The notes beneath the pieces are model-generated. The model was given only the letters and a program-made list of their open reading frames with translations, did not search any database and was not told where the DNA came from. Source: Bacteroidales bacterium (lineage in GTDB: Bacteria > Bacteroidota > Bacteroidia > Bacteroidales > VadinHA17). Taken from it: a stretch of DNA of 64,000 nt. Position numbers and translations under genes: made by a program. The DNA is taken from assembly GCA_038207725.1 (NCBI GenBank), contig JBBQZN010000008.1:743-64742 (forward strand), written 5' to 3'. This document shows positions 1 through 64,000 of this stretch, piece by piece; position 1 is the stretch's first letter; the number at the start of each line of letters is the position of its first letter.

Positions 1-24
1 ATTACTGGGTTATTAATTTAAAAA

Positions 25-42
25 TGTTAAAATATCTTAACA
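25..42. promoter_or_regulatory. Palindrome TGTTAA-N6-TTAACA, candidate operator upstream of susC
   Basis: Perfect 6-bp inverted repeat with 6-bp spacer about 30 bp upstream of a TAnnTTTG element. Confidence 0.35.
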
Positions 43-71
43 GTTTTTTAGTATTTTGAAGAACTTTTATT

Positions 72-79
72 TACATTTG
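72..79 (+). promoter_or_regulatory. Bacteroidota sigma-A -7 element for susC
   Basis: TACATTTG matches TAnnTTTG; no well-spaced -33 TTTG seen. Confidence 0.45.
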
Positions 80-293
80 AGATAGTGTTTGCATCGTAAT
101 GCCACAGGTTTTAAATTTTATTATAAAATAATCCTTTTGTAAACTAACCAAATTTGCCGATGAAGAATACTACCTGACTTAATCCAATCTAAAAAAAACA
201 GGAGTTATTTTACTCCTGAGTCTTGTTTTCCGAATCAAACCAATCGGAAGACTTATTATTTTTTTATTTTTTAAACCTTCTAACCTCAAAAGT

Positions 294-3200
294 ATGACTA
301 AAAAACACGCGCTGGTTGTTTCATTTCTGGCAACCCTGAACCATTTTAGGGGGGCCGTGAAACTTATGACTATGCTATTTCTGATTGGAACCATCCTTGT
401 ATCAGCTGCGCCAACCGCATTTGCTGCCGGGAATGATTCCGCAAGTGATCTGCAGCAAAAGAGAATTTCCGGAAAAATAACTGATTCCGAAGGTAACGCT
501 CTGGCAGGTGTAAACATTCTGGAAAAAGGTACCATTAATGGTGCTATTTCTGATGCAAATGGTAACTATACACTTAATGTTACCGGAGCAAATCCAACTC
601 TTACTTTTTCCTTTATCGGTTATTCAACACAGGACGTACTTGTTGGAACTCAGACATCAGTTGATCTGGTGCTTAAAGGAGCATTATCAGCTTTGGATGA
701 GATTGTTGTTGTTGGTTACTCAACACAGCAGAGAAAATCTCTCACAGGTGCAGTTTCTACAGTAAGTGCTGCTTCACTGGCCGAGAGTTCATCAACAAGT
801 GCTATTCAGCGTCTTCAGGGTAAGGCTGCGGGGGTTACAATCCTCAACAACCACACTCCCGGTGAAGATGCCACAATCCGTATCCGTGGTATGAGTACAA
901 TCAACGATGCAAACCCTCTTTGGGTTGTCGATGGTGTACCTGGTGCAACAGCTTCTCCTAACGATATTGAAAGTATTTCTATCCTTAAAGATGCCGCTTC
1001 TACATCAATTTATGGTGCAAGAGCTGCAAACGGTGTTGTTCTTGTTACAACAAAATCTGGTAAGAGAAACCAGAAACTTCAGATGGATGTTAATATCAGA
1101 CAGGGTATTACTAAAAACTCAAATAGTTATGACCTGTTAAACACACAGGAATATGGTGAAATGCTATGGCTTGAGGCTGTAAATGCAGGAAAAGCTATTG
1201 GTGTACCTGTGGGTACTCCAAACAGATTTACACATTCCCAGTATGGTGCTGGTACAACTCCGGTTATTCCTGATTATATTGCTCCTGCCATGACAATGGA
1301 AGGTTCTGCTACTGTTGATCCTTTATTATATGACTATAAGATGGCTGCTGAAGACGGTGACGACACGTACCTAATCATGAAAGCAAATAAAGCTGGTACC
1401 GACTGGATGAAAGAAGCAGAACAGAATGGTGTCTTCAAGGAATATACAGTTGATGTTACAGGTGGTACTGCCACTACAAACTATGCATTCCTTCTTGGTT
1501 ACACAAGAGAAGATGGTGTTTTCAAACACACCGGATTTGACCGTTATAACTTCCGCTCAAATGTTACTACTTCTCCTGCCAAATGGATTGAAATAGGCGA
1601 GAAAATTGGTATCACATATACCGATGACTATGGTTATCAGTCAGATAACGGCGAAGGTTCAATAGTATCCTGGACCTACCGTATTCCTCCTATAGTTCCT
1701 GTTTATGATATTATGGGAAATTATGCCGGTACAAGAACTGATGGTTTAGGAAACGCTCAAAACCCAATCTTCCTTCTTGATAAAAACCAGTGGGATTCCA
1801 ATAAAAGGATGACTATCAGCGGTAATGCTTTCGTGAAATTCAATATTTTGAAAGGTTTATCAGCACAGTCACTTATCGGTATCAACCATTATGGCCAGTA
1901 TGGCAAGAATATCAACTTTGTTGAGGTTGCGGCCAAAGAAAGAGGAAGCTATGATTACCTTAGCGAAGAAGCACGTTACAGTCTGCAGTACACATGGACC
2001 AATACAATTGATTACTCAAAGACATTTGGCAATCATAATGTTAAGGTGATTCTTGGAACAGAGGCTGTTGATAACACATACAACACATTCGCAGCTGAAA
2101 GAAGTGAATATGCTTTCAAAGATATTAACTACATGACTCAGAACACCGGTTTCCGTGGAATTGGTAACTCAGGCAGCTTAAGTTCCTGGAGTTTATTCTC
2201 AATATTCGGACGTGCTAATTACACTTTCTCTGATAAATACATGGTGGAAGCTGTAGTAAGACGCGATGGTTCATCACGTTTTGGTACTGAGAAATATGGT
2301 GTATTCCCGGCAGCTTCTCTCGGATGGAGAATTAGCCAGGAAGATTTCATGAGTTCTACTTCAAGCTGGCTTAATGAATTAAAAATTCGTGCAGGTTATG
2401 GAGTTGTTGGTAACGACCGTATGGGTAACTATAACAGTTATACACAGTTTGCTCCAAGTTTCAACGATTCATTTTATCCAATGGCCGGCGGCAACGGAGA
2501 TACCGGAGTCACAGGTTTCTATCAGTCAACTTTTGGTAATAATACCGTTAAATGGGAAACTACATCAACAACCAACTTTGGTATTGATGCTACTCTCCTT
2601 AAGAACGTAACCCTTATGGTTGATATCTGGTCACGTACTACCAACGATATGTTATATCCAAAGCAGCTTCCATTGGTTTATGGAACAGCTTCTACTCCAT
2701 CTATCAACATCGGGGAGATGAATAATAAAGGATTTGACATAGAACTGGGATATGCTAACAACGCAATGAACGGCGATCTTACATATTATGCAAACCTCGT
2801 TTTCTCGCATTACAAAAATGAACTCACCAAACTTACCGACAATGCCGGTGACTATTATCAGGGTGGTGGTTATCGTGAGCAGTATTATACAAGAACAGAG
2901 ACCGGCAGAGCATTTCCTGAGTACTATGGATATGTTAGCGAGGGTATTTTTAATACAGATGATGAAATTCTTGCATGGCCTACAAACGCAAATAATAAAC
3001 TGGGATATTTCAAATACAAAGATGTAAACCTTGATGGTGTTATCAATGCAAGCGACCGTACTTATATCGGATCACCTCATCCTGATTTCACAGCAGGTTT
3101 GAGTTTTGGTGCTACTTATAAAGGTTTCAGTGTTCAGGCTCAGTTGTTTACAAGTGTCGGGAACGACGTTATCAACTATGTAAGCCGTTTCATTGATTAT

Positions 3201-3581
3201 ATCCAGTTTGAATCAGGAAAAAGTCATGAAAGACTTTACCAGTCATGGGGAAGCCCATATCTGAACGGCGACAACACAAAAGCTACTCTTCCTATTTCAC
3301 TTGCTAACGACACACCGCACCAGGCAGCTTCCTCAGCATTTATTGAAGACGGTTCTTATCTCCGTATGAAAAACCTGAGAATTGGTTATGACCTCAATAC
3401 TCTTCTTAAAGACAGAGTAAGATCTCTTAACATTTACTTCCAGGCTTCTAACGTGTTTACTTTAACCAAGTATACAGGTCTTGATCCTGAAATCGGAACC
3501 GGTGGTATCAACATGGGTATTGACTCAGGCGCATGGCCAACTCCAAAGCAGTTCATGTTCGGAATTACTTTCGGAATCTAG
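294..3581 (+). CDS. susC: SusC/RagA family TonB-dependent outer membrane transporter
   Basis: N-terminal carboxypeptidase-regulatory-like domain, LDEIVVVGY, plug motif DIESISILKDAASTSIYGARAANGVVLVTTK, RRDGSSRFG, KWETT, C-terminal barrel strand; followed by SusD. Confidence 0.97.
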   Translation: MTKKHALVVSFLATLNHFRGAVKLMTMLFLIGTILVSAAPTAFAAGNDSASDLQQKRISGKITDSEGNALAGVNILEKGTINGAISDANGNYTLNVTGANPTLTFSFIGYSTQDVLVGTQTSVDLVLKGALSALDEIVVVGYSTQQRKSLTGAVSTVSAASLAESSSTSAIQRLQGKAAGVTILNNHTPGEDATIRIRGMSTINDANPLWVVDGVPGATASPNDIESISILKDAASTSIYGARAANGVVLVTTKSGKRNQKLQMDVNIRQGITKNSNSYDLLNTQEYGEMLWLEAVNAGKAIGVPVGTPNRFTHSQYGAGTTPVIPDYIAPAMTMEGSATVDPLLYDYKMAAEDGDDTYLIMKANKAGTDWMKEAEQNGVFKEYTVDVTGGTATTNYAFLLGYTREDGVFKHTGFDRYNFRSNVTTSPAKWIEIGEKIGITYTDDYGYQSDNGEGSIVSWTYRIPPIVPVYDIMGNYAGTRTDGLGNAQNPIFLLDKNQWDSNKRMTISGNAFVKFNILKGLSAQSLIGINHYGQYGKNINFVEVAAKERGSYDYLSEEARYSLQYTWTNTIDYSKTFGNHNVKVILGTEAVDNTYNTFAAERSEYAFKDINYMTQNTGFRGIGNSGSLSSWSLFSIFGRANYTFSDKYMVEAVVRRDGSSRFGTEKYGVFPAASLGWRISQEDFMSSTSSWLNELKIRAGYGVVGNDRMGNYNSYTQFAPSFNDSFYPMAGGNGDTGVTGFYQSTFGNNTVKWETTSTTNFGIDATLLKNVTLMVDIWSRTTNDMLYPKQLPLVYGTASTPSINIGEMNNKGFDIELGYANNAMNGDLTYYANLVFSHYKNELTKLTDNAGDYYQGGGYREQYYTRTETGRAFPEYYGYVSEGIFNTDDEILAWPTNANNKLGYFKYKDVNLDGVINASDRTYIGSPHPDFTAGLSFGATYKGFSVQAQLFTSVGNDVINYVSRFIDYIQFESGKSHERLYQSWGSPYLNGDNTKATLPISLANDTPHQAASSAFIEDGSYLRMKNLRIGYDLNTLLKDRVRSLNIYFQASNVFTLTKYTGLDPEIGTGGINMGIDSGAWPTPKQFMFGITFGI

Positions 3582-3616
3582 TTTAAGTTATTTATAAATT
3601 ATTAAAATAAAAAGAT

Positions 3617-5362
3617 ATGAAGAGAATTATCAATTTATTACTTACTGCCGTATTCTTCGGTAGTATGTTGATGATAAATTCCTGCAGCGAAGATTTCCTG
3701 ACAAAAGAACCCCCAGGGGTTGGTTCGGCATCTCAGTTGCTGACAGATACAGGTGTTGAGACACTTCTCACAGGAACATACAGCGCAATGCAGGGAGCAG
3801 GAATGTTCGGCGGAGCACTTGTATCAGACTGGACATACGGAAGTGGTGCTTCAGATGATGCTTATAAAGGCACTTCATCAGGTGACCAGATCAACTTTAA
3901 CATGGTTGAGAGATATGAGGCTCTTCCAACTAACGCTTATATGCGTGAAAGATGGAGAGACTGCTATAATGGAGTTGCCCGTGCTAATAAAACTCTTGAA
4001 TTTCTATGGAATACCCCAACAATTCCCGCAGCAAGGGCATCACAGATTGAGGGCGAAGCTAAATTCCTCAGAGCATGGTTTCATTTCCAGGCTAACAAGG
4101 TGTTCGAAAAGATCCCTTATATCAAAACAGAAAAGGAAATGGGAGTAGCTCCTGAAACAGTTCCTAACACTGATGCCGGCTGGGCTGGTATCGAAGCTGA
4201 CCTTGAGTATGCAATTAATAATCTGCCAACAACAAAGATCAATGGCGAAAAGGGACGTATTACAAAATATGCTGCCGAGGCAATTAAAGCTCAGGCTTAT
4301 TTATATCAGAACAAGCATGTTTTGGCTAAACCGCTGCTTAATGATATTCTTGCCAATACTGCATTTGTTCTTGTTGATTACAGCTGGAACTTTGACATGA
4401 CTCATGAGAATAACACTGAGTCAATCTTTGAATATCAGGCTTCTACAACAGCAACAAGTCACTCTTCAGTACTGATGTCAGGTGCAATAAAGCATCAGGC
4501 TGGTCCTGCAAGTTGCGGCGGTTGGGGTTTTTATCAGCCTTCTGAAACCCTTTTCGAAGCATTCCAGGTTAATGCCAGCGGCTTGCCGGTTCTTGATATC
4601 GCTGCCCGCGCACCTCTTGCTAATGACATGGGTGTAACAAACGCAGCTAATTTTACTCCTACAACTGCTCTTCTTGATGTGCGCGTTGACTGGACAATTG
4701 CCCGTCGCGGTGTTGATTACCATGGCTGGGGAATACACCCGGGAGTTGCGTGGATCCGCGAGCAGCCTAACGGCGGCCCGTATATGACCAAAAAATATAT
4801 GCATCAAAAATCAGAAGCAGGTTTAAATACAAACGGTTCAGGTTTTAACAATGGTGTAAATGCCAGAATGGTTCGTTTGGCTCATATTATCCTCTGGAGA
4901 GCTGAGGTTGCTGTTGAAGAGAACGACTTTGAAGGTGCCCGTCTTCTTGTAAACCAGATCCGTAACCGTGCTAAAACCAGTACTCCTGTTATGGGAAAAT
5001 GCACTTCTACTTCTAACCTCGGAACCAGCCCTGTTGTTAACTGGAACCTGCCTGCAGCTAATTATATGGTAGAGCCTTACCCGGTTGGAGCAGCTGCTTT
5101 CGCTACAAAGGATGAAGCCAGAAAAGCTGTCAGGATGGAGATCCAGCTTGAATTTGCAACAGAAGGACACCGTTTCTTTGACCTGAGGCGTTGGGGAATT
5201 TCTAACACAGTTCTTAACGATTACATCACCCGTGATGGACTCTTCAGATCATTCATGAATGGTGCTGTTTATGTTCCTACCCAGGACGACTACTGGCCAC
5301 TTCCACAGGACCAGGTTGACCTTCAGGCGGGCGTTCTTACTCAGGATCCTGCTTATTTGTAA
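3617..5362 (+). CDS. susD: SusD/RagB family nutrient-uptake lipoprotein
   Basis: Lipobox INSC-SEDFL, GEAKFLRAW, ELA-like EFATEGHRFFDLRRWG, PLPQ near C-terminus. Confidence 0.96.
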   Translation: MKRIINLLLTAVFFGSMLMINSCSEDFLTKEPPGVGSASQLLTDTGVETLLTGTYSAMQGAGMFGGALVSDWTYGSGASDDAYKGTSSGDQINFNMVERYEALPTNAYMRERWRDCYNGVARANKTLEFLWNTPTIPAARASQIEGEAKFLRAWFHFQANKVFEKIPYIKTEKEMGVAPETVPNTDAGWAGIEADLEYAINNLPTTKINGEKGRITKYAAEAIKAQAYLYQNKHVLAKPLLNDILANTAFVLVDYSWNFDMTHENNTESIFEYQASTTATSHSSVLMSGAIKHQAGPASCGGWGFYQPSETLFEAFQVNASGLPVLDIAARAPLANDMGVTNAANFTPTTALLDVRVDWTIARRGVDYHGWGIHPGVAWIREQPNGGPYMTKKYMHQKSEAGLNTNGSGFNNGVNARMVRLAHIILWRAEVAVEENDFEGARLLVNQIRNRAKTSTPVMGKCTSTSNLGTSPVVNWNLPAANYMVEPYPVGAAAFATKDEARKAVRMEIQLEFATEGHRFFDLRRWGISNTVLNDYITRDGLFRSFMNGAVYVPTQDDYWPLPQDQVDLQAGVLTQDPAYL

Positions 5363-5381
5363 TAATCATCATCAAATACTT

Positions 5382-5411
5382 AAAGGAGGCCGCATGCGGC
5401 CTCCTTTTTTT
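5382..5411. terminator. Intrinsic terminator, likely bidirectional
   Basis: AAAGGAGGCCGC-AT-GCGGCCTCCTTT followed by T-run, between convergent susD and DUF6057 genes. Confidence 0.85.
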
Positions 5412-5417
5412 GTTCAG

Positions 5418-7217
5418 CTATTTGAACTGAAAATAGTACCAGAAAGTAGATCCAAACCTCTTCTGCATTGTCTCTTTGCTTAATGCTGAATTCTGGCGCA
5501 GCGACTTGTATGCAGTTGTGTATTGTTCAAAACGTGCAAGTGTCTCAGAACTAATGCTAAGACCACCAAGGTCAGGCATTTTCTTTGTACTGCTGTAATG
5601 AATTAACAGTGCTTCCTCAATATGCCTGGGGATTCTTGTATACTTCATCTCTTTGAGCTTTCCGGTATTATTTATTATTGCTTCTACATTTTTTGTGAGC
5701 AGTAGCCAGGCAGTGATGTATTCAAATGCCTTCCTGTTTCCGGGATTTGCTTCTAGCAGGAGGGGGAGATTATTATGTGGCTCTTCGAGATAAATAAAAA
5801 AGTCGTTCTGTGGAAGAATCATGGCTCTTTTCCCGAACTCAGGATTGGAAGCTACAGCTAAGGAATCATCAAGAAATTTTTCATATTCGTTAGCCCGGCT
5901 TCTGTAGAATATGCTTCCTTTCAGGATGTTAATGTACTTCTCCGCCATTCTGTAATGCCCGTTTATCAGGTTAGTCTTTATAAGCATCTTTAAATTCTGG
6001 GGTCGGTATCCATAAACAACCATCTCTTCATAAGCCCACCTGTGAGCCTCGTTTATTAGTCCTGTTGAATAATGAAAATATGAACCCCAGGGCAGGTGAT
6101 CATCACTCCATGGTAAAATCAGTGAGCCTGCTCCAAAATCCTGCCTTCCGTAAAACAATCTGTCGCAGAGCTGATCAGTTTCAGAAAGTGCAATATTATA
6201 GAAGTACTCGCCAATCATATTTTCAGACGGATACTTTTCCTGGTATTCAATTGCCTTATCCCATTGTTCATTGAAAACAAGCTCTTCAAGACTTATTACT
6301 CTATCAGTCTGAGTATTGTAAGTTCTGATGATAAAAATAAGAGTAAATGAAATAGCTATTAATCCGGATATAATACTAGTGTATTTTTTCCCTGAAACAC
6401 CTTTCTTAAACCTGTTGATGATTACACCGGCAGGAAGAAACAATACTACGTAGGTGGTGAGTATGTAAAACAGAATTTTCTGTTTTTGATCGTTAACAGG
6501 TGGCAGCGGATAAAATATCAACTGACTGTCGGGTACATAGAACATAAGTTCTTTAAAAACAAAGAAAGTAACCAGTCCTGTTATTAATAGAACAGAGAGA
6601 TATAAAATCCTGAACCAACCCCTGTCAAACAGCAGAATATAAAGGCCGTATATAGCCAGATATATCATACTATATGCTCCGGTGAGATAATAAAAGAGCG
6701 GAAAAAGTAGAATAGCTATAATCCTGCTTTGTGTTTTTCTAGCTTTTAGGCTAAGAAGAAACCAGCCCAGAATCATCAAAAAACCAAGATTATACTCCAT
6801 CATATGATAGTAGTGACTCTGCATCATTACCATAAGACATGATGGGATTATCAGCAAAATCAGGGGGAATTTAATTTCTGCAAATAGCCTTTTGGTAATG
6901 CGAAAAAGAAATATTCCGGGAAGGGTCAGTATCCCTGCAAGAATAAATGAACCCAATATTTTGACAGAATAGAACTGTGTGAGAAATTTTCCTGCAAGAA
7001 CTAATAACCCGCCTGGTTTTATAAGGTGTTCCTGCAGAAATTCGACTGAGAAAATGAATAGAAATTGTTGTTCCTGAAAGAAGAGGACGTAAGCGCTGAA
7101 GAAGTAAAAATAGATGAATGTCAGAATAAAAAACAGAAGAAACATAAAGTTTTCCTCTGATATTCTGCTGATTAATGATTTTCCATTCATGCCGCTCGTG
7201 TTTTTTTCAATATTCAT
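5418..7217 (-). CDS. DUF6057-type polytopic membrane protein with C-terminal helical (TPR-like) domain
   Basis: About 10 hydrophobic segments, QEQQFLF and KPGGL motifs, NRKAFEY, C-terminal TFWYYFQFK; paralog of 61738..63519. Confidence 0.8.
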   Translation of the reverse strand: MNIEKNTSGMNGKSLISRISEENFMFLLFFILTFIYFYFFSAYVLFFQEQQFLFIFSVEFLQEHLIKPGGLLVLAGKFLTQFYSVKILGSFILAGILTLPGIFLFRITKRLFAEIKFPLILLIIPSCLMVMMQSHYYHMMEYNLGFLMILGWFLLSLKARKTQSRIIAILLFPLFYYLTGAYSMIYLAIYGLYILLFDRGWFRILYLSVLLITGLVTFFVFKELMFYVPDSQLIFYPLPPVNDQKQKILFYILTTYVVLFLPAGVIINRFKKGVSGKKYTSIISGLIAISFTLIFIIRTYNTQTDRVISLEELVFNEQWDKAIEYQEKYPSENMIGEYFYNIALSETDQLCDRLFYGRQDFGAGSLILPWSDDHLPWGSYFHYSTGLINEAHRWAYEEMVVYGYRPQNLKMLIKTNLINGHYRMAEKYINILKGSIFYRSRANEYEKFLDDSLAVASNPEFGKRAMILPQNDFFIYLEEPHNNLPLLLEANPGNRKAFEYITAWLLLTKNVEAIINNTGKLKEMKYTRIPRHIEEALLIHYSSTKKMPDLGGLSISSETLARFEQYTTAYKSLRQNSALSKETMQKRFGSTFWYYFQFK

Positions 7218-8788
7218 TCATGAATGGATTTTTCTCCCGGATTCCTTCTGACATCTTTCTTCCTGGCCATCCATTCCGGTAAAGAATCAGATGCTTCGCC
7301 CGGTAAGGCTTTGATAGCCTCCATACCAGACACTGCTTCAAAGTCGCGTGGATTAAAACTTATCCTGCCGTTAATAAACTCGGGTATATTAAACGATTCT
7401 ATCATCCGCATGTAATATGCAGGATCGCTCTGAGGAAGGATGAATGGTTTTCCGGTATGTTCCCATGATTCAAAATAGGCAAACTGAGGTCGGGTCGATC
7501 TGCCGTCAGTTCTTTTACTGCTGAATACCAGCCATTTACCGTTCGATGACCATGAGTGGTAACTGTCTGTCTCATCACTGTTTAGATCCATTTTTCTGCT
7601 CTTCCCGTTCTTAAGATCAAGGATATACAAGTCTGCCTCCTTATGCCAGATAGGAAAGGTTCCATAATCGTGAAGTGTAAATACAAGATATCTGCCATCA
7701 GGCGAAATTCTCGGGAACGAGGTGCTTTTTCCCATTTCAGATGCATTGTATATTATCTCAGTTTCACCAAATGATCTGGATTCTGCATCAAAGGGAATTC
7801 TTACCAGGTTATACTTAGTCGCTTTAATATCTTCAAGACTCAGGTTGCCTTCAGCTTTTCCCTGCAATGCCTGACAGAAATAGAGATACTTACCATCCGG
7901 TGACCATGAGGGAAATGTCTGAAGATATTTGGTGCTGTCATGGGTAGCAATATTCACTGTTTCATTCTTCTCTGTGTCATATAAAATAAGGGAGGATACA
8001 AGGTCAAAAACTTCAATACTTTTTGATGAATGAGCATAAAAACTCTGTCTTACCTGGTTTGAGGAGTAAGCTATATATCTGCCTCCGGGATGCCATGATG
8101 GATAAGTAGCTCCGCCAGGCATGCTCCCAATCTTAAGGTCTCTCTTGGTAATTTTGCCATTGTCAGCAAAGTAGGTTCCACCTTTTGAACCACGGATATG
8201 TACCATGAATTTATCCTTATTGTTCTGGTTAAAGGAGTGGCAATTGACACAATTCATTTCAAGCATCTGATTTTCAATAAGCGATTCTTCACTGAAACTT
8301 TCGAGCGATCGCTGTACAATTCTGATTTTGGACCAGGAATAGAAACCAGGATGTATAAGCCTGTAAACCAGATAAGGATCTATTGGCTCCCTGGCCACCG
8401 TCATATGGAATTTTTTATACTCCTTTGGATTATCCGTCCTGCTCTTTAATGAGTACACTTTAAATTCTATACTGTCGCCGATGCTCTCCTGAACGAGTTT
8501 CTTCCACGATTTTTCAGGAAACCTTATAATTCCGTCTGATGATTTTATATTAATCTGGTAACCTGTTGGTAGTGAGGCTGCTGTAACCTGAAAAAATGTT
8601 CCCTCCTCATGTACTGAGAAATTCATTGGAGCAATATTTGGAGGGATTGTAATGTTACTATAGTCAGGTTCTATAACAGGTAATCGGTCAGTGAGTTGAG
8701 CATTATCCTTTATGTCAGACATGCAGCCCGGGAAGAACAGCCCTAAGGTAATAACAAGCAAAAATCCAACAGCTTTTCTTAATTCCAT
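7214..8788 (-). CDS. TolB/PD40 beta-propeller lipoprotein with a CxxCH motif
   Basis: Likely start MELRK (8788), lipobox FPGC, PDYSNITIPPNIAPMNF, CVNCH, repeated PSWHPGG/PSWSPDG/PRISPDG/SWSSNG blades. Confidence 0.85.
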   Translation of the reverse strand: MELRKAVGFLLVITLGLFFPGCMSDIKDNAQLTDRLPVIEPDYSNITIPPNIAPMNFSVHEEGTFFQVTAASLPTGYQINIKSSDGIIRFPEKSWKKLVQESIGDSIEFKVYSLKSRTDNPKEYKKFHMTVAREPIDPYLVYRLIHPGFYSWSKIRIVQRSLESFSEESLIENQMLEMNCVNCHSFNQNNKDKFMVHIRGSKGGTYFADNGKITKRDLKIGSMPGGATYPSWHPGGRYIAYSSNQVRQSFYAHSSKSIEVFDLVSSLILYDTEKNETVNIATHDSTKYLQTFPSWSPDGKYLYFCQALQGKAEGNLSLEDIKATKYNLVRIPFDAESRSFGETEIIYNASEMGKSTSFPRISPDGRYLVFTLHDYGTFPIWHKEADLYILDLKNGKSRKMDLNSDETDSYHSWSSNGKWLVFSSKRTDGRSTRPQFAYFESWEHTGKPFILPQSDPAYYMRMIESFNIPEFINGRISFNPRDFEAVSGMEAIKALPGEASDSLPEWMARKKDVRRNPGEKSIHE

Positions 8789-8811
8789 TCCGGAATGTAA
8801 ATTTATAATTA

Positions 8812-9225
8812 TCAATACTTTATTCTGAGATCGACCTTAGTGTCATATAAAAAATAGCAGGCTTCTTCGCAAAGATTCTCTTCGTATTTCACCCGTGGAG
8901 TCGCCGAATCGATTGTAACGTAAGTGCCTTTAAGAGTGTTGTAGGTTGCGCTTACAGTGTATAACTTGTTTATCGTAACAGGTATTTCGGTTATTGTACC
9001 AAGTGGATAAGATGTGACGTACAGAACACTGTCTTCAATATTCCCTTCCCATACGTTAAGCATTACACTTGTTCTTGATACATTCACGCTTATTTTGACT
9101 TCAAGCTTTGCACTTACCGGTTCATTCGGTTTGCAATCGCTACAATTATTAATGAGATTGCTATCCTCACATGAAAAAATGATTACAAGTGCAGCCAGAA
9201 TTATGAGTTTTACTGTTTTTGTCAT
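8812..9225 (-). CDS. Hypothetical small lipoprotein, beta-rich, with paired Cys
   Basis: Lipobox IFSC, CSDC near N-terminus, CEEAC near C-terminus; tightly packed in operon. Confidence 0.75.
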   Translation of the reverse strand: MTKTVKLIILAALVIIFSCEDSNLINNCSDCKPNEPVSAKLEVKISVNVSRTSVMLNVWEGNIEDSVLYVTSYPLGTITEIPVTINKLYTVSATYNTLKGTYVTIDSATPRVKYEENLCEEACYFLYDTKVDLRIKY

Positions 9226-9229
9226 TGCC

Positions 9230-10672
9230 CTAAAACCATTTTAAGTTTTTTCCGTGAAACCTTACATTGTCAAAGAAAGTAGTCCATGAAAAACCGACCC
9301 TTAACCAGACCGGACCAACCTTATAATAGTCTGATTTGATATATTCAGCACTGAGGCTTAATGATAACCTGTTCCAGTTCTGTTTAAAACCCACTGAAGG
9401 AAACAGAATGTACCTCCCTGCAGGCAGCATGGCTGTCCCTTTCATCTGGTTGACAAATGAATAAGCTGTTGACAAGGATACTGAAATTGCAGAACTATAA
9501 TTAAGTTTTTTCTCAGTAAGACTGAAATCTTTAAAGATGCCACCATATATCATCGAACTTTTTTCCCAGTACTGGTAAAAAAGATTTTCATTTTGTTTCA
9601 CGCTCACTCTTGTTTCAATAAATTTAGTGTCGAATCCCAGATTGAAACCGGCATTTAAGTAGGGTTCCTTAAATGACAGATTAACACCGGTATAAATATC
9701 ATTCAGAACCAATCTGCCTGAAACACCTGCTGAATACTGATCAATACCCAGCTTTACTTTTCCGGGAACATTGTTTTTCTTAAGCAAGGGGAGTATATCT
9801 TTTCTTCTGTATTTTGATGCAACTGTATAGGAATCAAGACTTCTATCGCCAGTTATAGCCCATCTCACACTCTTTTTAAGCAGATATGAAGTAGTCTCAA
9901 CACTGCCATTCATTATTGCCAGAGTTAAAGCATTATGGCCGGCATCATTTACAGAATATATGTCTGCACCCTTATTTAAGAGCAGATCCATAATAAGAGT
10001 GTCGCCGTTCAGAGCAGCCATCATAAAAGGAGTAAAGCCTTCATTGTCGCGGATCTCAATATCTGCTCCATTTTGTATAAGCAGGTCTGCTATATCTGCA
10101 TTTCCAGCCCACACTGCTGCGAAAAGAGGTGTACTTCCTTCAATTGTCTTACTGTTTATGTCTGCATTATAGTAAAGCAGCAGATCTGTCTCCAGAAGAT
10201 ACCCATAGATTGAAGAATAGTGAAGTGCCGTGGCATCAAACTGATCAGAATACTTAACATCGGCTCCCATGCGCAGAAGTAATTCTGTTATCTCTTCAGA
10301 GTCGTTTTTTGCTGCTACCAGGAGTGGGGTTTCTCCTGCAGGATTCGTCCGGTTTATGTCAGCCTTATAATAGAGCAGCATTTTTACAGACTCAAGCTGC
10401 TTGTTGTTGACAGCAAAAAAAATTGCACTGGCTCCATTTTGGTCTGTTGCATTTACCTTAGCGCCTCTCTTTATAAGTTTCGGTATTTCAGCAAGATAGC
10501 CATTGCCTGCCGCTATCATAAGATTGTAATCTATGGCATCCCGGTAATATGCAGGCAAGTACTGGCTGGTATCATAATATTCACCCTGAATCTCCGGAAT
10601 CTGCGACTCTGCATGTTCCGTAATAAAGAATGAAACAATTATGAAAAGTATCCCTGAAAATTGTAGCCTCAT
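9230..10672 (-). CDS. Secreted ankyrin-repeat protein with C-terminal beta-strand-rich (possible outer-membrane barrel) domain
   Basis: Signal peptide, about 7-8 repeats of GxTPL/A..G..LL..GAD.N; last ~170 aa show alternating hydrophobic strands; start may be 10681 or 10672. Confidence 0.85.
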   Translation of the reverse strand: MRLQFSGILFIIVSFFITEHAESQIPEIQGEYYDTSQYLPAYYRDAIDYNLMIAAGNGYLAEIPKLIKRGAKVNATDQNGASAIFFAVNNKQLESVKMLLYYKADINRTNPAGETPLLVAAKNDSEEITELLLRMGADVKYSDQFDATALHYSSIYGYLLETDLLLYYNADINSKTIEGSTPLFAAVWAGNADIADLLIQNGADIEIRDNEGFTPFMMAALNGDTLIMDLLLNKGADIYSVNDAGHNALTLAIMNGSVETTSYLLKKSVRWAITGDRSLDSYTVASKYRRKDILPLLKKNNVPGKVKLGIDQYSAGVSGRLVLNDIYTGVNLSFKEPYLNAGFNLGFDTKFIETRVSVKQNENLFYQYWEKSSMIYGGIFKDFSLTEKKLNYSSAISVSLSTAYSFVNQMKGTAMLPAGRYILFPSVGFKQNWNRLSLSLSAEYIKSDYYKVGPVWLRVGFSWTTFFDNVRFHGKNLKWF

Positions 10673-10685
10673 TGACAACATAGCA

Positions 10686-10693
10686 CAAAGTTA
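10686..10693 (-). promoter_or_regulatory. -7 promoter element for the ankyrin operon
   Basis: TAACTTTG on minus strand matches TAnnTTTG. Confidence 0.55.
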
Positions 10694-10713
10694 ATTTTTT
10701 GATTCTTTTTTTA

Positions 10714-10826
10714 AACCTTTTTTATTCATAAATCTTTGTGAACCTTTATGAACACCTTAGTGTGCCTTTGTGGTTATTTTTTTTACCACGAAGGGTCACT
10801 AAGTGCAACACAAAGTAACTCAAAGG
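10714..10826. repeat. CTTWGTG/CACWAAG-family imperfect inverted repeat, copy 1
   Basis: Left arm tctttgtgaacctttatgaacaccttagtgtgcctttgtggt, right arm accacgaagggtcactaagtgcaacacaaagtaactcaaagg; related copies at 13923, 17731, 43294. Confidence 0.8.
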
Positions 10827-10982
10827 AATATAGTATCTTAGCTAAGTTCATTAATAATTCAAATTAAAATATTTCTTACTAAAACAGAACTATTTATTCT
10901 TTTCTCCGTTATCTTTTTTTAAGTTACTTGCACTACCAAAATAGAATAGTGATTATTTTTGTTTTTTTAAATTGAGGAACGA

Positions 10983-12284
10983 TTGTCAAAAAATAGAAAA
11001 ATACTGCTAATTACGCTTATCTTATCCATCGTGAGTTTCAATCAGGGGGCAAGGGAGGGTGATATACTACCGACTGAAAAACTTATCCCCGGAAATGTAA
11101 GACTGACAAATGCCGAATCAAGTGGACCCCAGTTTGCCGGGGTAGAAAAAACAGTCAATTCATTTATGCGTAAGTGGTCAATTGCCGGAGCTTCTGTGGC
11201 GCTGGCTAAGGATGGAAGGCTGATTTTTGCCAGGGGGTTCGGATATGCTGATACTGCTTCCAAACGAAAAACTCAGCCATATAACAGTTTTCGTATTGCG
11301 AGTATTTCAAAGCTTATTACTGCTATTGGCATTATGAAATTAAATGAGGAAGGTAAACTTGCACTTGATGGCCGTGTTTTCGGTCCCGATGGCATTCTTG
11401 ATGATCCATATTTCAGCGAACCTAAGGATAAAAGGGTTTATGGCATTACAGTTGCGCATTTACTAAGTCATGAGGCTGGTTGGTCACAACGATTTGGCGA
11501 TCAGATGTTTATGCCCATAACTATTGCTGACAGGATGGGAATAAAACCACCTGTGAGTACAAAAGCGATTGTCAGATATGCCCTTGATAAGAGGCTTCAG
11601 TATACACCCGGATCAGGACGGGCATATTCAAATCTTGGTTACAGCATTCTGGGATTGATAATAGAAAAGGCTTCAGGCATGGCCTATGAGGATTATTGTA
11701 AGCAGTTTGTTCTGGAGCCACTGGGGATCTATGACATGACAATTGCAGGAAACCTGCCCTCCGAAAGAACACCTTGTGAGGTTACATACTACGAACCCTC
11801 TGATGTTGTGCTTAAACCGTCAATTTATGGAACAGGTGAGATGGTTGCACCAAGCTATGGGGGAAATGATATAAAGTCATTGGGAGGAGCGGGCGCCTGG
11901 CTCGCAACTGCACCCGATCTCATGAGGTTGCTGCTGGCCGTCGACGGCTTTGGCTCACGTCCTGATCTTCTCAACAGCCAGAGTATCCGCTTTATGACCG
12001 ACAACGATAATGGCTTTGCACCGGTAGGGTGGAAGACAACTGTTTTCAACGGAACATGGTGGAGAACCGGTTCTTTTCCGGGTAGCGCAGGTATGATGAA
12101 AAGGCAAGCAGATGGTTTTTCATGGGTTGTACTTTTTAATTCAAGTGCCTGGAACGGTCCTGAAATATACTCCTACATGAACAATATGATGTTAAGAGTG
12201 ATTTTCCAGATCAAGCCACTGCCCGATTACGATCTTTTCTCTTACTCACTTCCTGTTCCCCTTAAAAACTCTCTTTCCGAATAA
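10983..12284 (+). CDS. Serine hydrolase, beta-lactamase/AmpC-like family
   Basis: FRIASISK (SxxK), LLSHEAG, YSNLGY, PLGI motifs; signal peptide; TTG start. Confidence 0.9.
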   Translation: MSKNRKILLITLILSIVSFNQGAREGDILPTEKLIPGNVRLTNAESSGPQFAGVEKTVNSFMRKWSIAGASVALAKDGRLIFARGFGYADTASKRKTQPYNSFRIASISKLITAIGIMKLNEEGKLALDGRVFGPDGILDDPYFSEPKDKRVYGITVAHLLSHEAGWSQRFGDQMFMPITIADRMGIKPPVSTKAIVRYALDKRLQYTPGSGRAYSNLGYSILGLIIEKASGMAYEDYCKQFVLEPLGIYDMTIAGNLPSERTPCEVTYYEPSDVVLKPSIYGTGEMVAPSYGGNDIKSLGGAGAWLATAPDLMRLLLAVDGFGSRPDLLNSQSIRFMTDNDNGFAPVGWKTTVFNGTWWRTGSFPGSAGMMKRQADGFSWVVLFNSSAWNGPEIYSYMNNMMLRVIFQIKPLPDYDLFSYSLPVPLKNSLSE

Positions 12285-12298
12285 ATGCTTATTTGAAT

Positions 12299-12961
12299 AT
12301 GTGCTTCACTGTAAATGTAAATCTGATCAAGGAGGAGCTCGAAAATCGATACGTAGCAACACTTATCGACCCCGATAAATACAGACCCAGTTATTATTAC
12401 CATGCATTTGCCTTTCCTGATCTGCCAGCAATCTGTTCAGATTCACCTGAAAAAATAAGACTGCTTAAATGGGGACTCATACCTTCGTGGGTAAAAAGTT
12501 CTGATGCTGCTGATGAGATGCGGTTAAAAACATTCAACGCCCGTTCCGACAGTGTCGATAATAAGCCCTCTTTTTCATCTTCGTTTAAAACCAAAAGATG
12601 TATATTACCGGTAGCAGGATTTTTTGAGTGGCAGCACCGGGGAAAGGAGAATATTCCCTGGTATATAAATCATTCTGAAAATGAGATAATATCCCTTGCC
12701 GGACTGTATGATGAGTGGGTAGATAATACAACAGGACTCACGATACCTACATTCTCAATAGTAACATCAGACGCTAATATTCTGATGTCAGAAATTCACA
12801 ATTCTGCCCGCAGGCTGAGCGAAGCCGAAGCACACTCATCGCTTTTATCTACGGTACTTTTTGCGCCGGTGCCAACCACAGGTTTTTATAATAATTCTGG
12901 TCCGGCGCTCCTTGTGTGTGGTATCCGTTTTCTACAAATAGTTCGCCACTCTGTGGCTTAA
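12299..12961 (+). pseudogene. SOS response-associated peptidase (SRAP/YedK/HMCES family), C-terminus apparently replaced
   Basis: MC start (Cys2), WGLIPSW, FNARSD, RCILPVAGFFEW, LAGLYD, EIHNSARR; the expected MPVIL...WL continuation is absent and the reading frame runs into repeat DNA from 12814. Confidence 0.7.
12814..12831 (+). repeat. GCTGAGCGAAGCCGAAGC REP-like repeat
   Basis: 16/18 match to GCTGAGCGGAGACGAAGC at 59722..59739. Confidence 0.65.
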
Positions 12962-12989
12962 AAGCCTCTGATCTAAGTCCACCAATTTA

Positions 12990-13088
12990 TGCGCTCTACG
13001 CTCTCCTCTCTCCGCTCATCGCTTCATCCTTGCACCCTGCCGCGTCCTGCACCCTGTGCCCTGCGCCCTTCGCCCTGTGCCCTGTGCC
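12990..13088. repeat. Degenerate heptamer tandem array (TGYGCCC-like)
   Basis: tgcgctc tacgctc tcctctc tccgctc ... tgcaccc tgtgccc tgcgccc ttcgccc tgtgccc tgtgcc, ending 2 bp from the tonB-like stop. Confidence 0.8.
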
Positions 13089-13090
13089 AA

Positions 13091-13837
13091 TTACTGCGCC
13101 ACAAAATGATAAGAGAGAGTCCCTGTCTGGATTTTCGGTGCACTGTAGTCGGGATTGAACCTTGAGATTAAAGCCGAATTTACCGCTGTTTCTACCAGGC
13201 ACGGGTCGGAAGTTGTACTCTCAGAGCTAATTACAGATGCTTTTTCAACATCGCCATTTTGATTCACCTCAATCATAAGCACAACTTTTCCTGCACCCTG
13301 ACATTTATATATAGGTATTGGAAGATACAAGTGGTTTCTCTCTTTCAGGTCGTAATAAATCCTTGTTGGTCCCTGGTAATTGGCTGCCATCTTCAGTGAT
13401 TCTTTTATTTCTTCCTTTTTGGCCCCCGTAGTGTCACTTTTCAGGGCCAGTTTTTCATCGTTGTTTTTATTCAATTTGTTTTTCTGCTGATCAATATAAT
13501 TGTCGCTGCCGAGTTTGCCACTGTTGATAAGTTCCTCCTTCACCATATCCTGGTATTTTGCAGGATCTATCTTTTCCTCACTCTTGTTAGCAAGGTTTCT
13601 GGCTATATTCAGCATCTCTTTATCATCCCTGAAGATCTTCTCGATTGTTGTTGGCGTCTTTTCATTTGCTTGCTTAACCTCAGGTGGTTCTTCTTCCGGA
13701 AAGATCTCAACCATCATAGGCTCGGTATATTCCGATTCAAGCGATCCGATCTGATACATCATAAATAAAATTGCAGCAATAAGATGAATTATTACAGTAC
13801 CAAGTATCCCCGCCAGTTTTCCCTCATATTTTTTCAT
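13091..13837 (-). CDS. TonB C-terminal domain protein (energy transducer TonB-like)
   Basis: N-terminal TM with TVIIH, charged linker, GKVVLMIEVNQNGDV...A...SRF...QTGTLSYHF. Confidence 0.8.
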   Translation of the reverse strand: MKKYEGKLAGILGTVIIHLIAAILFMMYQIGSLESEYTEPMMVEIFPEEEPPEVKQANEKTPTTIEKIFRDDKEMLNIARNLANKSEEKIDPAKYQDMVKEELINSGKLGSDNYIDQQKNKLNKNNDEKLALKSDTTGAKKEEIKESLKMAANYQGPTRIYYDLKERNHLYLPIPIYKCQGAGKVVLMIEVNQNGDVEKASVISSESTTSDPCLVETAVNSALISRFNPDYSAPKIQTGTLSYHFVAQ

Positions 13838-13922
13838 ACAGTGCGAAATTATAAATTATTACTTTTACAATGGTATTTTAGTTTGAATTATTCATTAACT
13901 TAGTTAAAGTGCTATACTCCTT

Positions 13923-13985
13923 TTAAACACAAAGGCGCACTAAGGCAGTCAAAAGGTTCGCTAAGGTTTATGAATAAAATAGGTT
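13923..13985. repeat. CACWAAG-family repeat, copy 2
   Basis: Reverse complement aligns over ~62 bp with 10714..10775. Confidence 0.8.
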
Positions 13986-14009
13986 AGATAGTTATTAATA
14001 CATTATAAG

Positions 14010-14588
14010 ATGAAACAGGAACTTATTCTCGAGATTATTAAGGAGCGGTGGAGTCCTTATGATTTTTCATCAGCTGAGGTTGAAGATTTTAAGCTTAAAG
14101 CCATGTTTGAAGCTGCGGGTTATGCCCCATCTTCGAACAATGAGCAGCCATGGAGTTTTGTTTATGCTACACTGAATGACGGTAAAATATTTGACGATTA
14201 TCTTGGATTCCTGTCTGATGTCAACCGCTTATGGGCTTCAAAAGCCTACTGTCTGATTATAAGTATGGCCAGAATGAACTTTTCTAGCAGCGGCAAGCCC
14301 AACAGGTTCGCGTTTCACGATACCGGAATGGCAGTTGCCAATCTGCTTCTTCAGGCTCAGGCGCTTGATGTTTTTGTGCACCAGATGGGAGGATATTCAG
14401 TTGATAAGGTAAAGGAGTACTTCAATCTGGAGACTGATATAGAACCGGTTGCAATGATGGCTGTTGGTTATCTTGGCGATGGTCAGGGATTATCAGCCGA
14501 AGTGCTTAAAAGGGATGAGCAGAGGCGTCCCAGAAAGCCGGTCAGTTTGTATACATTCAGAAAGTTACCGGGGAATTCTGCTTTCTGA
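14010..14588 (+). CDS. Nitroreductase family protein
   Basis: RWSPYDF, EAAGYAPSSNNEQPW, HDTGMA, HQMGG, AVGY, RPRKP. Confidence 0.93.
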   Translation: MKQELILEIIKERWSPYDFSSAEVEDFKLKAMFEAAGYAPSSNNEQPWSFVYATLNDGKIFDDYLGFLSDVNRLWASKAYCLIISMARMNFSSSGKPNRFAFHDTGMAVANLLLQAQALDVFVHQMGGYSVDKVKEYFNLETDIEPVAMMAVGYLGDGQGLSAEVLKRDEQRRPRKPVSLYTFRKLPGNSAF

Positions 14589-14599
14589 TTTTCAGTGGT

Positions 14600-15292
14600 T
14601 TATTTATTATCCTTTGATTTTATCTTCTTCCTGACTTTGGAAGGTACCGGTTTGTTGAACTTCTGATTTTTGAACATTCCGTTTTTAACACCACCTATAA
14701 ACTTTGCCCATGCAAAAGGATTGAGCAGGTTATTAACAGGATATTGATTCCTGGTAGCCATAGAATTAAAATTCTGTTCCATAGCATATTTGTATCCGGC
14801 TTCAGGAGAGATTCTTACATTGGTCTGATTGGCAATAGCCACATAAATTGAGGCTATGTTTTCATTCATATTTATAATTAACGGGTCAATCTTTCTTTCC
14901 TTGGACATATCCTTCAGAAATTCATTGTAACTCCTCCATGGAAGAATAGTTACTTCAGCTATCGAAATAGTATCAATATCCAGAAAAATATCAACCTTAA
15001 CATGTTTCTCTGCATAATCGGCAGGAATAATAGTATGATATCGCTTATATCCCAGAGCCCTGAAGTAAATGGTATCACCCGGTGTACTTGTTATTGAGTA
15101 AATTCCTGTTCTCTCACTTGCTGTCCCTTTATGAAGCTTGCGCGATATTACTGCAACTCCGGGCACAGGCACCCATGATTCATCAGTAATTATACCGCTT
15201 ACCTGAACATACTTTTCAGGCTGGCTTGTCTGACTCCTCAATTCAGGAAACGTGAAAAGAAAGATCAGAAACAGAATTAAGACTTTATTCAA
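14600..15292 (-). CDS. Carboxypeptidase-regulatory-like domain secreted protein
   Basis: Signal peptide, VSGIITD..PVPGVAV..GTAS..GIYSI..GDTIYFRALGY, IAEVTI. Confidence 0.8.
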   Translation of the reverse strand: MNKVLILFLIFLFTFPELRSQTSQPEKYVQVSGIITDESWVPVPGVAVISRKLHKGTASERTGIYSITSTPGDTIYFRALGYKRYHTIIPADYAEKHVKVDIFLDIDTISIAEVTILPWRSYNEFLKDMSKERKIDPLIINMNENIASIYVAIANQTNVRISPEAGYKYAMEQNFNSMATRNQYPVNNLLNPFAWAKFIGGVKNGMFKNQKFNKPVPSKVRKKIKSKDNK

Positions 15293-15523
15293 CCTTCTAA
15301 TAATTATAATAATATCTAAAGAGACTGCAAAATAAGCATTATTGAGTGTAACGGTAAAACATTTAACTATATTTTAACTTCACTCTTTTTAAGTTCATAT
15401 TGAAAGATGCACAGACCATCCTGATAATTAGAACATCTGTCATGTTTTCTTAGCAAAAATATTTCAATATTTGTTGACTTTTTTATGGATTGATTTGTTA
15501 TCCTTTGTAAAGACTGCTACACT

Positions 15524-17128
15524 ATGAAAAACTTGCTCTTACTTGGCGACGAGGCAATAGCTCAGGCTGCACTGGATGCAGGTTTAAGCGGGATGTATGC
15601 CTACCCTGGTACTCCTTCAACTGAAATTATGGAGTATATCCAGCATTCAAATGAAGCCTCAGAGCGGAATGTGCATATGCGATGGTCGTCAAATGAAAAG
15701 ACGGCGATGGAGGCAGCTCTTGGTATGGCATACGCCGGAAAAAGAGCCATGGTTGCCATGAAACATGTTGGACTTAATGTGGCTGCCGACGGATTTATAA
15801 ACTCAGCTCTTACAGGTGTTAATGGTGGACTTATTGTAATATCTGCAGATGATCCTTCAATGCATTCATCACAGAATGAACAGGATTCGCGCTTTTATGG
15901 AAAATTTGCTTTCGTCCCGTGCTTTGAGCCCTCTAATCAGCAGGAGGCTTATGAGATGATATTTGATGCCTTTGAAACTTCTGAGAAATATAAAGTTCCG
16001 GTTCTTTTCAGAATAACAACACGCATGGCTCATTCGAGGGCAAGTGTCAGCCTCAGAGAAGCTTTACCTCAGAAAAAACTTTCACTTCCGTCAGATCCGC
16101 TTCAGTTTGTTCTTCTTCCGGCAGTTGCACGAAAAAAATACAAGGCTTTGTTATCAACTTATGAGACAATAAGATATGATGTAAGGCTGTCAAAGTATAA
16201 CTCTTTTAAAGACGGGCGAAACCGGAACCTCGGTATAATCGCCTGCGGGATATCATATAACTACCTTATGGAGAATATTTCTGATAATCCGGGTGAGTAT
16301 CCTGTTCTTAAAATCTCATCCTATCCATTCCCGAAAGACCTTATTAAAGATATTACCTCAAGGTGCAAAGAGATTCTTGTTCTTGAGGAAGGGGCTCCGC
16401 TCATTGAAGAATCGTTGAGAGGAATTCTCGATGATGGCGTTAAGTTTCTTGGAAGGCTCGATGGCACGCTTCCCAGAGAAGGAGAACTAAATCCTGCCAT
16501 TGTTGCAAAGGCTCTCGGCATGCCTGCTTCTTACAGCAGGGATGTTCCGGAACTGGTAAAAATGCGGCCTCCTTCATTCTGTAAAGGCTGCGGACATGCC
16601 GATATGTTCAATTCGCTTAATGAAGCAATTAAACCTTATGGGCCCGGACATGTTTTTTCCGATATTGGGTGTTATACGCTGGCTGCCCTGCCTCCGTATA
16701 ATGCAATTAATTCGTGTGTTGATATGGGTGCTTCAGTGACGATGGCTATCGGAGCCGCTGATGCAGGATTATTCCCTTCAGTAGCCGTTATTGGTGATTC
16801 AACATTCACACATTCAGGTATGACCGGACTACTTGATGCGGTCGTTAAAAATGCTTCTGTAACAATAATAATATCTGACAACTCCACTACCGGAATGACA
16901 GGAGGACAGGATTCTCAGGCTAACGGGAGAATTGAACAGATCTGCACAGGGATTGGCGTTCTGCCTGAACATCTTCGGGTTATTGTTCCGCTTCGTAAAA
17001 ATCATGAGGAGAACATCAGCATTATGAAAGAAGAATTTGAATACAAGGGTGTTTCTGTAATTATAGCATCGAGGGAATGTATCCAGACAGCCACAAAAAG
17101 AAAGAAATCAGAATCTGCAAAAGAGTAA
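15524..17128 (+). CDS. iorA: Indolepyruvate:ferredoxin oxidoreductase alpha subunit
   Basis: LLGDEAIA, YPGTPSTEI, NEKTA, MKHVGLNVAAD, DDPSMHSSQNEQDSR, RPPSFCKGCGH, DIGCY, GDSTF TPP motif. Confidence 0.95.
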   Translation: MKNLLLLGDEAIAQAALDAGLSGMYAYPGTPSTEIMEYIQHSNEASERNVHMRWSSNEKTAMEAALGMAYAGKRAMVAMKHVGLNVAADGFINSALTGVNGGLIVISADDPSMHSSQNEQDSRFYGKFAFVPCFEPSNQQEAYEMIFDAFETSEKYKVPVLFRITTRMAHSRASVSLREALPQKKLSLPSDPLQFVLLPAVARKKYKALLSTYETIRYDVRLSKYNSFKDGRNRNLGIIACGISYNYLMENISDNPGEYPVLKISSYPFPKDLIKDITSRCKEILVLEEGAPLIEESLRGILDDGVKFLGRLDGTLPREGELNPAIVAKALGMPASYSRDVPELVKMRPPSFCKGCGHADMFNSLNEAIKPYGPGHVFSDIGCYTLAALPPYNAINSCVDMGASVTMAIGAADAGLFPSVAVIGDSTFTHSGMTGLLDAVVKNASVTIIISDNSTTGMTGGQDSQANGRIEQICTGIGVLPEHLRVIVPLRKNHEENISIMKEEFEYKGVSVIIASRECIQTATKRKKSESAKE

Positions 17129-17140
17129 AAAAGAGCCATC

Positions 17141-17722
17141 ATGAAGAATGACATAATATTATCAGGAGTAGGAGGACAGGGTATTCTGTCTATCGCAGCG
17201 CTCATCGGACTCGCAGCAGTTGAAAACAAACTTTTCCTGAAGCAGTCAGAAGTACACGGTATGAGTCAGCGGGGAGGTGATGTTCAGTCGCATCTTCGTC
17301 TTTCCGATAAACCTGTTGCCTCTGATCTGATTCCTTACGGACAGGGAAGTCTTATAATCTCAGTTGAACCCATGGAGTCGCTGAGATACCTGCCATGGCT
17401 CTCTGAAAACGGCTGGCTTGTTACAAATTCAAATCCTTTTGTGAACATACCCGAATATCCTGAAGTTGAGTTAATACTTTTAGAGATAAGGAAGATTAAA
17501 AATCATATAATTATTGATGCCGATTCGATTGCCAAAGAGTGTGGATCCGCACGGTCAGGAAATATTGTAATACTCGGAGCAGCCTCACCGTTTATCGAGA
17601 TGCCTTTTTCAAGTCTTGAGAATGCCATTCAAAAGCTTTTTGGAAGAAAAGGAGAGGAGATTGTTGATGTCAATCTGAAAGCACTTAAGGCAGGAAGAGA
17701 ATATTCGAATGGAAAATTGTAA
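17141..17722 (+). CDS. iorB: Indolepyruvate:ferredoxin oxidoreductase beta subunit
   Basis: GVGGQGIL, SEVHGMSQRGG, NIVILGA; follows iorA. Confidence 0.95.
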   Translation: MKNDIILSGVGGQGILSIAALIGLAAVENKLFLKQSEVHGMSQRGGDVQSHLRLSDKPVASDLIPYGQGSLIISVEPMESLRYLPWLSENGWLVTNSNPFVNIPEYPEVELILLEIRKIKNHIIIDADSIAKECGSARSGNIVILGAASPFIEMPFSSLENAIQKLFGRKGEEIVDVNLKALKAGREYSNGKL

Positions 17723-17730
17723 CAAAACAG

Positions 17731-17771
17731 TTTAAACACAAAGGCACACTAAGGTTTATGAATAAAATAGG
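17731..17771. repeat. CACWAAG-family repeat, copy 3 (internally deleted)
   Basis: tttaaacacaaaggcacactaaggtttatgaataaaatagg equals copy 2 minus 21 bp between two CTAAGG. Confidence 0.8.
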
Positions 17772-18764
17772 CTAGAATTTAAAATGTGCATTGATGTAAA
17801 TGGCATCTGTTTTTTGCCTTGAGGCATCATAAGGGGTAGTTCTCCTGTAATTTATTGCAATTTTGGTATACTGATTAAATGTGTGTTGCACACCGGTTAT
17901 TATCAGATCGCCATCCATAAGGTTATTCCATTGAATAAATTCTCCTTCAGGAATTACTGAGACCGAATGATCATATCGCATAAAAATTTCTGTTTCCGGT
18001 TTCACTCTTAAAGCACCCGTTGCTGAAATACCCCAGGCATGATGTCCTTCAATTTTGTCGAGATTGGATTTATAACTTACCTCACTTCCAACGGTTATCA
18101 GGTCGTTATGAAAGCCTGCAAATGCTATTAAAGTGTTTTGCAATACACCTGATGGTCTGCTGATGTCTCCATAAAACCTGAATGCCATTTTCTTCCCCGG
18201 AGTGATTGTTAATCCGACAGAGGTCCTAAGGTTGTTATCCATCTGTATTTCCGAATATCCCTCACCATTCATGACAGTGATGTCGCCTTTTATAACTTCG
18301 CTGAATTTATAATCTGCCACGATTCCGAGATCTGAAATATATCCGTAATCATTTTTTGACTGATAGTTATTTTCAAGATATCTCTTACCCCAGAATTTTT
18401 GCTGGAAATCAAATATCCTGGTAGACGTGATCCCCATTGATATATTCAGCTTGTCTTTCGTATATGAAAAACTTGCATCCCTGAAATGCGCATACCTTCG
18501 ATGTAATGCACCTGTAGATAGATCTTCAGGACTACCAATATTGACAATTATTCTGGCCGAAAAGTTTCCTCCCGGTGTGAAATCATAACCCATTAGAGCC
18601 CTGTTTACCGCAAAACCTGTTGTTCCGGCAGTATCTTTAATGTTGTAATGGAAATCGGTATATATTTCAGCAATAGATTTTCCCTGAATTGTTACTGTCT
18701 GACTAAATATTGGTTGAATTGACAGGAAAATAGCAACCAAAACAGGAAATAATTTTTTCATCAT
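17772..18764 (-). CDS. Putative outer-membrane porin (OprO/P-like beta-barrel)
   Basis: Signal peptide, amphipathic beta strands, DLG and NGEG motifs, RYD, C-terminal Phe (AHFKF). Confidence 0.7.
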   Translation of the reverse strand: MMKKLFPVLVAIFLSIQPIFSQTVTIQGKSIAEIYTDFHYNIKDTAGTTGFAVNRALMGYDFTPGGNFSARIIVNIGSPEDLSTGALHRRYAHFRDASFSYTKDKLNISMGITSTRIFDFQQKFWGKRYLENNYQSKNDYGYISDLGIVADYKFSEVIKGDITVMNGEGYSEIQMDNNLRTSVGLTITPGKKMAFRFYGDISRPSGVLQNTLIAFAGFHNDLITVGSEVSYKSNLDKIEGHHAWGISATGALRVKPETEIFMRYDHSVSVIPEGEFIQWNNLMDGDLIITGVQHTFNQYTKIAINYRRTTPYDASRQKTDAIYINAHFKF

Positions 18765-18950
18765 TTATTTTGAGCCTTGCAAAATAGCTGATTTTTTAAT
18801 TAATTGCCAAAAATAGTCGATTTTGTATTAATCTTTAAAACATAGAATATTACTTTTTATGACTATCGGCAATGATTAATAATTTGATTAACTTAATACC
18901 CCCTTCTTTGTATAATGCTAATATACAAATACTTTCATATTTTTAAAATG

Positions 18951-19029
18951 ACCCCCTTTCCCGTTTCCCCCAAAGGGGAAAAGCTTTATTTGGTGCTCCT
19001 TCCCCCTGGGGGAAGGTTGGTAAGGGGGT
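18951..19029. repeat. GC-rich palindromic (Y-shaped, REP-like) element
   Basis: Outer ACCCCCTT...AAGGGGGT enclosing TTTCCCC-caaa-GGGGAAA and CCTTCCCC-ctg-GGGGAAGG hairpins, in AT-rich intergenic DNA. Confidence 0.8.
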
Positions 19030-19106
19030 ATGAGCTGCAAATAAAATTAATATTTTATGCATGATTCCCGATACTCATTTTACTTTTTTATTTATTATAA
19101 TTTAAT

Positions 19107-19442
19107 TTGAATTATCCAGGCGGCAACTGGTGCGGATGGTGTATCAGATTTGATGCATTCTGCAAGGCAGATACTGCCATTTCAAGGTTAATTTCAGAGA
19201 ATTATTTGCCGGTGAAACTTAATTATGATCCTGGAAATAAGAATGATGCAGCAAATGCTTATCTCGGAAACCCGACACGGTTTGGATTCCCAGTATTTAT
19301 AATTCTCGATAGCAAGGGCAGGGTTATTCATATTCAGGACAGCGGATATCTGGAAGAAGGAAAGGGATATAGTCATGACAAAGTTGTACGGTTTTTCAGA
19401 TACTGGACTGCTGCAGCTCTTGTTCCTTCAAAAAAGAAATAG
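19107..19442 (+). pseudogene. Thioredoxin-family protein, 5'-truncated
   Basis: GGNWCGWC begins five codons after a weak TTG start; GFPVFIILD present; no signal peptide or N-terminal helix/strand found upstream. Confidence 0.65.
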
Positions 19443-19457
19443 ATTATTTATTTAATC

Positions 19458-19494
19458 AAAAAGGCTGTCTCCTTATCGGGACAGCCTTTCTTTT
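19458..19494. terminator. Bidirectional intrinsic terminator
   Basis: AAAGGCTGTCT-ccttatc-GGGACAGCCTTT with flanking A- and T-runs between convergent genes. Confidence 0.8.
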
Positions 19495-19525
19495 AGTGGA
19501 ATTGCAGCGAGCAAATCCTCCACTG

Positions 19526-19885
19526 TTACTCCTCATCTTTTCCGGGTTTATCACCGTTTCGGAGAAGAAGAAGATCAGTAAGCACAACCTCTGTAATATT
19601 CTTTGTTATACCTTTCTTGTCCTCATAAGTTCTGTAGACAATTCTTCCCTCAACTGCAACTTCTTTACCTTTTTTCAGGAATTTGCCGGCAGTTTCTGCA
19701 AGACCATTCCAGGCAATGATATTGTGCCAGGTGGTCTCTTTAACGATCTGCCCTTCGGCATTCTTGAAACTGTCGTTTGTTGCAAGTGTAAAATGTGTCA
19801 CTTTCTTCCCTGAATCTGTTGTTTTGATTTCAGGATCCTGACCAAGATTTCCGATGAGTGCTACTCTGTTTCTTAATGAGTTCAT
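19526..19885 (-). CDS. ssb: Single-stranded DNA-binding protein, short paralog
   Basis: NRVALIGNLGQDPE, FTLATN, TTWHNI..W, KGKEVAVEGRI..R; lacks linker and DDLPF tip. Confidence 0.93.
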   Translation of the reverse strand: MNSLRNRVALIGNLGQDPEIKTTDSGKKVTHFTLATNDSFKNAEGQIVKETTWHNIIAWNGLAETAGKFLKKGKEVAVEGRIVYRTYEDKKGITKNITEVVLTDLLLLRNGDKPGKDEE

Positions 19886-19926
19886 GTTTTTAAAATTTAA
19901 GTTTGACATTAAAATTAATTACTCAG

Positions 19927-19934
19927 CAAACTTA
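19927..19934 (-). promoter_or_regulatory. -7 promoter element for ssb
   Basis: TAAGTTTG on minus strand. Confidence 0.6.
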
Positions 19935-19977
19935 CACCCGTGTCACGGGCTGTCTCGGTAATTAAACACTTATACTC

Positions 19978-20023
19978 GTTTCCGAATTGTTTATAGTCGT
20001 TTGTATCTGTTTGAAAACGGTTT
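19978..20023. promoter_or_regulatory. Helically phased GTTT array, candidate operator
   Basis: GTTT starts at 19978, 19989, 19999, 20009, 20020 (spacing 11, 10, 10, 11). Confidence 0.5.
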
Positions 20024-20090
20024 ATTATTTCTATATCAGATTAATACATGTAATTTATTTTTTTTATATCTTTATCAAAACAATAGTGCT

Positions 20091-20456
20091 GTGGAAAAGA
20101 AATGTCTCGATTGCGGCGATATCATTCGCGGCCGTACCGATAAAAAATTCTGTTCTGACCAGTGCCGGAATAATTACAACAACCGTCTTAACCGCGATTC
20201 GAACAACTTCGTAAGGAATGTACACGGCTTACTGCGGAAGAACAGAAGAATCCTTTCAGATCTGTATACTGAGGGAAAAATAAGAATTCACAAGGATGCC
20301 CTTTTCGCCCTGGGGTATAATTTCAGTTTCTTTACTCATGTTATTGAAACTACACAGGGGAAGAAATATCATTACTGTTTCGAGTACGGATACTGCGAAA
20401 CAGGTGATGACTTTCTGGAATTAAAGGAGAATAGTCAGTATATTGAATACCAATAG
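20091..20456 (+). CDS. Zn-ribbon protein (DUF2116-like), basic
   Basis: Probable GTG start; CLDC...GRTDKKFCSDQCR, LRKNRRIL, GYNF..FT, YCFEYGY. Confidence 0.85.
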   Translation: MEKKCLDCGDIIRGRTDKKFCSDQCRNNYNNRLNRDSNNFVRNVHGLLRKNRRILSDLYTEGKIRIHKDALFALGYNFSFFTHVIETTQGKKYHYCFEYGYCETGDDFLELKENSQYIEYQ

Positions 20457-20466
20457 AGTTTCTCTT

Positions 20467-21357
20467 TTATTGCTTTTTAAGGAAGGGGAAGTAGTGATAT
20501 AGATTCTCACTGCTAAGCCTTACGCCATAGCCAGAGTCCTGAAAAGCCTCGCAGAATTTCACCTTGCTTCCTTCTTCGCTACCATACTGTTCGATCAGTT
20601 TACTCCTATATGCTTCGGCATTTGAATTCGACATTCTTGTTTCCCCAAGCCATTTTCTTCTTTCGCTATCTGTTGCAGGAACCTCACTGAGGTCTCCGCG
20701 GTTATATGGCAGCCATTCATACATTTGCGATGTATGCTGGTGATACATATCTATCTTTTTTTCGATAATATCATCGATTGCAACAACGATATCCGCTTTG
20801 AAAGGCTCAGGATGAATAAACCCGTCGCTCATAAACAGAAACATTGGATTTTTCTCAAGATGAGGTACCTCGGGAAGTATTGTTGGAACTGTAACCATAT
20901 AGGCAGCATCAAGAACAAGGACGCCGGTATATCTGTGATCGGGATGATAATCATAAGGCCTTGGAAAGATAACCAGATCGGCTTTATGCTCCCTGATCAG
21001 CTTAATAACCTGTAGTCTGTTTTTGTATATAGGCATAAGCTGCCCGTCGTGATTGTTCAGTGTTATATATTTAACACCAATTACCTCGCCGGCTTTCCGT
21101 GCTTCTTCACGTCTGATCTTTGCAAGCTCTTTTGCTTTTATAGACTGATGCCCGGCATCGCCGTTTGTAAGTGATACCATCAGAACATTATGTCCCATCT
21201 GAGACCATTTATAGGCTGTTCCTGCAACTTTATCAGGATCGTCAGGATGAGCTCCGATTATTATAATATTAAGTTTCTTTTCCTTAGCTCCCTGCGACTG
21301 ACCGTTAAGTGATACTGCAATGAGTACCAGGATCAGAATACTTTTAAGTGCTTTCAT
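20467..21357 (-). CDS. PIG-L/LmbE family deacetylase
   Basis: GAHPDD, TNGDAGH, RREEA, DYHPDH; signal peptide. Confidence 0.93.
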   Translation of the reverse strand: MKALKSILILVLIAVSLNGQSQGAKEKKLNIIIIGAHPDDPDKVAGTAYKWSQMGHNVLMVSLTNGDAGHQSIKAKELAKIRREEARKAGEVIGVKYITLNNHDGQLMPIYKNRLQVIKLIREHKADLVIFPRPYDYHPDHRYTGVLVLDAAYMVTVPTILPEVPHLEKNPMFLFMSDGFIHPEPFKADIVVAIDDIIEKKIDMYHQHTSQMYEWLPYNRGDLSEVPATDSERRKWLGETRMSNSNAEAYRSKLIEQYGSEEGSKVKFCEAFQDSGYGVRLSSENLYHYFPFLKKQ

Positions 21358-21378
21358 TCAATATGTGTTAAATTGTTT

Positions 21379-22953
21379 TTACCAGTTTTTTTCAGATAGA
21401 TCCCAAACATTTAAGAATGAGATTTTTATAATCTTCTCCATAATATCCCAGTTTATTGTGCTAATCTCATCTGTTGGTTTATGATAATCTTCCCGGTGGC
21501 CAGGCTTGAAACGCATAATTGGAATACCGGCTGCAACAAATGATCTGTGATCAGTGCCTCCCGGAGGATCAGGAGAAGGCTGATAGTCAACAATCAGATC
21601 AATTTTGTATTTATTGAGATTGGCTGCGGTGATATCTTTGAAAACAGGATGAGAACTGGTATATGTCATTGTAACCTTTTTGGGCTCATTTTCAGAGATA
21701 TACCTTGAAATCATATCAAAGTTTACATTAATAGCCACACTTTTTATCGGGACTGTCGGATTCTGAACCCAGTATCTCGATCCTAAAAGTCCCTCTTCCT
21801 CTGCTGTCCATAGCGCAACAACAATAGTCTTCTCCGGCTTTTTCCCTGTCGCAATTATTGCGCGTGCAATTGTCATAACACCTACTGTGCCTGAGCCATT
21901 GTCATCAGCACCGTTCCATATATAGCCGTTGCCCATTCCCATATGATCATAATGTGCTCCGAGAACTATAACCTTTTCAGGATTGTTTCCGGGAATTATG
22001 CCAATTACATTTTTGACAGGGACCTGTATATTCTTTACACTGCTTTTAAAGTATATGGATTTATTAAACGGAGTAATCTTATATTGTTCTCCTGCATTTG
22101 CTTTCCTTAAATATTCTTCAATATCTATTCCGGTGCCAAGCAGAATTTGATTAGCTGTTTTCTCTGTCACTGATATTCTTATAAAATTATCTGCAACTGC
22201 TTTGCCTGGAATAGAATAAGTGCCTGAGATATAGCCGGGCCTCGGATTATTTTCTGCGGGAGAAGAACTTCTGGAATCATTAGCCTGTAACCTGACCAAT
22301 GACAATGCATTATTATTAATATCTATAATACCAATGGCCCCCATTTTTCTTATTTCCGATTCCAGCCCGCGATTATATGCCGCAATTTCCTCAGCACTTA
22401 TCTTCTGACTTAAGAACTGAGGAGTGCCCGGTATTCTCAGAACGAATTTTCCTTTTACATCAATAGAACTGAAATCGGTGTACCCCGGTTTTTCGTTAAG
22501 GTAGCAATAACCTCCAAAAACAACAGGAGCTTCAACCTCAGTTGTTGTACCTGAAATTCTTAATGTATAATCTGTATTGTATGTGAATGCTACTGTTTTT
22601 GAACTACTACCCTGAACAGTTTTTACTGTAAGAATCTGATCCTCTCCGGGAATTGATTTGTTAAGAACAAAATTCTGGAAATAAGATTTTAATCCTCCTG
22701 GCAGTGGAATGTCCCCGCCTGGTTTTACCCCTGCAAGCTGCAGCATACTTGCAATATAATCTGCAGATATTGCTTCACCCTTTTCACCGATCATCCTGCC
22801 TTCAGTCCAGTCTGATGCAAGAAACCCCAGCTGGGCCTTAATTGCATCCATTGTTATAGAACTTAGCCCTTTTTCTGCAGGGTTCTCCTGACCGAATGCC
22901 AAACATGTACTTAAAAGGACTATTCCAAATATTGCTGCTGTAGTTTTTTTCAT
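21379..22953 (-). CDS. Peptidase M28 family with PA domain
   Basis: GAHYDH, NGADDNGSG, AEEEGLLGS, NFDMI, TDH, DYHKPTD. Confidence 0.93.
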   Translation of the reverse strand: MKKTTAAIFGIVLLSTCLAFGQENPAEKGLSSITMDAIKAQLGFLASDWTEGRMIGEKGEAISADYIASMLQLAGVKPGGDIPLPGGLKSYFQNFVLNKSIPGEDQILTVKTVQGSSSKTVAFTYNTDYTLRISGTTTEVEAPVVFGGYCYLNEKPGYTDFSSIDVKGKFVLRIPGTPQFLSQKISAEEIAAYNRGLESEIRKMGAIGIIDINNNALSLVRLQANDSRSSSPAENNPRPGYISGTYSIPGKAVADNFIRISVTEKTANQILLGTGIDIEEYLRKANAGEQYKITPFNKSIYFKSSVKNIQVPVKNVIGIIPGNNPEKVIVLGAHYDHMGMGNGYIWNGADDNGSGTVGVMTIARAIIATGKKPEKTIVVALWTAEEEGLLGSRYWVQNPTVPIKSVAINVNFDMISRYISENEPKKVTMTYTSSHPVFKDITAANLNKYKIDLIVDYQPSPDPPGGTDHRSFVAAGIPIMRFKPGHREDYHKPTDEISTINWDIMEKIIKISFLNVWDLSEKNW

Positions 22954-23024
22954 GAATAAAGTTTATTGTAAATTATATTATTGAGAATCAGGAATTAATA
23001 ATAATACTATATTCATTTTCTTCG

Positions 23025-23085
23025 TTTGCCCCTGACCCTAAAGGGTGTGAAGAAAATCAATTACTCCCTTTAGGGTTGGGGCAAA
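23025..23085. repeat. GC-rich palindromic REP-like element
   Basis: TTTGCCCCtgACCCTAAAGGG ... CCCTTTAGGGTtGGGGCAAA imperfect inverted repeat. Confidence 0.8.
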
Positions 23086-23195
23086 TAATTGATTTTCAAG
23101 CATTATTTTATTTTTATTATTGATAATCGATAGTTAAATTGTATTATTCTTAATAGGACTAAGATAATTAATAATTGTTTTTTGTATAACTATTA

Positions 23196-23203
23196 TATCT
23201 TTG
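23196..23203 (+). promoter_or_regulatory. -7 promoter element
   Basis: TATCTTTG 23 bp before the redoxin ATG. Confidence 0.55.
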
Positions 23204-23226
23204 AAAACTGAAAATAAAAAAATGTT

Positions 23227-23760
23227 ATGCAGAAATTGATTTCATTCATTGCTATAGCTCTGATAATCAGCAGTGTTACCTTCGGACAGGAAAAAAAGGT
23301 TTATGACAATGGTTATCTGGTAAAGGTTGGAGATATGGCTCCTGATTTCGCAATCAATGAGGCAGGAGGGAAGAGTTATAAGCTCTCAGATCTGAAAGGG
23401 AAGGTTGTAATGTTGCAGTTTACAGCCAGCTGGTGCAGTGTCTGCAGAACTGAGATGCCATTTATTGAGAAGGAGATCTGGATTGCAAAAAAAGCGTCAG
23501 GACTAGCTGTTATTGGAATAGACAGGGACGAACCTCTTGAAAAGGTAATTAAGTTCAAAAAAGATATTAAGGTTACCTACCCGCTGGCACTTGATCCGGG
23601 TGCTGATATATTTGGTCTCTTTGCACAGAAGGAAGCAGGAGTGACCCGAAATGTTATTATCGACAGAAGCGGAAAGATTATTTTCCTTACGCGTTTATAT
23701 GAACGTGAAGAGTTTGATCGGATGAAAAATGTGATATTTAAGGAACTGACAACAAAATAA
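23227..23760 (+). CDS. TlpA/redoxin family thiol-disulfide oxidoreductase
   Basis: VGDMAPDF, LKGKVVMLQFTASWCSVC..EMP; signal peptide. Confidence 0.92.
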   Translation: MQKLISFIAIALIISSVTFGQEKKVYDNGYLVKVGDMAPDFAINEAGGKSYKLSDLKGKVVMLQFTASWCSVCRTEMPFIEKEIWIAKKASGLAVIGIDRDEPLEKVIKFKKDIKVTYPLALDPGADIFGLFAQKEAGVTRNVIIDRSGKIIFLTRLYEREEFDRMKNVIFKELTTK

Positions 23761-23890
23761 TCCTTACATTATTTCGTTGTTACCAGAGCTGATAATATAT
23801 TCAGCAAGTCTCAGGCAACCTTTTGCCTGAATCTGGTGTTATGTTAGCAGAAGCATTTACAAAATAAGAAAAGTAAACTTAAAATCGAAA

Positions 23891-24508
23891 ATGATGAAAA
23901 AACTGATCGTTATTACATTTGCACTATTTTTGGCTATTCCGGCATTCTCTCAGATAAGTTTTGGAATAAAGGCCGGTGCTGCTACAACTACAGTCCCTAC
24001 TTATAATATAACTACCGGGGCTAATACAGTTGCAGCTCTCAAAGATGCTGCATGGGGTTTCCAGGGCGGTGTTTTTCTAAGACTTGCAGTTATGGGCATT
24101 TACCTTCAGCCTGAAGTTGTTTTCGCAACCAATACTTATGATTATAATGTGACCACTGTTACAGGACCTTCTTTAGTAAAGCAGCAGTTTAACCGTCTTG
24201 AGATTCCTGTTCTTCTGGGATTCAAACTGGGGCCGCTTCGCATAAATGCAGGACCATCAGCAACAGTTAATATCGGATCGCCGAAAGCATTGGTTAACGA
24301 TCCTAATTTTGAGCAAATGTACAAAGGTGCAACTATTGGATATCAGGCAGGAGTTGGACTTGATATTTTCAAGAAACTTATTCTCGATGTCAGATATGGA
24401 GGCAGCCTGAGTAAGAAATTCGGCGATGCTGTTGCTATCGGCGGACAAACATTCACTCTCGATCAGAGACAGCCTTCACTGATTCTCAGCGTTGGTTTGA
24501 TGTTTTAA
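23891..24508 (+). CDS. Outer-membrane beta-barrel protein (8-stranded, PorT-like family)
   Basis: Signal peptide, FGIKAG, LQPEV, LEIPVLLG, GYQAGVG, LDVRY, terminal GLMF. Confidence 0.88.
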   Translation: MMKKLIVITFALFLAIPAFSQISFGIKAGAATTTVPTYNITTGANTVAALKDAAWGFQGGVFLRLAVMGIYLQPEVVFATNTYDYNVTTVTGPSLVKQQFNRLEIPVLLGFKLGPLRINAGPSATVNIGSPKALVNDPNFEQMYKGATIGYQAGVGLDIFKKLILDVRYGGSLSKKFGDAVAIGGQTFTLDQRQPSLILSVGLMF

Positions 24509-24530
24509 TAAAATAACAATTATGCAATTC

Positions 24531-24561
24531 AGGGACATGTTACGGCATGTCCCTTTTTTTT
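24531..24561 (+). terminator. Intrinsic terminator
   Basis: AGGGACATGT-tacg-GCATGTCCCT followed by T-run. Confidence 0.85.
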
Positions 24562-24934
24562 ATTTCGACAATAACATCCTGGCAGCCACCAGCAGCAGGA
24601 GTATGCCGAAGATCTTTTTTAATGCAGCCTGCGGCAGATTCAGTGCAATCTTAGATCCGAAATATGAGCCAACAATGAAAAATACTGCAAGCACAATTGC
24701 AAATTTGATATTTACCTGTCCGGCTTTATAATAATTGTAGGCAGCAAGAATACCTACGGGTGGTAACATTACCGCCAGACTGGTACCCTGTGCAGTTTGC
24801 TGCGAAATTCCGAGAAGGAACACCATAGCAGGTATCATTATTATCGCTCCGCCTATTCCCAGCATTCCTGCCATAATTCCTGTTATAATCCCTATTCCGA
24901 TAAGGATCAATAGCATTGATGTTGACATTTGCAT
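24560..24934 (-). CDS. Half-size TSUP (TauE/SafE) family membrane protein
   Basis: GMLGIGGAIIMIP, QQTAQGTSL; four TM segments. Confidence 0.88.
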   Translation of the reverse strand: MQMSTSMLLILIGIGIITGIMAGMLGIGGAIIMIPAMVFLLGISQQTAQGTSLAVMLPPVGILAAYNYYKAGQVNIKFAIVLAVFFIVGSYFGSKIALNLPQAALKKIFGILLLLVAARMLLSK

Positions 24935-24975
24935 GAATATTAGTTGTTTATAAAGTTATTACAATTATCTGCTTT

Positions 24976-27249
24976 TTATTTCTGCCAGTCAAATTTTGTT
25001 GATTTAACATCACGTGAATTTGGTCCGATAAAGATCGTAAATTCACCGCTTTCCCAATCAAGTTTCAGCTCACTGTTGTAAAACTTAAGATCCTCTTGCC
25101 TGACTTCGAAAAGAACATCTTTTGTCTCCCCTGGCTGAAGCATTATTTTCTTAAAGTTTTTCAGCTCTTTCACGGGTCTTGAAATTGATGCCACAGCATC
25201 CCTTAAATATAGCTGAACAACCTCTTCACCTGCAAATTTGCCAGTATTTGTAATACTGATTTTCGCAGTAAGTGGCTCATTTCCTTTTAGTTTACTTTTG
25301 TTAAGAGTTATTTCGCTGAATGTAAATGTTGAATAACTTAGTCCGTAGCCGAACGGATATAAAGGGTCGTTTTGAATATCAAGGTATTTGGAGGAATATT
25401 TGTTATCCTGACTCATCGGGCGTCCAGTGTTTTTATGGTTGTAATACAGAGGGATCTGTCCTACACTTCTGGGGAAGGTAGTTGTTAGTTTACCTGCTGG
25501 ATTATAATCGCCAAAAAGTACATCGGCAATTGCATTTCCCGATTCGGTTCCCGCAGCCCATGCTTCAACTATTGAATTTAAGCTGGCATCTTCCCATGTA
25601 AGGGTAAGAGGTCGTCCGTTAACAAGAACCAGTACGACAGGTTTTCCTGTTTCAATCAGTGCCTTGAGCAGATCTTGCTGTGACTTCGGAATATTAAGGT
25701 CGGAACGGCTTGCTGCTTCTCCTGACCATTCCACCGCTTCTCCCAGAACTGCAACAACTACATCGGCCTTCTTCGCAGACTCAATCGCTTCTTTTAAGAG
25801 GTCATCTGCTGATTTCGCAGAAGCAGATGCCATACGCTGTTGCCCGGCAGGAGCAGCAGATTTAGCAAGCATTGGTTCATTAGTATACTCAGAGCCCTTT
25901 GCATAAAGAATGTTTACGGAGCTTCCTGCTGCATTCTTAAGTCCATCAAGTACCGATGAAACAGTATTGACATCTCCTCCCATGGCCCAGGTGCCGAGCA
26001 TGTCTTTTTTGCTGTCGGCCAGCGGTCCGATTAATGCGATAGTCCCGGCTTTTTGAAGAGGTAGAAGCTGTTTGTCATTTTTAAGCAATACGATAGAGCG
26101 TGCAGCTAATTCGCGGGCAGCCTTCCTGTTTGCAGGGGTAAAAAGGTTAGTACTTGCCCTCCCTTCGTTCAGATAGAGATATGGATCATCAAATAGACCG
26201 AGTTTGTATTTTGCCTCAAGTACCCTTCTGCAAGCCAGATCAATCGATTGCATTGTCACTTTACCTTCTTCAAGTGATTTCTTCAGAGTAGTAAGAAATC
26301 CTTCACCTACCATATCCATATCGGTTCCGGCATTCAGTGCCATGGCAGATACTTCCTGCAGGTTTCCCATTCCATGAGCTATCATTTCATTTATTGCAGT
26401 ATAGTCAGTAACAACAAATCCTTTAAATCCCCAATCATCCCTTAGCAGCTTGGTTAAAAGCCACTTATTGCCGCTTGCAGGTACTGCGTCAACAACATTA
26501 AACGACGTCATTGCGCTGCCTGCGCCTGCATCAAATGCAGCTTTATATGGAGGAAGAAAATCATTGTACATTGTTATCTTACTCATATCAACCGTATTGT
26601 AATCACGACCTGCTTCAGCTGCACCATAAAGTGCAAAGTGTTTCACACAGGCAATCATGGTGTTGTTTTTCTTCAGATCACTACCCTGGTATCCACGTAC
26701 AAGTGCTTCAGCTATCCTGGAACCAAGCCAGGGGTCTTCACCTGAGCCTTCTGCTATTCTTCCCCATCTTGGATCACGTGCAATATCAACCATAGGTGAG
26801 TAAGTCCAGGAGATTCCCGACGAGGTAGCTTCAATTGCAGCTATTCTGGCTGCCCCTTCAATTCGCTCTATATCCCATGAACATGACATGGCAAGCGGAA
26901 TAGGAAATATGGTTTTGAAACCATGAATAACATCCATGCCATAAAGAATGGGAATCTTATTTGGTGATTCTTTTACTGCAATATCCTGCATCGCTTTCAT
27001 CGCAGCAATAGAAAAACTGTTCAGCACCGATCCTATTTGTCCGGCCCGTATCTTACGCTCTATATTGGTGTTTTTGGTTGAACCCGTCACAAAATCACCC
27101 GATGTTGTCAGGTTTAACTGACCTATCTTCTCCTCAACTGTCATCTTCTCCATCAGCTTACTGATGAAACCGTCCATCTTTGGGTCCTGCGCATTAACAG
27201 TCAGGATTATAACCAAAAAAAACAGGCAGAAAATTATAATTTTTTTCAT
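24976..27249 (-). CDS. bglX: GH3 beta-glucosidase BglX
   Basis: MTVEEKIGQL, DVIHG, RDPRWGR..EGSGEDP, CVKHFALYG, VTDY nucleophile, SGEAASR, YPFGYGLSY. Confidence 0.95.
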   Translation of the reverse strand: MKKIIIFCLFFLVIILTVNAQDPKMDGFISKLMEKMTVEEKIGQLNLTTSGDFVTGSTKNTNIERKIRAGQIGSVLNSFSIAAMKAMQDIAVKESPNKIPILYGMDVIHGFKTIFPIPLAMSCSWDIERIEGAARIAAIEATSSGISWTYSPMVDIARDPRWGRIAEGSGEDPWLGSRIAEALVRGYQGSDLKKNNTMIACVKHFALYGAAEAGRDYNTVDMSKITMYNDFLPPYKAAFDAGAGSAMTSFNVVDAVPASGNKWLLTKLLRDDWGFKGFVVTDYTAINEMIAHGMGNLQEVSAMALNAGTDMDMVGEGFLTTLKKSLEEGKVTMQSIDLACRRVLEAKYKLGLFDDPYLYLNEGRASTNLFTPANRKAARELAARSIVLLKNDKQLLPLQKAGTIALIGPLADSKKDMLGTWAMGGDVNTVSSVLDGLKNAAGSSVNILYAKGSEYTNEPMLAKSAAPAGQQRMASASAKSADDLLKEAIESAKKADVVVAVLGEAVEWSGEAASRSDLNIPKSQQDLLKALIETGKPVVLVLVNGRPLTLTWEDASLNSIVEAWAAGTESGNAIADVLFGDYNPAGKLTTTFPRSVGQIPLYYNHKNTGRPMSQDNKYSSKYLDIQNDPLYPFGYGLSYSTFTFSEITLNKSKLKGNEPLTAKISITNTGKFAGEEVVQLYLRDAVASISRPVKELKNFKKIMLQPGETKDVLFEVRQEDLKFYNSELKLDWESGEFTIFIGPNSRDVKSTKFDWQK

Positions 27250-27276
27250 AGTTAAATTATTTAGCACGAATATAGT

Positions 27277-27284
27277 TAAATTTG
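27277..27284 (+). promoter_or_regulatory. -7 promoter element for mltG
   Basis: TAAATTTG; supports ATG at 27300. Confidence 0.5.
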
Positions 27285-27299
27285 CACTTCGTTTTTAAG

Positions 27300-28331
27300 A
27301 TGATGGCTAAACGCACTGTTTTGGTTATATCTGCCCTGGTAATTATTATGATAATTGCTTTGGCTCTGATATATAATAGGTTATTTAGTATGTCTATCCA
27401 CCCCGGAAGGGAAAAGATCTCATTATATATTCCAACCGGATCTTCTTATTCACAGGTTATTGATACCCTGAACTCAAGACTCGAAATACCTGATATGGCT
27501 TTGCTGGACTGGGTTGCTGTGAAAAAAAAATATCCTGATCATGTTAAGCCTGGAAGGTATCTGATCGAAGGAAATACCAGTTATGTAGGACTCATAAATT
27601 TGCTCAGATCGGGAAAACAGAAACCGGTAAGAATTACCTTTAATAATATAAGGACGCTCAATCAGGTAGCTGGAAGAATCGGTAAGCAGATTGAAGCAGA
27701 TTCAGCTGATATTGTAGCTTTTTTTTCAGATGAAAAAAACTATTCTGAGGATGGTTTCAGGAAAGAAAATATAATTGCTCTTTTTATCCCCGACAGTTAC
27801 GAAATTTACTGGAATACTAATGCTGAAGGCCTTTATAAAAGGCTTCTGAAGGAGTACCGTCTTTTTTGGAATGAAGAACGTATCGCCTTGGCCAAAGCTA
27901 AGAATCTTGATTCATTTGAGGTAGCAATTCTAGCATCAATCATTGATGATGAGGTAATTAAACAGGATGAAAAGCCCCGTATTGCCGGAGTATACCTGAA
28001 TCGTCTGAAGAGAGGAATCCCGTTACAGGCCTGCCCCACGATTAAGTTCGCACTAAATGATTTTACTATTTCCAGGGTACTGTTTAAGCATCTCCAGGTT
28101 GATTCCCCATATAATACCTATAAACATAATGGCTTTCCACCGGGACCAATTGGTTGTCCTTCAAAAGAGGGCATAGATGCAGTTCTGAATGCTGAGAAAC
28201 ATGAATATCTGTTCTTTGCGGCAAAGTCTGATTTTTCAGGTTATCATAATTTTTCCAGAACGCTTGCCGAACATAACAGATACGCTGCGATGTATCAGAA
28301 TGAGCTCAACAAACGGAAGATCTTCAAATAG
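27300..28331 (+). CDS. mltG: Endolytic transglycosylase MltG
   Basis: N-terminal TM, LASIIDDE, IAGVYLNRL..GIPLQ, SPYNTY..GFPPGPI, YLFF. Confidence 0.93.
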   Translation: MMAKRTVLVISALVIIMIIALALIYNRLFSMSIHPGREKISLYIPTGSSYSQVIDTLNSRLEIPDMALLDWVAVKKKYPDHVKPGRYLIEGNTSYVGLINLLRSGKQKPVRITFNNIRTLNQVAGRIGKQIEADSADIVAFFSDEKNYSEDGFRKENIIALFIPDSYEIYWNTNAEGLYKRLLKEYRLFWNEERIALAKAKNLDSFEVAILASIIDDEVIKQDEKPRIAGVYLNRLKRGIPLQACPTIKFALNDFTISRVLFKHLQVDSPYNTYKHNGFPPGPIGCPSKEGIDAVLNAEKHEYLFFAAKSDFSGYHNFSRTLAEHNRYAAMYQNELNKRKIFK

Positions 28332-28332
28332 T

Positions 28333-29343
28333 TCAGATTACCTCAACCTCACGCTCAAGGTTAACACCGAATTTCTCTTTTACTGATTTTCTGATATCTT
28401 CGGAAAGAATGTATATGTCTTTTCCTCTGGCATTACCGTAATTTACCAGAACTAGTGCCTGTTGATCGTGTACTCCAGCATCGCCTCTTCTTATTCCTTT
28501 CCATCCGCATTGATCAATAAGCCAGCCGGCTGCCAGCTTTACATAGCCCGGAGTTTCAGAATAAACCGGTATGCCAGGATACATTTCTTTAAGTCTTTCG
28601 GAAAGCCCGAGTCTTACAACAGGGTTCTTGAAAAAACTTCCCGCATTGCCGGTAATCTCCGGATCGGGCAGCTTCCTTTGCCTGATGCTGACTACCGCAT
28701 TTCTTACACTCCGGAGTGTAACTTCACCTGATTTTTCAACTTCCTCTTTCAGGGAACCATATTCCAGCTTTGGTGAAAAAGTTTTTTTGACTCTGTAGAA
28801 GACTCTGGTAACAAGGTATTTCCCCTTGAGTTCAACCTTGAAAATGCTCGTGCGGTAGCCAAAACGACATTCTCTATTTGTAAAATATTTTCCCGAACCA
28901 TCTGTAAGCGATACACATTTTACACCTTCAATACTATCTTTTACCTCAACTCCATATGCTCCGATATTCTGAACAGGAGTGGCCCCCACATTGCCCGGAA
29001 TCAGTGACATATTTTCGAGTCCGCAATAATCATTTTCCACACACCATTCAACAAGATCGTCCCATTTTACTCCTGCTCCTGCTGAAATAACAAGATAATC
29101 TTTCTCTATAGTTTCCACAGATATTCCTGTAATACAGGGCCTTATCACAGTCCCGGAATAATCAGCAGTAAATAGAATATTGCTTCCGCCTCCGAGAATT
29201 AAATATGGTTTTTTCAGTTGTGAAGGGATTCTGAAAAGTTCTGATGCCTCTTCCTCAGAGGCTATTTCAATAATACTTTCTGCCAGATAGCTTTGTGAAA
29301 AGGTATTCAGGTTTTTCAGTGATTTATTATTGAAGAGCTGCAT
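28333..29343 (-). CDS. murB: UDP-N-acetylenolpyruvoylglucosamine reductase
   Basis: LGGGSNILF, GLEN..IPG.VGA.PVQNIGAYG, GNAGSFFKNP, ALVLVN, LEREV. Confidence 0.96.
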   Translation of the reverse strand: MQLFNNKSLKNLNTFSQSYLAESIIEIASEEEASELFRIPSQLKKPYLILGGGSNILFTADYSGTVIRPCITGISVETIEKDYLVISAGAGVKWDDLVEWCVENDYCGLENMSLIPGNVGATPVQNIGAYGVEVKDSIEGVKCVSLTDGSGKYFTNRECRFGYRTSIFKVELKGKYLVTRVFYRVKKTFSPKLEYGSLKEEVEKSGEVTLRSVRNAVVSIRQRKLPDPEITGNAGSFFKNPVVRLGLSERLKEMYPGIPVYSETPGYVKLAAGWLIDQCGWKGIRRGDAGVHDQQALVLVNYGNARGKDIYILSEDIRKSVKEKFGVNLEREVEVI

Positions 29344-29549
29344 GCTTTTTTTTACAAAAATAGTTATAATGCTATTACTCCGGATAGTGAAATCAGCACT
29401 TTGTCAAATAAACGTGAATCGTCTTTCTTTTCTCATAATTGATTTTCACACGATTTGCATTTCTTTGTTCTTAATAGCCGATAGTCATAATGAACATTAG
29501 TACTTATGTTTTGTTAAATCAATTACTTTTGGCTTTCTAATTATTTACT

Positions 29550-29765
29550 ATGAGTTTTTTAAAGAAACATCTTTTTGTAATTGTCTTCTCAGCAGTCGGA
29601 GCCTTAGGCGGATTTCTGTACTGGGAATTCATTGGCTGTGCTTCAGGTACCTGTCCGATTAAATCTGTGTGGTACCTCAGCACTCTGTGGGGACTGGCCT
29701 TCGCTTACCTCGGCGGTAGCATTATTAAAGACCTGATTGATAAATTCAAAGAGAAGAAAAAGTAA
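29550..29765 (+). CDS. Small membrane protein with GCxxGxCPI motif (DUF6132-like)
   Basis: Two TM segments flanking IGCASGTCPI. Confidence 0.8.
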   Translation: MSFLKKHLFVIVFSAVGALGGFLYWEFIGCASGTCPIKSVWYLSTLWGLAFAYLGGSIIKDLIDKFKEKKK

Positions 29766-29807
29766 AACAGGCTATGCCTGCGTCCCCCCTTTCCCACAAA
29801 GGTACTG

Positions 29808-29896
29808 TGTCATCCCGAAGCGCAGCGAGGGATCTTTCGAAATTGTCCTTAAACCTTCATAACACCTATTCTTTATAAGCGCAGCGAGGGATCTTT
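29808..29896 (+). repeat. REP-like TGTCATCCCGAAGCGCAGCGAGGGATCT element plus a partial direct copy
   Basis: 20-bp perfect direct repeat AAGCGCAGCGAGGGATCTTT at 29818..29837 and 29877..29896. Confidence 0.8.
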
Positions 29897-29991
29897 AGAT
29901 AATTACAGTTATGTACTGCATTAATATTTAAATAAAATATTAATTTGCAGTTGATTTGTTTTAAAGAACCTAACCTGAAAATAATTTCATC

Positions 29992-31482
29992 ATGACTACC
30001 AACCGTCGTAATTTTTTAAAAACAGCAACATTTGCCGGCGCAGGCGCCATGGCAGGTGGATTGATACAGGGTTGTGCACCTAAACAACCTGAATCAAATC
30101 TGGCAGGAATTCTCGAAGCAGTTAAGAAAATTCACATCCAGAAGTTTAATATGTCAGGATATGCCGCGCCTGCACTTCCTGTTGTAAGGGTAGGAGTTAT
30201 CGGCCTTGGAGACAGGGGAAGCGGTGCCGTTGAGCGACTTTCGTTTATTGAAGGAGTTGAGATTAAAGCGCTGGCCGATCTGCGTCAGGTAGCCGTTGCA
30301 GCGTCACAGAAATATCTTGCCAGCATAGGAAGACCTGCTGCTCAGGGGTTTTCAGGGGATGATAATGTCTGGAAAAAACTCGTTGAACTTCCTGATCTAG
30401 ACCTTATTTATATCTGTACTCCATGGGTGTGGCACACTCCTATGGCAGTTTTCGCCATGGAGAATGGAAAACATGTTGCCTGTGAAGTTCCAATTGCCAG
30501 AACTGTTGAAGAGGCGTGGCAGCTTGTTGAGACTTCAGAAAGGACAAAGAAACATTGCCAGATGCTCGAGAACTGCTGCTATGACTTCTTTGAACTTCTC
30601 ACTCTCAATATGGCCCGCAATGGATTATTTGGTGATATAATTCATGGAGAAGGTGCTTATAATCATAATCTTATGGGTTATAATTTTAAGAAACCACTCG
30701 ACGAAAGACAGACTGACGGAGCCTATACCGGTATGTGGCGACTGAAAGAAAATGCAACTCGTAACGGAAACCTTTATCCTACTCACGGATTAGGTCCGAT
30801 ATGCCAGACAATGAATATTAACCGGGGTGATAAGCTGGACTATCTTTCATCAATGTCGACAAACGATTTTACAATGGGTCCGAGAGAAAAAGAACTTGCT
30901 GAAAAAGATCCTTTCTTCGATGAATGGAAGAATTCTAAGTTCAGGGGTAATATGAATACCACTTTGATCAGAACTGCTCTTGGAAAGACAATTATGGTAC
31001 AGCATGATGTCTCGTCAGAGCAGCCCTATTCCAGAATTCATCTTGTTAAAGGAACACAGGGGATGGCAGTAAAATATCCCAAACAAATGATCGCACTCGG
31101 CGAAAGCTGGTCAAATGATGAGGAGCTGAAAGCAATCTGGGAAAAATATACTCCTGAAATTGTAAAAAGGGTGGGAGAGATGGCTAAGAAAGTTGGCGGA
31201 CATGGTGGCATGGACTTTATCATGGACTGGAGAATGATTGATTGTTTGAGAAACGGGCTGCCTCTCGATCAGGATGTTTACGATGGCGCTGCCTGGAGTG
31301 CAGTTGCACCCCTGAGCGAATGGTCTGTTGCAAACCGATCACAATCAATAGATGTGCCTGATTTTACAGGAGGATCATGGAAGACAAACAAGCCTCACGG
31401 AATAAACCTTGAAACAGGTGGTCTGACAAAGGTACTTGAGGTTGTTGAATCGAAAGAGGATTTGCAGTTGAAGGTTAAGTAG
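29992..31482 (+). CDS. GH109 / Gfo-Idh-MocA NAD-dependent glycosidase (alpha-N-acetylgalactosaminidase-like), Tat lipoprotein
   Basis: NRRNFLK Tat motif, GVIGLGDRG, ICTPWVWH, ACEVP, LENCCYD, YPTHGLGP, GGHGGMD. Confidence 0.92.
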   Translation: MTTNRRNFLKTATFAGAGAMAGGLIQGCAPKQPESNLAGILEAVKKIHIQKFNMSGYAAPALPVVRVGVIGLGDRGSGAVERLSFIEGVEIKALADLRQVAVAASQKYLASIGRPAAQGFSGDDNVWKKLVELPDLDLIYICTPWVWHTPMAVFAMENGKHVACEVPIARTVEEAWQLVETSERTKKHCQMLENCCYDFFELLTLNMARNGLFGDIIHGEGAYNHNLMGYNFKKPLDERQTDGAYTGMWRLKENATRNGNLYPTHGLGPICQTMNINRGDKLDYLSSMSTNDFTMGPREKELAEKDPFFDEWKNSKFRGNMNTTLIRTALGKTIMVQHDVSSEQPYSRIHLVKGTQGMAVKYPKQMIALGESWSNDEELKAIWEKYTPEIVKRVGEMAKKVGGHGGMDFIMDWRMIDCLRNGLPLDQDVYDGAAWSAVAPLSEWSVANRSQSIDVPDFTGGSWKTNKPHGINLETGGLTKVLEVVESKEDLQLKVK

Positions 31483-31496
31483 GTACTGGGTGCTGG

Positions 31497-31952
31497 TTAC
31501 TTATATTTAATCTGCATGCCATGAAGAAAATTTCGCAGGATCTGATTTTCACAAGTGCGATACTGGGAGTGATCGGGTCTTCGGAAGAAGGCGCTTAACT
31601 CGTGTTTGCTTATTCGCAATTCAGCCAGATTAAGGATCTCAAGTATATCTTCATCTTTCAGATTAAGGGCAATTTTTAGTTTCCTGAAAATAATATTGTT
31701 GTTCAGCCGCTTCTCCGGAACCGGCTGAACTCCTTCTTTTTTGCCTCGTTTCTCAATTATGAATCCATTCAGAAATATTGCAAGCTGATTGTCATTAAGC
31801 TTAAGACAGGAAGGGTCCTCATCTTTCTTTAACCAGTCGCTTACCTGTGCCCTGCTTACCTGTAATCCGCCATTCCCGAATAATTCAATCATTTTTGAAT
31901 CATTAAAATCGAATGTGAAGCGGATGCGGCGGATTATGTCATTATTTGTCAT
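31497..31952 (-). CDS. yehS: DUF1456 (YehS) family protein
   Basis: MTNNDIIRRIR, FLNGFI..KRG, LNNNIIFRKLKIAL, ELSAFFR; TACCTTTG element near 32001 supports start 31952. Confidence 0.88.
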   Translation of the reverse strand: MTNNDIIRRIRFTFDFNDSKMIELFGNGGLQVSRAQVSDWLKKDEDPSCLKLNDNQLAIFLNGFIIEKRGKKEGVQPVPEKRLNNNIIFRKLKIALNLKDEDILEILNLAELRISKHELSAFFRRPDHSQYRTCENQILRNFLHGMQIKYK

Positions 31953-32117
31953 CAGTTTGTCTGATTTTATACTTATATTGAATTCAATATCCTGATCCTG
32001 CAAAGGTAATTCTTTTTTATCTGCTTGTTAGGAATTTTACCTTACTCAAACCCTGTGATTATGGTTTTTTTCCTTACTTTGCAGGCTACTTCGAATAGTG
32101 GATGAACTAATTAAAGA

Positions 32118-34142
32118 ATGATGTTTTATGAGGGTAGCGAATTAATTGGTTTTCTTTTCAAAATCTTCGCAATAGTCTTGTTTTCAGGAATAATATCAAT
32201 TCCTTTTCTTCCAATAAAAATAAAACCTGTTGCCGCTGTCATAACGGTTGTTCTGCTAGGATCTATTACAGGTATTTTAGCGGTAAAATCATTAACAACC
32301 GGTGGTGTAGAATACCTGCTTGCCGGTGGTTCTTTCTTTGGAGTGATCCCTTTTAGAATTGATGCTCTCTCTGCATGGTTCATAATAATTATAAACATAA
32401 CATCAGTGACAGGTGTTCTTTTTGGTGCAGGTTATCTCAAATCATCTGTTGCTGATTCACAGCTAATTACGTTTCACTGGATGCTCTATATCCTGTTTCA
32501 GGCATCAATGCTGGCGGTTTGTATGGTACAGCACAGCATTGCATTTATCGTTGCCTGGGAATTGATGTCATTATCATCGTTCATGCTTGTACTCTTCGAT
32601 TATACCAATCCTAAAGTACTTAAAGCAGGAGTCAACTACCTGGTTCAGATGCACCTTAGTGTTATTTTATTAACAGTAGCTTTCATCTGGGTCTATTTTA
32701 AAACAGGAACGTTCGATTTTAAAGGAATCGGTTTATTCTTCGGATCAAACATAAACATGTGGCTTTTCCTGATATTCTTTGCCGGTTTTGGTCTGAAAGC
32801 CGGATTTATTGGCCTGCATACCTGGCTTCCGCTTGCTCATCCTGCCGCACCATCGCATATTTCAGGTGTTATGTCGGGGGTGATAGTTAAAATGGGTATT
32901 TATGGTATTTTCAGAGTTATTACTTTTCTGAAAGCTGATTACCTTATTCTTGGTGAGATAATAATCACCTTATCATTGCTGACCGGACTTTTTGGCATTA
33001 TGAATGCCGCTGTTCATCGCGATTTCAAGAAGATGCTGGCATATTGTACTATTGAAAATATTGGCATAATAGGCATAGGTACCGGTCTTGGTCTTATCGG
33101 AATTGCCCGGAACAATGACCTGCTTACATTCTTCGGATTCGGCGGGGCACTTCTGCATGTTCTGAATCATTCAATGTTTAAATCATTACTCTTCTTCTCT
33201 GCTGGCTCGGTATATAATCAGACTCACACCCGTGATATGGATAAACTCGGGGGACTGATAAAGAATATGCCAAAGACAGCTGCTCTCTTTCTTATAGGTG
33301 CTATTGCAATAGGAGGAATTCCTCCGCTAAACGGTTTTATTTCTGAATTCATGATCTATTGTGGAATACTTTCAGGAATTGCTTCTGCAGGCATTTCACA
33401 GATAACTTTGATGATAATATCATTCGCCGGATTGAGTATTATCGGGGGTATTTCGGTTCTGACTTTTACTAAAACATTCGGAACAATATTCCTGGGATCA
33501 CCAAGGCAAACACTAAAACCTGAACCGGAGGAGGTCTCTTTTTTAATGCTTTTGCCTCAATATATTATTGTTGTGTTGATGGTATTAATTGCATTTATGC
33601 CCGGATTTTTTATAAATATTCTGGGTACCATATTAGCTGGCTCCATTTCAAATAATATGGCATTTGACCCTGAGAAACTCGGGTCGTATACAAATGTTAT
33701 GAAAAGCATCAGCATCGCATCATTTATGTTTATTCTGATAACTCTTATAATGTTTCTGATACGAAAAGCAGTTATCAGACGATCTGAGGAGCGAATTGAA
33801 TCAACATGGGGATGTGCATATTCCTCACCTGACCCGGGTATGCAGTATACCGGCAAATCTTTTTCAAAATCGTTCGGGAAACTTCTTAATTTTATGATTA
33901 TTGAGAAAAAAGGTTATCGCGAAATTGAAAGGAGTGAAACTTTTCCTGAACCCCGAAAATACCGGTCTTTTTATCTTGACTTTTTTGAAAACAAAATTAT
34001 TGATCCCGTTATCCTTCTTATTACCCGTTTTATTAACCTCTTTCAGTTTATTCAGAATGGCAAAATTCAGGCATATGTGATTTACGGGATTGTGTTTATT
34101 CTTGCAATATTTCTTGGCACTGTTTTAAATCTATGGCATTGA
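32118..34142 (+). CDS. HyfB/NuoL-like antiporter subunit of Ehr complex, copy 1
   Basis: WELMS, GFGLKAG..HTWLPLAHPAAPSHISG.MSG, ENIG, NHSMFKSLLF, PPLNGFISE, WGCAY. Confidence 0.9.
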   Translation: MMFYEGSELIGFLFKIFAIVLFSGIISIPFLPIKIKPVAAVITVVLLGSITGILAVKSLTTGGVEYLLAGGSFFGVIPFRIDALSAWFIIIINITSVTGVLFGAGYLKSSVADSQLITFHWMLYILFQASMLAVCMVQHSIAFIVAWELMSLSSFMLVLFDYTNPKVLKAGVNYLVQMHLSVILLTVAFIWVYFKTGTFDFKGIGLFFGSNINMWLFLIFFAGFGLKAGFIGLHTWLPLAHPAAPSHISGVMSGVIVKMGIYGIFRVITFLKADYLILGEIIITLSLLTGLFGIMNAAVHRDFKKMLAYCTIENIGIIGIGTGLGLIGIARNNDLLTFFGFGGALLHVLNHSMFKSLLFFSAGSVYNQTHTRDMDKLGGLIKNMPKTAALFLIGAIAIGGIPPLNGFISEFMIYCGILSGIASAGISQITLMIISFAGLSIIGGISVLTFTKTFGTIFLGSPRQTLKPEPEEVSFLMLLPQYIIVVLMVLIAFMPGFFINILGTILAGSISNNMAFDPEKLGSYTNVMKSISIASFMFILITLIMFLIRKAVIRRSEERIESTWGCAYSSPDPGMQYTGKSFSKSFGKLLNFMIIEKKGYREIERSETFPEPRKYRSFYLDFFENKIIDPVILLITRFINLFQFIQNGKIQAYVIYGIVFILAIFLGTVLNLWH

Positions 34143-36160
34143 TTAATATATTACTAATCATAGTATTAGCCGCCGTCATTGGTATTCTCTTTTTCGGGAC
34201 AAAGAGTAAGGCGATTATCGCTGTGTCGGCGGTTTTTGTGATTGCAGCTGTCAGCAGCGTAGTTGCTTTTAAAGCGCTTATAGGTCCTGCCTATGAGATA
34301 ATCTTCTCAGGTACTGCTCTATTTGGCAAGGTGCCTGTTAAGATTGATGCCCTCTCTGCCTGGTTTATTCTGACAATCAATTTCACCTTTATAACAGGTG
34401 CAATTTACGGGTTCAATTATATGCGGGCTTACCGCGACAGAAAGGGCGATATAACCCTTCATTGCATTGCCTATATTATTGCTCATTTTACACTTCTGGG
34501 GATCTGTTCTGTGCAGAATGGCTTTACCTTTCTCTTGCTCTGGGAACTTATGGCAATCTCCGTGTTTATTCTGGTAATATTTGATCATCATAAACCGGAA
34601 ACAATAAAAGCAGGTATCAATTATCTTGTTCAGTCACATATAAGCATTGTATTTTTAATGCTCGGTTTTATCTATGTTGCCTATAAAACAGATAGCTACG
34701 GATTTGATGCAATAGCTGAGTTCTCCGGCAAGCAGTCCACTCTGGCCGGAACTGCTCTTTTCCTGTTCTTTTTCATAGGATTTGCAATAAAAGCCGGATT
34801 CGTACCTTTTCATACATGGCTGCCTTATGCACACCCTGCTGCTCCATCGCATGTCTCCGGAATAATGTCGGGTGTTTTAATCAAGATTGGTATTTATGGT
34901 ATACTAAGAATGCTGTTGCTGATTAAAACCGATTATACAACAATAGGTTATTTTATACTGGCCATCTCTCTTGTTACCGGTGTATACGGGGTGATGCTGG
35001 CAACAATTCAGCATGATCTGAAGAAACTGCTTGCCTATCACAGCATAGAAAACATTGGCATTATAGGAATCGGTATAGGCATAGGATGCATCGGACTCGG
35101 TTCAACAAATAAATGGATGGCGATTCTCGGCTTCTCAGGTGCACTTCTTCACACACTGAACCATTCATTATTCAAATCACTCTTATTCTTCAGCGCCGGA
35201 AATGTATTACAAGCCGCTCATACAGTTAATATAGAGAAACTCGGTGGTATTATCAGGAAGATGCCGCGAACAGCTCTCTTGTTTCTGATTGCAGCTATTG
35301 CAATATGCGGATTGCCACCACTTAACGGCTTTGTATCTGAATTTCTGATCTTCGGAGGATTGTACAACTGGCTTTACAGTGCTGACCTCCTCTCTCTTCT
35401 GGCTATTGTTTTCTCAATAGGAGGACTTGTGCTTATCGGCGGACTTGCAGTACTGTGTTTTACCAAAGCTTTCAGCATTGTTTTTTTGGGAACTCAAAGA
35501 AATGAAAGCATCCCGGAAATCAACGAGAAAGGCTTCTGGCAATTGTTTCCAATGTTTATTATTGCCTCCTTTATGCTGATGATTGGATTATTCCCGTCGT
35601 TTTTTATTAATGTTCTGCAGCGTCCTGTGAACCTCTTTACTCACCATATTCTGTTTAATATGGATCTCATAAAAGTTGGTGCAATCGACTCACTTAGAAT
35701 AATTAACTGGATGTTCTTCGCATTTATAGGTTTTATACTTCTTCTTTTATTGCTGCGTAAATATATTTCAGGAAGAAGAATTGTTGAAACCGGTCCAACA
35801 TGGGCTTGTGCTTACAATGCACCGGGAGCTAAATTTCAATACACAGCAAGCTCTTTTGTTAAAAGTTATGCGAAGCTGGCAAAACCAATTCTTGATATTG
35901 AAAAGAAGGAGCTTGAGATTTCAGAGGTTTTCCCCCCTGAAAAACATTATAAAACAGACTCATATGATAAGATTGAACGCTACTTCATGGATAAACCTCT
36001 AAGTCTCCTCAATAGAATAATTGACCTCTTTCTTTTTCTTCAGAACGGGCACTTGCAGAGGTATATACTGTATGGAATAATATTTATAACTGCGGTTATT
36101 ACATTGCCGCTCATATTTGATAAACTAATAACTCTGCTTCATTTTTTAAATAATTTATAA
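34133..36160 (+). CDS. HyfB/NuoL-like antiporter subunit of Ehr complex, copy 2
   Basis: Full-length paralog: WELMA, KAGFVPFHTWLPYAHPAAP, LAYHSIENIG, NHSLFKSLLF, WACAY. Confidence 0.9.
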   Translation: MALINILLIIVLAAVIGILFFGTKSKAIIAVSAVFVIAAVSSVVAFKALIGPAYEIIFSGTALFGKVPVKIDALSAWFILTINFTFITGAIYGFNYMRAYRDRKGDITLHCIAYIIAHFTLLGICSVQNGFTFLLLWELMAISVFILVIFDHHKPETIKAGINYLVQSHISIVFLMLGFIYVAYKTDSYGFDAIAEFSGKQSTLAGTALFLFFFIGFAIKAGFVPFHTWLPYAHPAAPSHVSGIMSGVLIKIGIYGILRMLLLIKTDYTTIGYFILAISLVTGVYGVMLATIQHDLKKLLAYHSIENIGIIGIGIGIGCIGLGSTNKWMAILGFSGALLHTLNHSLFKSLLFFSAGNVLQAAHTVNIEKLGGIIRKMPRTALLFLIAAIAICGLPPLNGFVSEFLIFGGLYNWLYSADLLSLLAIVFSIGGLVLIGGLAVLCFTKAFSIVFLGTQRNESIPEINEKGFWQLFPMFIIASFMLMIGLFPSFFINVLQRPVNLFTHHILFNMDLIKVGAIDSLRIINWMFFAFIGFILLLLLLRKYISGRRIVETGPTWACAYNAPGAKFQYTASSFVKSYAKLAKPILDIEKKELEISEVFPPEKHYKTDSYDKIERYFMDKPLSLLNRIIDLFLFLQNGHLQRYILYGIIFITAVITLPLIFDKLITLLHFLNNL

Positions 36161-36161
36161 T

Positions 36162-37067
36162 ATGACAGGTTTAATATTAATTCTATTCGTCAGCATCTTT
36201 TTTACCGGAATAATCATTCGGACCAAAAGCATTGCTTCCGGCAGAAAAGGTCCGGGAATATTGCAGCCTGTTAAGGACGTAATAAGACTATTCAGAAAAG
36301 GTGCAGTATATAGTAGTACAACAAGTATTATTTTCCGGATAGCCCCGGTAATCTATTTTTCTTCTGTCCTCATGGCATGTATGGTGATACCATTTGGCCC
36401 ATATAAGGGAATTGTGAGTTTTGACGGCGACTTTATCTTCTTCGCATATCTTCTTGCATTGGGCAAATTTTTTACAATTATTGCAGCCATGGATACTGGC
36501 AGCAGTTTCGAAGGTATGGGAGCAAGCCGTGAAGCATTATATTCTATGTTCGCCGAACCTGCATTTTTTATGCTTATAGGTTCGTTTGCATTACTGACCG
36601 GACATACATCCTTCTATGATATCTTCTCAACACTTCATCTTGGTTCCTCAATTACATATATGCTCGGAGGTTTGGCGGCCTTTGTTTTATTGATGATAGC
36701 GATGATAGAAAACAGCAGGATGCCTGTGGATGATCCCAAAACTCATCTCGAACTGACAATGATACATGAGGTTATGATACTCGATAACAGTGGATTTGAT
36801 CTTGGTTTAATACTCACAACAGGCTATCTGAAGTTTGCGATGTATGGAGCAATAATAGCAGGCTTTTTTACCGGTGGCTTAGGAGCAGCCATCGCTCTGC
36901 CTGTTTATCTGTTCGTTCAATTTGCTTTTGCAGTGGCGATAGGGCTTATTGAATCTTTTATGGCACGTTTCAGAATGAGTCATAACCCCCAGTTTATACT
37001 GGCGCTTTCATCAGTTAGCTTTCTGATTTTTTTAGGAGTACTGCTGGTTCTTGAAAAATTTGTTTAA
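36162..37067 (+). CDS. HyfC/HycD/NuoH-like membrane subunit
   Basis: GRKGPGILQP..D, MDTGSSFEGMGASRE, ENSRMPVDDP.THLELTMIHE. Confidence 0.92.
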   Translation: MTGLILILFVSIFFTGIIIRTKSIASGRKGPGILQPVKDVIRLFRKGAVYSSTTSIIFRIAPVIYFSSVLMACMVIPFGPYKGIVSFDGDFIFFAYLLALGKFFTIIAAMDTGSSFEGMGASREALYSMFAEPAFFMLIGSFALLTGHTSFYDIFSTLHLGSSITYMLGGLAAFVLLMIAMIENSRMPVDDPKTHLELTMIHEVMILDNSGFDLGLILTTGYLKFAMYGAIIAGFFTGGLGAAIALPVYLFVQFAFAVAIGLIESFMARFRMSHNPQFILALSSVSFLIFLGVLLVLEKFV

Positions 37068-37078
37068 TAAAATAATAA

Positions 37079-37711
37079 ATGACAAACGTTTTATTGATTC
37101 TGTTTATTATCAGCCTTCTGTACGTCTCAATAGCCAACAGGATAATCACTTATGTCAGAGTACTTGCCCTTCAGGGTTTTATTCTGTTCGGAGTGACTTT
37201 TCTTCAGCTTCAGGACATACAGACATGGAACCTTGTACTTATCCTGCTTGAGACAATAGTTTTTAAGGCAATCGCAGTACCGGTGTTTCTTGGATACCTC
37301 ATCAAAAGGAACAAGATAACCCGCGAAACTGAACCCTATCTTCCGCATTTCATATCGTTGATAATTATTACAATGATTGTTGTCGTTACTGTATTACTAG
37401 CAAATTCTATACAGGACTCACATCTTGATAAAATTTTCTTTATCGTCTCATTATCAACACTATTTACCGGTCTGTATTTTATTGCTTCAAGAAAAAAAAT
37501 AATCACTCACGTAATGGGCTACCTGATGATTGAAAATGGTGTATTTGTGCTATCGCTTGCTGTAGGGAATGAGATGCCGAATCTTGTTAACCTTGGAATA
37601 ATGCTCGATGTATTCGCCAGCGTACTTATTCTGGGGATCTTCCTTAATAAAATCGGGGATGTTTTCAAGGATGTTGATGTTGACCAGCTAAGCAATTTGA
37701 AAGACTATTAA
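37079..37711 (+). CDS. HyfE-like membrane subunit
   Basis: Multi-TM, ALQG, KAIAVP, GYLMIENG, C-terminal LSNLKD. Confidence 0.88.
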   Translation: MTNVLLILFIISLLYVSIANRIITYVRVLALQGFILFGVTFLQLQDIQTWNLVLILLETIVFKAIAVPVFLGYLIKRNKITRETEPYLPHFISLIIITMIVVVTVLLANSIQDSHLDKIFFIVSLSTLFTGLYFIASRKKIITHVMGYLMIENGVFVLSLAVGNEMPNLVNLGIMLDVFASVLILGIFLNKIGDVFKDVDVDQLSNLKDY

Positions 37712-37722
37712 ACTGAGGAAAA

Positions 37723-39150
37723 ATGACAGGGATCTATCTCATCACAGCCTTTGCTATTGCAGGATTACTTATTGCCAACAGGAGCAAAAAGGTGAATTAT
37801 GCACTGGTGATTTTATTCGGATTGCTCCAGACAGCTTTTACAGTTTATGCCTGCTATAATTATAAAACTACTTCGCTCGAATATTTTTCGTTCGATTCAC
37901 TCGGATTGCTGCTTCTGATGACGTTGAGCATAATAACAATTCCGGCACTTTTTCATAGCTATCTGTATTTGAAACGTCATGAGGAAACACCACAATCGAG
38001 GGCTATCTATTTTGCCGCTATGGTATTGCTTATCACATCAATTACTGCGGCATACCTTGCCAATCATATTGCCGTAATCTGGATTTTTACTGAATTGACA
38101 ACACTTGCGGCATCAATGCTTATTTATCATCACAGGAATAAGCTTGCACTTGAAGGAACATGGAAATACGTTTTTATCTGCGCGATAAGTATAACATTTG
38201 TATTTATCGGTATACTGTTTCTTAGCCTTTCGCTGCAGCATGCCGGATCAAACGATCTTTCATTCAGTAATCTTATGGCGTATAAAGATCAGCTTAATCC
38301 TTTCTGGCTCAGACTTGCCTTCCTTTTTATCTTCACCGGATTTACAGCAAAACTTGGATTGGTGCCAATGTACACTGCGGGTATCGACGCAAAGGATAAG
38401 GCACCTGCACCCGCCGGAGCTCTGCTTGCCAGTGTGCTTATGAATCTTGGTTTTGTTGGCATCTTCAGATTCTATGCTGTAGTAGCTCATACCTCTCTTT
38501 TTCACTGGGCAAACCTTATAATCTTCATTGCTGCATTCCTGTCAATTTTTGTGGCAACTGTTTACATGACAAAGGTTATGAATATCAAAAGAATGTTCGC
38601 CTATTCAGGAATTGAGCACATGGGAATTGTTATGCTGGGACTGGCAGCAGGAGGGGTAGGCTATTACGCAGCAATACTCCATATCGTATTGCATGCCTTT
38701 GTTAAGTCAGGCCTTTTCTTTCAGTTCAATCAGCTTTACAGGACTTTTCAAAGCAAGAGTATGCAGCATGTGGGCAATTATTTTAAGTATAATCCTGCCG
38801 GAGCTATGGTTATTCTTCTTGGGTTTATAAGTGCAACTGCCATGCCTCCTTCAGGGCTCTTTGTGAGCGAGTTTCTGATTTTCAGGTCTCTGTTTGAAGG
38901 GAATCATATTATACTTCTTGTACTGGTATTACTGCTTCTTACAATCGTTATCTGGGCTTTCGGAAGAAACATAATGAAGATCCTTTTCCTTCCTGTGCCT
39001 GGCATTGATGAAAGTACAATACCTAAGATTAATCCATGGGAATCAGCTACTCAGTATGTTCTGATGTTTACAGCCATCTGGCTTGGACTCAACCCCCCGG
39101 ACGTATTTGTCGATCTGATAAATGATGCAATAAAAATCTTACCTGCCTGA
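37723..39150 (+). CDS. HyfF/NuoN-like antiporter subunit
   Basis: ELTTLA, ALEGTWKY, GFTAKLGLVP, KRMFAYSGIEHMG, PPSGLFVSEF. Confidence 0.9.
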   Translation: MTGIYLITAFAIAGLLIANRSKKVNYALVILFGLLQTAFTVYACYNYKTTSLEYFSFDSLGLLLLMTLSIITIPALFHSYLYLKRHEETPQSRAIYFAAMVLLITSITAAYLANHIAVIWIFTELTTLAASMLIYHHRNKLALEGTWKYVFICAISITFVFIGILFLSLSLQHAGSNDLSFSNLMAYKDQLNPFWLRLAFLFIFTGFTAKLGLVPMYTAGIDAKDKAPAPAGALLASVLMNLGFVGIFRFYAVVAHTSLFHWANLIIFIAAFLSIFVATVYMTKVMNIKRMFAYSGIEHMGIVMLGLAAGGVGYYAAILHIVLHAFVKSGLFFQFNQLYRTFQSKSMQHVGNYFKYNPAGAMVILLGFISATAMPPSGLFVSEFLIFRSLFEGNHIILLVLVLLLLTIVIWAFGRNIMKILFLPVPGIDESTIPKINPWESATQYVLMFTAIWLGLNPPDVFVDLINDAIKILPA

Positions 39151-39151
39151 G

Positions 39152-40651
39152 ATGAGTTATATTTCAATAAGTAACCAGCAGTCTGTACCTGCAGACACTA
39201 TACCAGAACTCGACTATTCAAGGTTTCTGGAGATGAATATCTCGCTCATTGAGGGTCATCCTGAAAGACACTGTGTGCTCTATTTCGCTTACAACTATAA
39301 GAAGAGCATACGTCTTATATGCTGTATAGCTGATGATTTACAGCATAATATAATGATTTCAGCCTCTGTTGTAAGAAGTGATGCTAATCTCAATTCTTTT
39401 TCTGCACGGAACTTATCATTTGAAAGATTTGAGCGCGAGATCCACGAAAATTTCGGAATCGGATATTCTGACCATCCGTGGCTTAAGCCTGTCCGCTATC
39501 CGGAGAACGCTGCAGATAAATCGTCAGCAATAGCCGCTTATCCATTTTTTGGTATTGCCAGTGAGGAGCTGCACGAAGTAGGAGTGGGACCGGTGCATGC
39601 AGGTATTATAGAACCCGGACACTTCAGGTTTGTCTGCAACGGTGAGCAGATTCTGCACCTCGAAATTCAGTTAGGCTACCAGCACAGAGGTGTTGAACAA
39701 CTTTTTCTCGATAAGAAAAAACTTATTGAGCGCACAACACTGGCTGAATCAATAGCAGGTGACAGTGTAATAGGTCATACAAGCGCTTTTGCATATTTAT
39801 TGGAAAGTATGAGCGGAGCGGGGCAGAATGGAGAGATGTTATTTTCACGTACTCTTGCACAGGAGATAGAGCGCATAGCAATTCATACCGGCGATCTGAG
39901 TGGAATATGTACTGATGTTGCCTACCAGCTTGGCAGCTCAGTGTTTGGAAGGCTGCGCACACCTGTTATAAATTTCTTACAGGAATGGTGCGGAAACCGT
40001 TTGTCAAAAGGACTCATCAGGGCCGGTTATAATCCATATCCATTCAACATAAAGCTTGCTGGAAGGCTTATTGAGGTGCTTGATGCTTTTGAACCTGATT
40101 TTATTGAGATGGTTGACGAGATCTCAAGACTCCCGAGTACTTTATCGCGTTTTGAGAGAACAGGGATGTTGAAATACGACCAGCTACTGGCAATTGGTAC
40201 TGTTGGAATGTCGGCCAGAATGCATACTCTTGAGCGCGACATAAGGCTATCACATCCTTATGGTGTATATCCTGAACTGAATCATATCCCCGTTATCAAA
40301 CACCATGGTGATGTATATTCAAGGGTACAGATCAGGAAGGAAGAAGTTTTGCAATCCATTGGATATATACGTAATATGCTTAAGAACATTCCTGATCAGG
40401 GGAGCAGGCAGAGGACAGACCTGTCTTTTAAACCCGACACATTTTCGGTCTCACTTACCGAAGGCTGGAGAGGAGAGATCTGTCATGCTGCCCTTACTGA
40501 CAATAAAGGGGAGTTGGTAATATATAAGGTTAAGGATCCCTCATTTCATAACTGGCTTGCCCTTGCACTGGCCGTAAGAAATAATGAGATTTCTGACTTT
40601 CCTGTCTGCAATAAAAGTTTTAATTTGTCGTACTGCGGACACGATCTGTAA
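39152..40651 (+). CDS. Ehr large subunit (HyfG/HycE/NuoCD-like) lacking NiFe ligands
   Basis: FEREIHE, GPVHAGIIEPGHFRF, LGYQHRG, EGWRGE, DPSFHNW; L1 site reads ESIAGD, L2 site NLSYCGHDL, no CxxC pairs. Confidence 0.9.
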   Translation: MSYISISNQQSVPADTIPELDYSRFLEMNISLIEGHPERHCVLYFAYNYKKSIRLICCIADDLQHNIMISASVVRSDANLNSFSARNLSFERFEREIHENFGIGYSDHPWLKPVRYPENAADKSSAIAAYPFFGIASEELHEVGVGPVHAGIIEPGHFRFVCNGEQILHLEIQLGYQHRGVEQLFLDKKKLIERTTLAESIAGDSVIGHTSAFAYLLESMSGAGQNGEMLFSRTLAQEIERIAIHTGDLSGICTDVAYQLGSSVFGRLRTPVINFLQEWCGNRLSKGLIRAGYNPYPFNIKLAGRLIEVLDAFEPDFIEMVDEISRLPSTLSRFERTGMLKYDQLLAIGTVGMSARMHTLERDIRLSHPYGVYPELNHIPVIKHHGDVYSRVQIRKEEVLQSIGYIRNMLKNIPDQGSRQRTDLSFKPDTFSVSLTEGWRGEICHAALTDNKGELVIYKVKDPSFHNWLALALAVRNNEISDFPVCNKSFNLSYCGHDL

Positions 40652-40672
40652 TGTACTCTGAACCTGAATTAT

Positions 40673-41422
40673 ATGCTGAATACTATCAAAATATTACTAC
40701 ACCAGGGAAAACAGTTTATCCCTGATCTGCGAAAAGCAAAAGTTACTGGTATTTATACCGGACGCCCTGTGATAAGTGCAGAGAAAGCTGACACAAAGAC
40801 CCTTGTTGATTGTTGTCCGACTGGTGCTATAAGTGTTGATCCGCTTACCATTGATCTGGGTAAATGTACCTTCTGCAGGGAGTGCGAGAGACTGTTTCCC
40901 GCAAAGGTTCATTTTACTACCGATTACAGACTTGCAACAAATGAAAGACAAAGACTGATAGTTCATGAAGGAATAAGTGTGCCAATTACACTTAATCCTG
41001 ATCTTATAAGAAAAGAGATTCACAGGCTTTTCGGAGGCTCCCTGAAACTTCGCCAGGTATCTGCCGCAGGCGATAACAGTTGTGAGTGGGAATTAAACGC
41101 TGCCGGAAATGTGAATTTCGATATGGGCAGGTATGGTATTGAGTTTGTAGCATCGCCGCGACATGCTGATGGTATTGTTATTACGGGGCCAATATCAAAA
41201 AACATGGCCGGTCCCCTGCAGATGACTTATGATGCCACTCCCTCCCCGAAAATCATAATACTTGTTGGTACAGATGCGATTAGCGGAGGAATATTTGCCG
41301 GCAGTCCTGCCCTCGACCGAAGGTTCCTTGAAGAAAATCATATTGATCTCTACATAGCAGGCAATCCGGTACACCCGCTGGCATTTATTAACGGAGTGGC
41401 TGACCTTTTAGGGATAAAGTAA
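40673..41422 (+). CDS. Ehr small subunit (ferredoxin-HyfI/NuoB fusion) with degenerate Fe-S ligands
   Basis: CCPTGAI and CTFCREC ferredoxin half-sites; FVASPRHAD..TGP NuoB motif; GDNSCE, GTDAISGG, AGNP. Confidence 0.9.
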   Translation: MLNTIKILLHQGKQFIPDLRKAKVTGIYTGRPVISAEKADTKTLVDCCPTGAISVDPLTIDLGKCTFCRECERLFPAKVHFTTDYRLATNERQRLIVHEGISVPITLNPDLIRKEIHRLFGGSLKLRQVSAAGDNSCEWELNAAGNVNFDMGRYGIEFVASPRHADGIVITGPISKNMAGPLQMTYDATPSPKIIILVGTDAISGGIFAGSPALDRRFLEENHIDLYIAGNPVHPLAFINGVADLLGIK

Positions 41423-41442
41423 TCTTGTGTAATTCTTATTCC

Positions 41443-41496
41443 GCCCTTTGCCCTGAGCCCTGTGCCCTGAGCCCTGTGCCCTGTGCCCTGCGCCCT
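41443..41496. repeat. Heptamer tandem array (GCCCTGN) x7.7
   Basis: gcccttt gccctga gccctgt gccctga gccctgt gccctgt gccctgc gccct, ending 2 bp from the ggt stop. Confidence 0.9.
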
Positions 41497-41498
41497 CT

Positions 41499-43187
41499 TT
41501 AATACCCCGCCGCCATGCCATCTTTTCTCGACTCCGACGCGCCGAACCATACTTTGTTCTTCTCATCCCACATTATAGCCTGGTAGCCGCCATAGCCACC
41601 CAGATCCCACTGGATTGTGTGACCTCTCGACATCAGGTTCTGAATGATATCTGTTCTGAATCCGCTCTCGAGGAGAAGAATTCCTCCATCGGTCATTTGC
41701 TGCCCTGTTGGTTCTGACGATCCAACATGATGGATTCTCGGGGCATCCCCGGCTTCCTGCAGATTCATCTTAAAATCAATAAGATTTATAACAATCTGTG
41801 CATGTCCCTGCGGCTGCATATCGCCACCCATGACTCCAAAACTTATCCATGGCTTACCGTTTTTGGTAATGAAAGCAGGTATTATTGTGTGGAAGGGCCT
41901 TTTTCCCGGTGCATACACATTATTATGTCCCTCCTGAAGGCTGAACATCTCACCACGGTCCTGAAGTACAAAACCTAGTCCGGTAGGACACATCCCCGAG
42001 CCCATGCCACGGTAATTGCTCTGTATCAGTGATACCATATTGCCAAACTTGTCAGCAACAGTCAGGTAAATAGTATTTCCGGCCTCTATCTTTCCGGCGT
42101 CATAAACTTTTGCTGCCTTGTCCATACTTATAAGCTTGCGCCTTTCTGCTGAATATTTTTTTGAAATGAGCTGGCTTACAGGGACATCGTTGAATGCCTG
42201 ATCGGTATAAAACTTTGCGCGGTCTTCAAAAGCAACTTTTTTTGCCTCGGTAAATACATGAATATAATCAGAAGAACCGAATCCCATTGAGGCAATATCA
42301 TATCCTTCGAGTAGGTTAAGTATCTGAAGAGCAGCAATTCCCTGCCCGTTTGGCGGTAGCTCCCAAACCTGATAGCCTCTGTATGTTGTGCTGACTGGTT
42401 CTACCCATTCAGAGTGATGGCGCGACATATCATCATAGGTCAGAAAGCCACCCTGCTTTTTCATGAAAGCGTCAATATCCCGTGCTATGGATCCCCTGTA
42501 GAACTCGTTTCTTCCTCCTTTTACAATTTTTTCAAGCGTATTTGCGAGAAGAGGATTTTTGAAGATTTCGCCCTTTGCCGGAGCTTTCCCTCCTGGCATA
42601 TATACCTCTTTGATATTAGGATACTCCTTAAGCCTTTCTGTACCTGTCATAAGGTAATAGGCAATAACTTCAGTAACAGGAAATCCTTCTCTTGCATAGG
42701 TTATTGCAGGTTGTAGTATATCCTTCATTGGCAACTTGCCAAACATATCATGCATCTCAAACCAGCCATCAACGCAACCGGGCACTGAGACAGGAAGTGG
42801 TCCGTATGAAGGAATAAATTCAATTCCATTCTCTTTGAAATATTCAATTTTAAGTGATCGTGGAGATTTCCCGCTTCCATTAAGTCCGTATAGCTTATTC
42901 TTACCGGCACTCCAGATTATTGCAAAAATATCTCCGCCAACGCCAGAGCCGGTTGGTTCAACCAATCCCAGCATAGCATCTGCAGCTATGGCTGCATCAA
43001 TTGCATTTCCACCCTTTTTGAGGATATCAAGTGCGACCTGTGTTGCAAGAGGCTGACTTGTAGCTGCCATTCCGTTACGGGCTATTACTTCTGATCTTGT
43101 TGCAAAATCACGTCCCGTTATCCTGTCCTGACAAAAAATTACACCTGAGAACAGGAGTGCATATATTATAAGGAGAAGTTTTCTCAT
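41499..43187 (-). CDS. ggt: Gamma-glutamyltransferase
   Basis: GGNAIDAAIA, GVGGD, VSVPG, PPNGQG, NTIY autocleavage Thr, PGKRPFHTIIP, GVMGG.MQPQGH. Confidence 0.95.
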   Translation of the reverse strand: MRKLLLIIYALLFSGVIFCQDRITGRDFATRSEVIARNGMAATSQPLATQVALDILKKGGNAIDAAIAADAMLGLVEPTGSGVGGDIFAIIWSAGKNKLYGLNGSGKSPRSLKIEYFKENGIEFIPSYGPLPVSVPGCVDGWFEMHDMFGKLPMKDILQPAITYAREGFPVTEVIAYYLMTGTERLKEYPNIKEVYMPGGKAPAKGEIFKNPLLANTLEKIVKGGRNEFYRGSIARDIDAFMKKQGGFLTYDDMSRHHSEWVEPVSTTYRGYQVWELPPNGQGIAALQILNLLEGYDIASMGFGSSDYIHVFTEAKKVAFEDRAKFYTDQAFNDVPVSQLISKKYSAERRKLISMDKAAKVYDAGKIEAGNTIYLTVADKFGNMVSLIQSNYRGMGSGMCPTGLGFVLQDRGEMFSLQEGHNNVYAPGKRPFHTIIPAFITKNGKPWISFGVMGGDMQPQGHAQIVINLIDFKMNLQEAGDAPRIHHVGSSEPTGQQMTDGGILLLESGFRTDIIQNLMSRGHTIQWDLGGYGGYQAIMWDEKNKVWFGASESRKDGMAAGY

Positions 43188-43204
43188 TAATATTTTATTT
43201 TATG

Positions 43205-43212
43205 CAAATGTA
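43205..43212 (-). promoter_or_regulatory. -7 promoter element for ggt
   Basis: TACATTTG on minus strand. Confidence 0.55.
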
Positions 43213-43293
43213 AGCAACCCTGAATACTATTTTGCCACCTTTGCCTTAAATTGCATTTGGGTTTTAATAATTTTAGACTGTTTTGTTCCTATA

Positions 43294-43389
43294 CCTTTGT
43301 GAACCTTTGTGATTAACTTAGAGTACCTTTGTGTTTAAGTTTTCTTTTACCACTAAGTACACAAAGTACAGCACAAAGTAACACAAAGG
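43294..43389. repeat. CTTWGTG/CACWAAG-family inverted array, copy 4
   Basis: Four CTTTGTG-like units facing four CACAAAG-like units at 9-12 bp spacing. Confidence 0.85.
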
Positions 43390-43457
43390 AAAATTGTACT
43401 TTAATTAAGTTAATGAAGAATTCAAATTAGATGTTCATATAAGCAAATACTTTTATC

Positions 43458-45515
43458 ATGAAAACTTTTCTTAAACTTTTTATTCTGCTCTTTATGTCAG
43501 GTATCAGTCTTAATTCATGCAAAAATACTCCACAGGCAACACCTGCCGAAGCCGGAGATTTCAATTATTCAGTCGATCAGTTTGATGATATGAGGGTTCT
43601 GAAATACAGATTGCCCGGTTTCGAAGCCCTCTCACTTAATCAGAAAAAATATATTTACTTTCTCAGTGAAGCTGCCTTATCAGGAAGAGATATTCTCTAC
43701 GATCAGAATTTCAAATATAATCTGCAGATCAGGAAAACACTTGAAGCAATTATAGGAAACTATTCCGGAGATAAGGAAAATGCAGATTATAAGGCATTGC
43801 TTGTATACGCCAAAAGGGTGTTTTTTGCAAATGGAATTCACCATCATTACTCAAGCGATAAGTTAAACCCGGGTTTTGCTGAGAGCTTTTTTGCCCAGCA
43901 GATAAAAGAATGCGATGCTTCAACACTTCCTTTAAATAGCAGACAAACTGTTGATCAGTTTATCTCATTTTTAGCACCGGTAATTTTTGATGAAAAGCTC
44001 TTTCCGAGAAAGGTTGAGCAGCGCGAGGGTGCCGATATGGTAGCCGAGTCTGCGTCAAATTTTTATGAAGGTGTAAGCCAGAAAGAGGTTGAGAAATATT
44101 ACGCCGGAAAAGTTGTTCCCAACGATCCGCACCCTGTATCATTAGGACTTAATTCAAAAGTTATTAAAGTGAACGGAATGGTAACGGAAGATGTTTATAA
44201 ATCAGGAGGAAGATACGGAGCCGCAATAGACCGGATTGTTTATTGGCTGGGGAAAGCTTCCGCTGTTGCAGATAATGACACTCAGAAAAAAGAACTGGCC
44301 ATACTTATCGATTATTACACGACCGGTGATTTAAGGACCTGGGATGAGTATAATGTAGCATGGGCTAAGAACACCGAATCGCTTGTTGACTATATTAATG
44401 GTTTTATCGAAAACTATGAAGACCCTCTTGGTATGAAGGCCACATGGGAAGCGATAGTTGATTATACCGATCTGGAAGCTTCAAAACGTACTCAGATAAT
44501 TACTTCCAATGCACAGTGGTTTGAAGATAATTCGCCTGTTAATCCGGAGTACAGAAAAGATACCGTAACCGGAGTTGCGGCAAAGGTTATAAATATTGCA
44601 ATGCTCGGGGGAGACTGCTTCCCGCCTTCACCGCTGGGGATAAACCTTCCGAATGCCGACTGGATAAGAAAAGAGGTTGGTTCAAAGTCTGTTACCCTGG
44701 CAAATATTACACTTGCCTATGATAAGGCTTCAGAGGGCAATGGATTTCTTGAGGAGTTTGCCTTTGATACTGACGAAATTGCAAGGATTAAAAAGTATGG
44801 TTCAGTAGCTGATGCTCTTCATACTGATCTTCATGAATGCATTGGTCATGCCAGTGGTAAACTTGCTGCGGGCACTGATCCAAATGCATTAAAGAACTAT
44901 GCATCACCGCTAGAGGAGGCACGTGCTGATCTTTTTGCCCTTTACTACATGATGGATCAGAAGATTCTTGACCTGGGATTACTGCCTGAAAGGGAAGCGG
45001 CTGCCGCTGCTTATGATTCATATCTGAGAAACGGACTACTTACGCAAATTGTCAGAATTAAACCCGGGAAGGATATTGAACAGGCACATATGAGATGCAG
45101 ATCAACAATTTCACACTGGGTGTATGAAAAAGGAAAATCGGAAAATGTTGTTGAGATTCTTCAGCGTTATGGCAAATCATTTGTAAAAATCAATGATCAT
45201 ATGAAACTTCAGGCACTTTTTGGAAACCTGCTGAAAGAGATCCAGAGAATTAAATCAGAAGGTGATTTTGAAGCTGGAAAAAAACTGATCGAAAACTATG
45301 GAGTAAAAATTGATCAGCAACTTCATACTGAAATACTTGAACGATATTCTAAACTTAATCTTGCACCGTATACAGGTTTTGTAAATCCTGAGCTGGTACC
45401 GCTGCTTGACTCTAAAGGCGATACCATTGATATAACAGTAAAATACGTGGACGATTTCCTTGGTCAGATGATGAGCTATGGCATAAATTATTCATTTCTG
45501 CCTGTAAATAATTAG
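43458..45515 (+). CDS. Dipeptidyl-peptidase III (M49) lipoprotein
   Basis: Lipobox LNSC, GINLPN, HECIGH hexapeptide zinc motif, EEARAD, EQAHMR. Confidence 0.93.
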   Translation: MKTFLKLFILLFMSGISLNSCKNTPQATPAEAGDFNYSVDQFDDMRVLKYRLPGFEALSLNQKKYIYFLSEAALSGRDILYDQNFKYNLQIRKTLEAIIGNYSGDKENADYKALLVYAKRVFFANGIHHHYSSDKLNPGFAESFFAQQIKECDASTLPLNSRQTVDQFISFLAPVIFDEKLFPRKVEQREGADMVAESASNFYEGVSQKEVEKYYAGKVVPNDPHPVSLGLNSKVIKVNGMVTEDVYKSGGRYGAAIDRIVYWLGKASAVADNDTQKKELAILIDYYTTGDLRTWDEYNVAWAKNTESLVDYINGFIENYEDPLGMKATWEAIVDYTDLEASKRTQIITSNAQWFEDNSPVNPEYRKDTVTGVAAKVINIAMLGGDCFPPSPLGINLPNADWIRKEVGSKSVTLANITLAYDKASEGNGFLEEFAFDTDEIARIKKYGSVADALHTDLHECIGHASGKLAAGTDPNALKNYASPLEEARADLFALYYMMDQKILDLGLLPEREAAAAAYDSYLRNGLLTQIVRIKPGKDIEQAHMRCRSTISHWVYEKGKSENVVEILQRYGKSFVKINDHMKLQALFGNLLKEIQRIKSEGDFEAGKKLIENYGVKIDQQLHTEILERYSKLNLAPYTGFVNPELVPLLDSKGDTIDITVKYVDDFLGQMMSYGINYSFLPVNN

Positions 45516-45550
45516 CTATTAGTTGATAACTAATCAGTGGTATAAGTATT

Positions 45551-45633
<83 letters not shown>

Positions 45634-45684
45634 CTGCTGATTAGATACAATTATTATAATGAAGTGTTTTTTAAAAAATATATT

Positions 45685-47310
45685 ATGAAACGTATTCTTC
45701 TATTACTAAGCGCATTATTTTTTTCCTTTATTTTAACTGCACAGCTTCCTGACGCAATTAAATGGAATAAATATGAACTTGTTTTTAATAGCAGTTCAGT
45801 TTATGAGAATCCGGTTCAGGATGTAAAACTGATGGAGGTCGCCTTTAAATCGCCTACCGGCAGGGTGAAGATCTTAAATGGTTTCTGGGATGGCGGCACT
45901 ACCTGGAAAGTGCGATTAATGCCAGATGAAACAGGAACCTGGACTTATGAAACAAAATGCTCTGATCTTAAGAATGAAGGACTAAACCTGAAAAAGGGAG
46001 TCTTTTTATGCAGGGCGAACACAGGTAAGCAAGAGATAAATAAACGTGGAGCGATAATTAGTCCTGAAGGCAGATACCATCTTACCTATTCCGATGGTAC
46101 CCCTTTCTTCTATCTTGCCTGCACGGCATGGAACGGGGCGTTGAAATCTACAAAAGAGGAATGGGAGAAATATCTTAAACAAAGAGTTTCGAATAATTAC
46201 AATGTGATTCAGCTGGTCACTACACAATGGAGAGGGTGTGATAGAAACAGTGAAGGACTAACAGCATTCGAGGGAAGCGGAAAAATTAAAATCAACCCCG
46301 ATTTTTTCAGGCGTATGGATGAGAAAATTGACAAGGTAAATGAACTTGGACTTGTTGCAGCACCTGTAATACTTTGGGCTCTGCAGAATGGCTCTGGACG
46401 AGAATTGAGTCCGGGTTATTACCTGCCCGACGATCAGGCAATATTACTGGCAAAATATATTGTTGCCAGGTATAACGGCAATCATGTAATATGGTTACTG
46501 GGAGGTGACGGAATTTATACCGGATCGTATGAACAGCGCTGGAAAACTATAGGCAGGGCTATATTTGATGGTAAGCAACAGGGCGTTGTAGCCCAGCATC
46601 CTTGTGGAAGATCATGGATAGGAGAGGTATACAGGGATGAGCCATGGCTTGATATTGTTGGTTATCAAAGCAGTCACAGCAATGCTGAGGGCACTGTTAA
46701 CTGGATAACAAAAGGACCTATGAGTCAGATGTGGCCACAGCTTCCTGCCCGGCCTCTCATTAATCTCGAACCAAATTATGAGCAGATAGGATTCCGCATC
46801 ACCGACCGGGATGTCAGAAATGCAAGCTACTGGAGCCTTTTTGCAACACCAATAGCAGGTGTTACTTATGGCGCAAACGGATTATGGCCATGGCTCCGCG
46901 ACGGTGAAAAAATATTAAACCATTCCGATGCGCCCGGAACATCTTCATGGGACGTAAGTATGAACCTCCCGGGTTCTTTGCAGATGGGATATCTGGCTCA
47001 GTTTATTAAAAAGTTTGATTGGTGGAACCTCTACCCGGCTCAGGAACTTTTGACCGAACAGCCCGGAGATAAAACATTTAATCATTTCATATCTGTTGTA
47101 AAATCGACTGATAATAAAACGATACTTGCATATCTTCCTGTAAAATGCTCAGTTAATCTGAGAAAACCTTTAGCTTCAGATTATAAACTAACATGGTTTG
47201 ATCCTATAAAAAACACTTATTCAGATGGTTCCGTTTCAGACGATGGAACAATATTGCAGATAAACTCAACTTCTGAAAATGATATGCTGTTGATTCTGGA
47301 AGCAAAATAA
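45685..47310 (+). CDS. DUF5060-DUF4038 (apiosidase/GH140-like) glycoside hydrolase with C-terminal collagen-binding-like domain
   Basis: Signal peptide MKRILL, GFWDGG..W.VR, DGTPFFYLACTAW, ARY, WLLGGD, QSSH, NLEP.YE, TYGANG, WFDP. Confidence 0.8.
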   Translation: MKRILLLLSALFFSFILTAQLPDAIKWNKYELVFNSSSVYENPVQDVKLMEVAFKSPTGRVKILNGFWDGGTTWKVRLMPDETGTWTYETKCSDLKNEGLNLKKGVFLCRANTGKQEINKRGAIISPEGRYHLTYSDGTPFFYLACTAWNGALKSTKEEWEKYLKQRVSNNYNVIQLVTTQWRGCDRNSEGLTAFEGSGKIKINPDFFRRMDEKIDKVNELGLVAAPVILWALQNGSGRELSPGYYLPDDQAILLAKYIVARYNGNHVIWLLGGDGIYTGSYEQRWKTIGRAIFDGKQQGVVAQHPCGRSWIGEVYRDEPWLDIVGYQSSHSNAEGTVNWITKGPMSQMWPQLPARPLINLEPNYEQIGFRITDRDVRNASYWSLFATPIAGVTYGANGLWPWLRDGEKILNHSDAPGTSSWDVSMNLPGSLQMGYLAQFIKKFDWWNLYPAQELLTEQPGDKTFNHFISVVKSTDNKTILAYLPVKCSVNLRKPLASDYKLTWFDPIKNTYSDGSVSDDGTILQINSTSENDMLLILEAK

Positions 47311-47321
47311 TTGTGATCGTT

Positions 47322-48557
47322 TCATTTTATATTCTTCCAGAATTTATCCTCAGATCTGCGTAGTTCTCTTCTTTTCTTTCTTTCGAGCAGGTAATAGTAG
47401 ATAATTAAAATTATCCCAATGAACATGATGCCGAGAAGAAGGTATTTTACAATTACCGACATATTTTGCTGGGAAGCAACCTGCATTATATTCTCCATTC
47501 CGGCACCTGCAATAGTCTTCTGACCAACGTTGATGCTGAAAATGTTTTTGATGAAAAAGAGAGAGAAAAAAGCCAGTAATCCTGATATTATTGGTGTAGC
47601 CACCCATCCGGCTGCAATCTGCCCAAGTAGCCTGTAGTTGATATTCCGTGCGCCCTTATAAATGCCTATTCCTATTACACAACCCACTATAACCTGAGAA
47701 CTCGAAACAGGTACCATTGGAACAGGAGGCAGACCTATTCTGACAAATAGGTTGGAAAGACCTGAAGATGAGAAGATGAACAAGACCAGGGACTGGGCTA
47801 AAACTACGACCAATGCACCTTCAGAAGAGAGCTCAACAATATTTCCGCCAATAGTCTTCATTACATTTTTTGAATAAGTCATTATTCCCACTGCAATTGC
47901 CAGTCCGCCAAGCAAAAACAACTGCTGGCTGGATGAAAGAGAAAATAATCCAAAATCAAGTTCTGTCAGGTTAAATGCCGGGACAAAAACTCCCATAACA
48001 TTGGCAATATTATTTGCACCAAGACTATAGGCACCAAATGCCCCTGCCAGGATAAGTCCCTTTTTTATGTATGATTCAAATCGTATGAGATGTATTCTTG
48101 AAGTTTTCTTGATTTTATTAATCAGTATGAATAGAATTATTGCAAAAACAGCGCCTATTATCGGACCGCTTATCCATGTTCCTACAATTTTTGACAAAGT
48201 GTTGGCGTCGGTATCATTTCCGGTAAACAGGTTCCATCCGATAATAGCACCAACTATTGCCTGTGTTGTTGATACCGGAAGTGAAAACTTTGTCATTGCA
48301 TATACGGTAACTGCAGCAGCCAGTGCCAGCGTAAATGACCCGCCTATGGCATTTACCGATCCGAGTTTCCCAAGTGTATCTGAAGCCCCAGCACCCTGAA
48401 TAACAGCTCCGAGAATAACAGCTATAGATGCAATAATGGCTGCTTTCCTGAAAGAAACCATTCTTGATCCGACTGCAGAACCAAACACATTAGATGCGTC
48501 ATTTGCTCCGAGCGACCAGCCAAGAAATAGTCCGCTTGTTAAGAATAGGAGGATCAT
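47322..48557 (-). CDS. PiT family inorganic phosphate transporter
   Basis: GANDASN and GANNIAN signatures, PVSTTQ, PVSSSQ. Confidence 0.93.
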   Translation of the reverse strand: MILLFLTSGLFLGWSLGANDASNVFGSAVGSRMVSFRKAAIIASIAVILGAVIQGAGASDTLGKLGSVNAIGGSFTLALAAAVTVYAMTKFSLPVSTTQAIVGAIIGWNLFTGNDTDANTLSKIVGTWISGPIIGAVFAIILFILINKIKKTSRIHLIRFESYIKKGLILAGAFGAYSLGANNIANVMGVFVPAFNLTELDFGLFSLSSSQQLFLLGGLAIAVGIMTYSKNVMKTIGGNIVELSSEGALVVVLAQSLVLFIFSSSGLSNLFVRIGLPPVPMVPVSSSQVIVGCVIGIGIYKGARNINYRLLGQIAAGWVATPIISGLLAFFSLFFIKNIFSINVGQKTIAGAGMENIMQVASQQNMSVIVKYLLLGIMFIGIILIIYYYLLERKKRRELRRSEDKFWKNIK

Positions 48558-48608
48558 GTTTTGTTTTATAAGTTAGGGCTTAGGGAAGAATATAATTATG
48601 TAACACTT

Positions 48609-48653
48609 CCTATTGCCTATTGCCTATTGCCTATTGCCTATTGCCTATTGCCT
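48609..48653. repeat. Perfect heptamer array (CCTATTG)x6
   Basis: Direct reading; lies between DUF47 stop and PiT start. Confidence 0.92.
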
Positions 48654-48658
48654 TCTTC

Positions 48659-49309
48659 TTACATTATCATTTTTATCGCCATTCCCGAAAGCAGATCAGC
48701 AGCTTTTTGTGCCAGGTCTGATATGTTTTCGATATGGTGAATTATATATCTCAGATGAGCTTTATGGGCAAGATCGATTTCCTTCATATCCTGGAAAATA
48801 ATCTTTTTTGTGCCTAAAGCCAGCTTATCTGTTTCACTCTCAAAATAATATACTTTAAGTAGTTTTTCTCTTACAGTATAGGGAGCCCTGAAATATGCCC
48901 TGACAGCAGGAATGAGTTCTTCTGCCGCACTTGCTGATGCTTCTGTCAGGCTTATGAAGTTTTTATTCAAAGATACCGGAATTTCAGGTTGTTCTGTATT
49001 GATCTCCTGAAGCGAACTCTTTAGTGAATCAATTATCTCATCAATCCTGTCAATCAGTTTTGTAACCTCTTCGCGATGCTGTGGAAGGATAGAGTGTGTA
49101 ATCATGTCATTTTCAATAGCTCTCTGAAGCTTATCGGCGCCTCTCTCAAGGGTTTCAACTTTCCCTAGATGCCTTATGAATGCTTCATTGTCTTTTTCGA
49201 GATAGGCTTTTATTCCCTCCCTGAAAACAAGAAGTCCGATTTCAACATTATCTAAGAATTCCTCAATTTTCTGAATAAGATTCTTTGTAGTTCGGGTAAA
49301 TAGCGGCAT
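48659..49309 (-). CDS. DUF47 / PhoU-like phosphate transport regulator
   Basis: LERGAD, DRIDEIID, FESETD, ISDLAQ; upstream of PiT; TATATTTG element at 49337..49344. Confidence 0.88.
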   Translation of the reverse strand: MPLFTRTTKNLIQKIEEFLDNVEIGLLVFREGIKAYLEKDNEAFIRHLGKVETLERGADKLQRAIENDMITHSILPQHREEVTKLIDRIDEIIDSLKSSLQEINTEQPEIPVSLNKNFISLTEASASAAEELIPAVRAYFRAPYTVREKLLKVYYFESETDKLALGTKKIIFQDMKEIDLAHKAHLRYIIHHIENISDLAQKAADLLSGMAIKMIM

Positions 49310-49346
49310 GGCTTATAGATAATTGTGTTTCTGTATCAAATATACT

Positions 49347-50717
49347 CTAAAATTCAATAATTTTTTCAACTCTGTTGGCTTTCAGGTATAGCTTCAGAAT
49401 TACCTGTATATCGCGGTTATCAGCAGATGGGTTTATGCATTCATGCAGAGCTGATAGACCGAATCCCATGTCATTTATATTAAAATAACCATATCCGGAA
49501 TATTTGCCGTTCATGATCTTCACTACACACCTTTCTTCAGCATCTCTTCCCTTATCGACAACAAAAAAGTTGCGTCTTGCAAACAGAAACTCATCTACAA
49601 CCTTTGAAGCCCTCAGATTGTACTCTTCAGCAGATTCTTTGCCACAACAGGCACCTCTGCAGATTCCTACCTGCTGATGAAAACATGGTCCATCAGTATC
49701 ATAAAGCCCGGTAAGTTTCTGACATAATTTAAACATTTCAGTCAGTTGTAAGAGTTTTGCCTTTGCTTTCTCTTTTGCAGTAAATACCGAAAGGGGAGTT
49801 TCGTCATCCTCAACTTGTCCGTATCTGTAATTTATATAGTCTGAAGAATCTGTAAATGTGAATATTCCCCACTGGAAATTGGTTCTCCTTTGCGCCCTGT
49901 TATATAATGGCTTGTTACGCTTTATTTCGGCCGATTCTTTAAGCAGGGCAATGAGTTCACTTCCGGTAAATTCCCAGTCAATGTCAGCTATCTGGTCGCG
50001 CATCTCCATCGCTTTGTTCGTCGAATTATTTGACAAATGAGTCGAAATACGCTGCTGGAGATTCCGGCTTTTTCCAATATAGATAAGATCCCCTTTCTCG
50101 TTATAGAAATAATATATGCCTGGTTCATCAGGAATAGATTCAACCTTCGCGATGTCGAGTTTAGGATGTAGTTTGGAAGCCTTCGTGTTCTTCATAAGAC
50201 TTTTTCCTGAACCTTTAAACTCTTTGTCCTTCTCCATCAGGATCTCGAAAAGTTTTACTGTGGCAAGCGCATCTCCGGCAGCTCTGTGCCTGCCATTGAT
50301 TGAGATATTAAGGTCTTTGCAGATATTTCCAAGACTATATGACTTGTGCCCGGGAATCAGCTTCCTTCCCAGCGAAACCGTATCCAGTAAGTTTCTTTTG
50401 TAATTGAACCCGAGTGATTTGAACTCCTCCCTTATAAATGAATAATCGAATCTGGCATTGTGTGCAACAAAAGTTCTTCCTTCAGTAAGTTCAACAATCT
50501 TTTTTGCAACCTCATAAAACCTTGGTGCATTTTCAACCATCTCATTTGTGATACCGGTAAGGTTTGTTATGAAATAGGGGATATTCCTTTCCGGATTGAT
50601 AAGTGTAACATATTCACCAGTTGTCCTGCTGCCATCATGCTGATAAATAGCTATCTCAGTGATCTTTTCCATTCTGGCACTGCCGCCTGTTGTCTCAATA
50701 TCTATTATCGCATACAT
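49347..50717 (-). CDS. DEDDh (DnaQ-like) exonuclease fused to GIY-YIG (UvrC/Cho-like) domain
   Basis: IDIETTG, VAHNARFD, HRAAGDA; PGIYYF...IYIGKS..L..R, YNR. Confidence 0.92.
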   Translation of the reverse strand: MYAIIDIETTGGSARMEKITEIAIYQHDGSRTTGEYVTLINPERNIPYFITNLTGITNEMVENAPRFYEVAKKIVELTEGRTFVAHNARFDYSFIREEFKSLGFNYKRNLLDTVSLGRKLIPGHKSYSLGNICKDLNISINGRHRAAGDALATVKLFEILMEKDKEFKGSGKSLMKNTKASKLHPKLDIAKVESIPDEPGIYYFYNEKGDLIYIGKSRNLQQRISTHLSNNSTNKAMEMRDQIADIDWEFTGSELIALLKESAEIKRNKPLYNRAQRRTNFQWGIFTFTDSSDYINYRYGQVEDDETPLSVFTAKEKAKAKLLQLTEMFKLCQKLTGLYDTDGPCFHQQVGICRGACCGKESAEEYNLRASKVVDEFLFARRNFFVVDKGRDAEERCVVKIMNGKYSGYGYFNINDMGFGLSALHECINPSADNRDIQVILKLYLKANRVEKIIEF

Positions 50718-50814
50718 CTGCTCTTTTCTTTCCCCGGTTGACATCACGAATATAATGAGAATTGCGCGGCGGCTTAGCTTTTGTTTGTATTTTTGTTCCT
50801 GAATCTGATGCTTT

Positions 50815-51642
50815 ATGAGTGAGGTTTACGGAAATATGTTCATACTTAACGGTGAGCTGCAGCCTGCGGGGTTGTTTGACAGCCGGCTTGTCTATGAGGG
50901 AGAATCAGTTTATGAAGTTATAAGAATGGTAAAGGGAACTCCATTGTTCTTCAGCGATCACTTTGCAAGACTCCGGAATAGTGTAAAGCTTCAGAAAAGA
51001 GAGTTGCTGGCCGATCTGGCGACCCTGAGAAAAGATATTATAGCATTGACACGCTCAGATAGAAAGAAAGAGAGTAACATAAAAATTGTTTTCAATAATA
51101 GGGATGACGAAGCAAATTACCTTGTCTATTATCTCGAACCTTCGTATCCTTCCGCAGAACAATACAGATACGGAGTGAAAGGTACACTTTATCATGCCGA
51201 ACGAAAGGAGCCCGGATCTAAGGTTATAAATCATAAATTAAGGAGTGCTGTTACTAATATACTTATTAATGAAAAGGCTTACGAGGCAATTCTTGTAAAT
51301 GAGGATGGAGGCATTACTGAAGGTAGCAGATCGAATATTTTTTTCCTCAGAAATGATACACTTACAACAGCTCCTGATAATATGATTCTTTCAGGAATTA
51401 CTCGTAAACACATTATTGAAATATGCCTCGAAAATCTTATCCCTGTTTCTTACGAATGCGTAAACTACAAGGATATTAGTCTTTACGATTCGGTATTCAT
51501 GACCGGGACATCACCTATGGTACTCCCTTTTAATTGTGTTGACAACAATATTTTCAATGTCTCTTTACCTCTGATGGAGAATCTCAGAAAGCTGTATCTG
51601 AAAAGGGCGGCGGAGAGTCTGAAGCATTTCAGAAACGAATAA
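50815..51642 (+). CDS. Aminotransferase class IV (BCAT/ADC lyase-like)
   Basis: VYEVIR, HFARL, ITEGSRSNIF, ILSGITR, FMTGTS. Confidence 0.9.
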   Translation: MSEVYGNMFILNGELQPAGLFDSRLVYEGESVYEVIRMVKGTPLFFSDHFARLRNSVKLQKRELLADLATLRKDIIALTRSDRKKESNIKIVFNNRDDEANYLVYYLEPSYPSAEQYRYGVKGTLYHAERKEPGSKVINHKLRSAVTNILINEKAYEAILVNEDGGITEGSRSNIFFLRNDTLTTAPDNMILSGITRKHIIEICLENLIPVSYECVNYKDISLYDSVFMTGTSPMVLPFNCVDNNIFNVSLPLMENLRKLYLKRAAESLKHFRNE

Positions 51643-51712
51643 TGAGGGGAGCATCAGTTAACTGACAGATTAATTATTATCTTTGCGATCAAATAAATCA
51701 AACCTGTATAAT

Positions 51713-52006
51713 ATGGCAAGTATCAGAGAACTGAAGAAAGACATTGATTTTCTTGTTTTTGAAGTAATTTCGGATTGTTTTGCTTATTCAAGCATTCATC
51801 CTGATAACAAATCAGATGAATTATCCGCTATTATAACAGACGCAGTTAACTTCAGAAATGATCTTATTGCAAGGGTAAACAATCCTGACGGAAAAGATAA
51901 TCCCAAGATACTTAAGGCTTTTTATAAGACACTTGAAAAAGACCTTCTTACAGGTGTTGATAAGCTTTTTGACAGACTCAGTGCTTTGTCTTTAAAGAAA
52001 AAGTAA
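51713..52006 (+). CDS. Conserved hypothetical helical protein
   Basis: MASIRELKKDI; TATCTTTG element at 51678..51685 supports this start. Confidence 0.75.
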   Translation: MASIRELKKDIDFLVFEVISDCFAYSSIHPDNKSDELSAIITDAVNFRNDLIARVNNPDGKDNPKILKAFYKTLEKDLLTGVDKLFDRLSALSLKKK

Positions 52007-52997
52007 AGTATTTGTAAACCTGGTTTCTGCAGACAGTACATCTTCCCTCAGAATCGAGGTTTACAGTCCTAGTATTATATCCTGACCTTATTGTTACAAT
52101 GGTCCCGCACTGCGGGCATTTTGTGTTTTGTTCCATTTCAGGCGAAACATTACCCGCATATACAAAGCTGAGGTGTTTTGATGCTTTCTCTATAAGCCTG
52201 CTCATGTTCTCAGTGTCGGTTATGGGATCAGTGCGCTTATAATTCGGAAAGTACCTGCTGATATGCAGCGGCACATCAGCACCCAGCTCACCTGCAATCC
52301 ACTGAGACTGAAGTTCCATTTCAGAAACACAATCATTCCTTCCGCTTATTATCAGTGTGGTTATTTCAAGATGCTTGCCTGATTTTGAAATCTGCCTGAG
52401 CGCCGATTTTACAGGTTCTATTCCTGCTCCGGTAAGCTTTTTGTAAAAATCATTGTTAAATGCCTTCAGATCAATATTAAATGCATCAGTAACACGGATG
52501 AGTTCAGAAAGCGGCCCGCTGTTTACAAATCCGTTGCTGACAAGAACAGTGCGGTATCCCATCTCCTGAACAGATGTTGCCATGTCAATAACATATTCAA
52601 ACCAGATTACCGGCTCATTATATGTAAAAGCAAGACCGATATTGTTTTCTGTTTTTTCAATGTCAGAAAGCAGCTTCTGCTTACTTAAATTAGTTGACAG
52701 TGAATCTGCCATCTTTTGTGAAATAGAATAGTTCTGACAGAAATCACATTTCATATTGCAGCCATATGAACCAATTGAAAGAATGTTGTGTCCGGGATAA
52801 AAATGATAAAGCGGCTTCTTCTCAACAGGGTCGGCTGAATAAGATGATATAACTCCATAAGTAAGCAGTTTAATTCTCCCTTCGCAATTTTTTCTGGCAC
52901 CGCAGATTCCGGTAGCCCCTTCGCCAAGGAGACATAAATGCGGACAGAGTTTGCATTCTGTCTTGTTCCCTTTTATTTCAAAAAGTGGCATCATCAC
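51978..52997 (-). CDS. amrS: AmmeMemoRadiSam system radical SAM enzyme
   Basis: CKLCPHLC..G.CGAR, DPVEKKPLYHF.PG, CNMKCDFCQN, FTYNEP, NIDLK, YAGNV..T.CPQC. Confidence 0.9.
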   Translation of the reverse strand: MMMPLFEIKGNKTECKLCPHLCLLGEGATGICGARKNCEGRIKLLTYGVISSYSADPVEKKPLYHFYPGHNILSIGSYGCNMKCDFCQNYSISQKMADSLSTNLSKQKLLSDIEKTENNIGLAFTYNEPVIWFEYVIDMATSVQEMGYRTVLVSNGFVNSGPLSELIRVTDAFNIDLKAFNNDFYKKLTGAGIEPVKSALRQISKSGKHLEITTLIISGRNDCVSEMELQSQWIAGELGADVPLHISRYFPNYKRTDPITDTENMSRLIEKASKHLSFVYAGNVSPEMEQNTKCPQCGTIVTIRSGYNTRTVNLDSEGRCTVCRNQVYKYFTFSLKTKH

Positions 52998-53106
52998 TGA
53001 AAAATAATTAAGGTAAATTTACATTTATATTGCCACAGGTAAAAAGGATCTATCGTATATCTGTTAACTTTGGTTTTTACGACTTAACTTTATTGAAATA
53101 AAATAT

Positions 53107-55002
53107 ATGGTTTTGAGAAACTCTGTAAAGGCCTTTATCACTGTAATTTCACTCCTGATTTTTACAGCAGGTTGCTCAAAAGACCAGTCACAACCGGATG
53201 CTGATAAAATGGTTTTTAAGGGAAGTCTCACCTCACTGAAACCTGAACATCCCCGGCTTCTTCTTACTGATGAGCGTCTTGAAGAACTCAAAACTCTTAG
53301 CAAAACAGATGTTAATCTGAGCAAATACGTTAAAAATGTTATTGATCAGGCCGATAAGGATTATTTGAAATCTCCCATTCAGTATGTACTTATTGGTCCC
53401 CGATTGCTTGATAAGAGCAGAGAGTGCCTGAACAGGGTTTATAATCTCTCTTTTGCCTACAGGTGGACCGGAAACAAAAGTTATCTCGACATGGCAGTTG
53501 CGAACATGAAGAATGTTTGTGAGTTTCCCGACTGGAACCCTTCGCATTTTCTTGATGTTGCCGAAATGTCTCACGCCGTCGCCATTGGATACGATTGGCT
53601 CTATAACGATATTGATCAGGAGACAAGAGAAATGATTCGAAAAGCATTGTTTAAAAAGGGGCTTTACGAGGGCTTAAAAGCATATACGGTGTCATCATAT
53701 CCAAATAAATGGTGGACTCAGGTAGATCATAACTGGAATCAGGTTTGCAATTGCGGATTGCTGATCGGGGCAATAGGAGCCGCTGAAGAAGATACCGCTG
53801 CATCGGCTGTGATTATCGCGAATGCAATAAAAAACCTTCCTTATGCAATTCGAAGTTATGGCCCCGACGGCGCCTGGGGTGAGGGTCCGGGTTACTGGGA
53901 TTATGCTACTAGTTATACTGCATACGGTCTCGCCGCACTTAATTCGGCTATGGGCTCTAACAGCGGACTTTCAGCTATCAAAGGTTTATCTGAAACCGGG
54001 TATTTTCCGGTTTATTCGGCAGGACCAACAGGATATTTCCTGAATTTCGCCGATGCAGGTGAGAAATCAAAATTAGGTGCTCCTGTTGCCGAAATGTGGC
54101 TGGCTTCCGAATTCGGGAAAAGTGAACTCTCAGACTTTATTATTGATCAGCTGAAAACCCGCACAGCCGGCATCCATCATATTATATGGTATCAGCCATA
54201 CGCATCGGCTGCTGCATCAAAACCTCCCGATAAGTATTTTGGAGGAGGCGTGGAAGTTTTCCTGACAAGGAGTTCATGGAGTGACCAGAATGCCCTTTTT
54301 GCAGGAATAAAAGCAGGATACAACAAAGTAAATCATGCGCATCTTGATCTTGGTAATTTTGAATTTGATGCCTTAGGTCTGCGCTGGGCACGCGATCTGG
54401 GTTCCGATGATTACAACCTTCCGGGCTATTTTTCCGGCACTAATCAGACAAGCCAGCGCTGGACATATTACAGGTTGAATTCTTTCAGTCATAATATCCC
54501 GGTTCTTGGCGGCAAAAACCAGGATGTAACTGCCACTTCAACATTTGTCAAATATTCTGCGGGAGTTGCAGAACCATCTGCCATTCTTGATTTTACTTCA
54601 GCCTATAAAGAATTCGCCACTTCTGCCAAACGGGGTCTTAAGCTTGTTGATATCAGGAAAGCAGTATTGATACAGGACGAATTCGTGATTTCAAAAGCAA
54701 CTGATATTACCTGGGGAATGACAACAGATGCTTCAATTGAGATTATTGATCCGAAAAAAGCAGTTCTTACTCTTAGCGGACAGAAAGTTACGGCACGAAT
54801 TCTTTCTCCTGCCGATGCTTTTTTCTCGTCAGGATCAGCAGTGCAGACATCTCCTCAAAAATTGAATACAGGTGTGAGCAGACTCTTTGCAAAAACGCCT
54901 GTTGTGTCGGGTAATGTTACTGTTACAATACTGCTCTCACCTAACTGGAACGGGACAGAATCAGTATATTTGCCGGCAAACAAGGCATTGTCATTCTGGT
55001 AA
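53107..55002 (+). CDS. Heparinase II/III-family (polysaccharide lyase-like) lipoprotein
   Basis: Lipobox TAGC, HPRLL, WNPSHFLD.AE, YDWLY, NWNQVC, EGPGYW.Y, HAHLDLG.F, HN. Confidence 0.85.
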   Translation: MVLRNSVKAFITVISLLIFTAGCSKDQSQPDADKMVFKGSLTSLKPEHPRLLLTDERLEELKTLSKTDVNLSKYVKNVIDQADKDYLKSPIQYVLIGPRLLDKSRECLNRVYNLSFAYRWTGNKSYLDMAVANMKNVCEFPDWNPSHFLDVAEMSHAVAIGYDWLYNDIDQETREMIRKALFKKGLYEGLKAYTVSSYPNKWWTQVDHNWNQVCNCGLLIGAIGAAEEDTAASAVIIANAIKNLPYAIRSYGPDGAWGEGPGYWDYATSYTAYGLAALNSAMGSNSGLSAIKGLSETGYFPVYSAGPTGYFLNFADAGEKSKLGAPVAEMWLASEFGKSELSDFIIDQLKTRTAGIHHIIWYQPYASAAASKPPDKYFGGGVEVFLTRSSWSDQNALFAGIKAGYNKVNHAHLDLGNFEFDALGLRWARDLGSDDYNLPGYFSGTNQTSQRWTYYRLNSFSHNIPVLGGKNQDVTATSTFVKYSAGVAEPSAILDFTSAYKEFATSAKRGLKLVDIRKAVLIQDEFVISKATDITWGMTTDASIEIIDPKKAVLTLSGQKVTARILSPADAFFSSGSAVQTSPQKLNTGVSRLFAKTPVVSGNVTVTILLSPNWNGTESVYLPANKALSFW

Positions 55003-55035
55003 TATCAATATTTAAAAACTTCAAATAACCCAATA

Positions 55036-57378
55036 ATGAAAACTATTCTTAAATCAGCTTTAATATTACTTCTTGTGTCCTTTGGATGCAGTGAGCAGAA
55101 GAATGATCTGGAATTATGGTACAGTAAACCGGCAGCAAACTGGAACGAGGCTTTACCAGTCGGAAACGGACGTCTTGGTGCAATGGTATTTGGCGATCCG
55201 GTGAACGAAACCATCCAGATAAATGAGGAGAGCATCTGGGCAGGTTCAAAGATTAATAATAACAATCCTCAGGCATTATCTCATCTGAAAGAACTGCAGC
55301 AGGCAATTTTTGATGGTAAGTACAAAAAAGCAGAAGAGATTGCGAATCTGAATTTTGTAGGAACACCTCCACGCGTGCGTTCCTATCAGCCACTCGGCAA
55401 TTTGTTAGTAAACTATACATGGAATTCACCTGTATCTGATTACCGCCGGTCGCTCGATCTTAGAACAGGAGTTGCTGTAACTACCTGGAAAGCCGATGGA
55501 ATGGGTGTCAGTCAGAAGGTATTTGCTTCTGCTGTAGATAACTCCCTGGTTATTGAGATTAAACCAGAAGGCAAGGGAAAGATCTCAGCCCTTTTTTCAA
55601 TGAAAAGAGAGAAAGATGCAACTATAAGGGCTACAGAAGATGGTAAGATTTTTCTTACCGGCCAGATAAGAGACGAGGAGGATCCCCGGTCAGGTCCGGC
55701 AGGTGATCACATGCGTTTTGCTTCGGAAGCTCTTTTTAAAGTAGGTGATGGCAAAATTACTGTTGAAAACAATTCACTCCGGATAACTGATGCAACAAAT
55801 ATTCTCATTATCCTCACAGCAGCAACCGATTATAATATAAATATTCTTGATGTTGATAAAACAATTGATCCTCAGACTACTTGCTCAACTATTCTGGAGA
55901 TAGCCGGAGCGCAGTCATTTGAGAAACTTCTTATAAGTCACCTGACTGAATATCAGTCTATGTTTGACAGGGTTTCTCTCGATTTCGGACCTGACTCACT
56001 AAGCTCATTGCCAACAGACGAGCGTCTTGAACGAGTCAAATCGGGCTTAACTGACAATGGTCTGATAGCACTTTACTTCTCTTATGGAAGATACCTTCTG
56101 ATGGGATCTTCACGTTTTCCGGCTGTCCTTCCGGCAAACCTCCAGGGTATATGGAACAAAGATTTGAAAGCACCCTGGAATTCTGATTTTCATACCAATA
56201 TCAATCTTCAGATGAATTACTGGCCGGCAGAGGTATGCAATCTTTCTGAAACCGTTATACCATTGGCCGATTTTATGAGTAAAATTACTGTTCCAGGCAG
56301 TGTTACAGCCTCGGAAATGTATGGAAGCAAAGGATGGACAATGCACCACCTTACTGATCCTTTTGGCCGGACAGGAGTTGCTGATGGTGTATGGGGACTG
56401 ACCCCGACAAACGGTCCATGGATGACATTCCCACTATATGAACACTATCTTTTTACAGGTGATCTGGAGTATCTCAGGAGTATCGCATACCCGGTGCTGA
56501 AAGGATCGGCAGAGTTTCTTCTCGGTTTTCTGGTACTCTCTCCTGAAGGTTATCTTGTGACAAATCCATCAACCTCACCTGAAAATAAATACAGAATCCC
56601 TGATTCAATAGAAACAGCACAGCTTACATACTCTGCAACAATTGATATTCAGACTGTTAATGCCGTGTTTGGCTATTATACCGAAGCAGCCGGAATACTT
56701 GATGTAGATCCTGATTTTGTTAAGGTTGTTAAAGAGGCACAGGCTAAGCTCCCTCCTGTAATAATATCTTCAAAAGGGACAATACAGGAGTGGATAAAGG
56801 ATTATGAAGAGGTTGAAATTGGACACAGACATATGTCACATCTGCTTGGTTTATATCCTCTTGCACAAATTACACCGGCAACTCCTCATCTTTATGAAGC
56901 AGCAAAAAAAACTATTGAGAGGAGACTTTCAGCAGGAGGAGGACACACAGGCTGGAGCAGAGCATGGATTATAAATTTCTACGCCAGACTGAAGAATGGT
57001 GATCAGGCTTTTGATCACATTATGAGCCTACTGAAAAAATCGACAAATAAAAACCTCTTAGATTCACATCCTCCTTTTCAGATTGATGGCAATTTTGGTG
57101 CTACCGCAGGAATTGCAGAAATGCTGCTTCAGAGTCATCAGGGATTCGTAGAATTGCTACCTGCTCTTCCTTCAGAATGGCATAATGGTGATGTGAAAGG
57201 ACTTGTTGCCAGGGGAGGATTTGTTATAGACATGAAGTGGAAAAATGGAAAACTTACAAGTGCAAATTCCTTTTCAAGAAAAGGCGGAAATCTGAAAGTT
57301 AAGTATGGTGAAAAAATACTTGATATCAGCACTACTGTGAACAATAACTATTCGCTTGAAGAAATTATGAAACCTTAA
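55036..57378 (+). CDS. GH95 alpha-L-fucosidase-like glycoside hydrolase
   Basis: [65 protein letters not shown]. Confidence 0.94.
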
Positions 57379-57398
57379 TTTTGCCAAAAACCTATATT

Positions 57399-58655
57399 AT
57401 GAAAAGTATTCTAAGAAACTATTTTGCATTGCTGGTGTTCTTTCTAACGGCAATACCATCTGTGAAAGCTCAGCAGGATAATAGCTGGAAGGCTTCAAAA
57501 GAAACTGTTGAAAGATTGTCAAAGTCAGGTTCAGAGTTCAACTATTATGAAGAAAAGGTACCTGCATATACCTTACCCGATCCACTGACAATGCTGGATG
57601 GCAAAAAGGTGCAAAACAGCGCAATGTGGAATAAAGTGAGACGAGATGAGATTCTTGGACTTTTCCGTGAGAATGTTTTTGGTGTTGTTCCCGATACGAA
57701 ATATGAAAAGAGTTTTAAGGTTATCAATGAAGATAAAAATGCCTTAAACGGAACTGCTACTCTTAAGCAGATTGATATTTCCATAACATCCGGTGGTAAA
57801 TCTCTTCTGATTCACCTTACGCTTTTTACTCCAAACGGAAAGAAGAAACCATCCCCGGTTTTTCTTTTGATAGACAACAGAGGTCCGGCCAATACCGACC
57901 CGCTTAGAAAGGTTAAAAGTGAGTTCTGGCCTGTTGAGGAGGGTATAGCAAGGGGTTATGGAATGGCTGTATTCAGAAATGCCGATGTAGATCCTGATAC
58001 TTTTGACGAGTTTAAGAATGGAATTCATGCAGTTCTTGATAAAAGTCCACGACCGGATAATGCATGGGGAACACTTGCTGCATGGGCGTGGGGTGCAAGT
58101 CGTTGCATGGATTATCTTATTAGCGATAAAGATGTTGACAGTAAAAGGGTTGCTGTTGTAGGACACTCGCGTGGCGGAAAAACTGCTCTGTGGGCTGGGG
58201 CTCAGGATACCCGCTTTGCAATGGTGGTCTCAAATGAATCAGGATGTGGAGGAGCTGCCCTGGCCAGACGCCGTTTTGGTGAAACTGTTGCCAGAATAAA
58301 CACATCATTCCCGCACTGGTTTAATACCAATTATAAGAAATACAGTAATAATGAGGATGCGCTGCCTGTCGATATGCATATGCTTCTGGCATTAATTGCA
58401 CCACGGGCCCTTTATGTTGATTGTGCCAGTGAAGATCTTTGGGGCGATCCTGCAGGTTCTTACATTTCTTTATATAAATCTGTCCCCGTATTTAATATTC
58501 TCGGGGCCAATTCTGATATTCCTGAATCAATGCCACCTCTTAATAAGCAGGTAATGAGTGGTAAAGTTGCATTTCATGTAAGAGATGGTGAACATAATAT
58601 GCTTCTTAAGGACTGGAATTTCTTTATGGATTTTGCAGATGTTGTAATGAAATAA
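57399..58655 (+). CDS. CE15 glucuronoyl esterase-like protein
   Basis: YTLPDPL, AWAWGASR, GHSRGGK nucleophile motif, ESGCGG, LPVDMH.LLALIAPR. Confidence 0.9.
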   Translation: MKSILRNYFALLVFFLTAIPSVKAQQDNSWKASKETVERLSKSGSEFNYYEEKVPAYTLPDPLTMLDGKKVQNSAMWNKVRRDEILGLFRENVFGVVPDTKYEKSFKVINEDKNALNGTATLKQIDISITSGGKSLLIHLTLFTPNGKKKPSPVFLLIDNRGPANTDPLRKVKSEFWPVEEGIARGYGMAVFRNADVDPDTFDEFKNGIHAVLDKSPRPDNAWGTLAAWAWGASRCMDYLISDKDVDSKRVAVVGHSRGGKTALWAGAQDTRFAMVVSNESGCGGAALARRRFGETVARINTSFPHWFNTNYKKYSNNEDALPVDMHMLLALIAPRALYVDCASEDLWGDPAGSYISLYKSVPVFNILGANSDIPESMPPLNKQVMSGKVAFHVRDGEHNMLLKDWNFFMDFADVVMK

Positions 58656-58679
58656 GACTGGTGATAATTACTCTGGAAG

Positions 58680-59699
58680 ATGACAGACAGTATTAAAAAA
58701 ATCACTATCGGCAGTGAGGTAATGAAAACCGAATTTGTGAGAATTCTTCTTTCAAACGGTTTTTCAACAGAGCGAGCTGAAACGTGCGCTGAAATATTTA
58801 CGGTAAATACGCTTGAAGGGATTTCCTCACACGGAGTTAACAGGTTTCCTCGGTTTGTAGGTAATATAAGAGATGGCTATGTTATTCCGGAAGCAATTCC
58901 TTCAATAGTCAATAGGGCAGGGGCCCTTGAGCAGTGGAATGGAAACCTTGGACCCGGCCCGCTGAATGCTACTTTTGCAGCAGAAAGGGTGATGGAAATA
59001 GCAGAAACTAATGGGATTGGCATTGTGGCACTGGCAAACACAAATCACTGGATGCGCGGCGGGACCTATGGGTGGCAGGCAGCCCGAAAAGGTTATGTTT
59101 TTATAGGCTGGACTAACACCTGTGCCAACATGCCGGCATGGGGCGGGACTGATGCAAGGCTTGGAAATAATCCGTTTGTGCTGGCTGTTCCATACAAGGA
59201 GGATGCCGTTGTAATGGATTTTGCAATGACTCAGTTCTCTTACGGTAAAATGGAAGCATATCAGAATGAAGGAAAACAACTGCCATATTATGGTGGTTAT
59301 AATAAAATTGGTGAGCTTACAACTGATCCGGGCGAAATTCTGGAAACATGGCGTGCACTTCCGGTTGGTTACTGGAAAGGTGCCGGACTTTCGATGTTGC
59401 TCGATATAATGGCTGCTGTCCTTTCAGGCGGCATGGCCACGCATGATGTCAAAAGTTGTCAGGGTGAGTCAGGTATTTCTCAGGTCTTTATAGCCATAAA
59501 TACCAGGTTGTTGAGTAATTTTCCATCCATCGGCAAAGCAGTTGATGAAATAATTCTTGATCTTAAGAAATCTTCAAAAGAAAGCAGTGAAACAAAAATC
59601 CGTTATCCCGGTGAAAATGTAGCTGCTATTCGGGAAAAGAATATCCTGGAAGGTATGCAGATAAATAAAGGTATCTGGGAAAAAATCCTGAGCCTGTAG
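58680..59699 (+). CDS. dlgD: 2,3-diketo-L-gulonate reductase (3-dehydro-L-gulonate 2-dehydrogenase)
   Basis: SHGVNRFPRF, NHWMRGGTYGWQAA, MPAWG, GNNP, GYWKG.GL, RYPG (YiaK/Ldh_2 family). Confidence 0.92.
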   Translation: MTDSIKKITIGSEVMKTEFVRILLSNGFSTERAETCAEIFTVNTLEGISSHGVNRFPRFVGNIRDGYVIPEAIPSIVNRAGALEQWNGNLGPGPLNATFAAERVMEIAETNGIGIVALANTNHWMRGGTYGWQAARKGYVFIGWTNTCANMPAWGGTDARLGNNPFVLAVPYKEDAVVMDFAMTQFSYGKMEAYQNEGKQLPYYGGYNKIGELTTDPGEILETWRALPVGYWKGAGLSMLLDIMAAVLSGGMATHDVKSCQGESGISQVFIAINTRLLSNFPSIGKAVDEIILDLKKSSKESSETKIRYPGENVAAIREKNILEGMQINKGIWEKILSL

Positions 59700-59701
59700 T
59701 T

Positions 59702-59739
59702 CTGACCGGAGACGCAGTCATGCTGAGCGGAGACGAAGC
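59702..59739 (+). repeat. Two degenerate REP-like units (CTGACCGGAGACGCAG; GTCATGCTGAGCGGAGACGAAGC)
   Basis: Fills the gap between convergent stops; resembles 12814..12831 and 29808..29837. Confidence 0.65.
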
Positions 59740-60213
59740 TCAGATCTTCTCCTCAACCACTTCAAGAGCTATGTTGTTCATACCTGTAAAACTGAACAGT
59801 TCATCCTTTATCAGTTCATTTGTATCCTGGTAAGTTGTGCCAAAGCGAAGGAATATTCTTTTTTTTGATTTCAGGAAAAAGACAACATTAAGGGGAAATA
59901 GTTCTATTTTTTCAATATTGCTGACTTCCATTCTTATGGCAGCAAGCAGCGGATTTCTTTTCAGAAGTATGTATTCTTTCCCGAATTCAATGTATCTGTT
60001 GGCCTTTCCTAATGCTGACCAGATCTGATAAAATCCAAATCCTAAAAGAAACAGCACAGTTATCCAGAGTGTCCAGTCGGCTTTCAGCGATTTTATATTA
60101 AAGCTGAACCAGTATCCTGCGACCGCAATACAAACCAGTCCGAATATTATTCTGATTATTTTCACAAAGATGTTATTGTCAGTTGATCCGAGAGAAAAGT
60201 ATTTTTTCACCAT
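59740..60213 (-). CDS. Hypothetical membrane protein (2 TM plus soluble domain)
   Basis: Open frame with two hydrophobic helices; probable start MVKKY. Confidence 0.7.
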   Translation of the reverse strand: MVKKYFSLGSTDNNIFVKIIRIIFGLVCIAVAGYWFSFNIKSLKADWTLWITVLFLLGFGFYQIWSALGKANRYIEFGKEYILLKRNPLLAAIRMEVSNIEKIELFPLNVVFFLKSKKRIFLRFGTTYQDTNELIKDELFSFTGMNNIALEVVEEKI

Positions 60214-60380
60214 GTTTCTATATTTGTGACAATATATTCTTTTTTTATGGATTCCAATATTAAAATTATCCGTTACAATAATTAACACTTCGTTCGTGGA
60301 TGTCTTGTTTTTATTTTAATTTTAGAGTGGTTTTTATGAAACAAATAATTAATAGAAAAATAACCTGATACGAATGATCC

Positions 60381-61631
60381 ATGAGTAAAAAAACCTATCT
60401 GCTTGTCCTGATTTTCCTGATCTTTTTTGCGATATCTTTCTTAACAAATATCCTTGGAGCAATAAATCCTAATGTCAGCGATAGTTTTAAACTCAGCGGC
60501 ACTATGACAGGGATGCTTCCTTTCTCTTTTTTCATTGCCTATGCTTTAATGTCAATACCTTCGGGTATGATTGTTCAGAAATACAGTGAAAAAAGAAGTT
60601 TAATTGCTGCCTGGATTCTGGCTTTTGCCGGAGCCTTACTGTTTACACTTGTTCCTGTATTTCCTGTTTTTCTGTGTTCTCTTTTTCTGATAGGCTGCGG
60701 AATGGCTCTGTTACAGGTTGCTATATATCCATTATTGAGAGTATCAGGAGGGGAGGAGCATTTTGCATTTAATTCTGTTATTGCCCAACTTGTTTTCGGT
60801 GGAGCCTCTTTTTTAAGTCCGTTTGTTTATTCTTACCTCGTAACAAACCTTGGGGCTCAGGAACCAGTTAATGGCGGATTCATAAATTTAATTTCAAAGC
60901 TGACTCCGGAAAAACTTCCATGGGTATCAATCTACGTTATTTTTGCTGCTATTAGTATTATAATGGCAGTAGTTATTTTCTCAGTTCGTTTTCCAAAAGT
61001 GATCAGAAGGGATGATGAGATAGTGGGTGCCTGGAAAACTCATCTGGAACTTTTCAGGTCACGAACTGTAATTCTTTTCTTTTTAGGGATCTTTGCATAT
61101 GTCGGAGTTGAACAGGGCATATCAAACTGGATTTCAGAATTTCTGCGAACATACCATGGAATTAAACCTGAGTCAGGAGGAGCTGCAACTGTCGGATTAT
61201 TCTGGGGTATGATGACTATAGGGTGCATACTGGGACTCATTTTACTTAAGGTAATGGACAGTAAGCTTGTTCTGAGGATCTTTACTTTCACAGCTTTGGT
61301 TGTGCTGACTTTCACTCTTTTTGGAAAAGCTGAGTTTGCTCTGATAGGTTTCCCGGCACTGGGTTTCTGTCTGTCAGTTATGTATGCTATTATTTTTTCA
61401 CTGGCACTTAACAGCGTTTCTAAATTTCATGGTTCATTTTCAGGTATATTGTGCACCGCGATAGCCGGAGGTGCTTTTTTTTCATTGCTGATCGGAAATC
61501 TGAAAGACATGATAGGACTGCAAGCCGGTATGATGATATTATATCTTCCGTTGGCATATATTCTAAGTATAAGCTTTTGGGCTAAACCACTTGTGCAGAA
61601 TGCAACACTTAACATGAAAACGATTAATTAA
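60381..61631 (+). CDS. MFS sugar transporter, FucP/GluP family
   Basis: 12 TM, FFIAY..MSIP.G, LQVAIYP, YVGVEQG, FWG.M.IG. Confidence 0.9.
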   Translation: MSKKTYLLVLIFLIFFAISFLTNILGAINPNVSDSFKLSGTMTGMLPFSFFIAYALMSIPSGMIVQKYSEKRSLIAAWILAFAGALLFTLVPVFPVFLCSLFLIGCGMALLQVAIYPLLRVSGGEEHFAFNSVIAQLVFGGASFLSPFVYSYLVTNLGAQEPVNGGFINLISKLTPEKLPWVSIYVIFAAISIIMAVVIFSVRFPKVIRRDDEIVGAWKTHLELFRSRTVILFFLGIFAYVGVEQGISNWISEFLRTYHGIKPESGGAATVGLFWGMMTIGCILGLILLKVMDSKLVLRIFTFTALVVLTFTLFGKAEFALIGFPALGFCLSVMYAIIFSLALNSVSKFHGSFSGILCTAIAGGAFFSLLIGNLKDMIGLQAGMMILYLPLAYILSISFWAKPLVQNATLNMKTIN

Positions 61632-61737
61632 CTCAGGTTGGCACTTAATATTCAAAATAAACTATGCCAAAAACTCCCTTAGATCCTTGTGAGGAGGCTA
61701 CTTGCATATAAGTATATTTTTCCTATTTTTATGACCT

Positions 61738-63519
61738 ATGGAGAAATCAGCTAAAACAACGAATCAGAGTATTATTACCTTAAGCTTTGTGATTCTGTAT
61801 TTCATACTGAACTTCCTCTATTTCTTGTTTTTTAATAGTAACCACCTTAGTTATCAGGAACAGATTCAGCTCTTCCGTTTCGATACAGCATATTTCTCTG
61901 AGTTTCTTTCAAAACCCGGAGGGTTGGCAGAATACGCAGGGACTTTCCTCATTCAGTTTTATCTTTTTCCGGTAGTTGCCTCATTATTAGTAACATTGAT
62001 TTCAGTGGTCCTTTTTTTTGCTACCAGGACTACGCTGAGAAAATTTAAAATAAAAGGTATACTCTGGTCAATGATTCCGGTATTAATTATTGCCCTTTTA
62101 CAAAGCGATCATGTTTATTATATCGGATATACAATTGCATTCATTATTGCAGTTTTATATTTCAATTTATACACCTCCTTTAAGAATAGTAGTCTTCGGA
62201 TATCAGCTGGAATTGTCACCTGGGGCATGTTGTATATCGCAGTAGCAGAGTTCGCATATATTTCTGGTGCAGTTATTTTTATCTATGAAATCATGGCTGC
62301 CAGGAATAATAAACACATAATTTTTGCTCTTTTCTTTATTGCTGCGATATTTCTGATCGTGATAGCTGTATTCCAGTTTATTTATATACTGCCCTACTCA
62401 TACAGATGGATAAATCCACTTATATTTATTGGTAACTTAACAACAAAAGTAGGTTTAGGGCTCTTGCTCGCTTATCTTCCGTTACTATTAATTCTTAACT
62501 CCGGTTGGATTTGGATTTCCGGATATTTCAAATTTGAATCGGGCTTATCAGTAAATTATGAAATCGTTGCTCTGATCATGTTTATGGTTCTCTCAGTGAT
62601 AGCAATACGATTTTCTTACGACTATAAAACTGAGATTCTCCTCGGGATAGATAACAGTATTGAAAAAAGAGACTGGAATAGGGCATTGGAATATTCTGTT
62701 AAGTCACCGGGGGCTAATCAGATCGTTGTTTACTTAACCAATATTGCATTGTATAAGTCGGGGAAAATGTGCGATAATATGTTTAATTATAATCAGATAG
62801 GAAACTCAGGCTTATGGCTTGGCTGGGGAAATGATGCCTCACCCTTTTTCGGAAGTGAGGTTTTCTATCAGATGGGTTATATTAATGAGGCACAGCGGTG
62901 GGCTTATGAAGCTATGGTAGCGCAGGGGCAGGCTCCTCGTTTAATGAAGAGGCTGGCTCTTACATCAATGATAAATGGTGATGTTAGAGTTGGGGAGAAA
63001 TATCTGAATGTTCTTAACAATACTCTTTTCTATAGAAGTTGGGCTCGTAATTATTTGAAGTTAACTGGTAATCCGGAACTCCTGAAAAGCGATCCGGAGA
63101 TTTTGGAAAAAAGCCGTTTCCGTGTTAATAAGGACTTTCTGGCGGATGTCAACAGACATGATCTTGAGCTTGTTCAACTTCTCGATAACCACCCTGATAA
63201 CAGAATGGCGTTTGAATATCTGATGGCTTCATTACTTTTGCAAAAGGATACTGACACTTTTGTAAGCTACCTGAACAGATTAAAAGAATTTGGGTATAAA
63301 GAGATCCCTGTCCATCTTGAAGAGGCCTTACTGGCCAAAAAGGCCGATTCGGACAAGAGTATTATACCTGAAGGCTATGATATAAGGCCATCAACGCGAC
63401 AAAGGTTTAACGACTATCTGAAATCAAGCGCATCATATTCAGGTAATCGAGATAATTTGGCTCAGTTTATGTCGAAAAGGTTTGGTGGAACTTACTGGTT
63501 TTATTTGCAATTTAAATGA
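61738..63519 (+). CDS. DUF6057-type polytopic membrane protein, copy 2
   Basis: QEQIQLF, KPGGL, INEAQRWAYE, NRMAFEYL, terminal TYWFYLQFK; paralog of 5418..7217. Confidence 0.82.
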   Translation: MEKSAKTTNQSIITLSFVILYFILNFLYFLFFNSNHLSYQEQIQLFRFDTAYFSEFLSKPGGLAEYAGTFLIQFYLFPVVASLLVTLISVVLFFATRTTLRKFKIKGILWSMIPVLIIALLQSDHVYYIGYTIAFIIAVLYFNLYTSFKNSSLRISAGIVTWGMLYIAVAEFAYISGAVIFIYEIMAARNNKHIIFALFFIAAIFLIVIAVFQFIYILPYSYRWINPLIFIGNLTTKVGLGLLLAYLPLLLILNSGWIWISGYFKFESGLSVNYEIVALIMFMVLSVIAIRFSYDYKTEILLGIDNSIEKRDWNRALEYSVKSPGANQIVVYLTNIALYKSGKMCDNMFNYNQIGNSGLWLGWGNDASPFFGSEVFYQMGYINEAQRWAYEAMVAQGQAPRLMKRLALTSMINGDVRVGEKYLNVLNNTLFYRSWARNYLKLTGNPELLKSDPEILEKSRFRVNKDFLADVNRHDLELVQLLDNHPDNRMAFEYLMASLLLQKDTDTFVSYLNRLKEFGYKEIPVHLEEALLAKKADSDKSIIPEGYDIRPSTRQRFNDYLKSSASYSGNRDNLAQFMSKRFGGTYWFYLQFK

Positions 63520-63535
63520 TTAATAGTCAATAAGA

Positions 63536-64000
63536 ATGGAAAGATCCGATGAGAAACAGTTAATCCTGTTTGGGAGTATTTCTTTATTAGTAATGATTCT
63601 TATATGTTTTTTGATAATATTCCAGTCATGCTCAGGAGAAATAAAGAATTTTAGTAATGTCGACAGAGAACCTCTTTTAATTCCAGACTATACAGGAATA
63701 ACTATTCCACCCAACATAGCACCGATGAATTTTGCAATCAGCGAGAGCGGGGATAAGTTCAGGGTTAATATTATGTCACAATCAGGATTGTCAATTACAA
63801 TTAATTCAAATGACAGTATCATTCAAATACCTTCGGGTAAGTGGAAGAAACTTCTTAATTCTGCTGCCGGATCAAATATCACCTATGAAATAAGTATCAG
63901 AAAAAGCGGAAAGTGGACCCGATTTCAAAATGTTGTAAATAGAGTTGCCCCGGATTCCATTGACAGTCATCTTGTTTACAGATTGATAGATCCGGGATTT
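63536..64000 (+). CDS. TolB/PD40 propeller lipoprotein paralog, partial (runs off window)
   Basis: Translated by hand: MERSDEK...FQSC lipobox, PDYTGITIPPNIAPMNF, WKKLL, IDSHLVYRLIDPGF; matches N-terminus of 7214..8788. Confidence 0.88.
   Translation, partial: MERSDEKQLILFGSISLLVMILICFLIIFQSCSGEIKNFSNVDREPLLIPDYTGITIPPNIAPMNFAISESGDKFRVNIMSQSGLSITINSNDSIIQIPSGKWKKLLNSAAGSNITYEISIRKSGKWTRFQNVVNRVAPDSIDSHLVYRLIDPGF

Follow-up and report, generated by a model that had tools for sequence, protein, structure and literature searches.

An Ehr-type small subunit of Bacteroidia with rewritten ligand places at the proximal [4Fe-4S] site

To our knowledge, every characterised member of the complex I and membrane hydrogenase superfamily carries a terminal Fe-S cluster atop its coupling chamber. 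A locus in a Bacteroidales genome raises the question of what such a complex might do when the Cys ligands of that cluster have been replaced. The locus lies in a stretch of 64,000 nucleotides, analysed as a whole and referred to here as the window (GCA_038207725.1, contig JBBQZN010000008.1), and an earlier note on this DNA, made from the sequence alone, had assigned it to Ehr, that is, to the energy-converting or Ech hydrogenase-related complexes first named in Geobacter sulfurreducens. We asked whether this assignment holds, what has happened to the electron-transfer sites of the small subunit, and which function the changed site would still allow.

Seven genes run head to tail on the forward strand (32118-41422) and form an Ehr-type operon, with the small-subunit gene last (Table 1). 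We use the gene names ehrA-1, ehrA-2, ehrB, ehrC, ehrL and ehrS and the cluster name ehrABCDLS as they appear in the parts of the literature that were available (PMC7894505, PMC13194489, PMC6688271). Every NCBIfam match of the seven genes fell below the curated cut-off, including the best match of EhrA-1 (hydrogenase 4 subunit B) and that of EhrC (NF008556, hydrogenase 4 membrane subunit), so none of them is an ordinary Nuo or Hyf protein. This seven-gene set, together with a large subunit devoid of NiFe Cys, upholds the assignment to Ehr. The operon is flanked by unrelated genes (a DUF1456 protein, gamma-glutamyltranspeptidase and an M49 peptidase, among others). The order A1-A2-H-E-F-L-S recurred in 40 of 80 related loci and is kept across orders of Bacteroidota; nearly all other arrangements were shorter versions, ten with a single A gene and most of the remainder ending at contig ends. 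No conserved redox partner gene was found beside the operon, the commonest neighbour occurring in 12 of the 80 loci, all of them close kin.

Table 1. Genes of the operon and features of EhrS, in window coordinates
Feature	Position	Strand	Basis or remark
EhrA-1, HyfB/NuoL-like antiporter-type membrane subunit, 674 aa	32118..34142	+	PF00361, E 2.2e-51
EhrA-2, second HyfB/NuoL-like subunit, 675 aa	34133..36160	+	PF00361, E 3.2e-56
EhrB, NuoH/HyfC-like membrane anchor, 301 aa	36162..37067	+	PF00146, E 2.3e-34
EhrC, HyfE-like membrane subunit, 210 aa	37079..37711	+	NF008556, E 6e-22; PF00420, E 2e-5
EhrD, HyfF/NuoN-like antiporter-type subunit, 475 aa	37723..39150	+	PF00361, E 1.7e-43
EhrL, NuoC-NuoD/HycE-like large subunit without NiFe Cys, 499 aa	39152..40651	+	PF00346 and PF00329
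EhrS, half-ferredoxin N-terminal part fused to NuoB-like domain, 249 aa	40673..41422	+	PF01058
EhrS, retained four-Cys site C48(P49)/C65/C68/C71	40814..40885	+	medial by motif logic after MbsN
EhrS, F75-P76 replacing last Cys-Pro (would-be distal-cluster ligand)	40895..40900	+	F75 codon TTT
EhrS, D134-N135-S136-C137, ligand places 1 and 2	41072..41083	+	aligned to C-N-G-C of MbhJ/HycG; D134 codon GAT (41072-41074), C137 codon TGT (41081-41083)
EhrS, T200-D201, ligand place 3	41270..41275	+	aligned to G-A-C of MbhJ/HycG; D201 codon GAT (41273-41275)
EhrS, N231, ligand place 4	41363..41365	+	aligned to P-G-C-P-P; codon AAT

The C-terminal part of EhrS belongs to the NuoB and hydrogenase small subunit family (PF01058, residues 136-244, E 6e-18; 65.2 bits against a cut-off of 27), and its score lies under every NCBIfam NuoB cut-off. 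Its best sequence matches were MbhJ (6cfw_J, E 1.6e-19) and HycG (7z0s_G, E 4.5e-17; HMMER), and the scaffold segment FVASPRHADGIVITGP is present. The HMMER alignment set GDNSC on G-C-N-G-C, GTDAISGG on G-A-C-x-x-x-G-G and AGNPV on P-G-C-P-P, and thereby placed D134, C137, D201 and N231 at the four Cys ligand places of the proximal [4Fe-4S] cluster, which bears out the claim that the ligand motifs are rewritten as D/C/D/N on a kept scaffold. Reading the codons showed, as had also been claimed, that each of the three non-Cys places (GAT, GAT, AAT) is two changes away from a TGY codon. Only one of the four proximal (N2) Cys was thus found in the window's protein, and none in 37 of 120 close homologues. 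C137 is the sole Cys within residues 112-249, and no other Cys of the NuoB-like domain is therefore able to substitute as a ligand. An AlphaFold 2 model without cofactor reached a mean pLDDT of 93.4 (95-96 around the three motifs), its C-terminal domain superposed on MbhJ (6cfw_J) with a TM score of 0.84 and an rmsd of 2.6 Å, and Foldseek returned MbhJ and PSST chains with a probability of 1.00. The same genome encodes an ordinary NuoB on another contig, with its CC...C...C ligands intact.

The N-terminal 110 residues of EhrS bear a weak likeness to NuoI (TIGR01971, residues 56-98, E 2.1e-5) and to the HycF family (E 5.4e-4). In place of the two CxxCxxCxxxCP motifs of a 2x[4Fe-4S] ferredoxin we found just C48-P49 and C65xxC68xxC71, and the second Cys-Pro reads F75-P76, in agreement with the earlier claim that the fused ferredoxin has been cut to one potential cluster. 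According to the accessible part of a superfamily review, the Cys-Pro after the first motif and the second CxxCxxC of MbsN bind the medial cluster, and the first CxxCxxC and the last Cys-Pro bind the distal one (PMC8165549). By this logic the four medial ligands are all retained in EhrS and the distal ones all lost; the label 'medial', and likewise the placing of the N-terminal domain within the complex, follow from motif homology and not from structure. The four retained Cys were present in 120/120 close homologues and in 81/81 species, and at place 75 most of these species have F (68), a few Y (3) or C (5); the corresponding residue is Cys in 24 of 25 fully liganded sister forms.

The substitutions are not peculiar to this genome. 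Among the close homologues (the best 120 of 7,993 scored, at 76-100% identity to EhrS), D134, D201 and N231 were each found in 120/120, and C137 in 83/120, its replacements being T (29), N (7) and S (1). A scan with one genome per species gave at least 528 relatives, of which the best 80, together with the window, make up our 81-species set; all 80 are Bacteroidota (among them Bacteroidales, Prolixibacteraceae, Saprospiraceae, Chitinophagaceae, Lutibacter and Chryseolinea serpens), and the cultured C. serpens DSM 24574 (locus L062) bears the D-C-D-N form. Across the set, D134 (81/81; GAT 32, GAC 49), D201 (81/81; GAT 65, GAC 16) and N231 (80/81; AAT 43, AAC 37; Y once) are held by both synonymous codons, and C137 is present in 71/81 and replaced in 10/81. 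The pattern conserved at the sequence level is D-x-D-N, with C137 outside it (T, N, S or A instead). The D-C-D-N clade envisaged in the earlier note is thus indeed a large one under purifying selection, but its second place is not part of what is conserved. In an even sample of Bacteroidota, a match at E <= 1e-40 was found in 19/401 genomes (16/180 genera). Proximal Cys are lacking in five of them, of which one reads S..D/D/N, and the other 14 read CCCC and all lie outside the window's class.

Selection on the gene has been strong. At 65-83% identity to the window's protein, 71 of the 249 EhrS columns are invariant, D134, S136 and D201 among them. The median pairwise dN/dS of EhrS was 0.054 (range 0.029-0.189; NG86, 85 pairs) and the medians of the six other genes span 0.030-0.101 (EhrA-1 0.084, EhrA-2 0.101, EhrB 0.040, EhrC 0.030, EhrL 0.076), with many pairs near saturation and the least diverged ones giving 0.07-0.19. 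Low dN/dS combined with synonymous codon turnover at fixed residues argues that the site has been rewritten and has not decayed. Two findings would have spoken against a changed site, namely substitutions unique to this genome under relaxed dN/dS, or other Cys at the ligand places; instead, the substitutions recur in 81 species with dN/dS of 0.03-0.10, C137 is the only Cys of the domain, and no Cys of the large subunit tracks the loss.

The large subunit had evidently changed as well. Aligned to HycE (7z0s_E), EhrL shows A-G-D-S at the C-G-I-C motif and N-L-S-Y-C-G across the C-terminal DPCxxC region; in 71 orthologues the four NiFe Cys places hold A/S/T, S/T/A, S and G, and 112 of the 499 columns are invariant. 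We considered EhrL Cys residues as compensating ligands (C41, C57, C58, C253 and C444, which had seemed specific to the Cys-less type) and rejected them, since they also occur in sister loci with an intact CCCC small subunit (L114 and L139). In EhrL of the DVEA type, C41 and C58 are absent, C253 is found in 4/9, C57 in 5/9 and C444 in 9/9. Neither HypD (PF01924) nor PF00374 was found in the window's genome, which is 97% complete.

The membrane arm, by comparison, keeps its characteristic charged residues. An alignment to MbhH and NdhD located the TM5 Glu, TM7 Lys and TM12 Lys of EhrD, and these (E124, K210, K328) were found in 64/64 orthologues, as was an Asn (N241) at the TM8 Lys place. E148, K227, K258, H351 and K355 of EhrA-1 were present in 43/43 orthologues, and E138, K220, K251, H344 and K348 of EhrA-2 in 52/52. 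In EhrB, 24 charged residues are at least 97% conserved among 59 orthologues.

The order in which the sites were lost can be read from sister forms. The nearest relatives with the same fusion, at 50% identity, keep the four proximal Cys, and some of them all eight ferredoxin Cys as well. We gathered 80 metagenome loci around relatives with intact proximal Cys; 50 carried a CCCC small subunit and 28 a Cys-less one (DCDN, DVEA, DSDN, DADN, DHDN, DIET or DVDA), with no call at two. The 37 CCCC loci with a large-subunit ORF had no Cys at any readable NiFe place (all four places readable in 34, the C-terminal two in three). Some Ehr complexes thus have the full three-cluster set, which puts the loss of the NiFe site earlier than that of the proximal cluster. 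In a quick maximum-likelihood tree of EhrL, which is independent of the ligand columns of the small subunit, the 31 Cys-less rows all group within a single clade (support 100); this clade also takes in three CCCC rows, whose placement at its base is unresolved, and a single proximal loss within this sample would be compatible with that topology. Our trees compare the relatives found here with one another. Between the Cys-less and CCCC types, 88 positions of EhrL that are at least 95% conserved hold the identical residue, and merely five are fixed differently, all of them conservatively.

Motif counting gave 108 sequences that lack distal as well as proximal ligands, 15 without some or all of the distal ligands that still keep the proximal four, and 26 complete ones, a rough count (51 sequences were off-pattern) that serves the order of losses alone. 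It yielded no unambiguous case of a complete distal site combined with a lost proximal one, one row being ambiguous. The wire seems to have been dismantled inwards from its outer end, and the medial site is kept throughout. Two relatives (P0127 and P0129) have their proximal Cys intact and their distal ligands absent. All Cys-less forms of the window's lineage share a Ser two residues past the first Asp (G-D-x-S-x-E) and a Thr or Ser directly before the third-place Asp or Glu.

Our best reading, made at the level of sequence, is that EhrS is the small subunit of an Ehr complex from a clade of the class Bacteroidia with a dismantled electron-transfer chain. Since at most one Cys is left and that Cys is dispensable, the proximal site very probably holds no [4Fe-4S] cluster. 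An isolated medial cluster, flanked by no other cluster, would not be a wire, and would be structural or act as a sensor. The complex would still translocate ions, without being driven by electrons delivered through the proximal site, and most likely as a pmf- or cation-coupled, Mrp-like machine whose hydrophilic L/S cap stays on the NuoH-like subunit. The polar pocket formed by D134, S136, x137, T200, D201 and N231 would take up the room that the cluster has left, serving either as a hydrogen-bond network of ionisable groups or as a site for a cation. To the statement as a whole, an Ehr variant without a redox wire that still moves ions in an Mrp-like manner, independently of electrons at the proximal site, we lean with moderate confidence. 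Of the three alternatives that the earlier note had named for this site, abandoned electron transfer has the most in its favour, given that the ligands of the distal cluster are missing as well.

Three observations count against the Mrp-like reading. First, P0127 and P0129 lack the distal ligands and yet keep the proximal Cys, a pattern by which the medial cluster may accept electrons directly from a donor. Second, the NuoH-like subunit and a highly conserved pocket of the large subunit are kept, although Mrp antiporters have no need of them. Third, Asp recurs at the same places in a second Cys-less family. A redox role with an acceptor bound in the carboxylate pocket would still be conceivable.

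This second family is represented by P0204, a Cys-less sequence placed elsewhere on the small-subunit tree. Among its 120 listed homologues at 48-100% identity, P0204 included, 117 lack Cys at all four ligand places, with the patterns DVDD (50), DEDS (37), DIDD (16), DVDS (6), DIDS (5) and three singletons; Asp occupies the first place in 117/117 and the third in 116/117. One member of the family is labelled as Solirubrobacteraceae. Uniting all 18 Cys-less rows of the small-subunit tree cost 174.6 log-likelihood units in an AU test (p-AU 0.00017), with the caveats that the tree was a quick one on short, partly fragmentary sequences and that the grouping was chosen only after inspection of the tree. 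If this result holds, the change from Cys to Asp at the first and third places apparently arose more than once. Such repetition is hard to explain as the mere filling of a hole and speaks for a specific role of the carboxylates; finding Asp again at places 1 and 3 suggests a shared new function of the pocket.

The strongest rival explanation builds on this recurrence and holds that a metal cation (Fe, Mn, Mg, Ca or Zn) sits in the rebuilt pocket as the working centre, be it a mononuclear redox site supplied by the medial cluster or a charge switch without redox activity; on this reading the complex would still be a driven pump, one that uses a new cofactor. The substituted residues are all hard O/N donors, to which S136 and T200 add adjacent hydroxyls, the three commonest patterns of the P0204 family place two to three carboxylates at the same positions, and the rejection of a single clade for all Cys-less forms points to convergence. 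P0127 and P0129, with medial and proximal sites only, suggest that the medial cluster may be an entry point. On the other hand, no such site is found in any solved homologue, the Cys-less forms differ at the fourth place (N, A, T, H, S or D), the group for the AU test was chosen with the tree in view, and protonation or basic residues could equally neutralise a buried Asp pair. We regard such a working metal centre as possible but rather doubtful. Similarly tentative is the more general proposal that the N2 pocket was rebuilt at least twice independently as a cation or proton site of two to three carboxylates, a charge switch atop the coupling chamber that would stand in for the redox centre. 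The 'different metal' option of the earlier note becomes more plausible through the carboxylates of the P0204 family.

The two remaining explanations fare much worse. A non-canonical Fe-S cluster at the proximal site, bound by Asp, Asn and Cys, might appeal to the single Asp ligands of [4Fe-4S] clusters that occur in other proteins, and to the presence of C137 in the window's EhrS. It is nonetheless very unlikely, as at most one Cys is left, which T, N, S, A, V or I replaces in many members, the NuoB-like domain offers no second Cys, and the Cys of the large subunit do not follow the loss of the ligands; the suggestion of such a cluster in the earlier note founders on the variation of that sole Cys. 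Least credible of all is that the gene or the whole operon is a decaying, functionless relic: the Ehr of Geobacter has been stated to be non-functional and expected to drift, in the part of the paper that was available (PMC13194489), and ORFs are split at a few MAG loci (e.g. L006, L013 and L052), yet the dN/dS of all seven genes is 0.03-0.10, gene order is conserved across Bacteroidota orders, key residues are invariant and codons turn over synonymously at fixed residues.

A large clade under selection thus keeps the proteins of the coupling chamber and three antiporter modules without ligands for the terminal cluster, and amounts to a natural experiment from which the driving or gating of the membrane arm could be learned. 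Electrons could not be delivered to the large-subunit pocket by the usual route in the Ehr of this clade, which constrains what the complex can do there. If the carboxylates do act as a charge switch, there would be widespread ion machines of the complex I type that are driven or gated without electron transfer. C. serpens DSM 24574, as a cultured carrier, provides a tractable entry point.

How does this complex compare with known systems? NuoB, PSST and Nqo6 of complex I share the PF01058 family and the fold of EhrS, but their N2 cluster is held by four Cys, two of them adjacent. MbhJ and HycG (of MBH and formate hydrogenlyase) are the closest in sequence and fold and have the scaffold motifs in common; their four Cys bind the proximal [4Fe-4S] cluster, whereas EhrS reads D, C/x, D, N, and their Fe-S partner, MbhN or HycF, is a separate protein, whereas EhrS carries a half-sized version fused at its N terminus. 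For altered proximal coordination there is a precedent in MbsJ of MBS, where three Cys hold the cluster and a free Fe has been proposed to be catalytic; the accessible part of the superfamily review gives four Cys for MBH, complex I and NDH and three for MBS, describes only these two modes of coordination and leaves Ehr unmentioned (PMC8165549). MBS, however, keeps the cluster and the full three-cluster wire, while EhrS, with at most one Cys at its ligand places, differs from the three-Cys arrangement and has lost two of three sites.

Mrp complexes likewise contain several MrpA/MrpD-type subunits with an invariant TM5 Glu, TM7 Lys and TM12 Lys, the exception here being the Asn at the TM8 Lys place of EhrD, and the complex encoded by the operon may operate as they do, with no redox drive. 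NuoH-like, large and small subunits, in contrast, do not occur in Mrp, whose MrpB, C, E, F and G components the operon lacks; MrpE was not found in the window's genome either.

The closest comparison is with Ehr itself, whose large subunits are described, in the available parts of several papers, as lacking the NiFe Cys motifs and whose complex is said to be of unknown function (PMC10284858, PMC4378227, PMC6349859, PMC7304191). The operon shares with published Ehr clusters the gene set of NuoL/HyfB-, HyfC/NuoH-, HyfE- and HyfF-like subunits with L and S (PMC7894505, PMC6688271, PMC10284858, PMC4378227, as far as their accessible text goes), as well as a large subunit of the group-4 type without the N- and C-terminal NiFe Cys motifs. 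It differs in that the small subunit of the window's clade has also lost the ligands of the proximal and distal clusters, while sister forms, from metagenomes as well as from other classes of the phylum, retain the complete set of ligand Cys. The Ehr literature, in the portions available, describes the loss of the NiFe site of the large subunit alone, and we found in it no description of ligand loss in the small subunit, though the founding papers or their supplements may hold one. To call this an uncharacterised type of complex, as the earlier note did, is correct as to its lack of characterisation and overstated as to its being a type of its own, for Ehr is an already named family and the form described here is a variant within it. 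As judged against those portions of the literature, Ehr as such was known and uncharacterised, and the variant whose small subunit has a putatively cluster-less proximal site is the part that would be new.

The distribution of the His-Cys and Cys-Cys pairs in the large subunit EhrL does not follow the loss of the proximal cluster. Both pairs lie in the NuoC-like N-terminal part of the protein (residues in the table below); they are kept in 70-71 of the 71 Bacteroidota orthologues and are also found in L114 and L139, two sister loci whose small subunits carry Cys at all four proximal-ligand places (CCCC), and they are absent from the DVEA-type loci, named by the residues at those same places, and from most of the remaining CCCC forms. 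We note that these pairs may constitute an extra metal site.

Coordinates of the subunits discussed and their residues of note
Feature	Coordinates	Description	Residues of note
EhrL	39152-40651 (window)	Large subunit	H40-C41, C57-C58
EhrD	37723-39150 (window)	HyfF/NuoN-like subunit	N241
L165	G379:C11:59960-60780	Small-subunit variant	Reads G-S-N-A-D-E

The large-subunit ORF itself spans 851-936 aa in the DVEA/DVDA-type loci (L124, L125, L127, L133, L138, L144, L157, L158) vs. about 500 aa elsewhere; the greater length suggests a fusion with an adjoining gene or an extra domain. At the ligand places of the small subunit, the related locus L165 has Ser first, Asp second and third, and Asn fourth, with its carboxylate shifted by three residues. 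Elsewhere in the small-subunit tree, P0204 and its homologues P0280-P0398, also ferredoxin/NuoB-like fusion proteins, make up another large family; 117 of the 120 listed members, one of them named Solirubrobacteraceae, lack Cys at all proximal-ligand places (DVDD, DEDS, DIDD, DVDS or DIDS).

Among the related loci, a Draconibacterium sp. MAG (L039) carries a complete operon and, directly downstream, a partial second set (A2-H-E-F), and L086 holds two Ehr operons placed back to back on opposite strands. In a small number of MAG loci (L006, L013, L052 and L057), single operon genes are each divided between two ORFs, and these splits could be either assembly errors or real breaks. Approximately 200 bp upstream of the operon, a divergent gene for a protein of about 234 aa is present in 7 of 80 loci (L045 and six further loci); judged by eye only, its product looks like a candidate Crp/Fnr-type regulator. 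A DUF1456 gene occupies this upstream place in the window.

In the membrane subunit EhrD, the TM8 Lys of the reference subunits MbhH and NdhD is replaced by an Asn that is invariant (64/64), and the TM7 motif reads PMYTAGIDAKDKAP, the usual form being PxHxWLPxAH; unlike EhrD, both HyfB-like subunits (EhrA-1 and EhrA-2) retain the canonical forms.
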